Assembly: GCF_006345805.1 (NCBI RefSeq)
Contig: NC_043009.1
Coordinates: forward strand, 61,070,001-61,134,000
Reading direction: 5' to 3'
DNA: 64,000 nt
From: Octopus sinensis
Lineage: Eukaryota
Shown here: positions 1-64,000 of the stretch, piece by piece
Layout: each line of letters begins with the position of its first letter
How positions within the stretch are numbered: position 1 is the stretch's first letter
Position numbers and translations under genes: made by a program
Notes under the pieces: generated by a model
Databases searched by the model: none
What the model was told of the DNA's origin: nothing
The model's input: only the letters and a program-made list of their open reading frames with translations

Positions 1-722
1 GTGGTGGTGATAATGGTGATGGTAGTGGTGGTTGTGGTGGTGGTGGTTGAGGTGGTGGTGGTTGTAGTGATGGTGGTGGTGGTGGTGGTGGTGATAATGG
101 TGATGGTAGTGGTGGTTGTAGTGATGGTGGTAGTGGTGGTGATAATGGTGATGGTAGTTGTGGTTGTAGTGATGGTGGTGATAATGGTGATGGTAGTGGT
201 GGTTGTAGTGATGGTGGTAGTGGTGGTGATAATGGTGATGGTAGTGGTGGTTGTAGTCATGATGGTAGTGGTGGTGATAATGGTGATGGTAGTGGTGGTT
301 GTGGTGGTGGTGGTTGAGGTGGTGGTGGTTGTAGTGATGGTGGTGGTGGTGGTGGTGATAATGGTGATGGTAGTGGTGGTTGTAGTGATGGTGGTAGTGG
401 TGGTGATAATGGTGATGGTAGTTGTGGTTGTAGTGATGGTGGTGATAATGGTGATGGTAGTGGTGGTTGTAGTGATGGTGGTAGTGGTGGTGATAATGGT
501 GATGGTAGTGGTGGTTGTAGTGATGGTGGTGATAATGGTGATGGTAGTGGTGGTTGTAGTGATGGTGGTGGTGGAGAAGGTGGTGGTGATAATGGTGATG
601 GTAGTGGTGGTGATAATGGTGATGGCAGTGGTGGTGATAATGGTGATGGTAGTGGTGGTGTGGTGGTGGTAGTTGTAGTGATGGTGGTGATAGTGGTGGC
701 GGCGGTGGTGCTGGTGGTGGAG
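1..722. repeat. Compound (GTG/ATG/GTA)n trinucleotide repeat
   Basis: Seen directly, with a recurrent higher-order block GTGATAATGGTGATGGTAGTGGTGGTT. Confidence 0.97.
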
Positions 723-2751
723 GTAACAATTTATTTAGGTCAAAGGTAACGAAGCTGAAATATCATATGGGAACTTAGAAAGTATTTCTGTTTATATAGA
801 TGTTGATAGGAAGAAGGTGGGGGACATATCACATTCTTCTGTCTCTTGTCTTTCTTTAGTGTCCTATTTCTACGTTCAGGCTTTTATTTCATTTATTCAT
901 TTATTTATTTATTCCTTCATTTATTTTGTAAGTAGCAGCCACAGTTGTTGAAGAAAAAGTAGAGAGAGGTGACAGAGATTGCATTATGTCGGCATGTAAA
1001 CTTCATACCGATCGGTCAGGTGGTGTTTCTCTCTTGAAAATGTCAATATGTGTTACAACATCAACGTGGAGGGGAGGTGCAATGGCCCAGTGGTTAGGGC
1101 AGCAGACTTGCGATTGTAAGAACGCGGTTTCGATTCCCAGACTGGGCATTGTGAGTGTTTATTAAGCGAAAACACCAAAGCTCCACGAGGCTCTGCCATA
1201 CTCTTTCATCCCAACATTCTCTCACTCTTTCTTCTTACTTCTGCCACAAAGTCTAGATTGCGAATCCTCTGTACCCCAGGATGGTTCAGCTCTCCAACCA
1301 TTAAAAGCCACCATTTACGGAATGAGGATAACAACATGGCTTTCACGTCCTTGCGACCACCAGTCTCTCACGTGTGGTGGGTGGATCTTCAAGTTGCCAC
1401 ATGCATTCTTAGTAGCTTAGAGTAGGCTCGAATTAGAGATTATTCTTTGTGGCTAATGGCATGAGTCTTGATTGGAAGAAGAAGAAGAAGACATCAACAT
1501 GGTAAGGTAGCAAGGTGGCAGAACCATTAGCACACCTGACAAAATGCTTAGCAGCATCTCCTCCGTCTTTACATTCCAAGTTCAAATTCCCTCGTGGTCA
1601 ACTTTGCCTTTTTATCCTTCCTGGGTTGATAAAATAAGTACCAGTTGAACACTGGGGTCGATATAATTGAATTACCCCCCCCCCCCCCACCGAAATTAAT
1701 GGCACATTGGTAGAATTGTTAGCACGGTAGGCAAAATGCTTATTAGCATCTTGGTTGTCTTTACGTCCTGAGTTCAAATTCTATCATGGTCGACTTTGCT
1801 TTTCATCTTTTCTGGATCAATAAAATAAGTACCCAGGTCTTTCACCTCTCACTCACACTCTTTTATAAGATTCCCTTCACAATATCCTGTCACCTGTATT
1901 ATGGCATTGAACCTCAAGAATATGTCTTGGCTCTTGCCACCATCTATGGCTCTCTCTTCCTTTACTCAACCATCTCATTTATATTCTGATCCCTGTTCCT
2001 CGTGAGTATGCCTGGCATTTTGCCACCATCTCTATCCTGCTGCCTCCCACTCTCTCTCCTTCTCCTGCACTTCCCTCAGGTTGGGCAACTGTGTATTTTC
2101 TTTGCGGTAGCACACTTGTTTCTGTCTTCATTCCTGATCTTTCTCTCTCCAGTCAGGTAACCTTGTACTTCCTCTACAGCAAGACACCTGTATCTGTCTC
2201 ACTATAATCTTTTCATCATCACCTTCTCCAATGCCTCCTCTCCTCTTAATTTTTTTTTTATCTTGCAAGTACTTGGTGACCCTGTCAGTGCAGGTGCCAC
2301 TCTTGAAAACACCCAGTCCACACTGTAAAGTGGTTGGTGTTCAGAAGGGCGTCCAGCTGTAAAAACCCTGCCAAAACTGACCTCACCTGTGCTTATGCCA
2401 CGTAAAAAGCACTACTCACCTTGCCTGAGCCTGTGCCACAAAAAAAAAAAAAACACTAAGTCCACTCTGCTGAATGGGTTGATGTTAAGAAGGGCATCCA
2501 GCTATAAAAATTCTGCCAAAACAGTCACAGAAGTCTGGTGCAGGCTTCAGCCTGGCTAGCTCTTGTGGAACCGTTCCACCCATGGAAGATGGACATTAAA
2601 CAATGATGATGATGATGATGATGATGAGCACTGAGGTTGATGCAACTGACACACACCTCCTCCAAAATTGCTGGCCTAGAGCCAAAATCTTAAACCAATG
2701 TGTTTTACAGCAGTGTTGTCCTAGATGTGTGAGCTGTAAACTATCATGCTC

Positions 2752-2783
<32 letters not shown>

Positions 2784-2810
2784 CCAAGAACATCATCAAC
2801 AACAGCAAGT

Positions 2811-3188
2811 GGAGGCGCAATGGCCCAGTTGTTAGGGCAGTGGACTCGTGGTAGGAGGATTGCGGTTTCGATCCCCAGACCGGGCGTTGTGTGTATTTAT
2901 TGAGCGAAAATACCTTAAGCTCCACAAGGCTCCGGCAGGGGGTGGTGGCGACTCCTGTTGTACTCTTTCGCTCCAACTTTCTCTCACTCTCTCTTCCTGT
3001 TTCTTGTCCCCAACTTCCCACGCAGCTGCTGAGCCTGGATGCGCATTCATCCATCCGTCGATGCTCTCGGTGTCGCGGGTTGACCTGCTTTCTCTTCTGC
3101 GGGTCTTACGAATAGCAAAGGACCACGTTTCGGACTTCCTCCCACTACAGCTGGGACGAAGACTGCTTCGCTCAACAAACAAACAAAT
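2811..3188 (+). mobile_element. tRNA-derived SINE, family A (related heads at about 1073 and 40361-40755)
   Basis: A-box-like TGGCCCAGTTGTTAGG and B-box-like GGTTTCGATCCC; (AAAC)n tail. The copies share the head but differ in the 3' part. Confidence 0.8.
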
Positions 3189-3478
3189 GAACAATCAACA
3201 ATAGCAACAATTGTAACTGTTTCTAATTTACACAAAAGCCCAGCAATTTTGGTGGGAGAGGACGCTTTTGAGGGGAGAGGACTAGTTGGTCACTTCAACT
3301 TCCAGTTCTTAACTGGCGTTTATTGACCTTGTAAGGGTGACAGGCAAAGTCAACCTCGATGGAATTTTGAACTCAGAATGTAAAGATGGAAGAAATGCCA
3401 CTAAGCATTTTGTCTGGTGGGCTGATTCCACCAGTTTGTCACCTTCTGTCATAATATTAATTAGGAGTGGCTGTGTAT

Positions 3479-3829
3479 GGGTGCAGGAATGGCTGTGTGG
3501 TAAGTAGCTTGCTTACCAACCACATGGTTCTGGGTTCAGTCCCACTGCGTGGCACCTTGAGCAAGTGTTTTCTACTATAGCCTTGGGCTGACCAAAGCCT
3601 TGTGAGTGGATTTAGTAGACGGAAACTGAAAGAAGCCCATCATATATATATGTATATAGTCATGAAATGCGCGTAGTCAATTTAATGTTTATTTAATTTA
3701 GTGATTTTTAGAATATTATTTATTATAATATATTTAAATTCTTTCTATATGATTTATTATAGATAATATCTTTCACTATCAATTGAATTACTTAACAGGT
3801 TTTTTCTCTCTTCCTTATATACATATGTA

Positions 3830-3895
<66 letters not shown>

Positions 3896-4106
3896 TGTAT
3901 GTATGTTTGTGTGTGTGTGTTTGTCCCCCAACATCGCTTGACAACCGATACTGGTGTGTTTACGTCCCCGTAACTTAGCAGTTCAGCAAAAGAGAATGAT
4001 AGAATAAGTACTAGGCTTACAAAGAATAAGTCCTGGGGTTGATTTCTTCGACTAAAGGTAGTGCTCCAGCATGGCCACAGTCAAATGACTGAAACAAGTA
4101 AAAGAG
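3479..4106 (+). mobile_element. tRNA/CORE-type SINE with internal (TA)/(TG) microsatellite, family B (other copies near 4295, 6212, 6840, 27590, 30888, 37460, 38440, 45605, 49640, 52495)
   Basis: Head GGCTGTGTGGTAAG...GGTTCAGTCCC, CORE-like ACCTTGGGCAAGTG, and the recurrent 3' block ending GACTGAAACAAGTAAAAGAG. Confidence 0.8.
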
Positions 4107-4836
4107 ATTAAAAGAGATATCAATGAAATTTTTTCATGTTTGCAATCAGGATGACAGACGAGAAGAACAAAAAGATATAAATTATGAGAGCTTAAGTAGA
4201 ATCAGGTGTTTAAAAAAATAAAAAATAATGCAAAAGAATAATATATATAAATAAATAATAAAAAAAAAACATGAAGTGATATACGTGGTATTACTCTCTT
4301 TTTACTCTTTTACTTGTTTCAGTCATTTGACTGCGGCCATGCTGGAGCACCACCTTTTAGTCGAGCAACTCGACCCCGGGACTTATTCTTTTGTAAGCCC
4401 AGTACTTATTCTATTGGTCCCTTTTGCCGAACCGCTAAGTGACGGGGACGTAAACACACCAGCATCGGTTGTCAAGCGATGCTGGGGGGACAAACACAGA
4501 CACACACACATATATATATACATATATACGACGGGTAGTTTCCGTCTACCAAATCCACTCACAAGGCTTTGGTCAGCCCGAGGCTATAGTAGAAGACACT
4601 TGCCCAAGGTGCCACAAGGCCTGAAATTTTGGGGGAGGGGGCCAGTCGATTAGATCAACCCCAGTATGCAACTGGTACTTAATTTATTGACTCCGAAAGA
4701 ATGAAAGGCAAAGTCGACCTTGGTGGAATTTGAACTCTGAACTTAAAGACAGATGAAATACTGCTAAGCATTTCACCCGGCATGCTAACGTTTCTGCCAG
4801 CTCGCTGCCTTACATGGTATACAACATCAAAAAAAG

Positions 4837-4852
4837 ATGATGGAGATGATGG

Positions 4853-4883
<31 letters not shown>

Positions 4884-4963
4884 GAGGAAGAGGATGATGA
4901 TGACGATGACGACAATGATGATGATGATGATGATGTTGATGATGGTGATGATGATGATGATGA

Positions 4964-5008
<45 letters not shown>

Positions 5009-5082
5009 GTGATGATGATGATGATGATGATGGTGATGATGTTGATGATGATGATGATGTTGATGATGATGATGATGATGAT
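4837..5082. repeat. (GAT)n microsatellite
   Basis: Seen directly. Confidence 0.97.
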
Positions 5083-5132
5083 AAAAGTTACCAGAATCAT
5101 CGATGGAGATTCAAAAGCAACATGTCCTGGAA

Positions 5133-5223
5133 AATAAAAATAAGAAATAAGTGAAAATTTTACCGGTGAGTGTGTTACATTATACGGCACAAAAAAAAAT
5201 TGATTCTCCCCAGACACAACAGA
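5133..5223. mobile_element. Single-arm copy of the 32344-32653 family
   Basis: Matches 32563-32654 and is flanked by the 11-bp direct repeat ATGTCCTGGAA (5122, 5224). Confidence 0.65.
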
Positions 5224-6391
5224 ATGTCCTGGAAGAGGAAGCAGAAAAGACAGCCTAGGGTTCAGAACAGTAGAGAAATGTTGTCAATGGCCCTAGGTTC
5301 CATAGGGAACAAAGGGCTTAACTCGTTGGCACTTAAACTGGCCACATCTGGCCCAAATATTTTATGTGTTTTATGTTCAAAGCAGCTAGCTCTGGCCTCT
5401 CACACCTACCATACAATGTCATTCTAAGAACATGCAATCATATTATTGAAATCTCAAAGCTACAAGATAATATGTAATTGATTGAAAACAGTAAGTACTA
5501 CAATAGATAAGATACTACAAAGTAATCTGAATGCTAAAGAGTTAAAGTAAGTATTATGCTTGGTTGATACTTTATTTAATCAATTCCAGAAGGATAAAAA
5601 CCAAAGTTAATGGGATTGAAATCAGGATGTAAAGAACAGGAACAGATGCCGCAAGGCATTTTGCCTAATGATCTGGTAAAATTACCATTCTGCCATCTTA
5701 GTAATTAGAAATCCCACAATTAGAGCAGAAACGTTTTACCTTTCACCTATCTGCCATTTGATTAGTAAACCTTTGGGAATAGATAAGATTTTGTTATTGT
5801 TGTTGTATAGCTTCTTATACAATATAGTTCAGTGGTTAGAGTGTCAGGCCCACAATCATGAGGTAGTGAGTTTGATTCCTGGACCAGACTGTATTGTGTT
5901 CTTCAGCAAGACACTTTATTACATGTTGTTACAGTTCTCTTAGCTGTAGAAATGAGTTGTGACATCACTGGTACCGAGCTGTACTGGCTTTTGCCTTTCC
6001 CTTGGATAACATCGGTGGCGTGGAAAGGGGAGGTATGCATGGGTGACTGTTGGTCTTCCATAAACAACCTTGCCCGGACTTGTGCCTCAGAGGGTAATTT
6101 TCTCGGTGCAATCCCATGGTCATTCATGACCGGAGGGAATCTTTACCTTTTAATAGCTCCTTATGTAAAAACTGATACAGTAGAGTTATAATCAAAGAAA
6201 GATATTTCAATAGGTGCAGGAGTGGCTGTGAGGTAAGAAGCTTGCTTCCCAACCACATGGTTCCGGGTTCAGTCCCACTGCATGGCACCTTGGGCAAGTG
6301 TCTTCTTCTATAGCTTCAGGCCGACCAAAACCTTGTGAGTGGATTTGGTAGATGTAAACTGAAAGAAGTCCGTCGTATATATATATGTGCA

Positions 6392-6423
<32 letters not shown>

Positions 6424-7414
6424 TGTGTGTTTGTGTCTGTGTTTGTGCCCCCACCACCACCATTGACAACCGATGTTGACATGCTTATGTCCCTGAAACT
6501 TAGCGGTTCAGCAAAATAGACCGATAGAATATGTACTAGGCTTACAAAGAATAAATCTTGGGTTTCATTTCTTCGACTAAAGGTGGAGCTCCAGCATGGC
6601 CGCAATCAAATGACTGAAACGGGTAAAAGAGTAATTCGTTTAAATTATTTCAGCAGTAAAATTACTGCAAATTGTAATATATAAACATTGGTTGCTTCCC
6701 AACCAGGTGGTCTCAGGTTCAGTCTCACTGCATGGCACCCTGGGTAAGTGACTTCTACTACAGCCCTAGGCCAATGAAAGCCTTGTAGGTAGAAACTGAA
6801 AGAAGTTTGTTGTATGTGTGTGTGTGTGTGTGTATGTTCTCTTTGTTACTTTTTTACTTGTTTCAGCTTTTAGTCAAGCAAATCGACCCCAGGACTTATT
6901 CTTTGTAAGCCCAGTACTTATTCTATTGGTCTCTTTTGCCGAGTCGCTAAGTTACAGGGATGTAAACACACCAGCATAGGTTGTCAATCGATGTTGGGGG
7001 AACAAACACAGACACACAAACATATACACACGCACATACATATATACGACAGGCTTCTTTTAGTTTCCGTCTACCAAATCCACTCACAAGGCTTTGGTCG
7101 GCCCGAGGTTATAGTAGAAGACACTTGCCCAAGGTGCCACGCAGTGGGACTGAACCCAGAACCATGTGGTTGGTAAGCAAGCTACTTACCACACAGCCAC
7201 ACCTGTGCCTTTGTGTATCTTTGTTGTGACACATTATGTGATGTTTGTAAATGAGCTCACTTTATTCACTTCCGGTCTACCATGAAAAACATGCCCCTAC
7301 CTAGCTTGGAGGCAGATAAGAGTTGGCAACAGGAAGGGCATCTGGCTGTAGAAAACCTGCCTCAGCAAATTCTGTCTGGCCCCTCTGCAAGCATGGAAAA
7401 GTGGACAATGATGT

Positions 7415-7463
<49 letters not shown>

Positions 7464-8399
7464 ACAGACAAAGCAGAGAATAAAATATCTATGACTAAGG
7501 CTCTGTGACAAAAAAAAATCCCCTACCTGCCCAAAATGGAGGTGATAACAAGGGTTGTTGTGATTTTTATAATAGAAATAACAAAATAACAGCACCCCCC
7601 ACCACACATACACACACACGTACATGCGAACAACCATCGTGCCTTTTATTCAGGTAGAATGTATTTATAACTAAAATACCCAACGTGTACTGTCTATATG
7701 TCACTGTTTAAGCTACAATTCAGCCCTTATTCAGCAGACAAATAAAGATATTCCAGCTGCAGGATATCCTTTTTATTTTTATTTAGACATAGTGTATCTA
7801 GGGCTATGTTATGCAATGTGTCTGTTTATATTTAAAGTAGTAAAGTTCACTTTGGTGGAGATTAAACAGTTATTTTTATTAGGTCAAGTAACTCTCTGGT
7901 GACACCCATTAAAATTTTCTGTTATAAGTTGGGTGTTGCTACAATAGCTTTAAAAGTATATATACATGCTTTAAAAAAGTGAATGAACGATCTAAAAGGA
8001 GTTGAGAGTTAGAGGTGAGAAGAACTTAAGGACGTGGGTCCCGCTAGCTGAGAAGAGCAGAGACTGTAGTAGTAGACGTGAGGGAAGAGATAGAGAGCGG
8101 ATACAGTACGGCTGGGCATCAGAGGTTGCACTGATGAATGAATATTTGTCTTCTGTGGCGAGAGGCGTCTTTATTTTTGTATGTTGGAAGGGAGGTTAGC
8201 GTAATAGACTGACAGACTGGCTGTACAAGTGTGATGTGTTTGTGTGCGTAAGAGAAGGAGGGAGGGAGAGAGAGGTGTGAGCGACCACTTTCCTGCCTGT
8301 AGAATTACTTTAACACCCATAAAAACCTGAAATAAGACCTCTACAATTACTACCACTTATATTACTTCTACTGTTGCCACTGCCCTTCGCTTTTCTGGG

Positions 8400-9220
8400 C
8401 CTTTTCTACTTTGGATGGGCGGCGAAAGAATCGTTTGACCTTAGTGGAATTTGACCTAGATGACATGTTTAAACAAGTTTGTTAGGCGGGGCGTCATTTT
8501 TATTGTATCAGGTTTAAAGTAGCAACGCGCACACCCACAAAGAATACATTACAATTTTACCTTTTAATTTAAAAATGAAAATCTAAAAAAAGAGGATCTC
8601 GATGCGAAAATCTAGGCATTAAAATAAAATAAAGTCTGAAGATATTATATCATTAAGAGCTCCAATTTTTTACTTTATTATTATTATTATTATTATTATT
8701 ATAAATGATGTTACATAGTTGAAGACCGGGTCTTCGGATCTTCCTATGTGACATTTCGTGGGATTTTACTAAATTTCCTCCGAGCTTTTTCCCTTTAACT
8801 TTAAGTAGGAAGATGAGAGGTAAAAACCTGTATTATTTTAAGGTCGTAAATATGAAGATATTGTAAAAGGGATCGTGTAAATCTATTGTTATTTATATTT
8901 CCCATAAGTTAAAAGGAGAATACAAGTGCAAGTTGGAAGCAAATGTAATACGAAAGTACAACTGATAACGTGTTAGCTCTGCAGGTGCGAAACGAGAGAG
9001 TTACTCAATCACATGGGAGTCGAGCAAATCTATTTATTAACTGTTGGGGACAGTCAACACAAATAAAGACAGTTCAACTAAACCTTCTCCTTGGTAATTC
9101 ATGAATCGAGGCCCCTATTTTTATTCTTTATTTATCTGTTTTACTTCCAGCGTGTATGAATTACTCTAGTTTATCCTGGTGGTTCGGTGTTTGGGTGTGA
9201 AAGTTCGGCTCTCGCGTACA
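8400..9220 (+). promoter_or_regulatory. Probable HECTD3 promoter / 5' UTR region
   Basis: Repeat-poor, CpG-retaining unique sequence with GC boxes (GGGCGG near 8416, GGCGGGGC near 8485). A candidate acceptor TTACTTCCAG at 9150 suggests an upstream non-coding exon. Confidence 0.5.
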
Positions 9221-9526
9221 ATGGCAGACGGCCTGAGCAGCTTGTTGGCCCGCATCCGCTGCTTGAATACATGTATCCAATGTCTCAGACAAACCCGTCC
9301 CTTGCCCGACAGCCTGTGTTATGTTCCCAGCCAGCTGGAGTACAGGTGTGTACGGTCAAGAATCGTTGACAATGACAAGAGTCCATTCTGTTCGGTGGAC
9401 ATTTATACCAAACCAGACCTCAATAGTGACAAACTTCCTTTCTCGGAAGAACTTCTTCTTTCTCGTGTTGTCGCCTCTGGTCTCGAGTTTTGCAACTCTC
9501 AAGGAAGGTGGATTAAAGTTTTAAAG
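9221..9526 (+). CDS. HECTD3: HECTD3-like E3 ubiquitin ligase, coding exon 1
   Basis: ATG at 9221. Translates MADGLSSLLARIRCL...RPLPDSLCYVP...GLEFCNSQGRWIKVLK, resembling the HECTD3 N-terminus as I recall it (RPLPAALAFVP...GEELCNGHGLWVKLTK). 306 nt, ends AAG|GTATTT, phase 0. Confidence 0.92.
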
Positions 9527-11039
9527 GTATTTATTAATTAGAATCTCTCTCCCCCACCCCTTCTCTTTCTTTATCTCATATACATATAATCCGCAAACCG
9601 AATAAGTGTGTGTACTTTCAGAGGTTGATTCAAACGTTTCAGCTGGACCCGTCTTTCTCGGCCCTGCTCGAAGCATTAGAATCAATCTCTGCTAAGGGCA
9701 CATGCACATTTGTTTTAGGAATTGCATTAACTATGTTTTTGTCGACCAAAACCATGTCTGGTTTCCTGGGACTGGAATTATTTTTTTTTTTTGAAAATAT
9801 ATATTTGATATACACATTTGTCATATATACGTTTACATTTTCAGTTTGTAAATAATCTTTTAACTCTTTCTACCAATCTGAAATCGAAATGTTTTTATTT
9901 CGAGGTAAGTATGTAAAATATTTTAAAAAATCATCAAACAGTCGCAGTTTGGATGTCAGTCTCGCGACAGTAGTTCGTGACCCACCACAGGTACTCTGCT
10001 GTGTCTGGATATGATTTAATTCGTCGTACCCTGTAGTAAATCGATATGATGGGAGGTGCGATCAGCACCTATAATCCGGTACAGTTAGAAAACGTGTCCG
10101 TACAGTACATTGCGTGGTGTTGTAGTTGTATGAGTATGTGGAAAGCATATGTGGGAGGATGGCAGCATGGGCATGTTGTGTGGGGTTGTGGAGTGGGGGT
10201 CTGATTTGTCGTGTGACAGTCTAGGCATGTGGTAGTGTAAATGCAACCGGCTGAATGGACATGGTGTGTGGATTCTTGGCATGTGGTATGGTAATGTAGT
10301 GTAACAGTCTTGATATGTTAAGTGGTATGGTTGTTTAGTGTGGCATTCAGGGCACAACTTGTGTGGTCATGTACAGTAAGACTGGTAAGGTTTTATGGTT
10401 GTAGATGTGTTGCAAATTGGGTATGTTTTTTTTTTGATGGAGTAGTGTGTAATAAGATAGACTGAGCATGTGGTGTTGTTGTCTATATATGGTGTAGTGA
10501 TACTGTGTAGCAGTCTGGACATGTGGTAGTCCAGGTATGTCATGTGATTGGCATAGTAGGGTGGTCTCTGGGTATGCTGTGTAATGATTTGATTGCAATG
10601 TAGCAACCTGGGAATTTAATGTGGTAGAGTGATGTAAAGGCTTCAGCATGTGTAATGTGATGTGGTGGTGTAGAATGGCAGTCTCAGCATGTGCTGTTGT
10701 AGTGGACAGTTGGCATGTTGTATGATGTGGTCATGTAATGCAGGGGTTTTTTTTGCTCTAGAAACCACCTCAAAGAAGGACCATAGGCCACTTTTAGTAT
10801 AAGGGAAAGAACTAATAAAAGATGGCAATAAAATAATTGATGAATATTAATGTATGAATTGATAAAATTTTTTAAATGACAGTAACTACCAACATTAGTT
10901 ACCTGAACTTATTGAGATCAATATCATATTGTGCAGAAGACAAAGGTTGTTCTTGAATTCAGGTGTTCTAGCAAAAATTTTTATGCATGCAGCTTCCAAT
11001 ATGTCTGTGACATATCCTTCAAGCATAGATGCAGTTATG

Positions 11040-11290
11040 TGGAAGCGCATGGCTTAGTGGTTAGGGTGTCAGCAGCACGATTGTAAGGTTGTGGTTTTGA
11101 TTCTTGGACCGAACGACGCGTTGTGTTCTTGAGCAAAACACTTCATTTCACATTGCTCCAGTCCACTCAGCTGGCAGAAATGAGTAACGCTGCAATGGAC
11201 TGGCGTCCCGTCCAGCTGGGGAACACATACGCCATTGAACCCGGGCCCATGAGCCTTGCTAAGCTTTATTTAAAAGGGCACATTTATTTT
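11040..11290 (+). mobile_element. tRNA-derived SINE family D (other copies near 5820, 14815, 53850 minus, 54860)
   Basis: GCGCATGGCTTAGTGGTTAGGG...GGTTTTGATTC head with a TGTGTTCTTGAGCAAAACAC core. Confidence 0.75.
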
Positions 11291-11929
11291 ATTTATAGAT
11301 GCAGTTTGCTAAATTTGCCAAAGTGAATTCTGATGGGAAATTTCTAGATTGGTAGAATCAGGGAACAAAGCTCATCAGAAAGTAAGATTTTATCAATGTT
11401 AGAGTAACTGGATTGACAAAAGAAGCTCATTACCAACTAGGCTCTCCAAGACAGTACTGCAAGTTACCAAGAATAGACAGTTCTGCATTGTTGGTGGATC
11501 TAGCTCTTGTAGAGATCCAATAGAGCTTCAGTTACAAATATTCCTGAACAATAGACTAAAATCATCATTCTGGCTACCACATAATACAGGAAATTAGGAA
11601 ACTCAGCTGAAATTAAATGTGAATCATCATCATCATCGTTTAACATCCGCTTTCCATGCTTGCATGGATTGGACGATTTGACTGAAGACTGGCGAAGCAG
11701 ATGGCTGCACCAGACTCCAATCTTGATCTGGCAGAGTTTCTACAGCTGGATGCCCTTCCTAACACCAACCACTCTGAGAGGGTAGTGGGTGCTTTTACAT
11801 GCCACTGGCACGAGGGCCAGTCAGGCAGTACTGGCAACAGACACGCTCAAATGGTGCTTTTTATGTGCCACCTGCAGAGGAGCCAATCCAGCGGCACTGG
11901 CAACGACCTCGCTCATAAAACTTAATAAT

Positions 11930-12250
11930 TTCTCCAAACGAAGAGACTCTTATTTCAATGGATACCAATCCAGTCCATTGAAAAATCCCAGAATTTCTCA
12001 GTTGTAGTAGAAACATACTAGGTTATTTTTGGAAGATCCCTGGGGTACATCTGCAAGGATTTTATCAATATCAGAGAACTGACTTTTGACAGCAACTTTC
12101 TGACTTCTTCTGGTCAGGAATGAGTTGTCAATGGAAGAAGCAAAATGCCTACCAGATATGCTGTGGAACCATTCTTTATGCAATTCCTTAGCAAATATTT
12201 TGGAAACATCTATGGCAATAACATAAGCATCAAAGCTGCTTTCCAGTGAA
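11930..12250 (-). mobile_element. CR1/Jockey-like LINE reverse transcriptase fragment
   Basis: IAIDVSKIF...SFLTRRSQKVAV...ADVPQGS corresponds to RT motifs 3-4. Truncated by a TTAA MITE at about 12255. Confidence 0.7.
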
Positions 12251-14045
12251 CCACTTAACCCTTTTGTTAACATATTTCTGTTAAGATATATTGTCTTTGT
12301 TTCAATCCAGTTTTTCAAAATAAGAAAGAATTTAGTAAAATAACTTTCTTTATCAAGCTGGTCATTAAATTCAATGTAAATTAACAAGGAATTTTGAAAG
12401 AGTGCTTTAATTTAGATCACTTAAAACAGAAAGAATCTATCATAGAACCAAGTGTGGTCTCAGCCAAGGTGAACTCAAAAGGATCAAGAGTCATGACTAT
12501 TTCAGGAAGACCAAAAATGGAACTGCTTGTTGCTAAAGAGATTGGCTTCAGTCAAGTGGTCTAATGGCCTGCTTTTGATGTTCAATAAGCTAGCGGAATT
12601 ATTTTGAGATGGTGAATAATGGTCACCAAATTTCTTGAAAATTTGATGAGGCAATGATTGAATTTTGCTAGAATTGACATTAACTCAGGGAATCAGTTTT
12701 TTAACACATGGATTGGAATTTGGCCTGAGCCAGTTGCTTTTGAAGGATGAAGATCATATGTAAGTTTGGAAACTGCTCTGAAAAGTTAGAAATAAAGCAG
12801 TTAGTTTGATGAGAATATAATCTGGCAATCTAGGCATATTGTGGGGTGTAGTTGTGTCACAATCTGGGAACATGGTGTAGCAGTGTGCCGTGGGTGTTTG
12901 GGCCTATTAGAGGTAGTTAGTGTAGTGTATCAATCTGGGTATTGTTGTATGGTGTGTGTGGCTGTGTAATGCAGCAGTCTTGTTATGTGGTGTGGTTGTG
13001 TATTTTGACAGTGGAAGCATGTAGTGTGGCTGCCTGGACTTAATGTGTTGCACGACACAAAATGTCCAGGTGTGGATGGTAGTAAGGCAGCGAGCTGGCA
13101 GAAGCGTTAGCACACCGGGCGAAATGCTTAGCGGTATTTCGTCTGCCGCTACATTCTGAGTTCAAATTCTGCCGAGGTCGACTTTGCTTTTCATCCTTTC
13201 AGGGTTGATTAAATAAGTACCAGTTGTGCACTGGGGTCGATATAATCAACTTAATCCATGTGTCTGTCCTTGTTTGTCCTCTCTGTGTTTAGCTCCTTGT
13301 GGGTAGTAAAGAAATAGGTATTTCATCTGTCTTTACCTTCTGAGTTCAAATTCCGCTGAGGTCGACTTTGCCTTTCATCCTTTCGGGGTCGATTAAATAA
13401 GTACCAGTTACTCACTGGGGTCGATATAATCGACTTAATCCGGTTGTCTGTCCTTGTTTGTCCTCTGTGTTTAGCTCCTTGTGGGTAGTAAAAAATAGGT
13501 AGTATGGCAGTCTGGATATGTTGAGGTAATGTATTGTGAGAACCTGGACAAGTGGTTAGGTAATGTTATGTGACAGTCTGAGCGTGTTGCGTAATAGGCT
13601 TCATGTGTTTTTGTGAAGTGTAGTCATCATGTGTGCTGGTGTTGTGGAGTTGAATTTAAGTGGACGTGTGTTGTATGGAGTAGGATGCATATGTGCTGGT
13701 GTTATGTGGTATAAGAGGATATGTGCTGAAGTGTGGAGTGGGGTGGACATTTGTGCTGGTGTAGGGTGACTGTCAATAACTTTATTTCAGTGTGTTGCTG
13801 TATTGAAGGACCCAACTGGTTTAAGATTCATATTTTTCCAGAGGACATTGAGAGTAAACTATGTAACTTCATCCAGGATTTGAAACACAACTTGAGGACT
13901 TGTTACAACACACACTCTCCCACCACTTATGTAATCAAGCTGTCCTTTCCATTCTTTTTCACTGTCTTTTATATACAGTATTTCTTGATATAATAGTTAA
14001 TGTTATCAGTCAATACATTAACTCTAATAACTGTTTTATCCAGAA

Positions 14046-14302
14046 CAAAGGTCCTCAACTGAGGTCCCTATGACCCTTGGTGGTCCTTATAAGATTTTGT
14101 TGTTAAAATCTATCTACAATAAATTGGTTATACTTCTTCAACACGCAAAATATTTTAACAATAATTTTTATACAATTCCTAATAATATTTACTAATAAAA
14201 ATATAATCTGATTTTTTTAGACATCGAATTGCTAGTAGGGGTCCATGTGGGTAAAATAGAAAACAACGGAGTCCAAAGGTAACAAGTGACTGAGAAACAC
14301 TG
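14046..14302. mobile_element. hAT (Charlie-like) MITE
   Basis: Degenerate TIRs CAAAGGTCCTCAAC / CTGAGAAACACTG with 8-bp flanks ATCCAGAA / GTCTAGAC, matching the NTCTAGAN target preference. Confidence 0.6.
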
Positions 14303-16926
14303 GTCTAGACAAACTGTACCACATCACACAACACAATTTCACATTCACCACATCAGGCTACACCATTGTCATACTATGGTATGTCACAGAGTACCACACC
14401 AAAAACCAATGAGGAAATCTTTAGGTGGTCAGTTGACCTGATAAAAATAGCTACCAAATCTTCCTCAAATCACACCTTGATGTCTTTAAAAAAATGACGT
14501 ATTGGATCATGTGGTTACAGGTACCCTGACACTGGCAAAAAGACTTGATGATTATGGATGAAATGCATTTGATCATAGGTATGTTTGGTCATTGCTTACC
14601 TGAGGCAAAACACCAACAGCATCACACACCATTGCTATATCACAAGAGACAACATCTCAAACCAGACCACACCATGGCTCCCTGCACATAATATCTCAGA
14701 GAACACTATATGACACACTACCTCACCTGACCATATTGCATTACACTGCAGTAAACCACATCACCTACAACACACTACACAATAACATAATTAACAAAAC
14801 TACATCATATCATGTGGCGGCACATGGCTTAGTGGTTAGGGTGTTAGACTCATGATCGTAAGAGTATGGTTTCGATTCCTGGACTGGGTGATGCGTTGTG
14901 TTCTTGAGCAAAACACTTCATTTTCACATTGCTCCAGTCGACTCAGCTGGCAAAAATGAGTAATCCTGCAACGGATTGGCTTCCCGTCCCGGTGGGGGAA
15001 TTTCTACGCCACTGAAACCGGGAAACCGGTCCTTATGAGCCTGGCATGGCTCCAGAAGGAAATATACATCACATCATATCACACCACATTAAGCAATATC
15101 ACACTGTACCACATTTGTCCACATCACATTACATCACACTAGACCAATTCACATTGCACCAAGCTTGACCACTTTACAGTACACCACTCCAAACCACATC
15201 ACTTTACCCCACACAACTCAACATCATTGCAGCATGATAGATCACATCATATTGCACCAAACTAGACCACATCACTGCACCACAAAATAGACCACATTAC
15301 ATTACACTGCACTAAAGCACATGACACTAAACCACATTGCATTACCTTGCATTAGACTGCATCACAATGCACCACAATAGAGCATATTACATTACACCAT
15401 TCTGGGCCACATCACATTGTACCACACAAGACCACATCTCATCAGGCTGGACCTCACCTCATCACCTTACACCACTCTAGGCCACTTCATATCACACCAG
15501 CCAGACCACATTACAATTGCATCACACTAGCCCACATCACATTGTACTGTAGTCAACCACATCCCTCACCATATCACATACATTGCATCTTGCTGCATTT
15601 CACACAATTCGACACTGCATGACAAGACCCCACTCTACATCATGTTACATGTATTTCTATAAGTCCTCAAAAAACAACACCTACACAATATGAGGAAAGA
15701 AGTAGTTCATTACCATCGCAATTAATCTTATTGCTCCTAAATACACCACATCAGTACACATACGGACCTTACAAAAACTAACTACAACTCCTCCTCAGTC
15801 AACACTGCCCCATGCATACGGCTACCACTACTGCATGGCAAGTAATTATTCAGCTCTCTTCTGAGAATTTCCTTATCATTCTAATAACAGATTCACAAAA
15901 TTAAAAAAAAAGACGAAACAAAATGAAACATTTGCACAAACATCAAAAGAGCTCAGAAACAATTTATACAGAAAATTTGAATTTATATATCACTAAACTC
16001 AACAGCATAACAATCACTAACATAGACACAGTCATTGAGACATCCAGCAATACCACAATCACTAACATAGATTACTAAAGTAGACACATCCAGCAACACC
16101 ATAGTCACAATGTAGATGTTGCAGTACTTTAATTCAATAATTTGTCAGTCACCAACATTTTCAATACAGTACTTTTATATTCAACAATTCTACAATCACC
16201 AGAATAGCTTCTGCAGTATATACATTTGACAAAATTGCTGTCACCAATCCTCCTCCTCATCCTCATCATTTAACGTCTACTTTCTATGCTGGCATGGGTC
16301 AGAGGATTTGACAGCAGCTGGCAAACCGGAGAGCCATACCAGGCTCCAATTGTCTGCTTTGGTGTGGTTCTAAGGCGGCGAGTTGGCAGAAACTTTAGCA
16401 TGCCGGGCGAAATGCTTAGTGGTATTTCGTCTGCCGCTATGTTCTGAGTTCAAATTCCACCGAGGTTGACTTTGCCTTTTATTCTTCGGGTTGATAAATT
16501 AAGTACCAGTTATGCTATGGGGTCGATATAATCGACTTAATACGTGTGTCTGTCCTTGTTTGTCCCCTCTGTGTTTAGCCCCTTGTGGGTAGTAAAGAAA
16601 TAGGTTTCTACAGCTAGATGCCTGTCTTAATGTCAACCACATTACAGAGTGTACTGGGTGCTTTTTACATGGCACCAGCATGGCTGCTTTTACTGTGGCA
16701 CCACTACAGGCATGACACCAGCACAAGGTGCTTTTTTTGTGACACTAGTGGGGTTGCCGAGTTGCTTGGAAGAAAAAACCCTCTCCGCTGAGAGAGGGCA
16801 CGGAGGGAAGTTGTTGTTGTGAGCCAAGTGAGAATAGAAGGACAAAGTTGCCTTACTATAGAGGGGAACCAATGTCACTACAGGACATGCACACATTCAC
16901 CATAATGTCACCAATGCAGTATTATA

Positions 16927-17782
16927 CAGGGTGCGATGGGTAAATTCTCACTATCTTATATTTTTAATTTCACGCATGCACATTGTTTGTTTTTGATTTT
17001 ATTGACTGCAGAGTATGGTAGGCTCAGCTGAGCACCGTCTGTGAGAGAAACAGCACCATGATGCAATTCACTCTGCCAGAAATTTGGAAATAGCATGCTG
17101 TACTGTTTGGCATTCATGCCAGAAGCTGCAATATGAACATTTCAGTGCATTTGGGTGTCAGTCTGAGGACAGTGCAATCTAAGGACTTGTACTGAGAGTG
17201 ATAAAAATCAAACATCCAGTCAACATCATGGTGTTTGGAGTGATCACTAGTGATGGCAACGTTATGCCTCCATTCATCTTCCCACACAGCCTAAGACTCA
17301 ACATGGAGGCCTACATCAAGTACCTGGAGGAGATAATGCTGTCCCGAGCCAAGAGGGTGGTAGCTGGAAGACGCTATGTCTGGCAACAGGACTCTGCACC
17401 ATGCCACACAAGCAGGAGAACCCAGTCATGGCTGTCAGACAGTTTCTGCAACCACACCACACCTAACTCCCCAGACTGCAACCCTCTTGATTATTATTTG
17501 TGGGGCACATTTGAGCAAGAGACCAACAAAACTCCTTCTAACACCAAAGATGAACTCAAGGCATTCACCAACTTAAACAAGGAGACTGTCCAAAAGAGTT
17601 GCAGGCGATTCCAAAGTCGTCTGGAAGCTGTGGTTGAAGCCAATGGCAATTTTATTGAATAAATTTACTCCTTAGTATTTCAAGATATTTTTATTTGGTA
17701 AATATATGTTAAATTGAGATGCCAATCTTATTTTCATTTTTGCATAATTTAGACGACAATTTATTCACCGTACACTACCCTG
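16927..17782 (+). mobile_element. Internally deleted Tc1/mariner-superfamily transposon
   Basis: TA|CAGGGTG...CCCTG|TA termini. ORF 17198-17662 encodes the catalytic C-terminal half (MVFGVITSDG, WQQDSAPCH, SPDCNPLDYYLW). Confidence 0.9.
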
Positions 17783-17857
17783 TATATTCATCTTCATGAT
17801 AATTACCAACCACAATGTAAACATTATGGTGCATACATTTAATAATGCCCTAATCTA

Positions 17858-19048
17858 CTGGGTCATCCCATAAATAATGCAGTTTTTTTTAATACTTTTC
17901 AAAATCAAGATAAAGTTCTTTATTAATCTAAAATATACTCTCCTTCATTTTCTACAATGCACTTCCATCTATCTGGTAGACTTGCAAGGTCCCTCTTCCA
18001 AAATTCACTTGTCTGTGATGAAAAATACTCCTCCAGTACTGTTTTGACCTCATCTATAGAATAAATGATAATTAGATAGGGCAAAGTCCGGTGAATATGG
18101 TGGGTGGGGGCATTATTTCCCATTTAAACTACTCCAGCCTTTGGAATGTCATCCTTGATGTATATGGCTGGGCATTATCCTGATGGAAGAACACCTTTTG
18201 TCTTGAAACCAAAGATGGTCAGTTTTCTTCTAGCACTGACTTAAGCCACTCCAGCTGCTCACAGTAGATTTCCTTTGTTATCATTTGGTTTGGATTTAAA
18301 TGTTCAAAGTGGACTAAACCTTTCATGTCCCACCAAACAGATAACAGCACCTTATGTGGGTGAGGACCTTCTTTAGCCTGGGATGCTGGTATTTCTCCTT
18401 TCCCAACCCACTGTCTTTGGCACTTGACATTTTTATAGAGAACCTGTTTCTCATCATCAGTCACTATTCAGTCCAAAAAAAAGGTTCATTCATGAGACGT
18501 GACAGCAAAGAAGAGCACACATTCACTCTCTGCTTGCAATTACACTCAGAATGTTTGTGAGGAACCTATTGACCCAATTTGCTCACTTTTCCAATGGCAC
18601 ACAGCTTCTCTGCTAGTTTCTCAACAGTTACGATGGGATTTTGTTCCACTAGGGTTTGCAGAACATTCTCATTGAGCTCTACAGATCTTTCAGGATGAAA
18701 CTCGTCTTCTAGGCTATAGTTTCCGGCTCAGAATTTCTGGAAGGCTTACACTTATTGTCCAATCCCTATGTACTGCATTAATATTCCTCACACTTTCCGT
18801 TGCGTTGTTGCCTATATTGAACACATAAAGCAAAATATGCTGAATATGCTCCTTTGTCACTTCCATTATAGCTTTGAAAAAATAACCTGTTGAAATCAAA
18901 CTGCACTCATCAAAACTTGCACTAAGAATAAGCACAAGGTAAAATTACTAACTGCTTTTATAGCAAGTTGATGCAGGTAGTTTATCCCATTCCCCTCCGA
19001 CTTTTAGTTCATGCGATTGAAAAAACCACTATTTATGGAATGACCTAA
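17858..19048 (-). mobile_element. Near full-length decayed mariner (Mos1/SETMAR-like transposase relic)
   Basis: Imperfect TIRs (CTGGGTCATCCCATAAATA / TATTTATGGAATGACCTAA) flanked by TA. Relic peptides TDDEKQVLYKN, HPHKVLLSVWWD, LPDRWKCIVENEGEY, MEVTKEHIQHILLY. Confidence 0.9.
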
Positions 19049-19442
19049 TATATCAAACACTGTACTATATAGTACATACAATAATCAACACTGCAGTATA
19101 TACACTATACAACACTGTAGTCATTAAATAGTCATTGTAGTACATACATTCAACAATACTGCAATCACCAAAAACGCACACTGCAATATCATCATCATTT
19201 AACATCCATTTTCTATGCTGGTATGGGTTAGATGGTTTAATGAGCTGGTAAAGAAGATGGGGGCTGAACCAGGTTTCATTGTCTGTTCTGGCATGGTGTC
19301 TACAGCTTGATACTCTTCCTAGCACCAACCATTTTACAGAAGTGTACTGGGCGCCTTTTATATGGCACCAGAACCAGCATTAATTCTGCAGTTGTGGATG
19401 GGTTTTCTTGAATACATCAAGGTGCCAGATATTCTGTCTATT

Positions 19443-19537
19443 GGTCCTTTGTCAAGATATCTCAAACCCTTGTCAAGATATCTCGGTCCTTTGTCAAAAT
19501 ATCTCAGTCCTTTGTCAAGATATCTTGGTCTTTTGCC
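19443..19537. repeat. 21-bp tandem repeat, about 4.5 copies
   Basis: Unit GGTCCTTTGTCAAGATATCTC. Confidence 0.9.
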
Positions 19538-19544
19538 ACTGCAA

Positions 19545-19575
<31 letters not shown>

Positions 19576-19869
19576 TTATTGCTTTTATGTTCCCCTTAAA
19601 GTTCCATTCATTGTTGCATACTTTTGGATACTCTTGGCGTTGTGGACTTACCTAACAACTGTGAGCTTTCCTTCATCAATGCTTTCCATGCTATGACAAT
19701 GGATTACTTAACTGTCTGTGTTGCATCATTCTGTCCTGCCAATATGTGACATGCTTCACTTTGATATGCCTCAATCCTTTATGGATCCTTTATAATTAGA
19801 GCTAGATCTTCCCGCTGATATCTCTGGGCACTTCTGTTATCTCAACCTATGGAATGGAGAACGGGAACA

Positions 19870-22800
19870 TGGAATTACCAATCCCTATTCGCAAACAATA
19901 TATGAATCTCCTTATCCATTGGACAATTTTTTTTATTCAGTGACTAAGATAAAAATGGCACCGTGAAATTGAAGAAGATGAGTTCAAACATATCTTCAAG
20001 TCTAGATGAAACAATCCTTATAAACCTAGTCTGGATACTTTCGAAAAGGCTCTATTCTGTATTATTGAGAACGTAAGTTCTAGAAAATATCCTTTCAGAA
20101 ACAATCCCTTTTTAAAAAAAGAACTTAATACAGTCATAAAGGGACTCAAGAAATCTTCTGGCATCTTAGTCCAGGTGCACAAGACAAGAAATCTACATAG
20201 CTTCAACCTTTACCAGAGGCTTATACTTAAGGGAGTACATAGGGACTATTAAAATAACTTCAAGCTCTATACAGGATCACATCAACTCTGAAGGTCGTCA
20301 GATTGGCTGCCAACTTAACCTCAAAGATTGTACTAAACTTCTTAAAACTAAAACACTGAGGATTAATTGTAAAGAATCAGAACAGAAAGTTCAGAGAGAA
20401 CCTTTCTGTAAGGCTTATATGTTCTTTGACCAGATTAGTAAGAAAATACTTGACACTATCACTCCTCCCTCTATTTTTGTTAAGCTAAATTTTTATCTGT
20501 GGTTCAACATTTCTGATTTGGTTGATTGGTTTGAACATGTTCAACACAAACTAGGTGTAGTTTCATAAATTTTTATATTGATAGTTATTACTCTAGTATA
20601 TCTTTCAGTATTACTAAATAAAGTCTTGATGTTTGCAATGGAAATTTCTTCTTTAACACATAGAGATATTGATCTTATTCTAGGTGTAGACACTTAGTTA
20701 TAAAGTTTGATAGGAAATTATGGACCAGGAAAGACAGAGCTAATAACTTTGATACTACAGTGGGATCCAGCAGCTCTGTGCAAGTCACAGAGCTTATTAG
20801 GATATGTTTATTGTATGCCTTACAGCATAATTTCCCTGGTCTTATTTACTTTGTACCAAGATTATGCATTGTTTATATTTCCTAGCACTACTAAAGTGTA
20901 TATTGAAAGATCAAGGAAGAAATGAAAATTTTTTAGCAACTCTGGACTAGGAATTACAGTAGAAAATAATTTTAGGATAATCAGTTTCCTCAATGTCACC
21001 TTAGACCTTAACTATGGATTATACTATTCATACTGCAATATAACTGTTAATATTAATTATGTAAATCACTACTCCAATTACCCTAGAAGTGTAATTAATT
21101 ATATTTATCAGCTAAAGAAAATATCTTTAGGCAGGATTCTCAGTACTCTAATGAGGTGCTCAATATGGCTAGTTACAAGGAGAAAATTATATCTAAATCT
21201 GGAGAACCCCTTAACAGTAATGGAGTAAGCAACCATACTATTAGTTCTTCTAAATGTAGTTCTGCTAATAACATTACCAAGAATAATATTAGTAATAATA
21301 CCAGGAATATTACTAACAACAGCAACAACAACAATAATAATAATTGTAGTAATAGTATTAGAAACAGTAATGTTCATAATTATCTGATGATAACATGATG
21401 AATAGGACATAAGCTGGAGGTGCTTGCAGTACAAGCAACAGTAATAAAAGTAACAGTACTGATAGTAATAAAACTGGTGATAGTTGTTATAATAATGGAA
21501 GTGACTGACTGGTGTCCGTGTTGGTGGTATGTAAAAGCACCAACTGATCGTGGCCGTTTGCCAGCCTCCCCTGGCCCCTGTGCTGGTGGCATGTAAAAAG
21601 CATCCACTACACTTATAGAGTGGGTGGCGTTAGGAAGGGCATCCAGCTGTAGAAACACTGCCAAATCAGACTGGAGCCTGGTGCAGCCTCCTGGCTTCCC
21701 AGACCCCAGTCCAACCCATGCTAGCATGGAAAATGGACGTTAAACAATGATGATGATGATGTTATCATGTACATTGTTTTATTTGGTATAAAAGATGGGC
21801 TACAGCAAATATTCTGCTCTATACCACAGATTTGCTTGTCAGTTGTTTGACCTTAACCAGTTGACCATGTCCCTTAGTGGCTGACGATATGTGCATCTAT
21901 GATCATGAGCAGAAGTAGTGGGGGAGCATCATAGCCATGTGTTGAGAGGGATTCTTTGGGGTTTGAATAATTCACCTCTGGAAACATGGGTGGTTCTTTC
22001 AACATTCTTAAACAACCTTTATTGAGGGACCTTTTGAATGGAATGGGTTACTTGACCAGAAGAAAATTCTAACAGGACCCCATCTGCAAGGTCATGTGCT
22101 GTTTATCTTGATATGAAATCACCATGTTGTGCACATATGGTTGTGATGCATGTGCCTGGTGTACCCTTATCAAACGGGTAGTCATGATGGGTATACTGGA
22201 CTTCGTATATTTTACCCCAGTGTCACTTTGACGGCATGCACTGCTCTCTCACTCAATAATAATAATAATAATATCAACAACAATAATCTTTCTACTACAG
22301 GTACAAGACCTGGAATTTTGAGGAAGGGGGCAAGTTAATTACATCGACCCCAAAACCCGACTGGTTTTTATTTTACCAACCCTGAAAGGGATGAAAGGCA
22401 AAGTCAACCTCAGCAGAATTTAAACTCAGAATGTAAAAGCAGATGCAGTGCTACTAAGCATTTTTTTCTGGCATGCTAATGTTTCTGCTGGTTTGCTGTC
22501 TTAATAATAATTATAAAAATACTAGTAATATTAATAGCATTGGTAATAATAATAGTGACAATAATAACACCAATAATAATTATGAAAATAAAGGGTATTT
22601 GTACCTGCCAAAGAAGTAGTTGGCAGATATTACATAAAAGTGATATATTGTGGTATAACCCTTCATGATCTACAAATATTGTTACATAACTAGCTAGGAA
22701 GTTTTTCATTATTTTGGAAAAAAACACTCCCCTCCATCTAACAGATGTAGTAGAATCTTTAACAAATACAAGATTACGCTCTCTTTTTCTACCATACTTA

Positions 22801-23513
22801 ACCTAGCCAATCACATTAGTGTTATTAAGAATTCCCCCAATAATAGTAATAGCATAAACCCTTACAGAGATGGAACCCAAACCCACTCTATCCATTTTTA
22901 CTGCTACTGTACTTTCCAACACTCATTCAGTATGAGGACACAACATTAATAATATTAGTGAATAAAAGTGGAGGAATTAATGATAATAATAATGATGATG
23001 ATGATAATCCTTTCTAATATTGGCACAAGGCCTGCAATTTTACAGGAGGAGTCTAGTCACTTATATCGATCCTAGTGCTTAACTGGTACTTATTTCATCA
23101 ACCCTGAAGTATTTTGCCCTGTATGCTAATGGTCCTGCCAGCTCAATACCATAATGATAATAATAATGAAAACAATATTAATAATGACATTGATTACAAT
23201 AATAATACAGATGCTATTGATTGGGTTAATATTAAGTATAGAAATAGTGAAAGAACTAACCATCATAGGTGTAAGAATTCATGTAATAATATTAATTATA
23301 TCAATTTGGGGAGGGGGAGTAAGATGATTACATCAACCCCCAGTGCTCAACTGGTACTTATTTTAGCAACCCTGAAAGGATGGAAGGCAAAGTCCACCTC
23401 AGTGGCAGTTGAATTCAGAATGTAAAGGTGAACATATAATAATAATACTAATACTAGACATATTGGTATTAATAGTTGTGATAATGGTTATGGTAATAAC
23501 TGTAGTAGTAGTA

Positions 23514-23551
<38 letters not shown>

Positions 23552-24000
23552 CATAATCATTTTGGAGCACTGGTGGGACTAAATGATGCTTATACTTCCA
23601 GTATGAATTTTGGTAATGTAAGTGTTGATGGCATGACTAAAGCACATAATTCTTCTGATTATGACTACATTATTGTATGAATTATTTAACCTTTCAATAT
23701 TCTCATCCTGATATTAATTAGATTATGTAACTGTAAGAAGAGAATTGACATGCTCTCTAGGAAATAAATGCCTAACCAAAAACTTATATAAGTGTTGTAT
23801 TAGAACTAGTCCACATACATTCACCTATGTGGGTTTCACGTCTTCCATTTTTAAAGTAAGATTATGTAGTCATCTTCATACACTTAGGAGAGATACAGCA
23901 CAAAAAACAACACTCTCCATGAAGGTCTTGGAGTTAAATGGACGAAAATGTCAACTTTCATCTGATGTGAAATATTGCTAGAAGCATTAAACCAATTGTT
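19870..24000 (+). mobile_element. Decayed Penelope-like retroelement (RT + GIY-YIG), fragmented by later insertions
   Basis: Relic RT motifs: QISKKILD / WFNISDLVDWF / FINFYIDSYYSSI (20431-20600), GSSSSVQVTEL (about 20760), LYQDYAL (YRDD position, about 20851), SFLNVTLDL...YVNHYSNYP (about 20980-21085). CNC-x5-C-x5-C at 23726 followed by YKCCI...TYVGFT...FKVR...H...TTLS (GIY-YIG). Many stops and frameshifts. Confidence 0.82.
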
Positions 24001-25662
24001 AGTGGTAGATATGGTTGGAATCTCTATGGCTTAGAATTGTTGGAAATCTTAAGATATATGGTGAAATTATTAACGGATCAGATGAATTAAAGATCAAATA
24101 CCTACATTCTATCCATATATCTTTCTTATGCTTTAAACTAATTCTATAAAGTCTTCCCTGAGTGTTAGATATATATCTATTGGAAATATCAGTTCTGATA
24201 TTTTCTGGCCTCTCAGTTTGTGACTTCTTTGCAACTAAATAATTGATATCTGTAAATTTTAGTGCTGGTGCCATGTATAAAGCACCCATGCTGGTGCCGC
24301 ATAAAAACCATCTGTGTTGGTGTCTCATATAAAGCACTGTTGCTGGTGCCACATAAAAAGCATCCAGTACACTCTATAAAGTGGTTGATGTTAGAAAAGA
24401 GCATCCAGCTGTAGAAACCATGCTTGAACAAACAATTGGGGCCCAGTGTAGCTCTCTGACTTGCCATCTCCTCTCAAAATGTCCAACCCATGCCAGCATG
24501 GAAAACAGACACTAAATGATGATGATGATGACGATGATGATGATATACTAACAAATTTTTAAATTTATAGCTTTGACACTGCTTATTGCCTATACCAAAA
24601 GTATTGTCTTCCTGTCAGTGTGTTGACCACACTCACAATTGATTTATCCTATTCTGCTTCTGTTATTTCTTCCCTCTCCCTTTTCTCTGAGTTTTCACTG
24701 GAAGCTTTCTCAAATTTGTGGCTTTCCTTAAGTTATTCTCCCTGAATTATAAATTAGCTGAACTTCCCTTAGTTAAAGTTGATACTCTATAAGTTCTGTA
24801 ATAATTAATCAGAGCATTTTTATTAAGACTAATTAAGTGAACAAATAAGTAATACTGGAATTTATTAGCCATGCCACTCCTTAATGTAGTCAACTTTAAA
24901 ACACTATAACACTGTTTTTTTTTTTTTTTTTGAGGAGAGTTGGCAGCTTTTTTCTTTGAACATGTTTTAATAATGTCAAATGTTGTGCTTGGCACCTGCT
25001 ATCCACCAGTATACAAACATGTTCTGCCACTACCAACCTTCATGAATGAGATTGCTAAGTTTAATGACATCTTGAACTGTTCTTTAATTTTCAACCTCAT
25101 TCTGCTGTCCACCTACACTGTTTGACAGTTTGTAGTCCCACCCAATTTACATTTCTTAAATGTTGGTAATTCTGATTAGAAGTTTTACTTGTTGGTGATC
25201 TGTTGATCAATCAACATATCACTGCTTGCTTGTTTACTTGGTTACCCTGATGAGTTTCAGAGTTGCATAAAATATTGTGTAATCCTGTGGATATTGTGCA
25301 TATGGCATACTTGACTATACTATGCTTACAATAAAAACTCTTAACAAAAACCAATTGTAGCTGTACCACATAACCCTTCATCTGCTTAGCGAGGTCGTTG
25401 CCAGTGTTGCTGGACTGACTTCTGTGTAGGTGGCACATAAAAGGCACCATTTGAGTGTGGCTGTTGCCAGTACCACCTGACTGGCGCATGTGCCGGTGGC
25501 ACGTAAAAGCACACACTACACTCTCGGAATGGTTGGCGTTAGGAAGGGCATCCAGCTGTAGAAACTCTGCCAGATCAGATGCAGCCATCTGGTTCGCCAG
25601 TCCTCAGTCAAATCATCCAACCCATGCTAGTTAAACGATGATATATATATATATATATATAT

Positions 25663-25810
25663 ATAGAGCAATAAGAAAATGGAGGGGATCAATAGGTGGT
25701 TCATCAACTTTGAGACATTATATTATGTCAATTTATTTACATTGACATAATATAATGTCTAAAAGTTGACGAACCACCTATTGATAACCTCCATTTTCTT
25801 GTTACTCTAT
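25663..25810. repeat. Near-perfect palindrome, about 70-bp arms
   Basis: ATAGAGCAATAAGAAAATGGAGG...TATGTCAAT [TTATTTAC] ATTGACATA...CCTCCATTTTCTTGTTACTCTAT. Confidence 0.9.
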
Positions 25811-26059
25811 AAATTAATGGTAAAATACCTATTTGCCCTCACCCATTTTGTACACTAGGTAATGTAATTGCAATGCAAAAATAAAAACCCACTTGTGTAT
25901 TAATAATTGGGTATTCTACCAGCAGTATATTGGATAGATATTATCCCTTAGTGGGTTGGATTCACAACCTCTAACTTTCTTGAAATATGTCATAGGGCCA
26001 GTCAGGCGCAAGTTGACTAAAATTGAGAGTATGATAGAAGAAGGCTTGCTCTTCCTTCC

Positions 26060-26309
26060 GTAGAAGAAAAAAATTCAAATCAGACCATGTTAACACCAAA
26101 AATTATTTATATCAAAAAGGTGCTTTTTTCCTATGAAAATCCCTATTTTTTACGATTTTTTTATTCCTGTGTCACCATTTTTCGGTGTATTTCAACCAGA
26201 AAAATGTTCACTTAAAGACATTAACAAGCTACATAATGCAAAATTTTTTCAAAAATTCCAATTCTAAAGGGTCAAAACAAACCCGAGCAACGCCGGGCGA
26301 TACTGCTAG
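26060..26309 (+). mobile_element. Helitron-like 3' end
   Basis: Subterminal hairpin CCCGAGCAACGCCGGG followed 8 nt later by CTAG|T (26306-26310). The 5' boundary is uncertain. Confidence 0.65.
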
Positions 26310-27240
26310 TATTTAAATAAATTGCTAATGTAGTCTTGATGCCTGTCCGTCTTCTAATATTGAAAATCTCATTTGAATTTCGACTGAATTACTGAGATGA
26401 GAAATTATTATTATACACTTCCTTCCTTGTAAAATGGGTTAGTGACAGGAAAGGCGTCCAGCTGTTAAACACTGCTTCAACAATACATGTTTGTGTAACA
26501 ATGCTGGGATGAAAAAAGAAATAGATGCTAAACAAATAAATGAACACACTGATGGATTCAGATTAGTTTTTTCATCATGATTGTTATGGTCACAGCATTT
26601 CAGCCAGTGTAGTTTCTAGTCTTCTTCAGGTGTCTGACATATTCAGTAGCCTTCTTGGTATCATGGACCAAACCTTTATCAATTCCGTGCTGTGGTAGAT
26701 TGTTCTCATTCTGTTGTCATACTATGGATGTTATTAGTTATTTCCTTATTTGTTATGTCTCTTGCTTGTTCAGTTTCAACTAGAAAATATATTGCTTGGT
26801 TAACCCAGGATTTGAACTAATTGCCCACTAATTAATCTACTAAACTTAACCCTTAATCTATTAAATTACTAATCTACTAAACTTAACCTTTGACACTTAT
26901 ATCTATTATACCATTGGTTTATTATCTTCTCTACAAGTAGCAGTACCTGGCCTTCAGGTGAAATGCTTAGTGGTATTTCGTCTGCCGTTACGTTCAGAGT
27001 TCAAATTCCACCGAGGTCGACTTTGCCTTTTATCCTTTCAAGGTCAATTAAATAAGTACCAGTTACGCACTGGGGTCGATGTAATCGACTTAATCCATTT
27101 GTCTGTCCTTGTTTGTCCTCTCTATGTTTAGCCCCTTGTGGGTAGTAAAGAAATAGGTATTTTGTCTGCTGTTACGTTCTGAGTTCAAATTCCGCCGATG
27201 TCAACTATGCCTTTCATCCTTTCGGGGTCATTTAAATAAG

Positions 27241-29340
27241 TACCAGTTGCATACTGGGTCGATCTGATCGACTGGCCCCCTCCCCAAAAACGTCAGGCCT
27301 TGTGCCTAGAGAAGAAAAGATTATTATTATCATTACCTAAAGTAGTATTGGTTTCATATTTTGGCTCAAGGCCAGCAATTTCAGAGGAGAGGTTAATTTG
27401 ATTATATCAACCCCAGTATTCAACTGGTACTTATTTTATTGACCCCAAAAGAATGAAAGGCGAAGTTGACTCTTTGAAGAATTTGAACTCGGTACATAAC
27501 AACAGATGAAATGTACCCAGCATGTTAATGATTCTGCCAGCTCGCCACCTTAAACCTAAAATAAATATTCATTATTATATATATTATTTTACTCTTTTAT
27601 TTGTTTCAGTCATTTAATCCCAGGACTTATTCTTTGTAATCCTGGTACTTATTCTACTGGTCGCTTTTGCCGAACTGCTAAGTTACAGAGGCGTAAACAT
27701 ACCAGCATCGGTTGTCAAGCGATAGTAGGGGAACAAACACAGACACACAAACGTACACCCTCCCCACATATATGTATGTGATGGGCTTCTTTCAGTTTCC
27801 ATCTACCAAATCCATTCACAAGGCTTTGGTCAGCTCAAGGCTTTTGCAGAAGACACTTGCCCAAAGTGCCATGCAGTGAGACTGAACCCGGAACCATATG
27901 ATTTGTAAGCAAGCTACTTACCACACAGCCACTCCTGCCCAAAATATGTATACAATCACCAAAAATGATTACCTAATATATATGTGTGTGTGTGTGTGTG
28001 ATCACAGGAATTCATAATATTTTAGACAAATTGCTAAATTGCTTCGAAACGATTCTTATAATCTTTGGTTGGTTCAGGAATATGGATTCTATTAGAATTA
28101 TTACATCAAGCTGAATTTCAGAATAATGTCACATATTCTATGGTGTTCTCCACAGAAATCTGTTTCTTTGTGCAAAATTCCAGTTACCCAATGGGAAAAC
28201 TGAAGCCAAACAACTCGGAATATACATACATAAAAGTTAGCTTATATATTCAGATAATCACTAATCCAGTGTCTTAAAGGAATAATAGGATAGTGAACAT
28301 AATGAATGCTATGAAATCATTGTTGTTATTTGTAATATATCTTGGCTAAAAAACTGACAGCCAGCAATTTGCAATGAATACAGACATGTTTATACTTGTG
28401 CTTCAAAAACTGAAGTTGATCATCTACATTGAATGAAACGGCTTTTGGCAATTGTTTTTTTTACCCCAGCATACATTCAGCAACGCCACAATCATAACAT
28501 TTATATGACAGGACATTACATTCAGCAACTTAATCACCAATTTAGACTCTATAGTATATACATTCACTACACCCCACTCTCCTACGTTATGTACATTCAA
28601 TATGTGTGTGTACCAGTTGCATACTGGGGTTGATCTGATCGACTGGCCCCCTCCCCAAAAACGTTGGCCCTTGTGACTAGAGAAGAAAAGATTATTATTG
28701 TTACCTAAAGTAGTATTGGTTTCATATTTTGGCTCAAGGCCAGCAATTTCAGAGGAGAGGTTAATTTGATTATATCAACCCCAGTATTCAACTGGTACTT
28801 ATTTTATTGACCCCAAAAGAATGAAAGGCGAAGTTGACTCTTTGAAGAATTTGAACTCGGTACATAACAACAGATGAAATGTACCCAGCATGTTAATGAT
28901 TCTGCCAGCTCGCCACCTTAAACCTAAAATAAATATTCGTTATTATATATATTATTTTACTCTTTTATTTGTTTCAGTCATTTAATCCCAGGACTTATTC
29001 TTTGTAATCCTGGTACTTATTCTACCGGTCTCTTTTGCTGAACCGCTAAGTTACAGAGGCATAAACACACCAGCATTGGTTGTCAAGCAATGATGGGGGA
29101 ACAAACACAGGCACACAAACACCCCTCCCCACATATATGTATGTGATGGGCTTCTTTCAGTTTCCATCTACCAAATCCATTCACAAGGCTTTGGTCAGCT
29201 CAAGGCTTTTGCAGAAGACACTTGCCCAAAGTGCCATGCAGTGAGACTGAACCCGGAACCATATGATTTGTAAGCAAGCTACTTACCACACAGCCACTCC
29301 TGCCCAAAATATGTATACAATCACCTAAAATGATTACCTA

Positions 29341-29375
<35 letters not shown>

Positions 29376-30127
29376 ATCACAGGAATTCATAATATTTTAG
29401 ACAAATTGCTAAATTGCTTCGAAACGATTCTTATAATCTTTGGTTGGTTCAGGAATATGGATTCTATTAGAATTATTACATCAAGCTGAAATTCAGAATA
29501 ATGTCACATATTCTATGATTTTTCTCCATAGAAATCTGTGTCTTTGTGCAAAATTCCAGTTACCCAATGGGAAAACTGAAGCCAAACAACTTGGAATATA
29601 CATACATAAAAGTTAGCTTATATATTCAGATAATCACTAATCCAGTGTCTTAAAGGAATAATAGGATAGTGAACATAATGAATGCTATGAAATCATTGTT
29701 GTTATTTGTAATATATCTTGGCTAAAAAACTGACAGCCAGCAATTTGCAGTGAATACAGACATGTTTATACTTGTGCTTCAAAAACTGAAGTTGATCATC
29801 TACATTGAATGAAACGGCTTTTGGCAATTGTTTTTTTTACCCCAGCATACATTCAGCAACGCCACAATCATAACATTTATATGACAGGACATTACATTCA
29901 GCAACTTAATCACCAATTTAGACTCTATAGTATATACATTCACTACACCCCACTCTCCTACGTTATGTACATTCAATATGTGTGTGTACCAGTTGCATAC
30001 TGGGGTTGATCTGATCGACTGGCCCCCTCCCCAAAAACGTTGGCCCTTGTGACTAGAGAAGAAAAGATTATTATTGTTACCTAAAGTAGTATTGGTTTCA
30101 TATTTTGGCTCAAGGCCAGCAATTTCA
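27241..30127 (+). repeat. Tandem segmental duplication, about 1.37-kb unit, about 2.1 copies
   Basis: Units start TACCAGTTGCATACTGGG at 27241, 28611 and 29987. Identical ORFs at 28433 and 29809 (period 1376). Confidence 0.95.
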
Positions 30128-32343
30128 TAGACACTAAATCATACATACAGTTCCACAATGACTAATACAGCTTCTACAGTACATGCATTCAACAACACTA
30201 TATGCATTAGTACAGGTGGCATGTAAAAAGTCACTATTTGAATGTGGCTGTTGCTAGTACTGCCTGACTGGCCCTCGTGCTGGTGGCATGTAAAAGCACC
30301 CACTACACACTCGGAGTTGTTGGCGTTAGGAAGGGCATCCAGCTGTAGAAACTCTGCCAGATCAAGATTGGAGCCTGGCGCAGCCATTTGGTTCGCTAGA
30401 CCTCAGTCAAATCGTCCAACCCATGCCAGCATGGAAAACGGACCTTAAACAATAATGATGATGATGATGTTACTACAGAATATATATTTAACCTTTTTAG
30501 TATTTAAACCAGACATATCCAGCCCAACTATTCTACCTGTTTTATGTTCAAACTAACCAGATTTGGCCTCTCACACCAACCTGACAATGTAATTCTAAAA
30601 ATAAACCAACCCACCATCGAAATCCCAAAGCTATGAAATAAAGCATGATTTCTTTCCAGACAATGTGAAATCATAACCATTGCATTTGGCAGATTAATCT
30701 AAACATTCAAGGGTTAATGATAACACAGTTATTTGCAATCAACTCCATAGATACTGCAGTGCAAATATTCAACAACACTTACCAGTCACCAGCAGTGTTG
30801 TGACAAGAAATATTTACCGAGAATCAATTGGTTTATTTGGCACAAAAGATCAACTCCAGAATTCAGTACATAGACTAGAGTGTGTCTTTTACTCTTTTAC
30901 TTGTTTCAGTCATTTGACTGTGGCCATGCTGGAGCACTGCCTTTAGTTGAACAAATCAACCCCAGGACTTATTCTTTGTAAGTCTAGTACTTATTCTATT
31001 GGTCTCTTTTGCCGAACTGCTAAGTTATGGGGACGTAAACACACCAGCATCGGTTGTCAAGCGATGTTGGGAGACAAACACACAAACACATACATATATA
31101 TTGCACATGGCTAACTGTCAGCTTTTAACTAAAGTGTATATGTTTGTGTGTCTGTGTTTGCTCCCCCACAACATTGCTTGACAACCGATGCTGGTGTGTT
31201 TACGTCCCTGTAACTTAGCGGTTCGGCAAAAGAGACTGATAGAATAAGTACTAGGCTTACAAAGAATAAGTCCTGTGGTCAATTTGCTCGACTAAAGGCG
31301 GTGCTCCAGCATGGCCACAGTCAAATAGGTCACTTATGATACACTTTATCCTCTCCTGAAATTTCTGGCCTTGAGCCAACTAAAGTGTACCATAAGTGAC
31401 CTATTTGACTGTGGCCATGCTGGAGCACCGCCTTTAGTTGAGCAAATTGACCGCAGGACTTATTCTTTGTAGGCCTAGTACTTATTCTATCAGTATCTTT
31501 TGCTGAACCGCTAAGTTACAGGGACGTAAACACACCAGCATTGGTTGTCAAGCAATGTTGTGGGGGAACAAACACAGACACACAAACATATACATACACA
31601 TACATACATACATATATATTGCACATTTATTCTACATGGCTGACTGTCAGCCTTCAACTAAAGTGTACCGCAAGTAACCTACAACAGAAGTTATTGTAAT
31701 GATGTCACTGCACTTTAAAGATTGACCGGCATTTACCAGATCCCTGATGAGTCATAAGGAAATTTAAGTCAACCGTAATTACATCTTCCCAATAGCTGAA
31801 TCAACACTGAACTGCTCTTGCTCACGTGCTTGTTTCGCCTTGAACATGTCAGGATGGTGAATTGACCGTGGCAGTTAATTCACCATCACCATTGTCATCA
31901 TTTAACATCCATTTTCCATGCTGGCATGGGTTGGATGGTAGGACAGGTACCATGTCTTACCATGCCGGCATGCGTTCAGGTAAGACATGTTATAGCAAAA
32001 GGTGTTAACTATGGAAGGTTTAAACAGTTGAATAGTATATAGGTGTCTTTTTTACCGTTTTCTTTTTTTGTTATGGTTTGTTGGATTTATGGCAGAAGCT
32101 AAACAAACTAACTTTATAGTGGTTGTTTAGTATTGCTAGCCATCAATAATCAATGAGAGATTGTAATCTTTTCGGAGTTGTAGAATATTAATTTCTATTT
32201 TGTAACCATGGTAACAAATGGTTGTTTGTCAGAGGAAACATTTGTCATTGTTTAAAGGAAAAGCGAATCTCTTAAGAAACTGAAATACATCGAATCAAGT
32301 TACCAATATGTTCCTCAATATTTTTGCCAATAACATTAAGATT

Positions 32344-32653
32344 TTGTTTTTGGATTTGGTTTGCAAGATTCTTTATATGAGTTCGTGTGTTGAAGCATAT
32401 TCTGTTGTGTCTGGGGAGAGTCATTTTCTTTTTGTGCCTTATAACACACTCACTGGTAAAATTTCCACATTTTCTATTTTATTTTACTAAAATTTTCGTT
32501 ACGTCTTGCAACCTTTTCATGACTATTGAAAAGGTTGCAAGACGCAACGAAAATTTTAGGAAAATAAAAGATAAGAAATAAGTGGAAATTTTACCAGCGA
32601 GTGTGTTACATTATAAGGCACAAAAAGAAATTGACTCTCCCCAGACACAACAG
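32344..32653. mobile_element. PLE-like inverted-repeat mini-element (second family)
   Basis: About 55-nt tail, then about 120-bp inverted arms centred near 32522. 12-bp TSD AACATTAAGATT at 32332 and 32654. Hammerhead-like TTGAAAAG-GTTGC-AAGAC-GCAAC-GAAA near the centre. Confidence 0.7.
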
Positions 32654-33697
32654 AACATTAAGATTGTTGAGATAGCCATGGACTCCTTTACTTTCATTTG
32701 TCTATAATTATACTAGCCATAATTTTTTTCGCAAAGTCTGCTGATGATTTACAGCATCAATCACATCAAAAGGTAACTTCGTAAACTGGAAACCATTAGA
32801 TTTAAAGACAGTCTGCCTCTCACTGTCATCAGTTGGATGGAATCTCACAAAATGGTACTTTGAGAACCAGTTTGTTGTAGAATTTATTTTATGGAATAGA
32901 ATAGTATCTTCAGTGTTTTTTCTTTTTTCCACTTCAAGCCAAATGGCACATAAGGCTTCCCACTCTTTCTCTCCATGCTGCCCTGTTAGTGATTCTGGTT
33001 TGCACCTGGTTCTATATTTCCCATCCACTGTCCTGCCTCACTTTGGTCTTCTGCACTTCTCCCTTCCTTTAGGGACTTCATGTAACCAGCCCCTGAGCAT
33101 CCTCTCAGCTTTTATTCAAGTGTGTCATGCTTCATTCTCTTTTCAGGTTAGGAACCACTGTCTCTCCCAAAGTGTTGTGTATTCTTCTGAGTATTTGGAA
33201 TTCCTGTAATTAGAATTTTTTTTTCAGGAACAGGTGATTAGCTCAGCACCCAACCTTCAAGATTTGAAGCAGCATCGGTTTTTTGTCAGGGTTTCCTTCC
33301 TTTAGATGATTGCAATGCTGCCCATATTCTCAATCTCCATCTACCTGGGATTTGAAATTAGAGTTTCTTTCTTTTAGGGAAGTTTATGGCTCCTCAGCCT
33401 GACCAGCCTAATCTATGACTCCTCTCAGATGGGGATGCTGAGAACTAGTCTTGATATTCTGCTGGTCCTTTGCACCCATACTGCATTAGTCATAGTCAGG
33501 GTCATGTCTGCCCTGCTGTGTGTTCTGATGGAATACTTGCATTGATGTGGCATGAGATGGAATTTTGCACTCCACCTAGAAACACACTTAGCACCCTAAA
33601 CCAGAAGTTCTTAGCAGGGCAATTTTCAGATTTAGTGGGATATTATTTGTGAACAGTTGAATTCACTAATTCTTACTACTAAAACTTGAAGACTTAA

Positions 33698-35462
33698 CCC
33701 TTTCAAAACGGTTGATATAAATTTATGCACGCAATATACATGCTTTAAATCGGTTGACATAATTATACGCCGCATGACTTAGAACCTGTTGCTTGAATTA
33801 GTATCTGTCCACCTGCCAACTGATAGGCCAATTAGATGTTTCATGTAAATATTTACAGCCTGGATGTAGGCTTTATTCCTATATAAGCTGTAGTAAGGTG
33901 GCGAGCTGGCAGAGTCGTTAGCACGCCGGGTGAAATGTGTAGCCGTATTTTGTCTGCTGTTACGTTCTGAGTTCAAATTCCACCGAGGTCGACTTTGCCT
34001 TTCATCCTTTTGGGGTCAATTAAATAGGTACCAGTTACGCACTGGGGTCAATATAATCGACTTAATCCCTTTGTCTGTCCTTGTTTGTCCTCTCTGTTTT
34101 TAGCCCCTTGTGGGTAGTAAAGAAATAGATTATACCACATTAGCAATGTGGCTTTCAATCAACTCAAAATCAATCTACGTTCACCTTCTTGTACTGTGAG
34201 TCTTCACAGGGATTCTGCTGTAGCTGAATCTTCTGGTCCTGCATGTAATATATGGTTGTATCCCACCACATCGGCTTCATCATTACAACCCACTACACCG
34301 GCTTCATCATGTTCATCATTAACTCCATTGCATTCATCATCCTGTTGTGCCGCTCCTGCTTCCTCATGTTCTACTATTCCAGTTCCATCAGTATTGGTCA
34401 TTGCATCCTGCCACTCTGTCTCTGTCAACTTTGTCATTGAATTTATGGTCATCGCGCCAAACTACACCAAGCTCTACCACCTCAACAGTTGTTTCTTCCT
34501 GTTCGGACAATGACCTGGAGAGTGAGTGTTTTCCTAGTACAGAATCAGATGATTCCTACAGTGATATTGATATTTCGGTAACTGTAAGGAACAGGTGGGC
34601 AGCAGTGAATATTTCTGGACAACAGAATGTAATGTGGTGAGCAAGAGACAATTTCGTCCGATGGCATGGGTTTACTGGTATGCTTGGCATAAAGGCAAAC
34701 CTTAAACGTGAAATGTTGCCACTGGAAATCTTCCATGAGTTTTTGATAGATGCAATGTTCCAATATATAGTGGACAAAATGAATGACTATGCTGAAAACC
34801 ATCCCCAGGATGTCAGACCCGGGCATGGTGGCGATTGGCTTCCAACCACAGGGGACGAAATCTGAGTTCTGCTTGCGCTGCTGATATTGATGGGCATTCT
34901 GAAGAAACCGACCCTGCCATCAAATTAGAATTGGTATCCAACCACAGCGACACCTTTCTTCCCAGAAATGATTCCATGTGATCAATTTTTGGCGCTTCTT
35001 CGAAATCTATATTTCAACTCAGGCAAGTACCAGGATGACCGGCTGCACAAAATACATCTTATTGTTAAGGAAGTGGCTGAAAATCTCAGAACGGTGTATG
35101 TCCCCAATGGAAATTCAAGAGAAAGCTCCAATTCAAACACTACAACCCAACTAAACATGCCCATTTTGAAGTCAAGGTTTATAAAGCATACGAGTTAACT
35201 GGCAGAGCCTGTGGGTATACGTGGAATTACAAAATCTACACTTGTCAGGACAGATTGGCTCTTCCAGTGTCTACTCTAGTGTCAACTGATGTTGTGTTGT
35301 CGCTGAATGAAAACTTGTTTGACAAAGGCTACAATATTTATATGGACAACTGGTTTTCCAGTCTAGACCTCTTCCTGCAGCTGCAGGCAAGGAGGAATAA
35401 TGCCTGTAGCACTGTGAAGACGCACAGGAAAAACATACTGCCTGATCTGCACTTTGAAAGGG
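33698..35462 (+). mobile_element. piggyBac transposon relic (PGBD4-like transposase pseudogene)
   Basis: TTAA|CCC left end at 33694-33700. Relic peptides WLPTTGDEI, LMGILKKP, FPEMIPCDQFLALLRNLYF, DDRLHKI, GYTWNYKIY, KGYNIYMDNWFSS...NACSTVKTHRK. Stops and frameshifts; SINE inserted at about 33895-34128. Confidence 0.88.
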
Positions 35463-35472
35463 GAAAACAACA

Positions 35473-36155
35473 TAGCGGTTGAGGGCACCTGTGGAAGAGG
35501 TAGACCCAGGAAAACCTGGGACGAGGTGGTGAAGCATGACCTTCAAACTTTAGGTCTCACCGAGGAAATGACTAAAGACCGAGACCTATGGAAGCATGCT
35601 GCACGGGGACCAGACGAAGCTGGCAACGGCCACGGTTGGATGGTGCTTTTTACATGCCACCAGCACAGAGGCCAGTCGGGCAGCGCTGGCAACGGCCATG
35701 TTCGGATGGTTCTCTTATGTGCCACCGGCACTGGTATCACAGCTACAAATTCCATTGATGTTGATAGATTACGATTTTGATTTTCACTTGCCTCAACAGG
35801 TCTTCACAAGTGGAGTTTTGTTTCCCAAGAAGGAAGGAATGCATAAGTGGGCTGGCTACATCCCAGGTGTAGGCCACGGGATTATGGCCTCACTTGTCCT
35901 GCGGGTCTTCTCACGCACAGCATGCTTCCATAGGTCTCGGTCTCTAGTCATTTCCTCGGTGAGACCTAAAGTTTGAAGGTCGTGCTTCACCACCTCGTCC
36001 CAGGTTTTCCTGGGTCTACCTCTTCCACAGGTGCCCTCAACCGCTAGGGTGTGGCACTTTTTCACACAACTATCTTCATCCATTCTCACCACATGACCAC
36101 ACCAGCGCAAACGTCTCTCTTGCACACCACAACTGATGTTTCTTAGGTCCAATTT
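35473..36155 (-). mobile_element. RTE-clade LINE 3' fragment with an inverted partial duplicate
   Basis: RRLRWCGHVVRMDED...GRGRPRKTW is the typical RTE ORF C-terminus. 35473-35601 is an inverted copy of 35918-36046. Confidence 0.85.
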
Positions 36156-36508
36156 CAAGACATTAGTGTGATTCTGGGAGTGAGAGATTCTTGTACCAAT
36201 TCTTACGTATGTAACAGACTACACTGCCTGACTTGAGTAAACCAAGAAAACATTGTATATGGTGTGTGTGTGTGTAATCAACCGAAAAGTGGCACTTTCC
36301 TGACAATCATGGTGCCTGTTAGTGTATGTTTTCATTCCTGTGCATTAACTACAGCATTAGAGTGGTCTAGCTCTTATTTCTAGCAACGTAGGTGTTTCTT
36401 AACACCCTTGTCACATTTAGTGACAATCATAATTCTCGTTTTTGGTGAAACATTGCAAATTGCTGTTTATGTTATATATATATACATACATACATACATA
36501 TATATATG

Positions 36509-36548
<40 letters not shown>

Positions 36549-36816
36549 AAATAAGAAAATGGAGGTGGTAAAACATTTTACCTTCGCCCATATAATACAG
36601 CACCATCCGTCCGTGGCCATCTGGCACCTGTGCCGGTGGCACATAAAAAGCACCCACTACACTCATGGAGTGGTCGGCGTTAGGAAGGGCATCCAGCTGT
36701 AGAAACATTGCCAGATAAGACCGGGGCCTGGGGCAGCCTTCTGGCTTCCCAGACCCCAGTTGAACCGTCCAATCCATGCTAGCATGGAAAGCGGACGCTA
36801 AATGATGATGATGATG

Positions 36817-36848
<32 letters not shown>

Positions 36849-39119
36849 TTGTATGTCAGGTCACTCTTAGTGCTACTGGTGACATGTAACCCAGTAAAAC
36901 TTGTTGCATAGTCAGGTAGTTGGTGACTAAATCGGCAAACCTACCTGACCTGCTTGGTAAGGAGGGTGGTTTTTGTCGGAGACCCTGCAGGACGAAAAAC
37001 AAAACCTGAGTGTGACTGAACTGAGTAGAGTCAATGGCCATCCAACAGCTGGGTGTGAGAAACCCCTAAACCTTTGGTTAGGCATCTCTGTAGGAGAAGG
37101 TAATTCTGGAATAACACCTTCCTTATGGTAAAGTCTTGAGATCATGTTCTTGCTTGTTTCTGGACTACTTGGCTTTGCAGGTGAGAGTTTTAGCAGTGTT
37201 ATGGCTAACAGCAATTGTCTTTAATATCTGAGTTTTAATGATTTGTCAGTGATGGTTATACTTGTTTATGAACTGACAGTTAACATACATATCATCATCA
37301 TCATTATCATCGTTTAACGTCCGCTTTCCATGCTAGCATGGGTTGGATGGTTCAACTGGGGTCTGGGAAGCCAGAAGGCTGCACCAGGCCCAGTCTGATC
37401 TGGCAATGTTTCTACAGCTGGATGCCCTTCCTAACGCCAACCACTATATATTATTTTTCTTGTTTACTTGTTTCAGTCATTTGACTGCAGCCATGTTGGA
37501 GTACTGCCTTTAGATGAGCAAATCGACCCCAGGATTTATTTTTTGTAAGCCTAGTACTTATTCTATCAGTCTCTTTTGCCGAGCCGCTAAGTTACAGGAA
37601 TGTAAACACACCAGCATTGGTTGTCAAGCGATGTTGGGGTGACAAACACAGACACACAAACACACACACACATATATATATATACATATACATATATCCA
37701 ATGGGCTTCTTTCAGTTTCCATCTACCAAATCCACTCACTAGGCTTTGGTTGGCCCGAGGCTATCGTAGAAGACACTTGCCCAAGGTGCCGCACAGTGGG
37801 ACTGAACCCAGAACCATGTGGTTGGTATGCAAGCTACTTACCACACAACCACTCCTGCACCTATCTGTGTATGTATCTTTTAGTTTGTTTCTTTAATGTG
37901 TCCTTATATCAAGGTTTGTAGAAAGGCTGGTTTTACAGATGCCTTTGACCACCAGTGTCATGGAAAATATCCAAAAATTTTCTCCATTGTAGCAAGTTTT
38001 AATGTTTTGCTGGACAAACAGGACGGTTATGTTAGAGGCTGCCACAAAAATAGCATCTATGTCTTCAGGTTGATTTGTTCATGATGACAGCAGTATACTC
38101 ATGGCTAAAGGAATTGGAATCAGATTTTTGCCGCAGTTTCTGATAGGGAAGATTGTCAGACATTTGCAATCTATGAGCAGCTTCCAAAAAACAATCTTGG
38201 TTGATTGTTGGTTCCAAATTCAATTAAAAGTTCTTAAGGAGATTTTGTCTATATGATCAGATGAGGCCCCAGAAATAAATGTAGGTCTGTTGTGCTCCTC
38301 TTCATATACATCAGTGGCTACGGCCTGAAATTTTGCAGTGTCTGCTGAGGCTGCATAGAATTGTGGCAAGATTCAATGTCTCCTTCATCTGGTTGCCATT
38401 TACATGAATGTAAATATATATATATATAGTTTTTTTTTTGTTATTTCTTTCAGTCATTTGACTGCAGCCATGCTGGAGCACCACCTTTAGTCAAACAAAT
38501 CAACCCCAGGACTCATTCTATGTAAGCCTAGTACTTATTCTATGGGTCTATTTTACCAAACCGCTAAGTTACAGGGACGTAAACACACCAGCATCGGTTG
38601 TCAAGTGATGGTGGGGGGACAAACATGTATACACACACACACATATGTATATATATATATATATATATGAGTGGATTTGGTAGACGGAAACTGAAAGAAG
38701 CCCGTCGTATATATATATATGCGTGTGTGTGTCTGTGTTTGTCCCCCTAGCATTCCATGACAACTGATGCTGGTATGTTTATGTCCCCGTTACCTAGCGG
38801 TTCGGCAAAAGAGACCGATAGAATAAGTACTGGGTTTACAAAAGAATAAGTCCCGGGGTCGATTTGCTCGACTAAAGGCGGTGCTCCAGCATGGCTGCAG
38901 TCAAATGACTGAAACAAGTAAAAGAGTATATATACACAGTCACCATGTTAAATCGGTAGCCACTACACACATTTTTTTTCTCTCCTTGTTTTTTTCTGTG
39001 TCCCTTTCTGTAGAAGAGCGTAGGCTCAAAACGTAAAAGACTTTTTCTATTCCTGAGCGTTATACTAATACATCTGTTTGTTTTCTACACCACCTGTCTT
39101 CGTCTTTTGTTTTCTCATG

Positions 39120-39586
39120 GTCAAAATCCCTAGTGTGTACTATATACGAGGTTAAAAATGAAAATATTTTTCTAAGCAATGTCTGAGTCTCTATTTGCTG
39201 TCTGACTATGTTTATTCAGATGCATTTTGTGATGTCGGGCGCAAAAATACCTCAAGCTAAGCCTGAAAGCAATGAAATCATAAAAGAATTATCCAAAACA
39301 TGCAGTAAGCAACATTTATTAAATGTTATTACAGTTATTTCTTTATTTTCTGCAAACGAAATGCACAAAAAAGCTACACGTTTGCATTATGTTATATATA
39401 CAATAATAATAAAGGACATTACCGTATATAGTTTTACAAACCAAGGACGTTATATAGACTTCCTTGACTCAAGTTAGAGAAGGGGTGCGTATTATACACA
39501 AGGTTTAGGTTTTTCAGAGGTACAGCCCCCTAAAAATCCCCTGCGTATTATACTCAAGGGCAGACTATACTCGAGGATTTACGGTA
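39120..39586. mobile_element. Tc1/mariner/pogo-type non-autonomous element, one end
   Basis: Terminal TATACTCGAGGATTTACGG|TA with repeated TGCGTATTATAC subterminal motifs. Confidence 0.55.
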
Positions 39587-41589
39587 GTACTTCATACAAA
39601 AAAATCTTAGTATCAAACAACCAAACAAGGGAAGAACAAAGAAAACTTACCAAATTGATAAATGCTTTGTCCAATGCAAACCACAAAAAATGCAGTAAAC
39701 TCCTTCACAAAGTAATTAGCCCTATCAACAATTCTGACCATGGCCATACCACAAACTATATTACAATACCACAGCAGCATGTAACAGAAGGATACACACA
39801 TGCTTCATATAGGTATCACTCCTTTTCTTGTTTCTTTTATCTTATTTCTGACTCTACTTTAATAAAGGGTTCACCCGCAACGACGATCTCTTTCGTTTCC
39901 TTTTTCTCTTTTTGGTGTACTATTCATTGTGCACAGCTTTCGTTGTTTTTTTTGTGTGTTTACATTATGTCCATACAATTTTGTTTCCCTGTTGTAACCT
40001 TTCGCATTGTCCATCTGTCTGTTTTTATTCCCCTCATTCCATTTGTGCTATTTCACTTATCACAATAACAGCTTCAAGTAACATACCCATACTCGAACAA
40101 CAACTAAACTCTCTTATGAATTATTTTTTTCTAGAGTCAGCCACTAAAAACCACACAAAATATATAAATAATCACATCTTACATCTTTACCATAGCCATG
40201 TCTATTACTTCAGTCCATCACACTTGAGAAACTGTAGGGAAATCAAAAAATGTTAAAGGTTCAGGGTCTGACAAAACACAATTAAAACCCCTATGTTCTG
40301 ACAGTATTGTTTCACCTGCCAATATCCTTTACTATTCATCATTCCTTATTCATTCATTGTGGAGGCACAATGGCCCAGTGGTTAGGGCAACGGACTCGCA
40401 GTCATAGGATCGCGGTTTCAATCCCCAGACCGGGCGTTGTGAGTGTTTATTGAGTGAAAACACCTAAAGCTCCACGAGGCTCCAGCAGTAGGTGGGGGTG
40501 AACCCTGCTGTATTCTTTCACCACAACTGTCTCTGACTTTTCCTTCCTGTTTCTGTTGTATCTGTATTTCAAAGAGCCAGTCTTGTCACACTCTGTGTTA
40601 CACTGAATCTCCCCAAGAACTACATTAAGGGTACATCATGTGTCTGTGGAGTGCTCAGCCACTTGCACGCTAATTTCACAAGATGGCTGTTCCATTGATC
40701 GGATCACCTGGAACCCTCGTCGTTGTAACCTACGGAGTGCCATGATTCATTCATTAATTCCTTTGAGCCCATGTCGAGAACAAGGCACTAACAAGCAGTC
40801 TCCATTTTAAAAGATTTTTGGCAATGGATTGCAGTTGTCCCCAGGTGTAGCTACCTGTTAGTGCTTCAGTTTCTGTGGACTTTCTCTATGTTTTTTGTAT
40901 ACCATACTTCTATTTTCCTTGGGGTGTCCATTGGAGGACTTGTCTTGTAATGTTGGAAGCAGGTTTCTGTGGGGTGTGTCCCAGTCAACTCCATTTCTTC
41001 TTTTTCATTTGGGTTTCAATAGGTTGCTAGTTTACCTGTTTCCACAAGGCTTTTTTTTTGTTTGTTAGCCTGTCTCGCTACTCATGCCAGCTGTCAAACC
41101 CATAGAATATGGAAACTGTACTGAATAATACAATTCTAAAACTTAAACATCACTCTATACTAAACCACCACGCTACACCTGGATTCTCTCTCTCTCTCTC
41201 TCTCATCATCATCATCGTTTAACGTCCGCTTTCCATGTTGGCGTTGTTTGGACGGTTTGACTGAGGACTGGCAAGCCAGAAGGCTGCACTAGGCTCCAGT
41301 CTGATCTGGCAATCTTTCTACAGCTGGATGCCCTTCCTAACACCAACCACTGAGAGTGTAGTGGGTGCTTTTTATGTGTCACTGGCATGGGAGCCAGTCA
41401 GGGGACACTGGCATTGACCACGTTCAGATGATGCATTTTACGTGCCACCAGAATGGGAGCCATTCAAGGAGCATTGGCCACAGCTGCAATTTTGGTTTTA
41501 CTTGACTCAACAGGTCTTCTCAAGCATATTATATCACCCGATGCATCAAGGGTACTCTGATGGATGTGCAATGTCTGTGTGTATGTACA

Positions 41590-42368
41590 ACAAAATGCAA
41601 ATGTGCTTAGAGAAAATTAGGCATAAGAGGCATCAGATGTGGTGTGTAGGAGAGAAGATTGCACAAGTATGGTCATGTGATGCAGATGGATGAGGACTTC
41701 TGTATAAAGAAGTGCTGATCGCAAAATGTGGTAGGAACATGTAGAAGGGGCAGACCTAGGAAGACATGGGATGAAGTGGTGAAACTGACTTCAGGATGTT
41801 GAACCTCTCAGAGGAGATGACTAGGGACTGAGATGAATGGCATTATGCTCTGCTTGAGAAGACCTGTCCTTTTCAGCAGATTCAGGATCTGTTAAGCCTT
41901 CCTCCACAACTCATCTATTTTTTCACTTCCCACCTACATAAAACTGACACCCTCTACATCTAACCCATTCCCTATATCTAGTCACCTGCCACACTATTTT
42001 CACTCACTGCACTTCCTATTCTGTCTAATTCATGTTGTACCTGTACCTCCTCCTTCTTCTTCTTCTTCTTCTTCTTCTTCTTCAGCAAGACACCTGTTCC
42101 TCTCCTATCGTAGTTTATTATTCCTCCAGTCTATAACCCACTCAGTTGAGGGAGGCGTCTTATCTTCCAGGTGTTTGGCGACCTCACTGATGTTGGTGCC
42201 ACAAAAAAGCACCCAATACACTCTGTTGTGTAGTTGGCATCAGGAAGGGCATCCAGCTGTAGAAATTATGCCATGACAGACATAGAACCTGGCAGAGACC
42301 TGGCTTGTCTGTTCTTGTCAAACCATTCAACCTATCGCAGAAAAAGGAATGTTAAATGATGATGCTGA
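41590..42368 (+). mobile_element. Older RTE LINE 3' end with UTR
   Basis: Decayed version of the same C-terminal motif (tatggtcatgtgatgcagatggatgaggac...agacctaggaagacatgg), ending in a (GAT)n tail. Confidence 0.65.
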
Positions 42369-42409
42369 TATGCATAGATACGTAGACAGAAACACTTGCA
42401 CACACATTT

Positions 42410-42585
42410 CAGCAGGGACTTTGGCATATGACAGCAAGTTGATGACAAGCTCAGATTTTTTGTCCAGGGTTATAATAGGCTGGTAGGTAATGTGGAGCTT
42501 TTCAGTGATACAGAGGTTGCAAAACACTTACTAAAAGTTGGAGCCATGTTTATAATTGCCCAAGCATTGCTGATCAGTGCCCAAC
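42410..42585 (-). mobile_element. PLE endonuclease C-terminal fragment
   Basis: Minus-strand translation WAIINMAPTFSKC / CNLCITEKLHI...TLDKKSELV resembles the PLE GIY-YIG C-terminal C.LC..EK...LNKRSEL motif. Confidence 0.65.
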
Positions 42586-42642
42586 AACACCGAAAATAAA
42601 TCATTTTATTTTCTTTTTGTTTGTATCTCTTCTCTTTTCCAG

Positions 42643-42803
42643 GTCCAACAATATGGTAATAAAACATTGTTAGACTTGCCCAGTGAAGGATGGATATTGT
42701 TATGTGGTAGAAACTGTATGAGTGAAGACTCATTGGTGATGGAATTAATTCAGCCGGAACCAAACAGTTTTGCCAATTTTGCCATTGCAGCTAAATTATC
42801 AAG
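42643..42803 (+). CDS. HECTD3: HECTD3 coding exon 2
   Basis: Long polypyrimidine tract with TTCCAG acceptor. Translates VQQYGNKTLLDLPSEGWILLCGRN...AKLS (EGWLLVC-like motif). 161 nt, donor AG|GTGAGT, phase 0 to 2. Confidence 0.88.
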
Positions 42804-42899
42804 GTGAGTACTTTCTGTTCCTTCTCTCTGTCACACTATTTTCTGTAGAACTAAGATGGCTTAATAGATTGGCTATTGGTTTATCCCTTTACCATTTAA

Positions 42900-43118
42900 C
42901 CCTTTCATTACCTAATTTTTTTGAAATGCTCTGTGTTTCTTTCATTTACTTTAAATATAACAAAGAATTTAGTAAAATAACTAAGTTATCATTCAGCTAG
43001 TTTTAGGAACATAAATTGTGACTAAGGTTTGGTGGAAGATTTTAATTCCAAACTTATGAAAACAAGACATTTGTACTCAGAGCTAGGGCCGGTTTCAGCC
43101 GGGTTGGTAACGAAAGGG
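42900..43118. mobile_element. piggyBac-type TTAA MITE nested in a second TTAA MITE (about 42881-43330)
   Basis: TTAA|CCCTTTCATTACC...GGTAACGAAAGGG|TTAA. The host MITE family also occurs at about 5318-5545, 30488-30717 and 59404-59633. Confidence 0.8.
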
Positions 43119-44206
43119 TTAATCCAGCCATATCCGACTCAGATATTCCACCTTTTTATGTTCAAACTGACCAGATCTGGCTTCGTCCACCTACCCTGCT
43201 ATGTCATTCTAAAAATTAACTATCACATTGTCAAAATATTGAAGGTATGCAATAAAACATAATTAAATTCAAAACGATGTTTGTAATTTTGTTTTACATT
43301 TAACAGAGAAATCTGAATGCCAAAGAGTTATGAGCTCAGGTTTTTCAGTTCAGATTCAATGTTGGTGTTTGGTTATGCATCATCATCATCGTTTAACGTC
43401 CGTTTTCCATGCTGGCATGGGTTGGACGGTTCGACCGGGGTCTGGGAAGCCAGGAGGCTGCACCAGGCTCCAGTCTGATCTGGCAGAGTTTCTACAGCTG
43501 GATGCCCTTCTTAATGCCAACCACTCCATGAGAGTAGTGGGTACTTTTTACATGCCACCGGCACAGGGGCCTGAGTAGGTTGGCAAACGGCCATGATCGG
43601 TTGGCACTTTTTATGTATCACCAACACAGATGCCAGTCAGGCAGCACTGGCATCAGCCACGTTCGGATAGTGCTTTTTATGTTCCACCGGCATTCTTTTT
43701 TATTTATTCTTGCTCTTGTTTACATTGTTTCAAATTAATCTTAGCTCATCTCACAGCTTCAAGATTTCAATGATGTAATTGTTTATTTTTAGAATGACAT
43801 TGTAGGGTAGGTGTGAAAGGCTGCATCTGGTTGCTTTGAACATGAGATGGATAAAATATTTTGGTCGGATATAGCTGGTTTAAATACTAAAGGGTTAAAC
43901 AGTCAGAAATTTAGAGAAATAAAATACTAGTTGAAGCACTGGACGAAGCAGAAGAAGAGTTAAGGACATAAGTATGGAGGACAATAGGAAGTTTCTGTAA
44001 GGCAACCTATTGAGGGCTACAGACCAAATCTATGACATGGGGCTAAGTTTCAGGTAGGAAGACCAAGGGTGACATGGTGGTGTAATAGTGAGGTAGACAG
44101 GGTTATAAAAGTGAAGAGACAGAATTGGAAAGATTGGAAAGGTGGAGGCTGTAAATAACTATATCAGGTAGCTAGAAGAGAAGCTAATTAACAGGTATAT
44201 ATATCA

Positions 44207-44440
44207 AGGCGGCGAGCTGGCAGAAACGTTAGCACGCCGGGTAAAATGCTTAGCGGTATTTCGTCTGCGTTACGTTGTGAGTTCAAATTCCGCCGAGGTC
44301 GACTTTGCCTTTCATCCTTTCGGGGTAGATAAATTAAGTACCAGTTATGCACTGGGGTCGCTGTAATCGACTTAATACCTATGTCTGTCCTTGTTTGTCC
44401 CCTCTGTGTTTAGCCCCTTGTGGGTAATAAAGAAATAGGT
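44207..44440 (+). mobile_element. SINE family C (other copies near 1510, 4620, 13084, 16372, 26955, 33895, 47220, 47700, 54480, 57205)
   Basis: AGGCGGCGAGCTGGCAGAAACGTTAGC...GAGTTCAAATTCC (B box). This copy is flanked by the direct repeat AGGT(AT)nCAAGG. Confidence 0.8.
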
Positions 44441-44992
44441 ATATATATCAAGGGGAGATGCAGAAAGGAAAATGTTTGCCAATGTTCTACAACTTGAGGA
44501 TCAGAAGTGTGAAATGTTCCAGCTTGCAAGACAATGTAACAGGAGCAATCAAGATGTTGTGGGACGTGTGTGTCTGGATGAATTACAGTATGCTTGCATT
44601 TTAATCTGGCTGATAAGAAAGACACATAGAAGTGCTACTATGAAATGTTATTAAATGTGGAAAATTCATGAGAGAAGGAGAGTCTTCTTAAAATGGACAC
44701 AAAAAGAGGGACTAGCGATTCTATTTGGCATCAGTTTGATTGACAAGGCAATTAAGGAAATGAAGGTATGAAGTCATTTCAGTCATGTCTCAAGTAATTT
44801 ATGCTGTTGTCAATGCAGTGAATGTAATGAAGACTGGATTAATTCTGGGGGCAGAGAATGATGGTTCATCTTCAAATACAAGACTCTTGTACAAAAAAAA
44901 AAATAAAAATACCCATTAGTAAACATTTGGATTTCTGTCCAACAATTATGCCAAATGCTGCAGTCTAATTCTGAATAAATAAGGAAAAGATG

Positions 44993-45424
44993 TGTAACGG
45001 GATGAGAGATTCCCGCACTGGATGGGTGCGGCTCGCATCCTTTACATTAAATATTAATCGAAGAAAGAGTCAAGACTTCCGATTAACTTCAAGAGTATAA
45101 ATATTTTATTCCTTGATTCGCAATACAAACATTCCCTTCCTCTGGGCGAATCGGCAGCCTAGGAGCTTATCGGAAGTAGTCAAGTGGAGTGAGTCAATCC
45201 TGCCCATTCAAGCATAGCGGAGAGGCACCATGAGGTAGCAGCTTGAGAGAGCCGATGCAGACACGTCTGTCTTGTTCAGCTGCTAGCGTCCAAGAGAGAG
45301 ATACAAGAGAATTTTGGTACTGCTAGTTTTCCGCGCATGCGCATGAGGGAACTTCTGGCAGGCCTCCCGGGAGACTCCAACCCTGCGCATGCATGCTGGA
45401 GATTTCCCAGATGGTGTCACTACA
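44993..45424 (-). mobile_element. Probable solo LTR
   Basis: 432 bp, TGTA...TACA termini, flanks GATG/TATG (4-bp TSD with one mismatch), GC/CpG-richer than the surroundings, AATAAA on the minus strand near 45105. Confidence 0.65.
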
Positions 45425-48400
45425 TATGTTTATTAATAAATATAAATGAAAACTAAATATTATATAACAACATAACAGAATTACAAAGCACAATATATTT
45501 GATTCAACTAAACAACTAGAAGCAACGAGAATAATAAAAGAAAATCAAAAGTTAAGGTAATTTGCTTCTTCTCAGATACAAAACCCTGATTTCAAACCAC
45601 TGTGTACTCTCTTTTACTTGTTTCAGTCATTTGATTGTGGCTATGCTGGAGCACCGCCTTTAGTTGAGCAAATCGATCCCAGGACTTATTCTTTGTAAGC
45701 CTAGCATTTATTCTATCAGTCTATTTTGCTGAACCTTTAAGTTACGGGGACATAAACACACCAGTATCGGTTGTCAAGCAATGTTGGGGGGACAAACACA
45801 GACACACAAAGATATACACACAAATATATATATATATATATATGTGACAAGCTTCTTTCAGTTTCTGTCTACCAAATCCACTCACAAGGCTTTGGTTGGC
45901 CCGAGGCTATAGTAGAAGACACTTCCCCAAGGTGCTATGCAGTGGGACTGGACCCGGAACCATGTGGTTGGTAAGCAAGCTACTTACCACACAGCCACTC
46001 CTACGCACTCCACTGTGTAATTATATTTTTTTTGTACACCATTTGCTGATGTCACCTTTGGATTGACCAACTGGATTGCTTTTTGGAGTCTGAGAAAAAA
46101 TAAAAAAATACAAATAATGTTTTTATGCATTTAACCAACCAGGACATCAGAAAAACAAGTGATGTCTTATGGGAGGCAGCCAACTGGAATGCTAAACTAC
46201 TGATAAAAACAAGTGACCAGGACACATGATAAACAAATGGTGCTCTAGGCAGTCAGTCAACTAGACCACAGGTAGACAAAAACAAGTGATATCTTTCATT
46301 AAGTAGCCAATCAGGACTTGAACCTCTGCCTTAAAGCCAACATATACATGGCTGTATCAGCTTGAAAAAAAGTCCAAGTTCCACATTTGAATGAATAAAG
46401 CACACTACATAACAAGCATGCAAAACAAATTTTTGATGTTTTAAAATCTTCATCATGCCTATGATAACACAATTTATTATTGCGACTTATTCAGTTTCAA
46501 ATTTCTTTCATGAATTATTGCTATGAAATTATTGAACATTGGAACTTTCTTGATTCCTTATTGCTGTAAAATTGATTAAATATCTAAATTTTCTTCATAT
46601 GATTTCACTATGAAACCTATTCAGCATTTGATTTTTGAGCGTATTTTATCATAAGGACATTTTTTTCTTGTGCCTCTTTCCTTTAAATTTTCATCTTATT
46701 TTTCCCTATTTATCATTGAAATGGTATTTCAATAAATTTCAAAAATAAAAAAACAAAAATAAATAAAACTTCATTGTAAGACACAGGTACATTTTCAACT
46801 CCAAAATCAATTTCCTTATATTCCTACTTGTGTAGAAATAAGCCTCTTTTCCCCAATGAAATGATTGACAATATTTTCTTAAAGCAAACCCATTGAACTT
46901 GTGTCAGGTTGGAAAAATGGGTGATAAATCATTGACGATGATGATGTTGGCGTATGTGAATTGGGTCCTAAATTGTAAATGGGCAACCTTTTCCGAGGAG
47001 TGGGCCACATGTAACATGACTCATCCTCAGATGGGCCACACTACTAAAAAAAGAAATCCTGGTTATTTTTTGTTGGTGTGCCATTCAGAAAATCCCACAG
47101 GCTGCAGTTTTCCTGTGACTGTTCTACATGAGGATAACAGTGACAATGATATTGTATATGAAAAAAAGATCTAAATGTGATGGTGCATGGCTTAGGGATT
47201 AAGGTATTCAGCTGATAAAAGGCGGCGAGCTGGTAGAAATGTTAGCATGCCAGACAAAAATGCTTAACGGTATTTCGTTCTGAGTTCAAATTCCGCCGTG
47301 GTTGACTTTGCCTTTCATCCTTCCAGGGTCGATTAAATAAGTACCAGTTATACACTGGGCTCGATATAATCGACTTAATCCGTTTGTCTGTCCTTGTTTG
47401 TCCTCTCTGTGTTTAGCCCCTTGTGGGTAGTAAAGAAATAGGTATTCAGCTGATAATCATAAGATTATGAGTTCGATTCCTGGTGGGGAGTTGTGTTCTT
47501 GAGCCAGATGCTTTATTTCACATTGCTCCAGTCTACTCAGCTGGCAAACTTTCAAAGAGTAACTGAATCTTGGTTCCCAGAATATTAGAAACCAAAGCCA
47601 GACATGTCAGGTTAGAAATAATTGCAGTTACATTGCATCATACATCATCATTTAACATCCACTTCCCATGTTTTATTATGAATATTCTTTCCTACTCTAG
47701 GCACAAGGCCTGAAATTTTGGGGGAGGGGCCAGTTGATTACATCGACTCCGAAAGGATGAAAGGCAAGGTCAACCTTGGTGGAATTTGAACTCAGAATAT
47801 GAAGACAGACAAAATACCACTAAGTATTTTGCCTATTGCCCATAAGGGGCTAAACATAGAAGGGAAAAACAAGGACAGACAAAGGGATTAAGTCGATTAG
47901 ATTGACCCCAGTGTGTAACCTGTGTGTAACTGGTACTTCATTTATCGACCTCAGCGGAATTTGAACTCAGAATGTAAAGACAGACGAAATACCTATTTCT
48001 TTACTACCCACAAGGGGCTAAACATAGAGTGGACAAACAAGGACAGACAAAGGGATTAAGTCGATTACATGGACCCCAGTGCGTAACTGGTACTTAATTT
48101 ATCGACCCCAAAAGGATGAAAGGTAAAGTCGACCTCAGCGGAATTTGAACTCAGAATGTAACGGCAGATGAAATACCAGATAGCATTTCGCCTGGCGTGT
48201 TAACGTTTCTACCAGCACGCCGCCTTTATTATGAATATTGCATTTTGTTTGTCTTCTGGAAAATTGTTGTGTAAATCTGAAGCATGTGGTGTGTTGGCTA
48301 ATGGTAGATGGTTGAGGGGATAAAGTGTTAGACTGTTTACTTGTAGGTTGATGGTTCAAATCTGCTTCATTGCTGTTTCAGGATTGAACACTTATTCTAA

Positions 48401-50211
48401 GTATGAGTGAATGAGAAAATCTTTTTTTACATAGTCACTAAACATGTAAGAAATAGCAGCCAAATCTAACTCAAATTACAACCTACCTACCTTAGAAAAA
48501 AAATACACTGAGGGAGAGATATGTTTGTGTAGTCAGAGATAGCAATCTGTCTGAAGGTGAGAAAGAATGGCTTTGATCAGACAGTTCACTCAATCATTGC
48601 AAGTTGTGGCTAAGACACCACTTCAGTGAATAGTTACTAGCTTACTTGCAAGTGTTACCTGATATAAACTGACAAACTATTATTCAAGGGAAGGTTTCAC
48701 CTTCCTTGCTTCGCAGTGAAACTAGAGCTAAACATCCAGCTCATCAAAGAAAAACAAAAAAAAAGTCCTAATGGGAATTAGCGATACATTTATATTTGTC
48801 TATGTAACAAGGGAGATAATCGCCTTGTCTAAACAGACTTGCTTCTGTTGGTTTGAATTTTTTTAGCAGAAGTAGAGTAAAAGCAGACACAGAATGAATC
48901 AAATTTTCAAGTTACAATTATTTTCTCAACTACAGAAAGGGAAAGATTATCAACTAAAAATGATAAATTTTTATGACTTATTCACAGAAACAAGGGCAGT
49001 CCTCTTGAATTTTTGTAGGGCACCGAGATTGATGTTTGAAATGTTGGAAGAAGCTATGATTTCAAGTTAGTCATATTGTGTGTGTGTGTGTATGTGTGTG
49101 TGTGTGTATGTATGTGTGTGTGTGTGTGTATGTGTGTGTGTGTGTGTGTGTGCTTAGTCAGAAGAAAAGTAGTTCTCTTTTTGTTGGGGTCCAAAGGTTG
49201 AGGTTCAGAAATAGAGAAAGAAAATCACAATTCAATTCAGAGGAAACAGCATATCAAAACTGTCTTATCTTGAGATCAGAAACACTGCTTGAAGATTCAC
49301 AACGGAATGGACTCTTTGAAAGACCAGGTAGTAATTAGCATTTGAACAGCATGATAAAATTAAGTCTCCTTCCAGATTCCACTCATATGCTTGGGTCAAG
49401 TAGAGTCAATGATAAAAGACACTAACCTGAAATGCTGTGCAATGGGCTTGAACCTGGAACCACATGGTCATGATGCACTTTTTTGTTATTTCACAAATGT
49501 TTGAGAAATGCAGTTGACTACATGACTGTTACTTCATATGTGATAATTATTGCCAATTGCTTGGCTACTTTATTTCACATATGTGTGATATATACAGGCA
49601 TCAAAGCTTGGCTATATTTTGTCACACACACTACTTATAGGTGCAGGCATGGCTATGTGGTTAAAAAGTTTGCCTCCTAACCACACGGTTTCAGGTTCAG
49701 TCCTACTGCATAGCACATTGGGTAACTGTCTTCTACTACAGCCCTAGGGTTTCTAAAGCCTTGTGATAAACAGGGACTGCGTGGAAGCTTATTGTTTTTA
49801 TGCCTTGTCTTCACATCACATGATTGTTGTAAATGAATATCATTCATTTTCAATATTCAGCAAAAACATGCCTAGCCTTAGGGAAACCGGTAAGGGCTGG
49901 TGACAGAAAAGACATCTGGCCATAGAAAATCTACTTCATTAAACTCCATCCAACTTATGCAAGCATGGGAAAGTAGACATAGAAAAAAAAAACTGTTTCA
50001 CTTACCCCTAGTACTCTGGTTCTCTTTTATCACTCTAGTGTAGATGCAAGCACTAATATATGATTTATAAAAATCTGTAAAATTAAAACCATCCAGATTT
50101 CTGAGTACCTTTTTTCTTCTAATATATAATACCTGTACATCACCTCCAAACCTAATATATATATATATATATACACATAATATCTGTGTGAGTATATTTA
50201 TTCTTATTCAG

Positions 50212-50443
50212 TTGGCAGGAAGTGGTGGAACATGACTTTAGTGTCCGTCTCAAGAAGTTTGAGTCTGTTCCCCCTGATGAAGAAATGGTACAGAATCTGT
50301 CCAGGGTATTACCAAACTGGACTCTGGAAAATGATGAAGCTCTCGTTCAGCTGATGGCAAATTCTATGAACATAAACAGCCAGTTCTTGGGCAACCTCCG
50401 TCACTATGTCGACTCCGTGGATGTATCTTCGTCCTGTGTATCG
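50212..50443 (+). CDS. HECTD3: HECTD3 coding exon 3
   Basis: TTCAG acceptor. Translates (S)WQEVVEHDFS...PNWTLENDEALVQLM...LGNLRHYVDSVDVSS, matching HECTD3 WEQVV / WTYECDEDLI / LGSVKQYVESIDVSS. Donor TCG|GTAAGT, phase 2 to 0. Confidence 0.93.
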
Positions 50444-50516
50444 GTAAGTTCTTCTTTATCAGTCTCTTGCTTCACCTCTTCCCCATCTTTGCATGATGGC
50501 TTTTACCATTTTCTTG

Positions 50517-51345
50517 GCACATAAAAAGCACCATCCGATCGTGGCCATTGCCAGCCTCGCCTGGCTCCCGTGCCGGTGGCATGTAAAAAGCACCATCCGA
50601 TCGTGGCCATTGCCAGCCTCGCCTGGCTCCCGTGCCAGTGGCATGTAAAAAGCACCATCCGATCGTGGCCATTGCCAGCCTCGCCTGGCTCCCGTGCCGG
50701 TTGCATGTAAAAAGCACTATCCGATCGTGGCCATTGCCAGCCTCGCCTGGCTCCCAAAGCACCATCCGATCATGGCCATTGCCAGCCTCGCCTGGCTCCC
50801 GTGCCGGTTGCATGTAAAAAGCACCATCCGATCGTGGCCATTGCCAGCCTCGCCTGGCTCCCAAAGCACCATCCGATCGTGGCCATTGCCAGCCTCGCCT
50901 GGCTCCTGTGCCGGTTGCATGTAAAAAGCACCATCCGATCGTGGCCATTGCCAGCCTCGCCTGGCTCCCAAAGCACCATCCGATCGTGGCCATTGCCAGC
51001 CTCGCCTGGCTCCCGTGCCGGTTGCATGTAAAAAGCACCATCCGATCGTGGCCATTGCCAGCCTCGCCTGGCTCCCGTGCCGGTTGCATGTAAAAAGCAC
51101 CATCCGATCGTGGCCATTGCCAGCCTCGCCTGGCTCCCGTGCCGGTGGCATGTAAAAAGCACCATCCGATCGTGGCCATTGCCAGCCTCGCCTGGCTCCC
51201 GTGCCAGTGGCATGTAAAAAGCACCATCCGATCGTGGCTGTTGCCAGCCTCGCCTGGCCCCCATGCCGGTGGCACGTAAAAAGCACCATCCGATCATGGC
51301 CGTTTGCCAGCCTCGTCTGGCACCTGTGCCGGTTGTATGTAAAAG
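50517..51345 (+). repeat. Minisatellite: about 14 units of 62 bp and 45 bp
   Basis: Unit AAAGCACCATCCGATCGTGGCCATTGCCAGCCTCGCCTGGCTCCC(GTGCCGGTTGCATGTAA). Runs into an RTE-UTR repeat ending near 51515. Confidence 0.95.
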
Positions 51346-52703
51346 CACCCACTACACTCATGGAGTGGTTGGCGTTAGGAAGGGCATCCAGCCGTAGAAA
51401 CATTGCCAGATCAGACTGGAGCCTGGTGCAGCCTTCTGGCTTCCCAGACCCCAGTTGAACCATCCAACACGTGCTAGCATGGAAAGCGGACGCTAACGAT
51501 GATGATGATGATGATTACCTGAAGACATGAGTAGTTCTTGTATATGTCTTCAGGCAGAAAAAAACATTGATAATCCACACAGAGTCAAATTACTACCATT
51601 TGTTCACCAATGCTATAACACCATTATTATAAGTAGTAGTATTTTTTCCAATGCTTTGTGAGTGAATATGGTGGGCAGAAACTGTACTGAAGCCCATCAT
51701 GTATTGGCATGTCTGTGTTTCTCTTTCATCTCTTCGCAACTGGTTTGTTTATGTCCCTACAGCATAACAGTTTGTTGAAAAAGAGATCATGCATTAAGTA
51801 CCAGGTTTATAATAGGTACGAGGCATGATTTGATCAAGTAAGCCCTTCAAAGCAGTGGCCCCCAAAACGGCTGCAGTCCATTGACTGAAACAAATAAAAG
51901 AACTAAAGGGAAAAAAATACTCACTCATATCCTCCTCCTCTATTGATGCCTTTATTTTCTTTGTTTTTGGTTTTATATTTTCATTTTAGAAGAAAAAAGA
52001 ACATTAAAAAAATATGTCGAAAGCATTTAGCAATCGCTTTTCACCTCCTCCTCCTCATCATCATCAGAAGCAGCAGGAATGGCACCAACACTATCATTTA
52101 TTTTCTTGTTTTTGTCTTAATATATTTTTGTTTTCAATAAAAAAAATCAAGAAATGTCTAAAAACTATTTTTCCTCAGTCATTATCATTATTATTGGTAT
52201 CATCATCCTTGTTGGTATTTATGTGTGTGTGTGTTTCTCCTTGCTGGAATGGGTTTCTTGGGTGTAAAACACCTCACCTCTGTAGACACATTACAAATGC
52301 CATCCTTCCATCAAACCTTTTGCAAGCTCTGATATGCCCAAGTCTTCTGCATTAACTATGGAAAACACTAGTCTCCAAGCTAACAACAGAGACACATTGG
52401 TGTCCAATAATAAATTTTCTCCAATCTTCCTTTAATAATACAGTAATATATCAACAGTTAGGTTTCTCCTTTCAAAAGTCTTTTGGAAAGAAGTTTGCTT
52501 TCCAACCACATGGTTCCCGGTTCAGTCCCACTGCTTGGAACCTTAGGTGAGTGCTTTCTACTATGGCCTTGGGCTGACCAAAGTCTTGTGAGAGGATTTG
52601 GTCAACAGAAACTGAAAGAAGCCTCTGTGTGTGTGTGTGTATCATGATGATGGTTATATATGTATGTATGCATGTATGTATGTGTGTGTATGTATGTATA
52701 ATA

Positions 52704-52838
52704 CAGGGTATGATGGGTAAATTGTCGCCATTTTATATTTTTAATTTCACGCATGTACATTATTTGTTTTTGATTTTGTTGACTACTCAGTATAGTAGGG
52801 TCAGTTGGGCACCATCTGTGAGAAAAAAACAGCACCAT
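52704..52838 (+). mobile_element. 5' terminal fragment of the same Tc1/mariner family
   Basis: TA|CAGGGTATGATGGGTAAATT... aligns to 16927-17060. Confidence 0.8.
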
Positions 52839-55038
52839 TATTATTTCTTCACAGCAAATAAAGATGAAACCTCTCCATAAGTGTGTAATTTAACTGAGAG
52901 ATTAATTCTTAATTTGAAATTATCTCCCTTTTCTTTGAGAGTTGCTAACAATTACTGCTAAGTCTTGTTCTGTTTTTCTCTAATTAAGAAACAAATTTCA
53001 ATTCATTAAGAATTTTTTTTTTCATATAGCATTCTGTACATCACTCCATTCTTTATTTATTCAAATCTATTCCACTCACTCATTTGAATTATTTCTTTTA
53101 GCTCTGGACAACCGATTCCATAGTTTGTGTGTTCAGATTTTACTATTGTTGCTGAGCAAGGCATCCACCTAACTCTATTTGCTCCAGTTCACCTTGACTG
53201 AACACAAAGACAATTGCCACTCTCTACTGCACACTTCAGTGATTAGTGATCAAACGGAGAATAAGATATGGAAAGCATTAGTTTGTAAGTTAACAATGGA
53301 GACCTCTATAAAGAATAGATATTGCCACTTAGAATGGAATACATTGGTCTATGACAAATGTTGCCAACTTTTTACTATTATGACCCATTTTGGAAAATCC
53401 ACAATTCTCTGCGTAATCACTTTTTGAATATTTTTGATATCAAAAAATGCTGGTGTCACATAAAAAATGCCCATGCTGGTGCCACTTATAAAGCACTGGT
53501 GTTGGTACCTTGTAAAAAGCACCCAGTACATTCTATAAAGTGGGTGGTGTTAGGTTGGGCATCCAGCCATAGAAACTATGCCAAAGCAGACAGCCGGAAC
53601 CTGGTGTAGCTCTCTGGCTTGCCAGTGCCTGTCAAACCGTCCAACCTATACCAGCATGGAAAGCGGATGCTGAGTGATGATGATGGTGATGATTTGAATA
53701 ATAAAAACAGTTTACCAAAAATTTGATAAAATCGACATTGAGTCTTTTCTTGGAAATATTCCTGTATCATGCAAGCAATTGATATTATGTTGTGACCCTT
53801 GTGCCCTTGGCTTATTGTAGATCATATCCATGGACATTTTAAAATAAAAATAAATGCGCCCTTTTAAAGCCTAGCCAGGCTCATGGGCCTGGTTTCCCGG
53901 TTTCAATGGTGTATGTGTTCCCCAGCTGGATGGGACGCCAGTCCATCACAGTGTTACTTATTTTTGCCAGCTGAGTGGACTGGAGCAACGTGAAATGAAG
54001 TGTTTTGCTCAAGAACACAATGCGTTGCTTGGTCCAGGAATTGAAACCACAATCCTACAATCTTGGTGCTGACACCCTAACCACTAAGTCACACGCCTCC
54101 ACTATGGACATTTTACCACCACTCAAATATTTTAAAAGTAAAATAGTTTGTTTCTGAGGCCCTTTGGAATTATACTGTAGCCCCAGGTTGTGAAGCACCA
54201 GTTTATAAGGTAACATGCAAGGTCTGTCCAAAAAAACCCACCAAAGTGCTTGTAACTGCAGTGATGTGCATATGTGACCTTGACCTTTAAGTCTATTAAA
54301 AGCCATATTGTTTAACCTTGACTTTCAGTCAAATGATAACTACATCAGTTAATCACCAATTTTATATATGCTAGTGTGAACAGATGTTTAGTGCATTTGG
54401 TGATTTGTTGTAATAATGAAGGTTTGGAATAGTAACACGTGTGTGAAATTCTGTTTCATGTTGGGAAAAACTTTTACAGACCTATTTCTTTACTACCCAC
54501 AAGGGGCTAAACACAGAGGGGACAAACGGATTAAGTCGATTACATCGACCCCAGTGCGTAACTGGTACTTAATTTATCGACCCCGAAAGGATGAAAGACA
54601 AAGTCAACCTTGGCGGAATTTGAACTCAGAATGTAATAGCAGACGAAATACCATTAAGCATTTCGCCCGGTGTGCTAACGTTTCTGCCAGCTCGCTGACC
54701 TTTCTAATGTTATAACAGGTCTATATGGAAGATTGTTTGAGCTGTACACAATGCCATGAGTGGTACCTGTGGGACCATATATTACATTCACATTGGGAAG
54801 AACATCCACCAAAGATAATCCCAAATCTAGACCTTCCACAATCTATGACAGGCACAGACTGGGTGATGCATTTTGTTCTTGAGCAAAATACTTCATTTAG
54901 CATTGCTCCAATCCACTCAGCTAGGAAAAGTGAGTAATCTTGTGATAGACTGGCATCTCATCCAGGGGGCAATATATACACCACAGAAACTGAGAGCCTA
55001 ACCCTATGAGTTCATATGACTTTAGAAGGATCTTTATT

Positions 55039-55250
55039 ATATATATTAGTGTCCTGCAGGATAACAACATACGCCATCACTAACTATAGGTGGAATTGGG
55101 CTATTTGATAAAAACATATACCATTGCTAATTATAGGTAGGTACCATCCAACATGATAACAGCATACACTACCAATAACTATAAGAGGTACTAGCCTGAA
55201 GGATAACAACATTTACCATAGCTAATTATAAGACGCCTTGGGCTATTCCA
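55039..55250. repeat. Degenerate tandem repeat, about 47-48 bp, 4 copies
   Basis: Recurring GATAACAACAT...TAA(C/T)TATA(G/A)G. Confidence 0.7.
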
Positions 55251-55559
55251 GCACTGGGTTAACCATTAAGTAAAATAAGCATGTACTTAGGGAATCAAGG
55301 AAAAGAGGGCACCCTGGAAATGGTAAATGGTTTATGGCATGAAAGAAATCGCTTTAGACTTGCTAAAATAATATTCAAAGTAATAACATTGATTGGAAAT
55401 ATGATTTCAAAGTGTTCATTGTGTCTTAGTGGGGATCTGATAAAATATTTTGCAATTAAATAAAGTCAAAGAAAAGTATACAAAAATAAATATTATTTTC
55501 CATCTTATTGTTAGTGTTGTTTTGGTTCGAAAATTAAAAGTTTATCTCATGGTTTTGGC

Positions 55560-55932
55560 TTCCATGCCGGTGGCACTTAAAAGCACCATTTGAGCAAGAT
55601 CGTTACCAGTGTCACCTTACTGGCACGTGAAAAAACTTTCAAGTGAGGTCGTTACCAGTGCCGCTGGACTGGCTCCTGTGCAGGTGGCACATAAAATACA
55701 CCATTTGAGCATGGCCATTGCCAGTACTGCCTGACTAGCCTTCGTGCCAGTGGCACGTAAAAGCACCCACTACTCTCGGAGTGGTTGGCGTTAGGAAGGG
55801 CATCCAGCTGTAGAAACTCTGCCAGATCAGATTGGAGCCTGGTGCAGCCATCTGGTTCACCAGACCTCAGTCAAATCATTCAACCTATACTAGCATGGAA
55901 AGCGGATGTTAAACGATGATGATGATGATGAT
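55560..55932 (+). mobile_element. RTE-3'UTR-derived repeat ending in (GAT)n (other copies near 11625, 21505, 24265, 25385, 30215, 36600, 37295, 41205, 43378, 53450)
   Basis: Recurrent GGAGTGGTTGGCGTTAGGAAGGGCATCCAGCTGTAGAAAC...GTTAAACGATGATG. The same internal repeats adjoin the RTE ORF end at 35600-35860. Confidence 0.75.
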
Positions 55933-56168
55933 TATTGTTTATATTTTGAATCACATATATATGGGGTCACGAAAATCTTTTAAGTGTTTAAGACTCCTAT
56001 GGGTCTTAGTTTGGTTCTGCTCTATTCAAAATATCAGCCTGCAGGAAAGCTGGCCTATTAGGTAACAACAGATAATATTACAATAGCCACGTATTTATTG
56101 GTTTTAAAGTAGAGTTCCTTCTGTTTCTGTGTTTGGCTTTGTGTGCATTTATAAGGTTTCTGTTTCAG

Positions 56169-56284
56169 GATGATGGTGGGCCGCTCAATCTCACTGACGA
56201 CGACCCAGATACTTACTGGGAGAGTGAGGGCAGTCAGAACCAACACTGGATCAAGTTACACATGAAGAAAGGAACTGTGATTAA
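56169..56284 (+). CDS. HECTD3: HECTD3 coding exon 4 (DOC/APC10 domain core)
   Basis: TTTCAG acceptor. Translates [38 protein letters not shown], containing the DOC-domain LTD..DTYWES.GSQ..HW signature. Donor AA|GTAAGT, phase 0 to 2. Not in the supplied ORF track. Confidence 0.95.
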
Positions 56285-56353
56285 GTAAGTGATGTTTTTC
56301 ATTTTCTTTCATATGAATTTTCAAAAAAAATTTTTGTCACAGTTTATGTCATT

Positions 56354-56431
<78 letters not shown>

Positions 56432-58169
56432 CAGTTGTGTATCTGTCACAGTCTGTGTAGTTGCATTTATGTCGAATCACTATTCCATGCAGCCTGGAAG
56501 CTAAATCAGAGAGTGGGTCCTGTGGCAAAGCAGTATGAGATGATTGAGGCTCTCTGGTCTGAGGTTGACTACTGGGGTTCAGCACAGCTACCCTTATCAA
56601 GTTAATAAACCACTGTATTTATATAGTCTCTAAGTCAATAAGATTTAATATGTATACACGCGCACACACACATACATAATGGAGTGGAATCACATCAGTG
56701 AGCAGGTCTCAGATGGTGAAAATAAAATTTTGACACTGAATAATAAAAGTTTGAATTAAGTTTTTTTGTGTTTTTGAATATGTCCTCTTTAATCTGACTG
56801 TAAATTATGGCATGCAAACATATGGATCTGGTCGGTTTAAACATATACCAGGTAGGATATTTAGGCTGGATCTTGATGGTTTAAATCCTAAAAGGTTAAA
56901 CTAGGACTAATGGATTCATGCTAGAGTCAACAAGTTTCAACTAGAAACTCAAAAACTCGATGCAAAACTGTTATGGTTGATGGATGAAAAAACTAGGACT
57001 AGAAATTTAATGTGAATTCCATTAAGGAATCTGTTAGTGTGTGTGTGCAATTCTTTTCGAAGTTGGTTTGTTTGAGAATATGGGTTTTCTAAATATAAAA
57101 GTTTAAAGAGATTTTAATATTGGTTTCAAATTTTGTCGTAAGGCCAGCAATTTCACAGGAGGAGGCAAGTTGATTACATTGACCTCAGTACTCAACTGGT
57201 ACTCAGGCTGCGAGCTGGCAGAAACGTTAGTGTGCTGGGCAAAATGCTTAGTGGTATTTTGTCTGCTGTTACGTTCTGAGTTCAAATTCCGCCGAGGTCG
57301 ACTTTGCCTTTCATCCTTTCGGGGTCGATAAATTAAGTACCAGTTATGCACTGGGATCGATGTAATCGACTTAATCCCTTTGTCTGTCCTTGTTTGTCCC
57401 CTCCATGTTTAGCCCCTTGTGGGCAGTAAAGAAATAGGTACTTATTTTATTGACCCTGAAAGAATGAAAGGCAAAGTTGACCTCAGTGGAATTTGAACTC
57501 AGAACATAAAGACAGACAAAATGCTGCTAAGCATTTCGCCTAGCATGCTAGCGGTTCTGGCAGCTTGTTGCCTTAAATAGATTTTAATCCTAAAATTGCA
57601 GTGAAGTGGGAGGGAGAGTATAAGTGGTAGGAAAATTGAGGTTGTCTCTGCGAAAGTTCAAGTGCATATTATAATCGAATCCACGGGAAAAGGAAATTTA
57701 TAATTAGACATTGAGAGAAAATAAAGAAAAGGCATTTGATTGTAGATGGAAAGAATTGGGGCGAGGAAGCAAATCCATGGCATTAAGTAAGAGAAGACGT
57801 AGAAATCTTTTTAACCCACATTGTTGCATTAAAACCCTTTTGGTACCAAATCTCCCTGAGACTGCCCTGGTTCTGTGAGGCAATCTTTTTGCTTTAAAAT
57901 GTTCCCAATTAAAATCTTTCACTAGATTAATAATTCTTTTTACTTTAGGCACAAGGCCTGAAATTTTAGGGATGTGCTAGTATTGAATCGGTACTTATTT
58001 TATCAACTCCAAAAGGCTGAAAGGCAAAGTCGACCTCAGCAGAATTTGAACTCAGAATGTAAAGATAAATGAAATGCCACCAGTTTATTAACGACAAAAT
58101 TATTTTAGTATATTTTACTAAATTCTTCATTTGTTTCAAAATTCAGTGAAACAAATGCAGTATATTTCA

Positions 58170-58342
58170 TTTTTGGATTTGGTTTGCAAGATTCTTTATT
58201 TGAGTTTGTGTGTTGAAGCATATTCTGTTGTGTCTGGGGAGAGTCATTTTCTTTTTGTGCCTTATTATGTAACACATTTTACCGGTGAGTGTGTTACATT
58301 ATAAGGCACAAAAAGAAAATTACTCTCCCCAGACACAACAGA
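58170..58342. mobile_element. Shorter copy of the 32344-32653 family, nested in a TTAA MITE
   Basis: Same tail (TTTTGGATTTGGTTTGCAAGATTC) and about 50-bp inverted arms. TSD AAATGCAGT(T)ATATTTCA at 58153 and 58343. Confidence 0.7.
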
Positions 58343-59073
58343 AAATGCAGTTATATTTCAGCAGTTATATGGTAGCAAAAGGGTTAAACCAATTTTGTAC
58401 CGTTATAGCAGCCATTTTATAGCCTTTCACACTCCTACCTAAAATGATGTCCCCCTCCCCACCTATACTACTAACTAATCTTCTCACCCCGATTCTTTGT
58501 GTTAACAATCAAACTTCTCTCTTTTATTTCTTTTACATATTTTTAAAATTTCAGTTTCTAATTATAAATGTCTAATTTAAAATCTACTCTTTTGAGTTTT
58601 CTTTCATACTTTTTGTTTATTTATAATTAAATTATCCTTGAACTTACACAGCGATACTCCAGTTTTTCTACAACTGAAATCCTTCACCTCTACCCCCCCC
58701 CCACCTATTTATTCCAATTTAATATAAAATCTCCTTTTGTCTCCTACATGTAGAAAACCCATCCCAACCCAGTCTTTGTTTTAAATTCCATTAATTGAAA
58801 TGGTACCTCATTTATTTGAAAAACTTGTGTCAAGCGAACCACATGGCAGTCTCTAACAAATCACATTCATTTAAATTTAAAATGAAATAATTATAATAAT
58901 AATAATAGTAATAATAATAATGAGTACTACTAGGCTCTGTGCACATCTTACATAAAGCACTTTCAATACAGTAAAAATAAGAGCACCACAACAACCTACA
59001 TTACATACCCTAGGTAAACATAGGTATGCTCGCCAGTGTAGTGAAAACACATGATAAAAATAAGACTACTGAC

Positions 59074-59363
59074 TAATGATGATAATAATGATAATAATAA
59101 TGATAATAATAATAATGATGATAACAATGATGATGATAATGATGATGATGATAATAATAATAATGATAATAATGATGATAATGATGATGATAATGATGAT
59201 GATAATAATGATAATAATGATGATGATAATAATGATTATGATAATAATAATAATAGTGATAATGATAATAATAAAAATAGTGATAATAATAATGATAATA
59301 ATGATAATAGTGATAATAATGATAATAGTAATAATAATGATAAGAATAATGATAAGAATAATG

Positions 59364-59398
<35 letters not shown>
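59074..59398. repeat. (AAT/GAT)n microsatellite
   Basis: Seen directly. Confidence 0.97.
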
Positions 59399-59399
<1 letters not shown>

Positions 59400-60079
59400 G
59401 TATTTAACTTTTAAGCATTCAGATTTCTCTGTCAAATGTAATGGTTATTTATTCCCATTTCAAAATATTAATCATGTATTATCTTGTAGCTTTGCGGTTT
59501 CAAAGATGTGATTGTATATTTTAAATGATGACATTGTAGGGTCGGTATGAGAGACCAGATCTTGCTGGTTTGAACATAAAACATGTAGACTATTTGGGCC
59601 GGATATGACTGGTTTAAATGCTTGAATGGTTAACCACATCTCGGGTCCTTTAACTGTAAATAGCTTCCAGTTTATATATCTATCCTTTTCAAATAATGTA
59701 TGCATAAGCCAATGAACTGCTGCAACTCCAACCACCACCACCACTACGGTCACTACTACTACGACCAACAGTCACTGCTGCTACTGCTATTTTGGCCACT
59801 GGTCATTTCCCCAACTTTAGTCAACACACAAGACAGCTATTATGCTCTCCACAACAAAAAAAAAACCACCACGTGGATTCTGTTGAGACTAGTAAGAAAC
59901 AATTATGAACTTTTTTATTACACTTAACTTTTAAAAATATTTTTGATAAGGTTCGTTTTTTTCAAGAAGAATCGAAACATGTAAAATTTCTAAGAAAATT
60001 AAAATTTATATTATATAGTGGCATTTTCAAACTTCTTTTTTATAAATATATATGTATTTTTTAAAATTTTATTTTTCAG

Positions 60080-60193
60080 AGAATTATCATTAACCCTGTC
60101 TGGTGCTGACAACATCTACCTCCCATCAAAAGTGATAGTGTGTGGAGGGGATGAATTTAATATGAAAGATTTAAATGTAGTTACTTTAGAAAG
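60080..60193 (+). CDS. HECTD3: HECTD3 coding exon 5 (DOC domain)
   Basis: TTTTTCAG acceptor. Translates (K)ELSLTLSGADNIYLPSKVIVCGGDEFNMKDLNVVTLE, with the DOC D..Y.P..V.V.GG motif. Donor AG|GTGAGT, phase 2 to 2. Confidence 0.92.
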
Positions 60194-60401
60194 GTGAGTT
60201 TCCCCCCTGCCACCTGCCACATTCGGCTTCTTGCTCTTTCTTCTATTCATTTCATTAATGGATTTGTATTATTTACTGATGTTTTGCTTGTAACCCTTTG
60301 ATTACTTGTAGTACGTGTGTGTGTTTCTTCCCATATATGTGTGTGTGTGTGTATAGATGTATATTTCACTTACGATTAAATAAGTTGGTCTTCATATTTG
60401 A

Positions 60402-60482
60402 AGCTCTGATGAAACTGTGAAGTGTTACTCAGGCACTTAATTATGAGAACACCGCATCTTATAGTGGAAACAGCTGTAAGCT
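60402..60482 (+). ncRNA. Type-I hammerhead ribozyme fold with long stem II
   Basis: AGCT-CTGATGA(60406-12)-long stem II (ACTGTGA/TTATAGT, GTGTT/AACAC, CTCA/TGAG)-GAAA(60467-70)-CAGCTG-TA-AGCT. Stem III region ACAGCTGT is palindromic; cleavage triplet GUA. Confidence 0.72.
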
Positions 60483-60563
60483 AATGAACTTCAGGAGATA
60501 ATCATTTATTCCTTTGTCATCTTGTTTCTTACACACACACACACACACATATCTGTGCATGTG

Positions 60564-60617
<54 letters not shown>

Positions 60618-60676
60618 TATATAATGTAAATGTTGAACTATGGGAATGAGTGTTCAACACTGTATTGGTAGATAAA

Positions 60677-60890
60677 ATTTCTTTATTTGTGTATCAAGGC
60701 TTCCATTGGTTTCATGTTAAGAAAGATATGTTAATATGTTAACAATTTTTCAAGCCAATCACATACTGTAATGGTGTTCCAAAATGGAGACGAATGCCAT
60801 TCCTCCATGTGATTGGCTTGAAAAATTAAGATATTAAGATATTTTTCTTAATATGAAACCATGGTAGCCTTAATACACAAATAAAGAAAT
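60677..60890. repeat. Imperfect palindrome, about 90-bp arms
   Basis: ATTTCTTTATTTGTGTAT...TTTTCAAGCCAATCACAT paired with ATGTGATTGGCTTGAAAA...ATACACAAATAAAGAAAT. Confidence 0.9.
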
Positions 60891-61415
60891 AGATATATTT
60901 GATGTCATAAGGATTAAGCAGCCTTCTGCTTTTTCTATTCGAAGGGCTTTTATCCCAATATTTACATATTGTGTCATGTCAAAAATGTTATGCTGTTACA
61001 CAAACATGACCTAAAAAGAATTTGCTCTACCAGACCTGAATGAAGTTGGCCTCTTACCCTTGCCTGTGAAAAAGGCTATCACTGTCAACATTCCCACTAC
61101 CACCACCACCACCACCACTACCAACAACAACAACAGCAATAACAAACCATCACCATTACTATTTTCATTACCACCATCTCTACAATCACTTCCACCACCA
61201 CTTTTCCATTCTACAAGTACCTTCTTTATAAAAATACATTTATGTTTTTTTCAAAACATACTTATGTTATTGTTGTTGTGAAGCCACTGTGTGATGTGTG
61301 TTTGTTGTTGTATCATAAAAGACCTGTTTATTGTTGTGTGATGTTGTGCTGTTACACACACACACACACATGTTTATATATTTGTTATTTATTGTTTATC
61401 GTTGTTCCTTTACAG

Positions 61416-61498
61416 ACCCGTCAACAATATAAAGGACATCTGTATTTTGGAAGGAATGAGGCAGCACTACCCAATTATTATGATTAAACTAAAACAAG
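61416..61498 (+). CDS. HECTD3: HECTD3 coding exon 6
   Basis: CCTTTACAG acceptor. Translates (R)PVNNIKDICILEGMRQHYPIIMIKLKQ, similar to DVCVLEDMTVHLPIIEIRI. Donor G|GTAAAT, phase 2 to 1. Confidence 0.9.
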
Positions 61499-62290
61499 GT
61501 AAATGACACACACACCTCACACATTACTGAATATTGCTAGAACCAGAAGAACACCGATGTAGTATGTCTATTCACATTTATCACAGGTGTTTGGTTCCAA
61601 GGAAACACTGTGTCAAATGAATCAAAGATTTTTGAATAATAGAAAATATGAAGAAAGTATTTAAATAGAAATTCTTGTGTTTCTACATTTTCTTTTTTAT
61701 GTCCTCCTGTATAGGTTGACTTTACAACCTGCACCAGTAAAGTTCAAAGGTCACTCTTGAAGTTTCTTATTGTTTTGAAAATATTTAAAATAATTTTCCA
61801 CTGTGCCTGAGAGAGCAGTTATAATAAATTTGAATGAACAGGTCTTTTTCTACATATTATGATATATATAAAAAATATAGAGTATCTTTCTTGCACACTG
61901 GATTTTTTAATGGGATTTCATAACTCATAATAATGGTGCACATTATACACACAAGTATGCATTATATAAGAATAAATACAGTAAGTCATTGGCTTCAGCG
62001 ACTCTTAAGGTGTGGTAAGATGAGCTGGAACTTAACTTGATACTATAATTTTAAGATAGATAAGGAGTTGTGTGTGTATATATATATATATTACGGAAAT
62101 GTACTTGCATAGCAAGTGACCTGATTTGAGATCATGTGCTGGAATGAAAACAATTGCAGTGTGGAAGGTGTTTATAAGCCATTTAAGAAACACACAAAAA
62201 CTGTTAGATTTACTTCAACATTTAAATTTAATTTGCCAAAATATTTTCGTTGCTTTGAGACTGCGACCTGTTCACTGACAAAATTCCATG

Positions 62291-62333
<43 letters not shown>

Positions 62334-62353
62334 CACACACACACATACACACA

Positions 62354-63183
62354 CAGGGTGTGATAAATAGATTATCATCTAATTTCTGCAAAAATGAAAA
62401 TAACACTGACATTTCACTTTAACAGATATATTTACCAAAATTACATAAAAATATCTTGAAATACTAAAGAGTAAATTTATTCAATAAAATTGCCATTGGC
62501 TTCAACCACAGCCTCCAGACAACTTCAGAATCTCCTGCAACTCTTCTGGACGGTCTCTTTGTTTAAGTTGGTGAATGCTGCCATAATCCTTGCCTTCAGT
62601 TCATCTTTGGTGTTACAAGGAGTTTTGTTGGTCTCTTGCTCAACTGTGCCCCCACACATAATAACGAAGGGGGTTGCAGTTTGGGGAGTTAGGTAGCCAG
62701 ATGTTAAGGGTGATGAGGTTGCAGAAATTATCTGACAGCCATGACTGGGTTCTCTTGCTTGTGTGGCATAGTGCAGAGTCCTGTTGCCAGACATAGGGTC
62801 TTCCCACAGCCACCCTCTTGACCCAGGGTAGCACTACCTCCTCCAGGCACTCTGTGTTGAGTGTGAGGCCGTGTGGGAAGATAAATGGAGGCATAACGTT
62901 GCCATCACTAGTGATCACTCCAAACACCATGATGTTGACTGGATGTTTGATTTTTATTACTCTCGGTACATGTTCATACTGGAGCTTCTGGCATGAATGC
63001 CAAGCAGTACAGCATGTCAATTCCAAATTTCTGGCAGAGTGAATTGCATCATGGTGCTGTTTTTCTCGCAGACAGTGCCCAACTGACCCTACTATACTGT
63101 GTAGTCAACAAAATCAAAAACAAACAATACACATGTGCAAAATTAAAAATATAAAATAGCAACAATTTACCCATTGCATCCTG
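62354..63183 (-). mobile_element. Second copy of the same deleted Tc1/mariner family
   Basis: CAGGGTG...CCTG|TA ends. Same KHPVNIMVFGVITSDG and WQQDSA motifs, frameshifted. Confidence 0.9.
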
Positions 63184-63269
63184 TATGTGTGTGTGTGTGT
63201 GTATGTAGATAAGCTAGAGTTGTGTGTCTTTTCTAAGGGTCAACCTTTTAGCTAAACATATTGATAGAT

Positions 63270-63565
63270 TATTTACATTCGATGGATATTTGTCCTCATC
63301 TTGTTTGTTGTTAACATGTTTCGGCTGATATACCTTCCAGCCTTCTTCAGGTGTCTTGGGGAAATTTCGAACCTGGGTTCTCATTCCTAAGGTATTTTTC
63401 GAGAAGCCAGGTTTGAAATTTTCCCAAAACACCTGAAGAAGGCTGGAGGGTATATCAGCCGAAACGTTGTGTTAACAACAAACAAGAGGAGGACAAATAT
63501 CCGTCAAATGTAAACAATGTAAATAATGTACATAATTCCTCATCTCTTAAATATAGAACTGTATT
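63270..63565. mobile_element. PLE-derived inverted-repeat mini-element carrying a hammerhead on each arm
   Basis: About 100-bp inverted arms, an unpaired 3' tail of about 45 nt, and a flanking 12-bp direct repeat ATATTGA(T/C)AGAT at 63258-63269 and 63566-63577. Confidence 0.75.
63428..63473 (+). ncRNA. Minimal type-I hammerhead ribozyme fold
   Basis: AACAC-CTGAAGA-A-GGCTG-(10 nt)-CAGCC-GAAA-CG-TT-GTGTT. Stem I AACAC/GTGTT; palindromic ACGT stem III; triplet GUU. Confidence 0.75.
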
Positions 63566-63803
63566 ATATTGACAGATGTTTTTAAGAAATAGTCAACCGT
63601 AGAAAAGACATGATTTTTCTGTCATTTAATGAAAGTTTTCCTCTCAAAACCAGATTTGTCTTGTTTGAGTAAGAAAGGGTTAAGAGACTCAAACCTCAAC
63701 TGGGAACATAGAAAACCATGATGACTAATATATGTGCGTACTTTATTGAGTAATAAATTTAGTTCTTATCTACTAATTTCTTGATTGTTTCTCTCTCTTT
63801 CAG

Positions 63804-63969
63804 TTGATGGCTTAGATGTACGGGTGAGAGGCCTTAAGATCCAGTCTTCTAAAGAACGCACTCTTGGATTCGATCGAGATTTCTTCTGCGAGAGGAAGCT
63901 TTTCCGTTATCCTCGTCTTGAGGCTTATACCCCCGATGAGTTGTACTACAGATCTATAGCTTTGCAAAG
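63804..63969 (+). CDS. HECTD3: HECTD3 coding exon 7; gene continues beyond the window
   Basis: TTTCAG acceptor. Translates (V)DGLDVRVRGLKIQSSKERTLG...RYPRLEAYTPDELYYRSIALQR, matching DGIDVRLRGVKIKSS...RYPRLEG..PEVLYRRA.LLQR. Donor AG|GTAAGC, phase 1 to 2. Confidence 0.95.
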
Positions 63970-64000
63970 GTAAGCCTTTATTAACCCAGCCTATCTTGTT

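Follow-up and report, generated by a model that had tools for sequence, protein, structure and literature searches.

HH9 and HH10 are type I hammerhead ribozymes that lie in introns on the sense strand and are single-copy and conserved. The intronic location of amniote hammerheads is described in a review (PMC6765202). Metazoan Penelope-like elements, too, carry hammerheads whose stem III is short and palindromic; in vitro these show no activity as monomers and weak activity as dimers (PMC4209133). PMC8557442 and PMC11167929 describe these elements as bearing a tail and as occurring in tandem and inverted copies. Both papers treat the role of the hammerhead as still open, and in one Poseidon element it was dispensable for insertion in vitro (PMC11167929). 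Here we analyze a hammerhead motif in an intron of the octopus HECTD3 gene, within a 64-kb stretch of DNA that we call the window. Our preferred reading, to which we assign a probability of roughly 85%, is that the motif belongs to a dispersed repeat, of which it is one decayed copy with a type I hammerhead that has a 54-nt stem II; that the repeat is likely an old Hydra-clade Penelope-like element's 3′ pseudo-LTR; and that this copy is predicted to misfold and likely spares the HECTD3 pre-mRNA.

A HECTD3-like protein was placed on the window with coding exons at 9221, 42634, 50204, and 56169, the next being exon 5 (Table 1), and the exon at 63806–63970 matches a protein named HECTD3-like at 100% identity. 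By this exon order the motif sits in intron 5. Contigs of two sequencing runs join exon 5 to the exon at 61416 (exon 6). A 158-nt contig of run X1, which we guess to be RNA, covers 60367–60488 with no differences and is uninformative on cleavage because it ends only 10 nt past the cut site. Pfam searches with exon 5 and exon 7 returned nothing useful.

The original prediction, a type I hammerhead on the sense strand about 210 nt past the exon 5 donor, is confirmed in its architecture. The CUGANGA, GAAA, and UH parts of the core occur in type I order, all the elements it listed are present, the core begins 213 nt from the donor, and the predicted cut after 60478 agrees with the position of the GUA triplet (Table 1). 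Stems I, II, and III can all be formed in a constrained fold, with a stem III of 2 bp that reaches 8 bp only as a dimer. The Watson–Crick pair at 10.1–11.1 is absent, its place being taken by A-G. The motif is not a product of chance: a hammerhead descriptor found three motifs in the window as compared with a mean of 0.03 over 100 dinucleotide shuffles, in which a strict form of the descriptor found none. The Rfam search proposed as a check gave no match to the hammerhead models in the interval 58000–63000 at E values up to 10. The unconstrained fold of the region is no better than that of shuffles (z −0.46) and adopts a different structure.

Table 1. Features of the intron 5 motif and its surroundings, in window coordinates
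Feature	Positions	Strand	Details
HECTD3 coding exon 5	60080–60193	+	Donor GT at 60194
(TG)n tract, left side of insertion	60339–60352	n/a	Window letters
12-nt inverted match to the second 3′ end, where the element's tail stops	60361–60372	−	Tail ends of L133, L142
Pseudo-LTR copy, subfamily A	60378–60530	+	5′-truncated, stops at first 3′ end, tail-less
Stem I, 5′ strand	60391–60405	+	Distal TTCAT 60391–60395, 6-nt bulge, proximal AGCT 60402–60405
Core CUGAUGA (DNA CTGATGA)	60406–60412	+	Window letters
Stem II arm	60413–60466	+	54 nt; A-G opposition (60413/60466) at its base
Core GAAA, stem III, and GUA triplet	60467–60478	+	GAAA 60467–60470; C-AGCT-G 60471–60476 (2-bp stem III); GUA 60476–60478
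Palindrome ACAGCUGU	60470–60477	+	Spans stem III
Stem I, 3′ strand	60479–60488	+	AGCT 60479–60482, distal ATGAA 60484–60488
(CA)n/(TA)n tract	60531–60620	n/a	Immediately 3′ of the element's first end; likely insertion target

The window motif is one member of a dispersed repeat with at least several hundred copies and is not specific to the locus. A search of the animal's own genome with the motif yielded 1348 first-look candidates, 40 of which were scored, at 82–86% identity and spread over many chromosomes. A 23-nt family motif had 456 exact matches in the genome and its reversed control none, and the copy number estimated from per-site divergence is about 2,000 or more. The profile match of the window copy extends over 60380–60527 (E 4.6e-45). 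Seventy near-complete copies were sorted, using the diagnostic sites themselves, into subfamilies A (17, including the window copy), B (37), and C (4), with 12 unassigned; copies diverge by 10–15% from the majority of their own group. The base opposition beside the core is A-G in 15 of the 17 subfamily A copies and A-A in 34 of the 37 subfamily B copies and is therefore inherited. The A-G mismatch that had been entered as a caveat is thus real but is typical of the family and not a defect of this copy. Similarly, the (TG)n and (CA)n tracts said to flank an island are present, but the island is the transposon insertion itself, which had been missed. Between the window copy and the subfamily A majority 13 of 111 sites differ, seven of them in the stem II arm. 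An intact core is kept in 28 of the 70 copies, and so its retention in the window copy is unremarkable.

The structure of the family is paired in 86.4% of cells (44 ungapped of the 70 copies), a value to be compared with 86.2% for shuffles and 35–38% for slid controls; pairing with no excess over shuffles is the pattern given by neutral decay from a structured master. Only one pairing signal stands above shuffles: subfamilies differ by a G-C/A-U switch at the stem II base (26 and 13 copies). Covariation backing for the long arm inside the family is thus thin, amounting to one compensatory event and not a broad signal. The core in subfamilies B and C reads CCGAUGA, CUGAUGA, or CCAAUGA, as an ancestral CCGAUGA (U4C) would come to read through CpG decay, and in the young families L182 and L184 it reads CCGAAGA. 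A candidate pseudoknot between loop II and stem I (CUCAA with UUGAG) can be seen by eye in the family majority.

The repeat has two fixed 3′ ends, which lie 52 nt (end 1) and 148 nt (end 2) past the cut site, about 95 nt apart. We sorted 95 distinct copies by where they stop: 59 do so at end 1 and 34 at end 2, and two are partial. Microsatellite follows end 1 in 39 of 59 copies and end 2 in 24 of 34 (63 of 93 ends in total), the random background being 21%. An inverted 5′ partner, which often uses the other end, is found at 11 of 29 loci and also at L023. The 3′ ends, inverted partners, microsatellite sites, and a tail that leads toward an ORF (see below) indicate that the repeat is likely a pseudo-LTR belonging to an old Penelope-like element; two 3′ ends with an optional tail, 5′ truncation, inverted partners, and microsatellite targets are all characteristic of Penelope pseudo-LTRs, and tails, inversions, and targets of this kind are described in PMC8557442 and PMC11167929. 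The window copy runs to end 1, where (CA)n begins, and has at its 5′ junction a 12-nt inverted match to end 2 that, short as it is, is likely the remnant of an inverted 5′ partner. Tails are about 95 nt in the window family and about 150 nt in the L182 family; those of Penelope-like elements are given as 30–40 bp (PMC8557442). One tandem pair of family copies, with a spacing of 223 nt, was found. When we walked 5′ toward the parental ORF, shared sequence faded into TG-rich repeats about 330 nt upstream of the core, a stall that we attribute to the long TG-rich 3′ UTRs that intact sister elements also carry. At one copy (L034:1310–1500) a 3′ end like that of Naiad_Obim abuts the upstream part of the element, probably as a nested insertion.

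Several copies extend past end 2 into a common reading frame, and one of them (L145) holds the 3′ half of the hammerhead, the tail, and the start of the ORF in a single piece. The 45-aa ORF piece behind the tail matches the N-termini of long genome ORFs of about 700–900 aa, in which a YRDD motif is accompanied by a YIG motif at the C-terminus. Relatives of these ORFs carry PF26215, and look-alike clusters have HTH_animal and GIY-YIG. What joins the window family to the protein is a stretch of about 45 aa, seen in a few broken copies, and no full-length ORF of the family was found among the genome copies. The element was absent from the 30 loci examined of 147 GIY-YIG matches, Pfam returned nothing useful for three sister ORFs, and a PDB profile search gave no matches. 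The matched N-termini resemble, by eye, those of Hydra-1_Obim and Hydra-1_Ajap in the PMC8557442 supplement, and the ORFs are far from the genome's Neptune-type ORF (22–26% identity). The window family likely belongs to the Hydra clade, as judged from this likeness by eye.

How does the window hammerhead compare with those described before? With the pseudo-LTR hammerheads of PMC4209133 it shares the type I order, a short proximal stem I, a stem III of 1–2 bp, a palindromic loop, an expected dependence on dimers, and an occurrence mostly as dispersed solo copies with some inverted pairs. It differs in its arm, since their helix II has 4–8 bp whereas the window arm has 54 nt (in the family, a 12-bp basal helix, an internal loop, and a terminal hairpin), and in the pair beside the core, which is a conserved G10.1-C11.1 there and A-G or A-A in the window family. 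Shared with the Hydra clade, including Hydra-1_Obim, as described in PMC8557442 are an SxKNIPIP-type ORF start, a C-terminal nuclease (in sister elements), (TA)n targets, and a hammerhead near the 3′ end with a GAAAC-palindrome-GUA stem III. Noncanonical pairs next to the core (U-U) also occur among the Hydra motifs of File S2 of that paper, and core-adjacent C-A or U-U oppositions are found in published and related motifs. In contrast to the window family, however, all the Hydra hammerheads of File S2 have a short stem II, and that of Hydra-1_Obim differs from ours in sequence. Long core spacers, marked as noncanonical, are present in the spike-moss elements PLE-X1_sMoe and PLE-X1_sTam and in the HHR_half_core of Naiad, but these are single or incomplete motifs from other clades and hosts and not a design common to many families (PMC8557442). 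The Naiad 3′ end that precedes Naiad_Hpol in the supplement of that paper has CUGAUGA and GAAAC separated by about 46 nt and surrounded by several complementary segments, and Naiad half cores may be full, pseudoknotted hammerheads. Like HH9 and HH10, the window motif is type I, intronic, and sense; unlike them it is multi-copy rather than single-copy, is decaying, and has no Rfam match. Non-LTR retrozymes resemble it in the type I order, the short palindromic stem III, and the link to Penelope-like elements, but they form tandem arrays of monomers, whereas the window family lacks arrays and its tail enters an ORF.

We examined the predicted folding with a nearest-neighbor model, which leaves out the core, tertiary contacts, folding during transcription, and proteins. 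The hammerhead-shaped fold has a free energy of −12.8 kcal/mol for the window copy versus −25.1 for the subfamily A majority, and its gap to the free ensemble is 12.4 versus 6.6 kcal/mol. A rough dimer balance comes to +13.7 for the window copy, +2.0 for the subfamily A majority, and −3.5 for the young L182 family. Of 47 ungapped copies, 29 could be scored by the free-ensemble gap and 18 could not; the window copy comes 23rd in that ranking. Stem II is predicted to form with a probability of 0.91 in the subfamily A majority and stem I with a probability of 0.04, the latter because loop III offers an AGCU with which the stem's 5′ strand can pair instead. In the window copy the pairing probabilities of both stems are predicted to be about 0 in three sequence contexts, and the hammerhead fold is by this prediction thermodynamically inaccessible. 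The three helical segments originally ascribed to stem II do appear in the constrained fold of the window copy, but the family fold is different, and the middle segment relies on changes specific to this copy. The 8-bp ACAGCUGU duplex has a predicted energy of −11.1 kcal/mol and, when formed between molecules, would roughly offset the monomer off state. Dependence on dimerization through this palindrome, which the original prediction had invoked, would accord with the Penelope-like element hammerheads of PMC4209133. In the window copy all core bases and the palindrome are retained, as are the four pairs of proximal stem I and 11 of the 12 pairs at the base of stem II, and this retention counts against our preferred reading. 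Nevertheless, the window copy is likely inactive by the folding model. With 13 differences, near-zero pairing of stems I and II, and no dimer partner in the gene (the window and the 100 kb that follow it together span all of HECTD3 and yielded no second family copy), a role in HECTD3 is unlikely. The further proposal that the motif cuts HECTD3 pre-mRNA is thus not supported, the more so since such remnants are ordinary in this region (see below).

In the mechanism that we envisage for the active ancestor, two hammerheads would pair through ACAGCUGU, thereby completing stem III, and would then cut after GUA, so that the resulting RNA would begin about 50 nt upstream of end 1, 150 nt upstream of end 2, and 190 nt upstream of the start of the ORF. 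A lone ancestral monomer would rest in a slipped register, with the 5′ strand of stem I paired to the AGCU of loop III; this register would constitute an off state that dimerization would relieve. The window copy would have arrived, 5′-truncated, by target-primed reverse transcription into a microsatellite in intron 5 and would have drifted since.

A different view is that the host has kept a transposon hammerhead that cuts HECTD3 pre-mRNA at a low rate, two nascent transcripts dimerizing or one pairing with the RNA of another family copy, and so tunes splicing or transcript level. We consider this very unlikely, even though the motif is in the sense orientation 213 nt past the donor with its core and palindrome intact, the palindrome duplex (8 bp) is worth −11.1 kcal/mol, hundreds of potential trans partners share the palindrome, and amniote intronic hammerheads have been proposed to act on pre-mRNA (PMC6765202). 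The 13 differences in 111 sites look like drift and are mostly destabilizing, the probability of stems I and II is near 0, the gene has no second copy, cores are intact in 28 of 70 copies in any event, and the joins between exon 5 and exon 6 are normal in two runs. Moreover, metazoan Penelope-like hammerheads lacked activity as monomers and had low activity as dimers in vitro (PMC4209133).

The two other explanations concern the identity of the repeat. We hold it improbable that it is a non-autonomous element, such as a non-LTR retrozyme or a SINE-like element with borrowed Penelope-like ends, instead of a truncated autonomous one. Its copies are dispersed monomers or inverted pairs and do not form tandem arrays, their downstream sequence never loops back to upstream sequence, and their tails enter an ORF start. 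On the other side stand the one tandem pair (223-nt spacing), the derivation of animal retrozymes from pseudo-LTRs reported in a preprint (bioRxiv 10.64898/2026.07.22.740005), and the fact that no copy was traced 5′ into the ORF, upstream similarity fading about 330 nt before the core; the TG-rich 3′ UTRs of intact sisters account for this stalled walk. That the repeat is instead the 3′ end of Naiad, with the “half core” of Octopus Naiad being actually a full hammerhead with a long stem II, is scarcely credible. PMC8557442 does describe an HHR_half_core for Naiad_Ovul, with the second half 35–50 nt away, and (TA)n targets, and a Naiad_Obim-like 3′ end adjoins one copy (L034), but six family motifs of 12–13 nt had no matches in the supplement of that paper, the printed 3′ end of Naiad_Obim differs in sequence, and the ORF into which the tail leads begins like ORFs whose nuclease is C-terminal and not like the Naiad N-terminus. 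We rejected identity with Naiad as contradicted by the ORF link and lacking a consensus match.

If the window copy is a decayed pseudo-LTR, as we favor, then the locus is ordinary transposon debris, and what it leads to is a family design of modest importance. Sister elements linked to ORFs carry a type I hammerhead with a palindromic stem III and a long stem II of unrelated sequence: a stem II of 51–59 nt recurs in five such lineages, with lengths of 56 nt (L182/L188), 55 nt (L185), 51 nt (L186/L190, with A-C beside the core), 59 and 57 nt (L183/L189), and 53 nt (L194). Long motifs were also found without a tie to an ORF (L061, 49 nt; L036, 53 nt; L237, 63 nt). Six of the 12 own-genome rows in our tree, which excludes the window family and the named references, have a long stem II, three have a short one (L181, 10 nt; L184, 31 nt; L187, 17 nt), and in three no motif was found. 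All the long-arm rows fall in one clade (96/98), which includes L187, with L181 and L184 outside. An arm of 77 nt, likewise without a tie to an ORF, was read by eye in a family (L146, L323–L347) with a 3-bp stem I, two 3′ ends, and 2072 first-look candidates at 90–95%. Its tail is 76–79% like that of L187, which has a 17-nt stem II; thus, the length of stem II can change sharply, which argues against a fixed length.

L182 is young and intact, with a 778-aa ORF and identical hammerheads in both of its pseudo-LTRs. The best 40 of 1059 first-look candidates of its family are at 98–100%, and all of 30 loci stop at end 1 (18), at end 2 (10), or in the ORF (2). It provides a clean substrate on which to ask whether the 56-nt stem II is filler that the element tolerates or an arm with a function. 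As a control, we applied the same descriptor, with spacers of up to 100 nt permitted, to 77 related metagenome loci. A motif was present in 40 of them, and all 38 distinct motifs had a stem II of 10–25 nt; no motif was found in the other 37 loci, many of which are short contigs. Rfam at the gathering threshold found no hammerhead in six loci tested, intact sister families among them, and Rfam models and short-stem descriptors undercount hammerheads in the octopus genome. What is new is the recurrent long-arm design, hammerheads in pseudo-LTRs and odd long-spacer cases being already known; we found no report of a recurrent 50–60-nt stem II in octopus elements in the literature searched, and Repbase or Dfam may hold it.

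A bolder proposal, which we regard as rather unlikely though worth stating, is that octopus Hydra-type elements evolved an arm of about 55 nt, similar in length across families unrelated in sequence, with a second job such as docking of the element's protein or cap-independent translation of the cut RNA, and that octopus introns would contain thousands of dimer-gated ribozymes, unannotated because existing models miss these motifs, with host pre-mRNA open to cutting by the young ones among them. Viral type I hammerheads can initiate cap-independent translation (PMC13725137), a precedent that suggests it as a possible role in these elements, whose hammerheads lie 190–260 nt ahead of the ORFs.

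Finally, we note that the three intact-core hammerheads of the window all lie within 3.5 kb of one another (59943–63470), each sense to HECTD3. This uniform orientation is not what selection against cutting would favor, though n is only three. At 59700–60050 (+), with a core at 59943, intron 4 holds the 3′ end of an abundant Penelope-like element of the Neptune type; it has the same 3′ UTR as L080, L086, and L087 and a core-variant hammerhead, UUGAUAA (U3-A8). The third element, at 63260–63560 in intron 6, is an inverted pair of pseudo-LTRs with a sense core at 63433 and a minimal hammerhead with a 21-nt stem II, GAAACGUU. Since these two hammerheads come from unrelated element families, such remnants are ordinary here. 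In the next 100 kb the same descriptor found three further hammerheads, one on the plus strand and two on the minus strand. One of those on the minus strand (L237) lies within HECTD3 past the window, antisense to the gene, with a 63-nt stem II and GAAAC-GAUC-G. Three other Neptune-type 3′ UTRs (L093, L094, and L098) keep GAAACCGGU, the core's first half being altered or distant, and represent possible further core variants. The interval 58223–58343 contains a 120-nt near-perfect inverted repeat whose arms are 38 bp long; it may be a miniature element or an inverted insertion.

What the first reader, a model, noticed from the sequence alone, without database searches (positions are those of the whole stretch)
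63258..63577. Double-hammerhead, TSD-bounded non-coding mini-retroelement in a HECTD3 intron
Seen: a roughly 300-bp insertion with a 12-bp TSD, two inverted arms and an unpaired tail. The + arm holds an intact minimal hammerhead (63428-63473, CUGAAGA...GAAA-CG-UU). The minus arm holds the same motif (about 63313-63355) with a damaged stem I/III. Established: Penelope-like elements carry minimal type-I hammerheads with palindromic stem III in their pseudo-LTRs and often insert as inverted structures with a tail. Inference: this is either a non-autonomous, retrozyme-like family mobilised by PLE machinery or a heavily 5'-truncated PLE. It lies about 240 nt upstream of the exon 7 acceptor, so the pre-mRNA contains both the ribozyme and its own antisense arm.
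Basis: partly seen in the sequence, partly recalled or inferred. Interest (0 to 1): 0.8.

Follow-up and report, generated by a model that had tools for sequence, protein, structure and literature searches.

The report
Truncated copy of tRNA-headed Penelope retrotransposon
This hairpin in an octopus gene's intron is one of thousands of broken-off ends of a protein-coding Penelope-type jumping gene, not a new mini-element, but its family is unusual: it carries a tRNA-like piece that may act as its promoter, and a recurring 3-letter gap at the ribozyme's predicted cut site that may record cutting in living cells.

Summary
The structure is real: two inverted arms, a tail, an 11-of-12 target duplication (empty site inferred in a related species) and an intact minimal hammerhead on the + arm. 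It is not an independent non-coding element. It is the doubly 5'-truncated end (pseudo-LTR) of a very abundant coding Penelope-like element (RT + GIY-YIG-type endonuclease), inserted in the textbook 'inverted copy + direct copy + tail' form. The + arm, hammerhead included, is the first ~50 codons of that element's ORF. In this intron the ribozyme is predicted to be fully base-paired and silent, and copies show no preferential conservation of its core. The family holds two things I did not find in print. (1) A tRNA-derived head with A/B boxes inside the pseudo-LTR: about 80% of arms that reach it end at its start (~10-fold hot spot), and the 2.7-kb sense strand has no shared TTTT, which suggests Pol III transcription and SINE-like spread. 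(2) A recurring 3-nt deletion exactly at the predicted cut in 9-13% of arms, including this copy's minus arm, a possible scar of cleavage in vivo. Both readings are inferred and untested.

The parts
63258..63269 (+). Left target-site duplication; its last 5 nt overlap the end of the inverted arm
   Evidence: family TSDs of 10-15 nt in 31 of 49 two-arm insertions
63265..63402 (-). Inverted, tail-less pseudo-LTR arm (body positions 3-142); stops just short of the (AAT)n tract, so it lacks the tRNA-like head
   Evidence: blastn of a natural copy on the window
63313..63355 (-). Damaged hammerhead: C3-A9, stem II and GAAA intact, but a 3-nt deletion at the cut site and a G>A change remove the cleavage triplet and shorten stem I
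   Evidence: a 3-nt deletion at this site in 33 of 258 arms
63401..63564 (+). Direct, tailed pseudo-LTR arm (body 23-185), cut at about the element's start codon
   Evidence: 94.5% to a natural copy
63420..63569 (+). Open frame equal to the N-terminal ~50 codons of the PLE ORF; the hammerhead lies inside it
   Evidence: the frame runs on into the RT N-terminus in L230, L235, L236, L238
63428..63473 (+). Minimal type I hammerhead: 5-bp stem I, CUGAAGA, unpaired A, 6-bp stem II, GAAA, palindromic ACGU in place of stem III; predicted cut after 63468
63507..63533 (+). Three 9-nt repeats; tail-less arms of the family end here; the number of units varies in steps of 9 (frame kept)
   Evidence: net indel 0, -9 or +9 in 72 of 74 arms
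63522..63565 (+). PLE 'tail': ~44-nt extension into the ORF present at one end only
   Evidence: a 30-40-bp tail is described in PMC8557442
63566..63577 (+). Right target-site duplication; a single-copy contig of related organism C aligns leftwards to exactly 63566, and the same depth reappears on the left flank (inferred empty site)
   Evidence: tables 2 and 8
63804..63971 (+). Downstream exon of the HECTD3-like host gene (aa 338-393); context, not part of the element

Best explanation
The feature is a dead, doubly 5'-truncated insertion of the pseudo-LTR of a high-copy coding Penelope-like retrotransposon, and its hammerhead is predicted to be silent here because the host pre-mRNA would fold it into a long hairpin. 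Shown: the family unit is tRNA-like head - (AAT)n - ATG - hammerhead inside the first codons - RT - endonuclease - short 3'UTR - head - (AAT)n - hammerhead - tail. Inferred: the element's RT/EN nicked the intron with a ~12-nt stagger and copied the RNA end from both nicks (or copied once and switched strand), one arm from the tail and one from the 9-nt repeats; both arms stopped early and were joined head to head. Inferred, about even odds: most family RNAs start at the tRNA-like head, which explains why most copies are ~300-nt head-to-tail units; this copy stopped before the head. Inferred, somewhat under even odds: in source RNAs the hammerhead cuts as a dimer at low efficiency, and RT that runs off the cut end re-anneals by a 2-nt match, leaving the 3-nt gap seen in this copy's minus arm.
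For: Copy number: 1,951 exact 35-nt core matches, 4,663 tail 25-mers, controls 0. ORF linkage: 30 of 30 ORF-end loci; RVT_1 E 1.3e-9; C-terminus 52% identical to intact PLE protein P0002; 29 of the 30 best loci for a PLE protein query are this family. The window frame matches P0002's N-terminus. Two arms in 49 of 86 and 49 of 90 sampled loci. TSD >=10 nt in 31 of 49 vs 0-4 shuffled and 29 of 61 vs 0-5. Empty site inferred in organism C. Hammerhead stem-pair probability 0.0 in the full context. Neutral decay of the core. Opposite-strand dual minimal hammerheads 100-700 bp apart are already attributed to truncated PLEs in PMC4209133; inverted copy + tail in PMC8557442.
Against: No intact ORF was found; the longest match without a stop is ~550 aa. 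Pfam GIY-YIG did not hit the family's own C-terminus and hit P0002 only at E 0.23. Samples come from contig C1 only and were picked by exact motifs, so they lean to young copies. Which arm is copied first is not resolved: arms agree at the free core position in 54 of 64 pairs (39 expected if independent), so neither 'one template' nor 'two templates' fits all. 5' ends do not pile up at the hammerhead cut (3 of 139 arms at 90-93).
Confidence: 0.93

Rival explanations
1. The short head-(AAT)n-hammerhead-tail units are a true SINE: solo pseudo-LTRs transcribed by Pol III from the tRNA-like A/B boxes and copied in trans by the PLE protein. The window copy is a truncated insertion of such a short RNA rather than of full-length PLE RNA. 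This fits the anatomy of the best explanation and differs only in the template.
For: 45 of 54 and 44 of 54 arms that reach the head start end within -20..+10 of it: 5.4 and 4.6% per nt against 0.3-0.6% per nt inside the head (+21..+56) and upstream. Only 3 of 30 head-picked loci continue into the ORF. Exact 25-mers: 2,444 in the head, 660 just upstream. The head is colinear with 15 of 15 of the genome's own tRNAs, A and B boxes in register (z 2.9-7.3). No TTTT in the unit.
Against: No diagnostic column separates head-start from ORF-linked arms (250 tested, lowest p 0.008, mostly CpG decay). Copies that start at the head and run into the ORF exist (L235, L236), so the head may simply be the PLE's own 5' end. 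An imperfect hairpin is centred on the head start (-12.5 kcal/mol, z -2.1) and could stop or fold back RT. 5' ends are also raised at +11..+20 (1.4-2.6% per nt). Rfam and default ARAGORN do not call the head a tRNA.
Confidence: 0.45
2. An independent, non-coding, retrozyme-like or foldback mini-element with fixed ends, whose unit is the whole ~300-bp hairpin.
For: A best-hit search returns about twenty insertions of similar size with both arms.
Against: That set is picked by likeness to the query; even there the centre differs in every copy. Motif-picked samples show all lengths. The body is coding sequence. One partial tandem in 86 loci (L157), no arrays.
Confidence: 0.03
3. A host-co-opted intronic ribozyme or dsRNA switch that regulates HECTD3 splicing or editing.
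For: The + hammerhead is intact, on the sense strand, ~230 nt before an acceptor; the hairpin would be a long dsRNA. Heavy A-to-I editing in octopus is recalled, not tested.
Against: The insertion appears absent in organism C. About half of sampled tailed arms keep the common sequence around the cut by chance of youth (100 of 258 exact), so intactness is not special. The antisense arm is transcribed first and pairs the core with probability ~1; the motif needs a dimer partner (PMC4209133).
Confidence: 0.04
4. The 3-nt deletion at the cut site is not a cleavage scar but slippage or repair after insertion at a CpG-bearing palindrome, or a variant carried by some source elements.
For: It is in frame, so a source element could carry it; 4 of 67 pairs have it in both arms (about 1.6 expected if independent); the site holds a hypermutable CpG.
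Against: 33 of 258 arms against 7 other 3-nt deletions in 110 nt; 10 of 106 against 3 in the tail-picked sample. Twelve other positions with the same 2-nt period-3 match, including a longer AAC repeat, are rarely hit. Same frequency on both core variants (7 of 62, 25 of 192). One arm only in 13 of 17 and 6 of 6 affected pairs. 19 of 45 deletion events of any size overlap the four bases at the cut (counted). About 10% of RNA reads of related organism B show a 3-nt gap at the same place.
Confidence: 0.5

Closest known systems
EN+ Penelope-like elements (Penelope/Poseidon type) with minimal hammerheads in pseudo-LTRs (PMC4209133; PMC8557442)
   Same: RT followed by a GIY-YIG-type C-terminus, ~2.7-kb unit, partial tandems, inverted 5'-truncated copy, one-sided tail, minimal type I hammerhead with palindromic stem III and an unpaired base before stem II; opposite-strand hammerhead pairs were already reported.
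   Different: The pseudo-LTR begins with a tRNA-derived A/B-box head and (AAT)n; 5' ends cluster there; the sense strand has no shared TTTT. D. virilis Penelope has a LINE-like TATA-less internal promoter (PMC2377424 passages). Clade not tested by a tree.
Schistosoma SM-alpha / Sj-alpha SINE-like hammerhead repeats (as reviewed in PMC6765202; primary paper not held)
   Same: Short repeat with a presumed Pol III promoter followed by a hammerhead.
   Different: Those are described as non-coding SINE-like repeats, often tandem; here head and hammerhead are part of a coding PLE, the hammerhead lies in the ORF and insertions are inverted pairs with a tail.
Non-LTR retrozymes (PMC7229834; bioRxiv 10.64898/2026.07.22.740005)
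   Same: Type I hammerhead, related to PLE pseudo-LTRs, 170-400-nt scale.
   Different: Retrozymes are head-to-tail tandems with a hammerhead in each unit and make circles; this is head-to-head, with one unit per arm.
TRIMp3 elements Helenus, Ajax, Cassandra (PMC10886601, abstract only)
   Same: A small-RNA-derived, presumed Pol III promoter inside the terminal repeat of a retroelement, possibly from a captured SINE.
   Different: Those are non-autonomous LTR elements with PBS/PPT and 4-5-bp TSDs; here it is a pseudo-LTR of a coding PLE with 10-15-bp TSDs.

Membership tests
EN+ Penelope-like element | Single ORF with RT | tested here: met
   RVT_1 E 1.3e-9 in L231; 112 longer homologues of the N-terminal part, most with RVT_1 on record
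EN+ Penelope-like element | C-terminal GIY-YIG endonuclease | tested here: inconclusive
   52% identical to the C-terminus of P0002; Pfam GIY-YIG passes cut-off in homologues P0073 and P0091, E 0.23 in P0002, no hit in L196; C-x-C, H, H residues seen by eye
EN+ Penelope-like element | Pseudo-LTRs from partial tandems | tested here: met
   Body sequence both before the ORF and after the 3'UTR in L193, L230, L232
EN+ Penelope-like element | Inverted 5'-truncated copy and one-sided 30-40-nt tail | tested here: met
   49 of 90 tail-picked loci are two-armed; tail-less arms end mostly at body 138-158 of 183
Penelope/Poseidon clade | RT phylogeny; no extra zinc finger in the RT-EN linker | not tested
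   No tree built; linker judged by eye only
Minimal type I hammerhead | Core nucleotides, stems I and II, palindromic 15.2-16.2 | tested here: met
   + arm. The minus arm fails (deletion at the cut)
Minimal type I hammerhead | Covariation or preferential core conservation among copies | tested here: not met
   Core 7.1% vs flank 8.8%, p 0.99, 86 arms; the only common non-CpG substitution in the ribozyme is at the free position 7 (56 T, 28 A), which is also a D/E codon change
Minimal type I hammerhead | Self-cleavage (as dimer) | not testable with these tools
   Active dimer fold computed at -21.5 vs -27.2 kcal/mol for the best dimer fold
Non-LTR retrozyme | Head-to-tail tandem with a hammerhead in each unit | tested here: not met
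   One partial tandem among 86 loci; the window copy is head-to-head
Non-LTR retrozyme | Non-coding; circular RNA | tested here: not met
   Body is ORF start; circles not testable
tRNA-derived SINE | tRNA-related head with A and B boxes | tested here: met
   Family only, not the window copy; not called by Rfam or default ARAGORN; isotype unassigned
tRNA-derived SINE | Defined 5' end at the head | tested here: met
tRNA-derived SINE | Lineage replicating apart from the autonomous partner | tested here: inconclusive
   No diagnostic columns; head-start arms are slightly less diverged (5.7% vs 7.2%) but the sets were picked differently
tRNA-derived SINE | Pol III transcription | not testable with these tools
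   Indirect only: no shared TTTT

The most novel reading that the evidence does not exclude
This octopus Penelope family is a protein-coding retrotransposon transcribed by RNA polymerase III from a captured tRNA-type promoter in its pseudo-LTR: the 2.7-kb sense strand has been kept free of TTTT terminators, its solo pseudo-LTRs spread as Penelope-driven SINEs, and its ORF-embedded hammerhead cuts in vivo, leaving a 3-nt scar in about one arm in ten of the genomic copies.
Probability: 0.25. Interest if true: 0.85.

Novelty: new variant of a known kind. Interest (0 to 1): 0.5.

Why it matters
The locus itself is ordinary: one of thousands of neutral PLE fragments. The family matters for three open points. 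How PLEs are transcribed and why they need tandems is known mainly from Drosophila Penelope; a tRNA-type internal promoter would be a different solution and would link PLEs to SINE origin. Whether minimal PLE hammerheads cut in vivo is stated as unshown in PMC4209133; a scar at the cut site can be counted in any genome and would make that testable without a bench. The hammerhead inside the first codons implies that cutting removes the start codon and so could separate translated from template RNA (inference).

Tried and rejected
Rfam: no hammerhead or tRNA hit at these sites, only unrelated or hairpin-type matches. A frame starting at an ATG in the tail was rejected: it came from a frameshift in L193; four other copies give the frame through the hammerhead. 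Pairs of hammerheads 2-6 kb apart (L073-L076) were not full elements; one was split by an unrelated element inserted in (AAT)n. Apparent 3' ends at ORF position ~418 are an artefact of a deletion in reference L193. Pile-up of 5' ends at the hammerhead cut: not seen. Diagnostic subfamily columns: none. Fold-back polarity at head-to-head junctions: only 3 usable cases, uninformative. Sequencing runs: no RNA holder listed. RNA reads of related organism B (3 runs, 1 study, 6% read) gave equal depth on both strands and no places where many molecules begin or end; the library may be unstranded and would miss short Pol III RNA, so this is no evidence either way. Control PLE families for the TTTT test: only one 858-nt locus found (7 observed, 6.5 expected). 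Earlier findings of the scan: none. Papers not held: PMC5785218, PMC5850863, PMC108972.

Full report
OBSERVATION. Window 63258-63577 holds two inverted arms (63265-63402 minus, 63401-63521 plus), a 44-nt tail and a 12-nt duplication with one mismatch. It folds at -184.5 kcal/mol, z -24. The + arm has a minimal type I hammerhead at 63428-63473 (C3 63433, G12 63461, predicted cut after 63468); alone it folds into stems I and II, and the motif occurs once in the window against 0.01 by chance. The minus copy has lost 3 nt at the cut and has a G>A change. The host exon at 63804-63971 is 100% identical to a protein named HECTD3-like of Octopus vulgaris by its source and is the 7th of 7 coding segments in the window.

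IT IS A HIGH-COPY REPEAT WITH VARIABLE 5' ENDS. The genome holds 1,951 exact matches to a 35-nt core motif and 4,663 to a tail 25-mer; reversed controls 0. With 6-7% divergence per copy the true number is likely above ten thousand (inference). I examined 86 of the first 100 listed core matches (left out: 6 held separately as L073, L075, L076, and the last 8) and 90 of the first 100 tail matches (left out: 6 duplicates or loci already held, and the last 4); all are on contig C1 and about 9 loci are in both sets. Two head-to-head arms occur in 49 of 86 and 49 of 90. The junction differs in every copy, even among the 21 best hits. Duplications of >=10 nt (at most one mismatch) flank 31 of 49 two-arm insertions against 0-4 in 50 shuffles, and 29 of 61 tailed insertions against 0-5. 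In related organism C a single-copy contig (depth 3.62) aligns from 63822 leftwards to exactly 63566, and depth 3.62 reappears on the left flank at 63220-63251.

IT IS THE END OF A CODING PENELOPE-LIKE ELEMENT. Upstream of the window's arms the family continues as (AAT)n, a ~75-nt head, a short 3'UTR and the end of an ORF. All 30 loci picked by the ORF end carry the head (28) and/or a same-strand body (27) right downstream. Long copies show body-ORF-3'UTR-head-(AAT)n-body-tail over ~2.7 kb. The ORF has RVT_1 and a C-terminus 52% identical to an intact 847-aa protein with the RT + GIY-YIG-type layout. In L230, L235, L236 and L238 the frame opens at or before an ATG just after (AAT)n and runs through the hammerhead and tail into the RT N-terminus. 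The window's + arm is open in that frame and matches the N-terminus of the intact protein (41% of 49 aa, E 5e-6), so the overlap of ribozyme and coding sequence is shared with a distant family. The 9-nt repeat changes by 0 or 9 nt in 72 of 74 arms. The inverted-copy-plus-tail form is described in PMC8557442 (passages), opposite-strand minimal hammerhead pairs 100-700 bp apart as probable truncated PLEs in PMC4209133 (parts 1-2 of 4 read), and a 34-bp repeat at the ORF start and 3' end in PMC2377424 (passages).

THE RIBOZYME AT THIS SITE. In the intron the antisense arm comes first; computed probabilities of stem I and II pairs are 0.0 and the core is paired at ~1.0. The motif also lacks a monomeric stem III and needs a partner; PMC4209133 found no monomer cleavage and low dimer cleavage for such motifs. 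Across 86 arms not picked by the hammerhead, the core is no better conserved than flanks (7.1% vs 8.8%, p 0.99); the only common non-CpG substitution is at free position 7. Copies decay neutrally; any selection acted on source elements.

FAMILY FEATURE 1: A tRNA-LIKE HEAD AS 5' BOUNDARY. The head aligns end to end with 15 of 15 distinct tRNAs of this genome (39-46 identities, z 2.9-7.3, A and B boxes in register), though Rfam and default ARAGORN do not call it. Of arms that reach its start, 45 of 54 and 44 of 54 end within -20..+10; that is 5.4 and 4.6% per nt against 0.56/0.43 inside the head (+21..+56) and 0.34/0.29 upstream, with 1.4/2.6 at +11..+20. Only 3 of 30 head-picked loci go on into the ORF; exact 25-mers drop from 2,444 to 660 across the boundary. 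L235 and L236 start at the head and run into the ORF. Predicting that a Pol III unit should lack TTTT, I counted: none in L193 (2,622 nt, 5.9 expected, P 0.003) or L230 (2,486 nt, 4.8 expected, P 0.007); 0 vs 3.2 under a synonymous-codon null in L230's ORF match (P 0.013); among 26 copies no TTTT site is shared by more than 3, while 13 TTT sites are shared by most (0.77^13 is about 0.03). The copies descend from like sources, so this is about one test, not 26. Three other retroelement stretches have 2-3 runs each against 2.5-5.3 expected, so mild depletion is common, and the one other-family PLE locus is not depleted. Against: no diagnostic column separates head-start from ORF-linked arms, and a hairpin centred on the head start could itself stop or fold back RT. 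How an uncapped RNA would be translated is open; PMC13725137 (passages) reports that self-cleavage can aid cap-independent initiation, but here the cut falls downstream of the ATG.

FAMILY FEATURE 2: A SCAR AT THE CUT. A 3-nt deletion at the predicted cut occurs in 33 of 258 arms against 7 other 3-nt deletions over 110 nt, and in 10 of 106 against 3 in the tail-picked set. It is equally common on both core variants, mostly in one arm of a pair (13 of 17; 6 of 6), and 19 of 45 deletions of any size overlap the four bases at the cut (counted). The product is what RT would make by running off the 3' cleavage product and re-annealing by 2 nt three bases upstream (inference). A source variant or repair at a CpG palindrome is not excluded (4 concordant pairs), and 5' ends do not pile up at the cut.

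ARM ORIGIN. Arms agree at position 7 in 54 of 64 pairs (39 if independent) and share 26 rare variants against 8.4 at random: mostly one source, sometimes two templates. Priming from both nicks is my preferred reading; fold-back is not excluded.

LITERATURE. Nine full-text searches listed no paper that, by title, abstract start or the passages I read, describes a tRNA-headed PLE pseudo-LTR, a Pol III-transcribed PLE, or a cut-site scar. Most listed papers were seen only as listings; Repbase/Dfam entries, subscription papers and supplements were not seen, so the family may already be catalogued. Also read: bioRxiv 10.64898/2026.07.22.740005 (parts 1-3 of 5), passages of PMC7229834, PMC6765202, PMC6962438, PMC10294476, abstract of PMC10886601.

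VERDICT. The locus is a known kind of thing, a truncated PLE insertion (0.93). The family is a new variant with two testable leads. Interest 0.5; 0.85 if the Pol III and scar readings hold (0.25 jointly).

Noticed in passing
L073 2988-5732 (-); also 3' ends in L061, L066, L069: A non-LTR element with a restriction-enzyme-like C-terminus (Dong/R4-like, label recalled) is repeatedly inserted in the (AAT)n tract of this family, splitting head from body.
   Followed up: partly
window 62643-63104 (-): A 154-codon stretch reading like a Tc1/mariner transposase fragment (label recalled) lies in the same intron; the 63060-63187 part is high-copy in four related species.
   Followed up: no
L031 8845-9275 and most 10-kb loci: A second, very abundant ~430-bp repeat, several copies per 10 kb; probably a SINE, not identified.
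   Followed up: no
L040 194-399; L034 3363-3571: More diverged (76-81%) hammerhead-bearing inverted pairs: older copies or a sister family, useful for a covariation test.
   Followed up: no
L388: A second PLE family, T-rich on the sense strand (35%), not alignable to this family at DNA level.
   Followed up: partly
P0016 and P0020: Other PLE proteins also show peptide traces like the translated hammerhead, near the N-terminal third in one and at the C-terminus in the other (by eye).
   Followed up: no
L193, L227-L229; L124, L125, L127, L128: Near-identical copies with shared flanks: segmental duplicates or unmerged haplotypes; counted once in the column and T-run tests.
   Followed up: partly
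L236, L316: Insertions whose arms run hundreds of bases past the usual tail into the ORF, so priming is not always at the tail.
   Followed up: no
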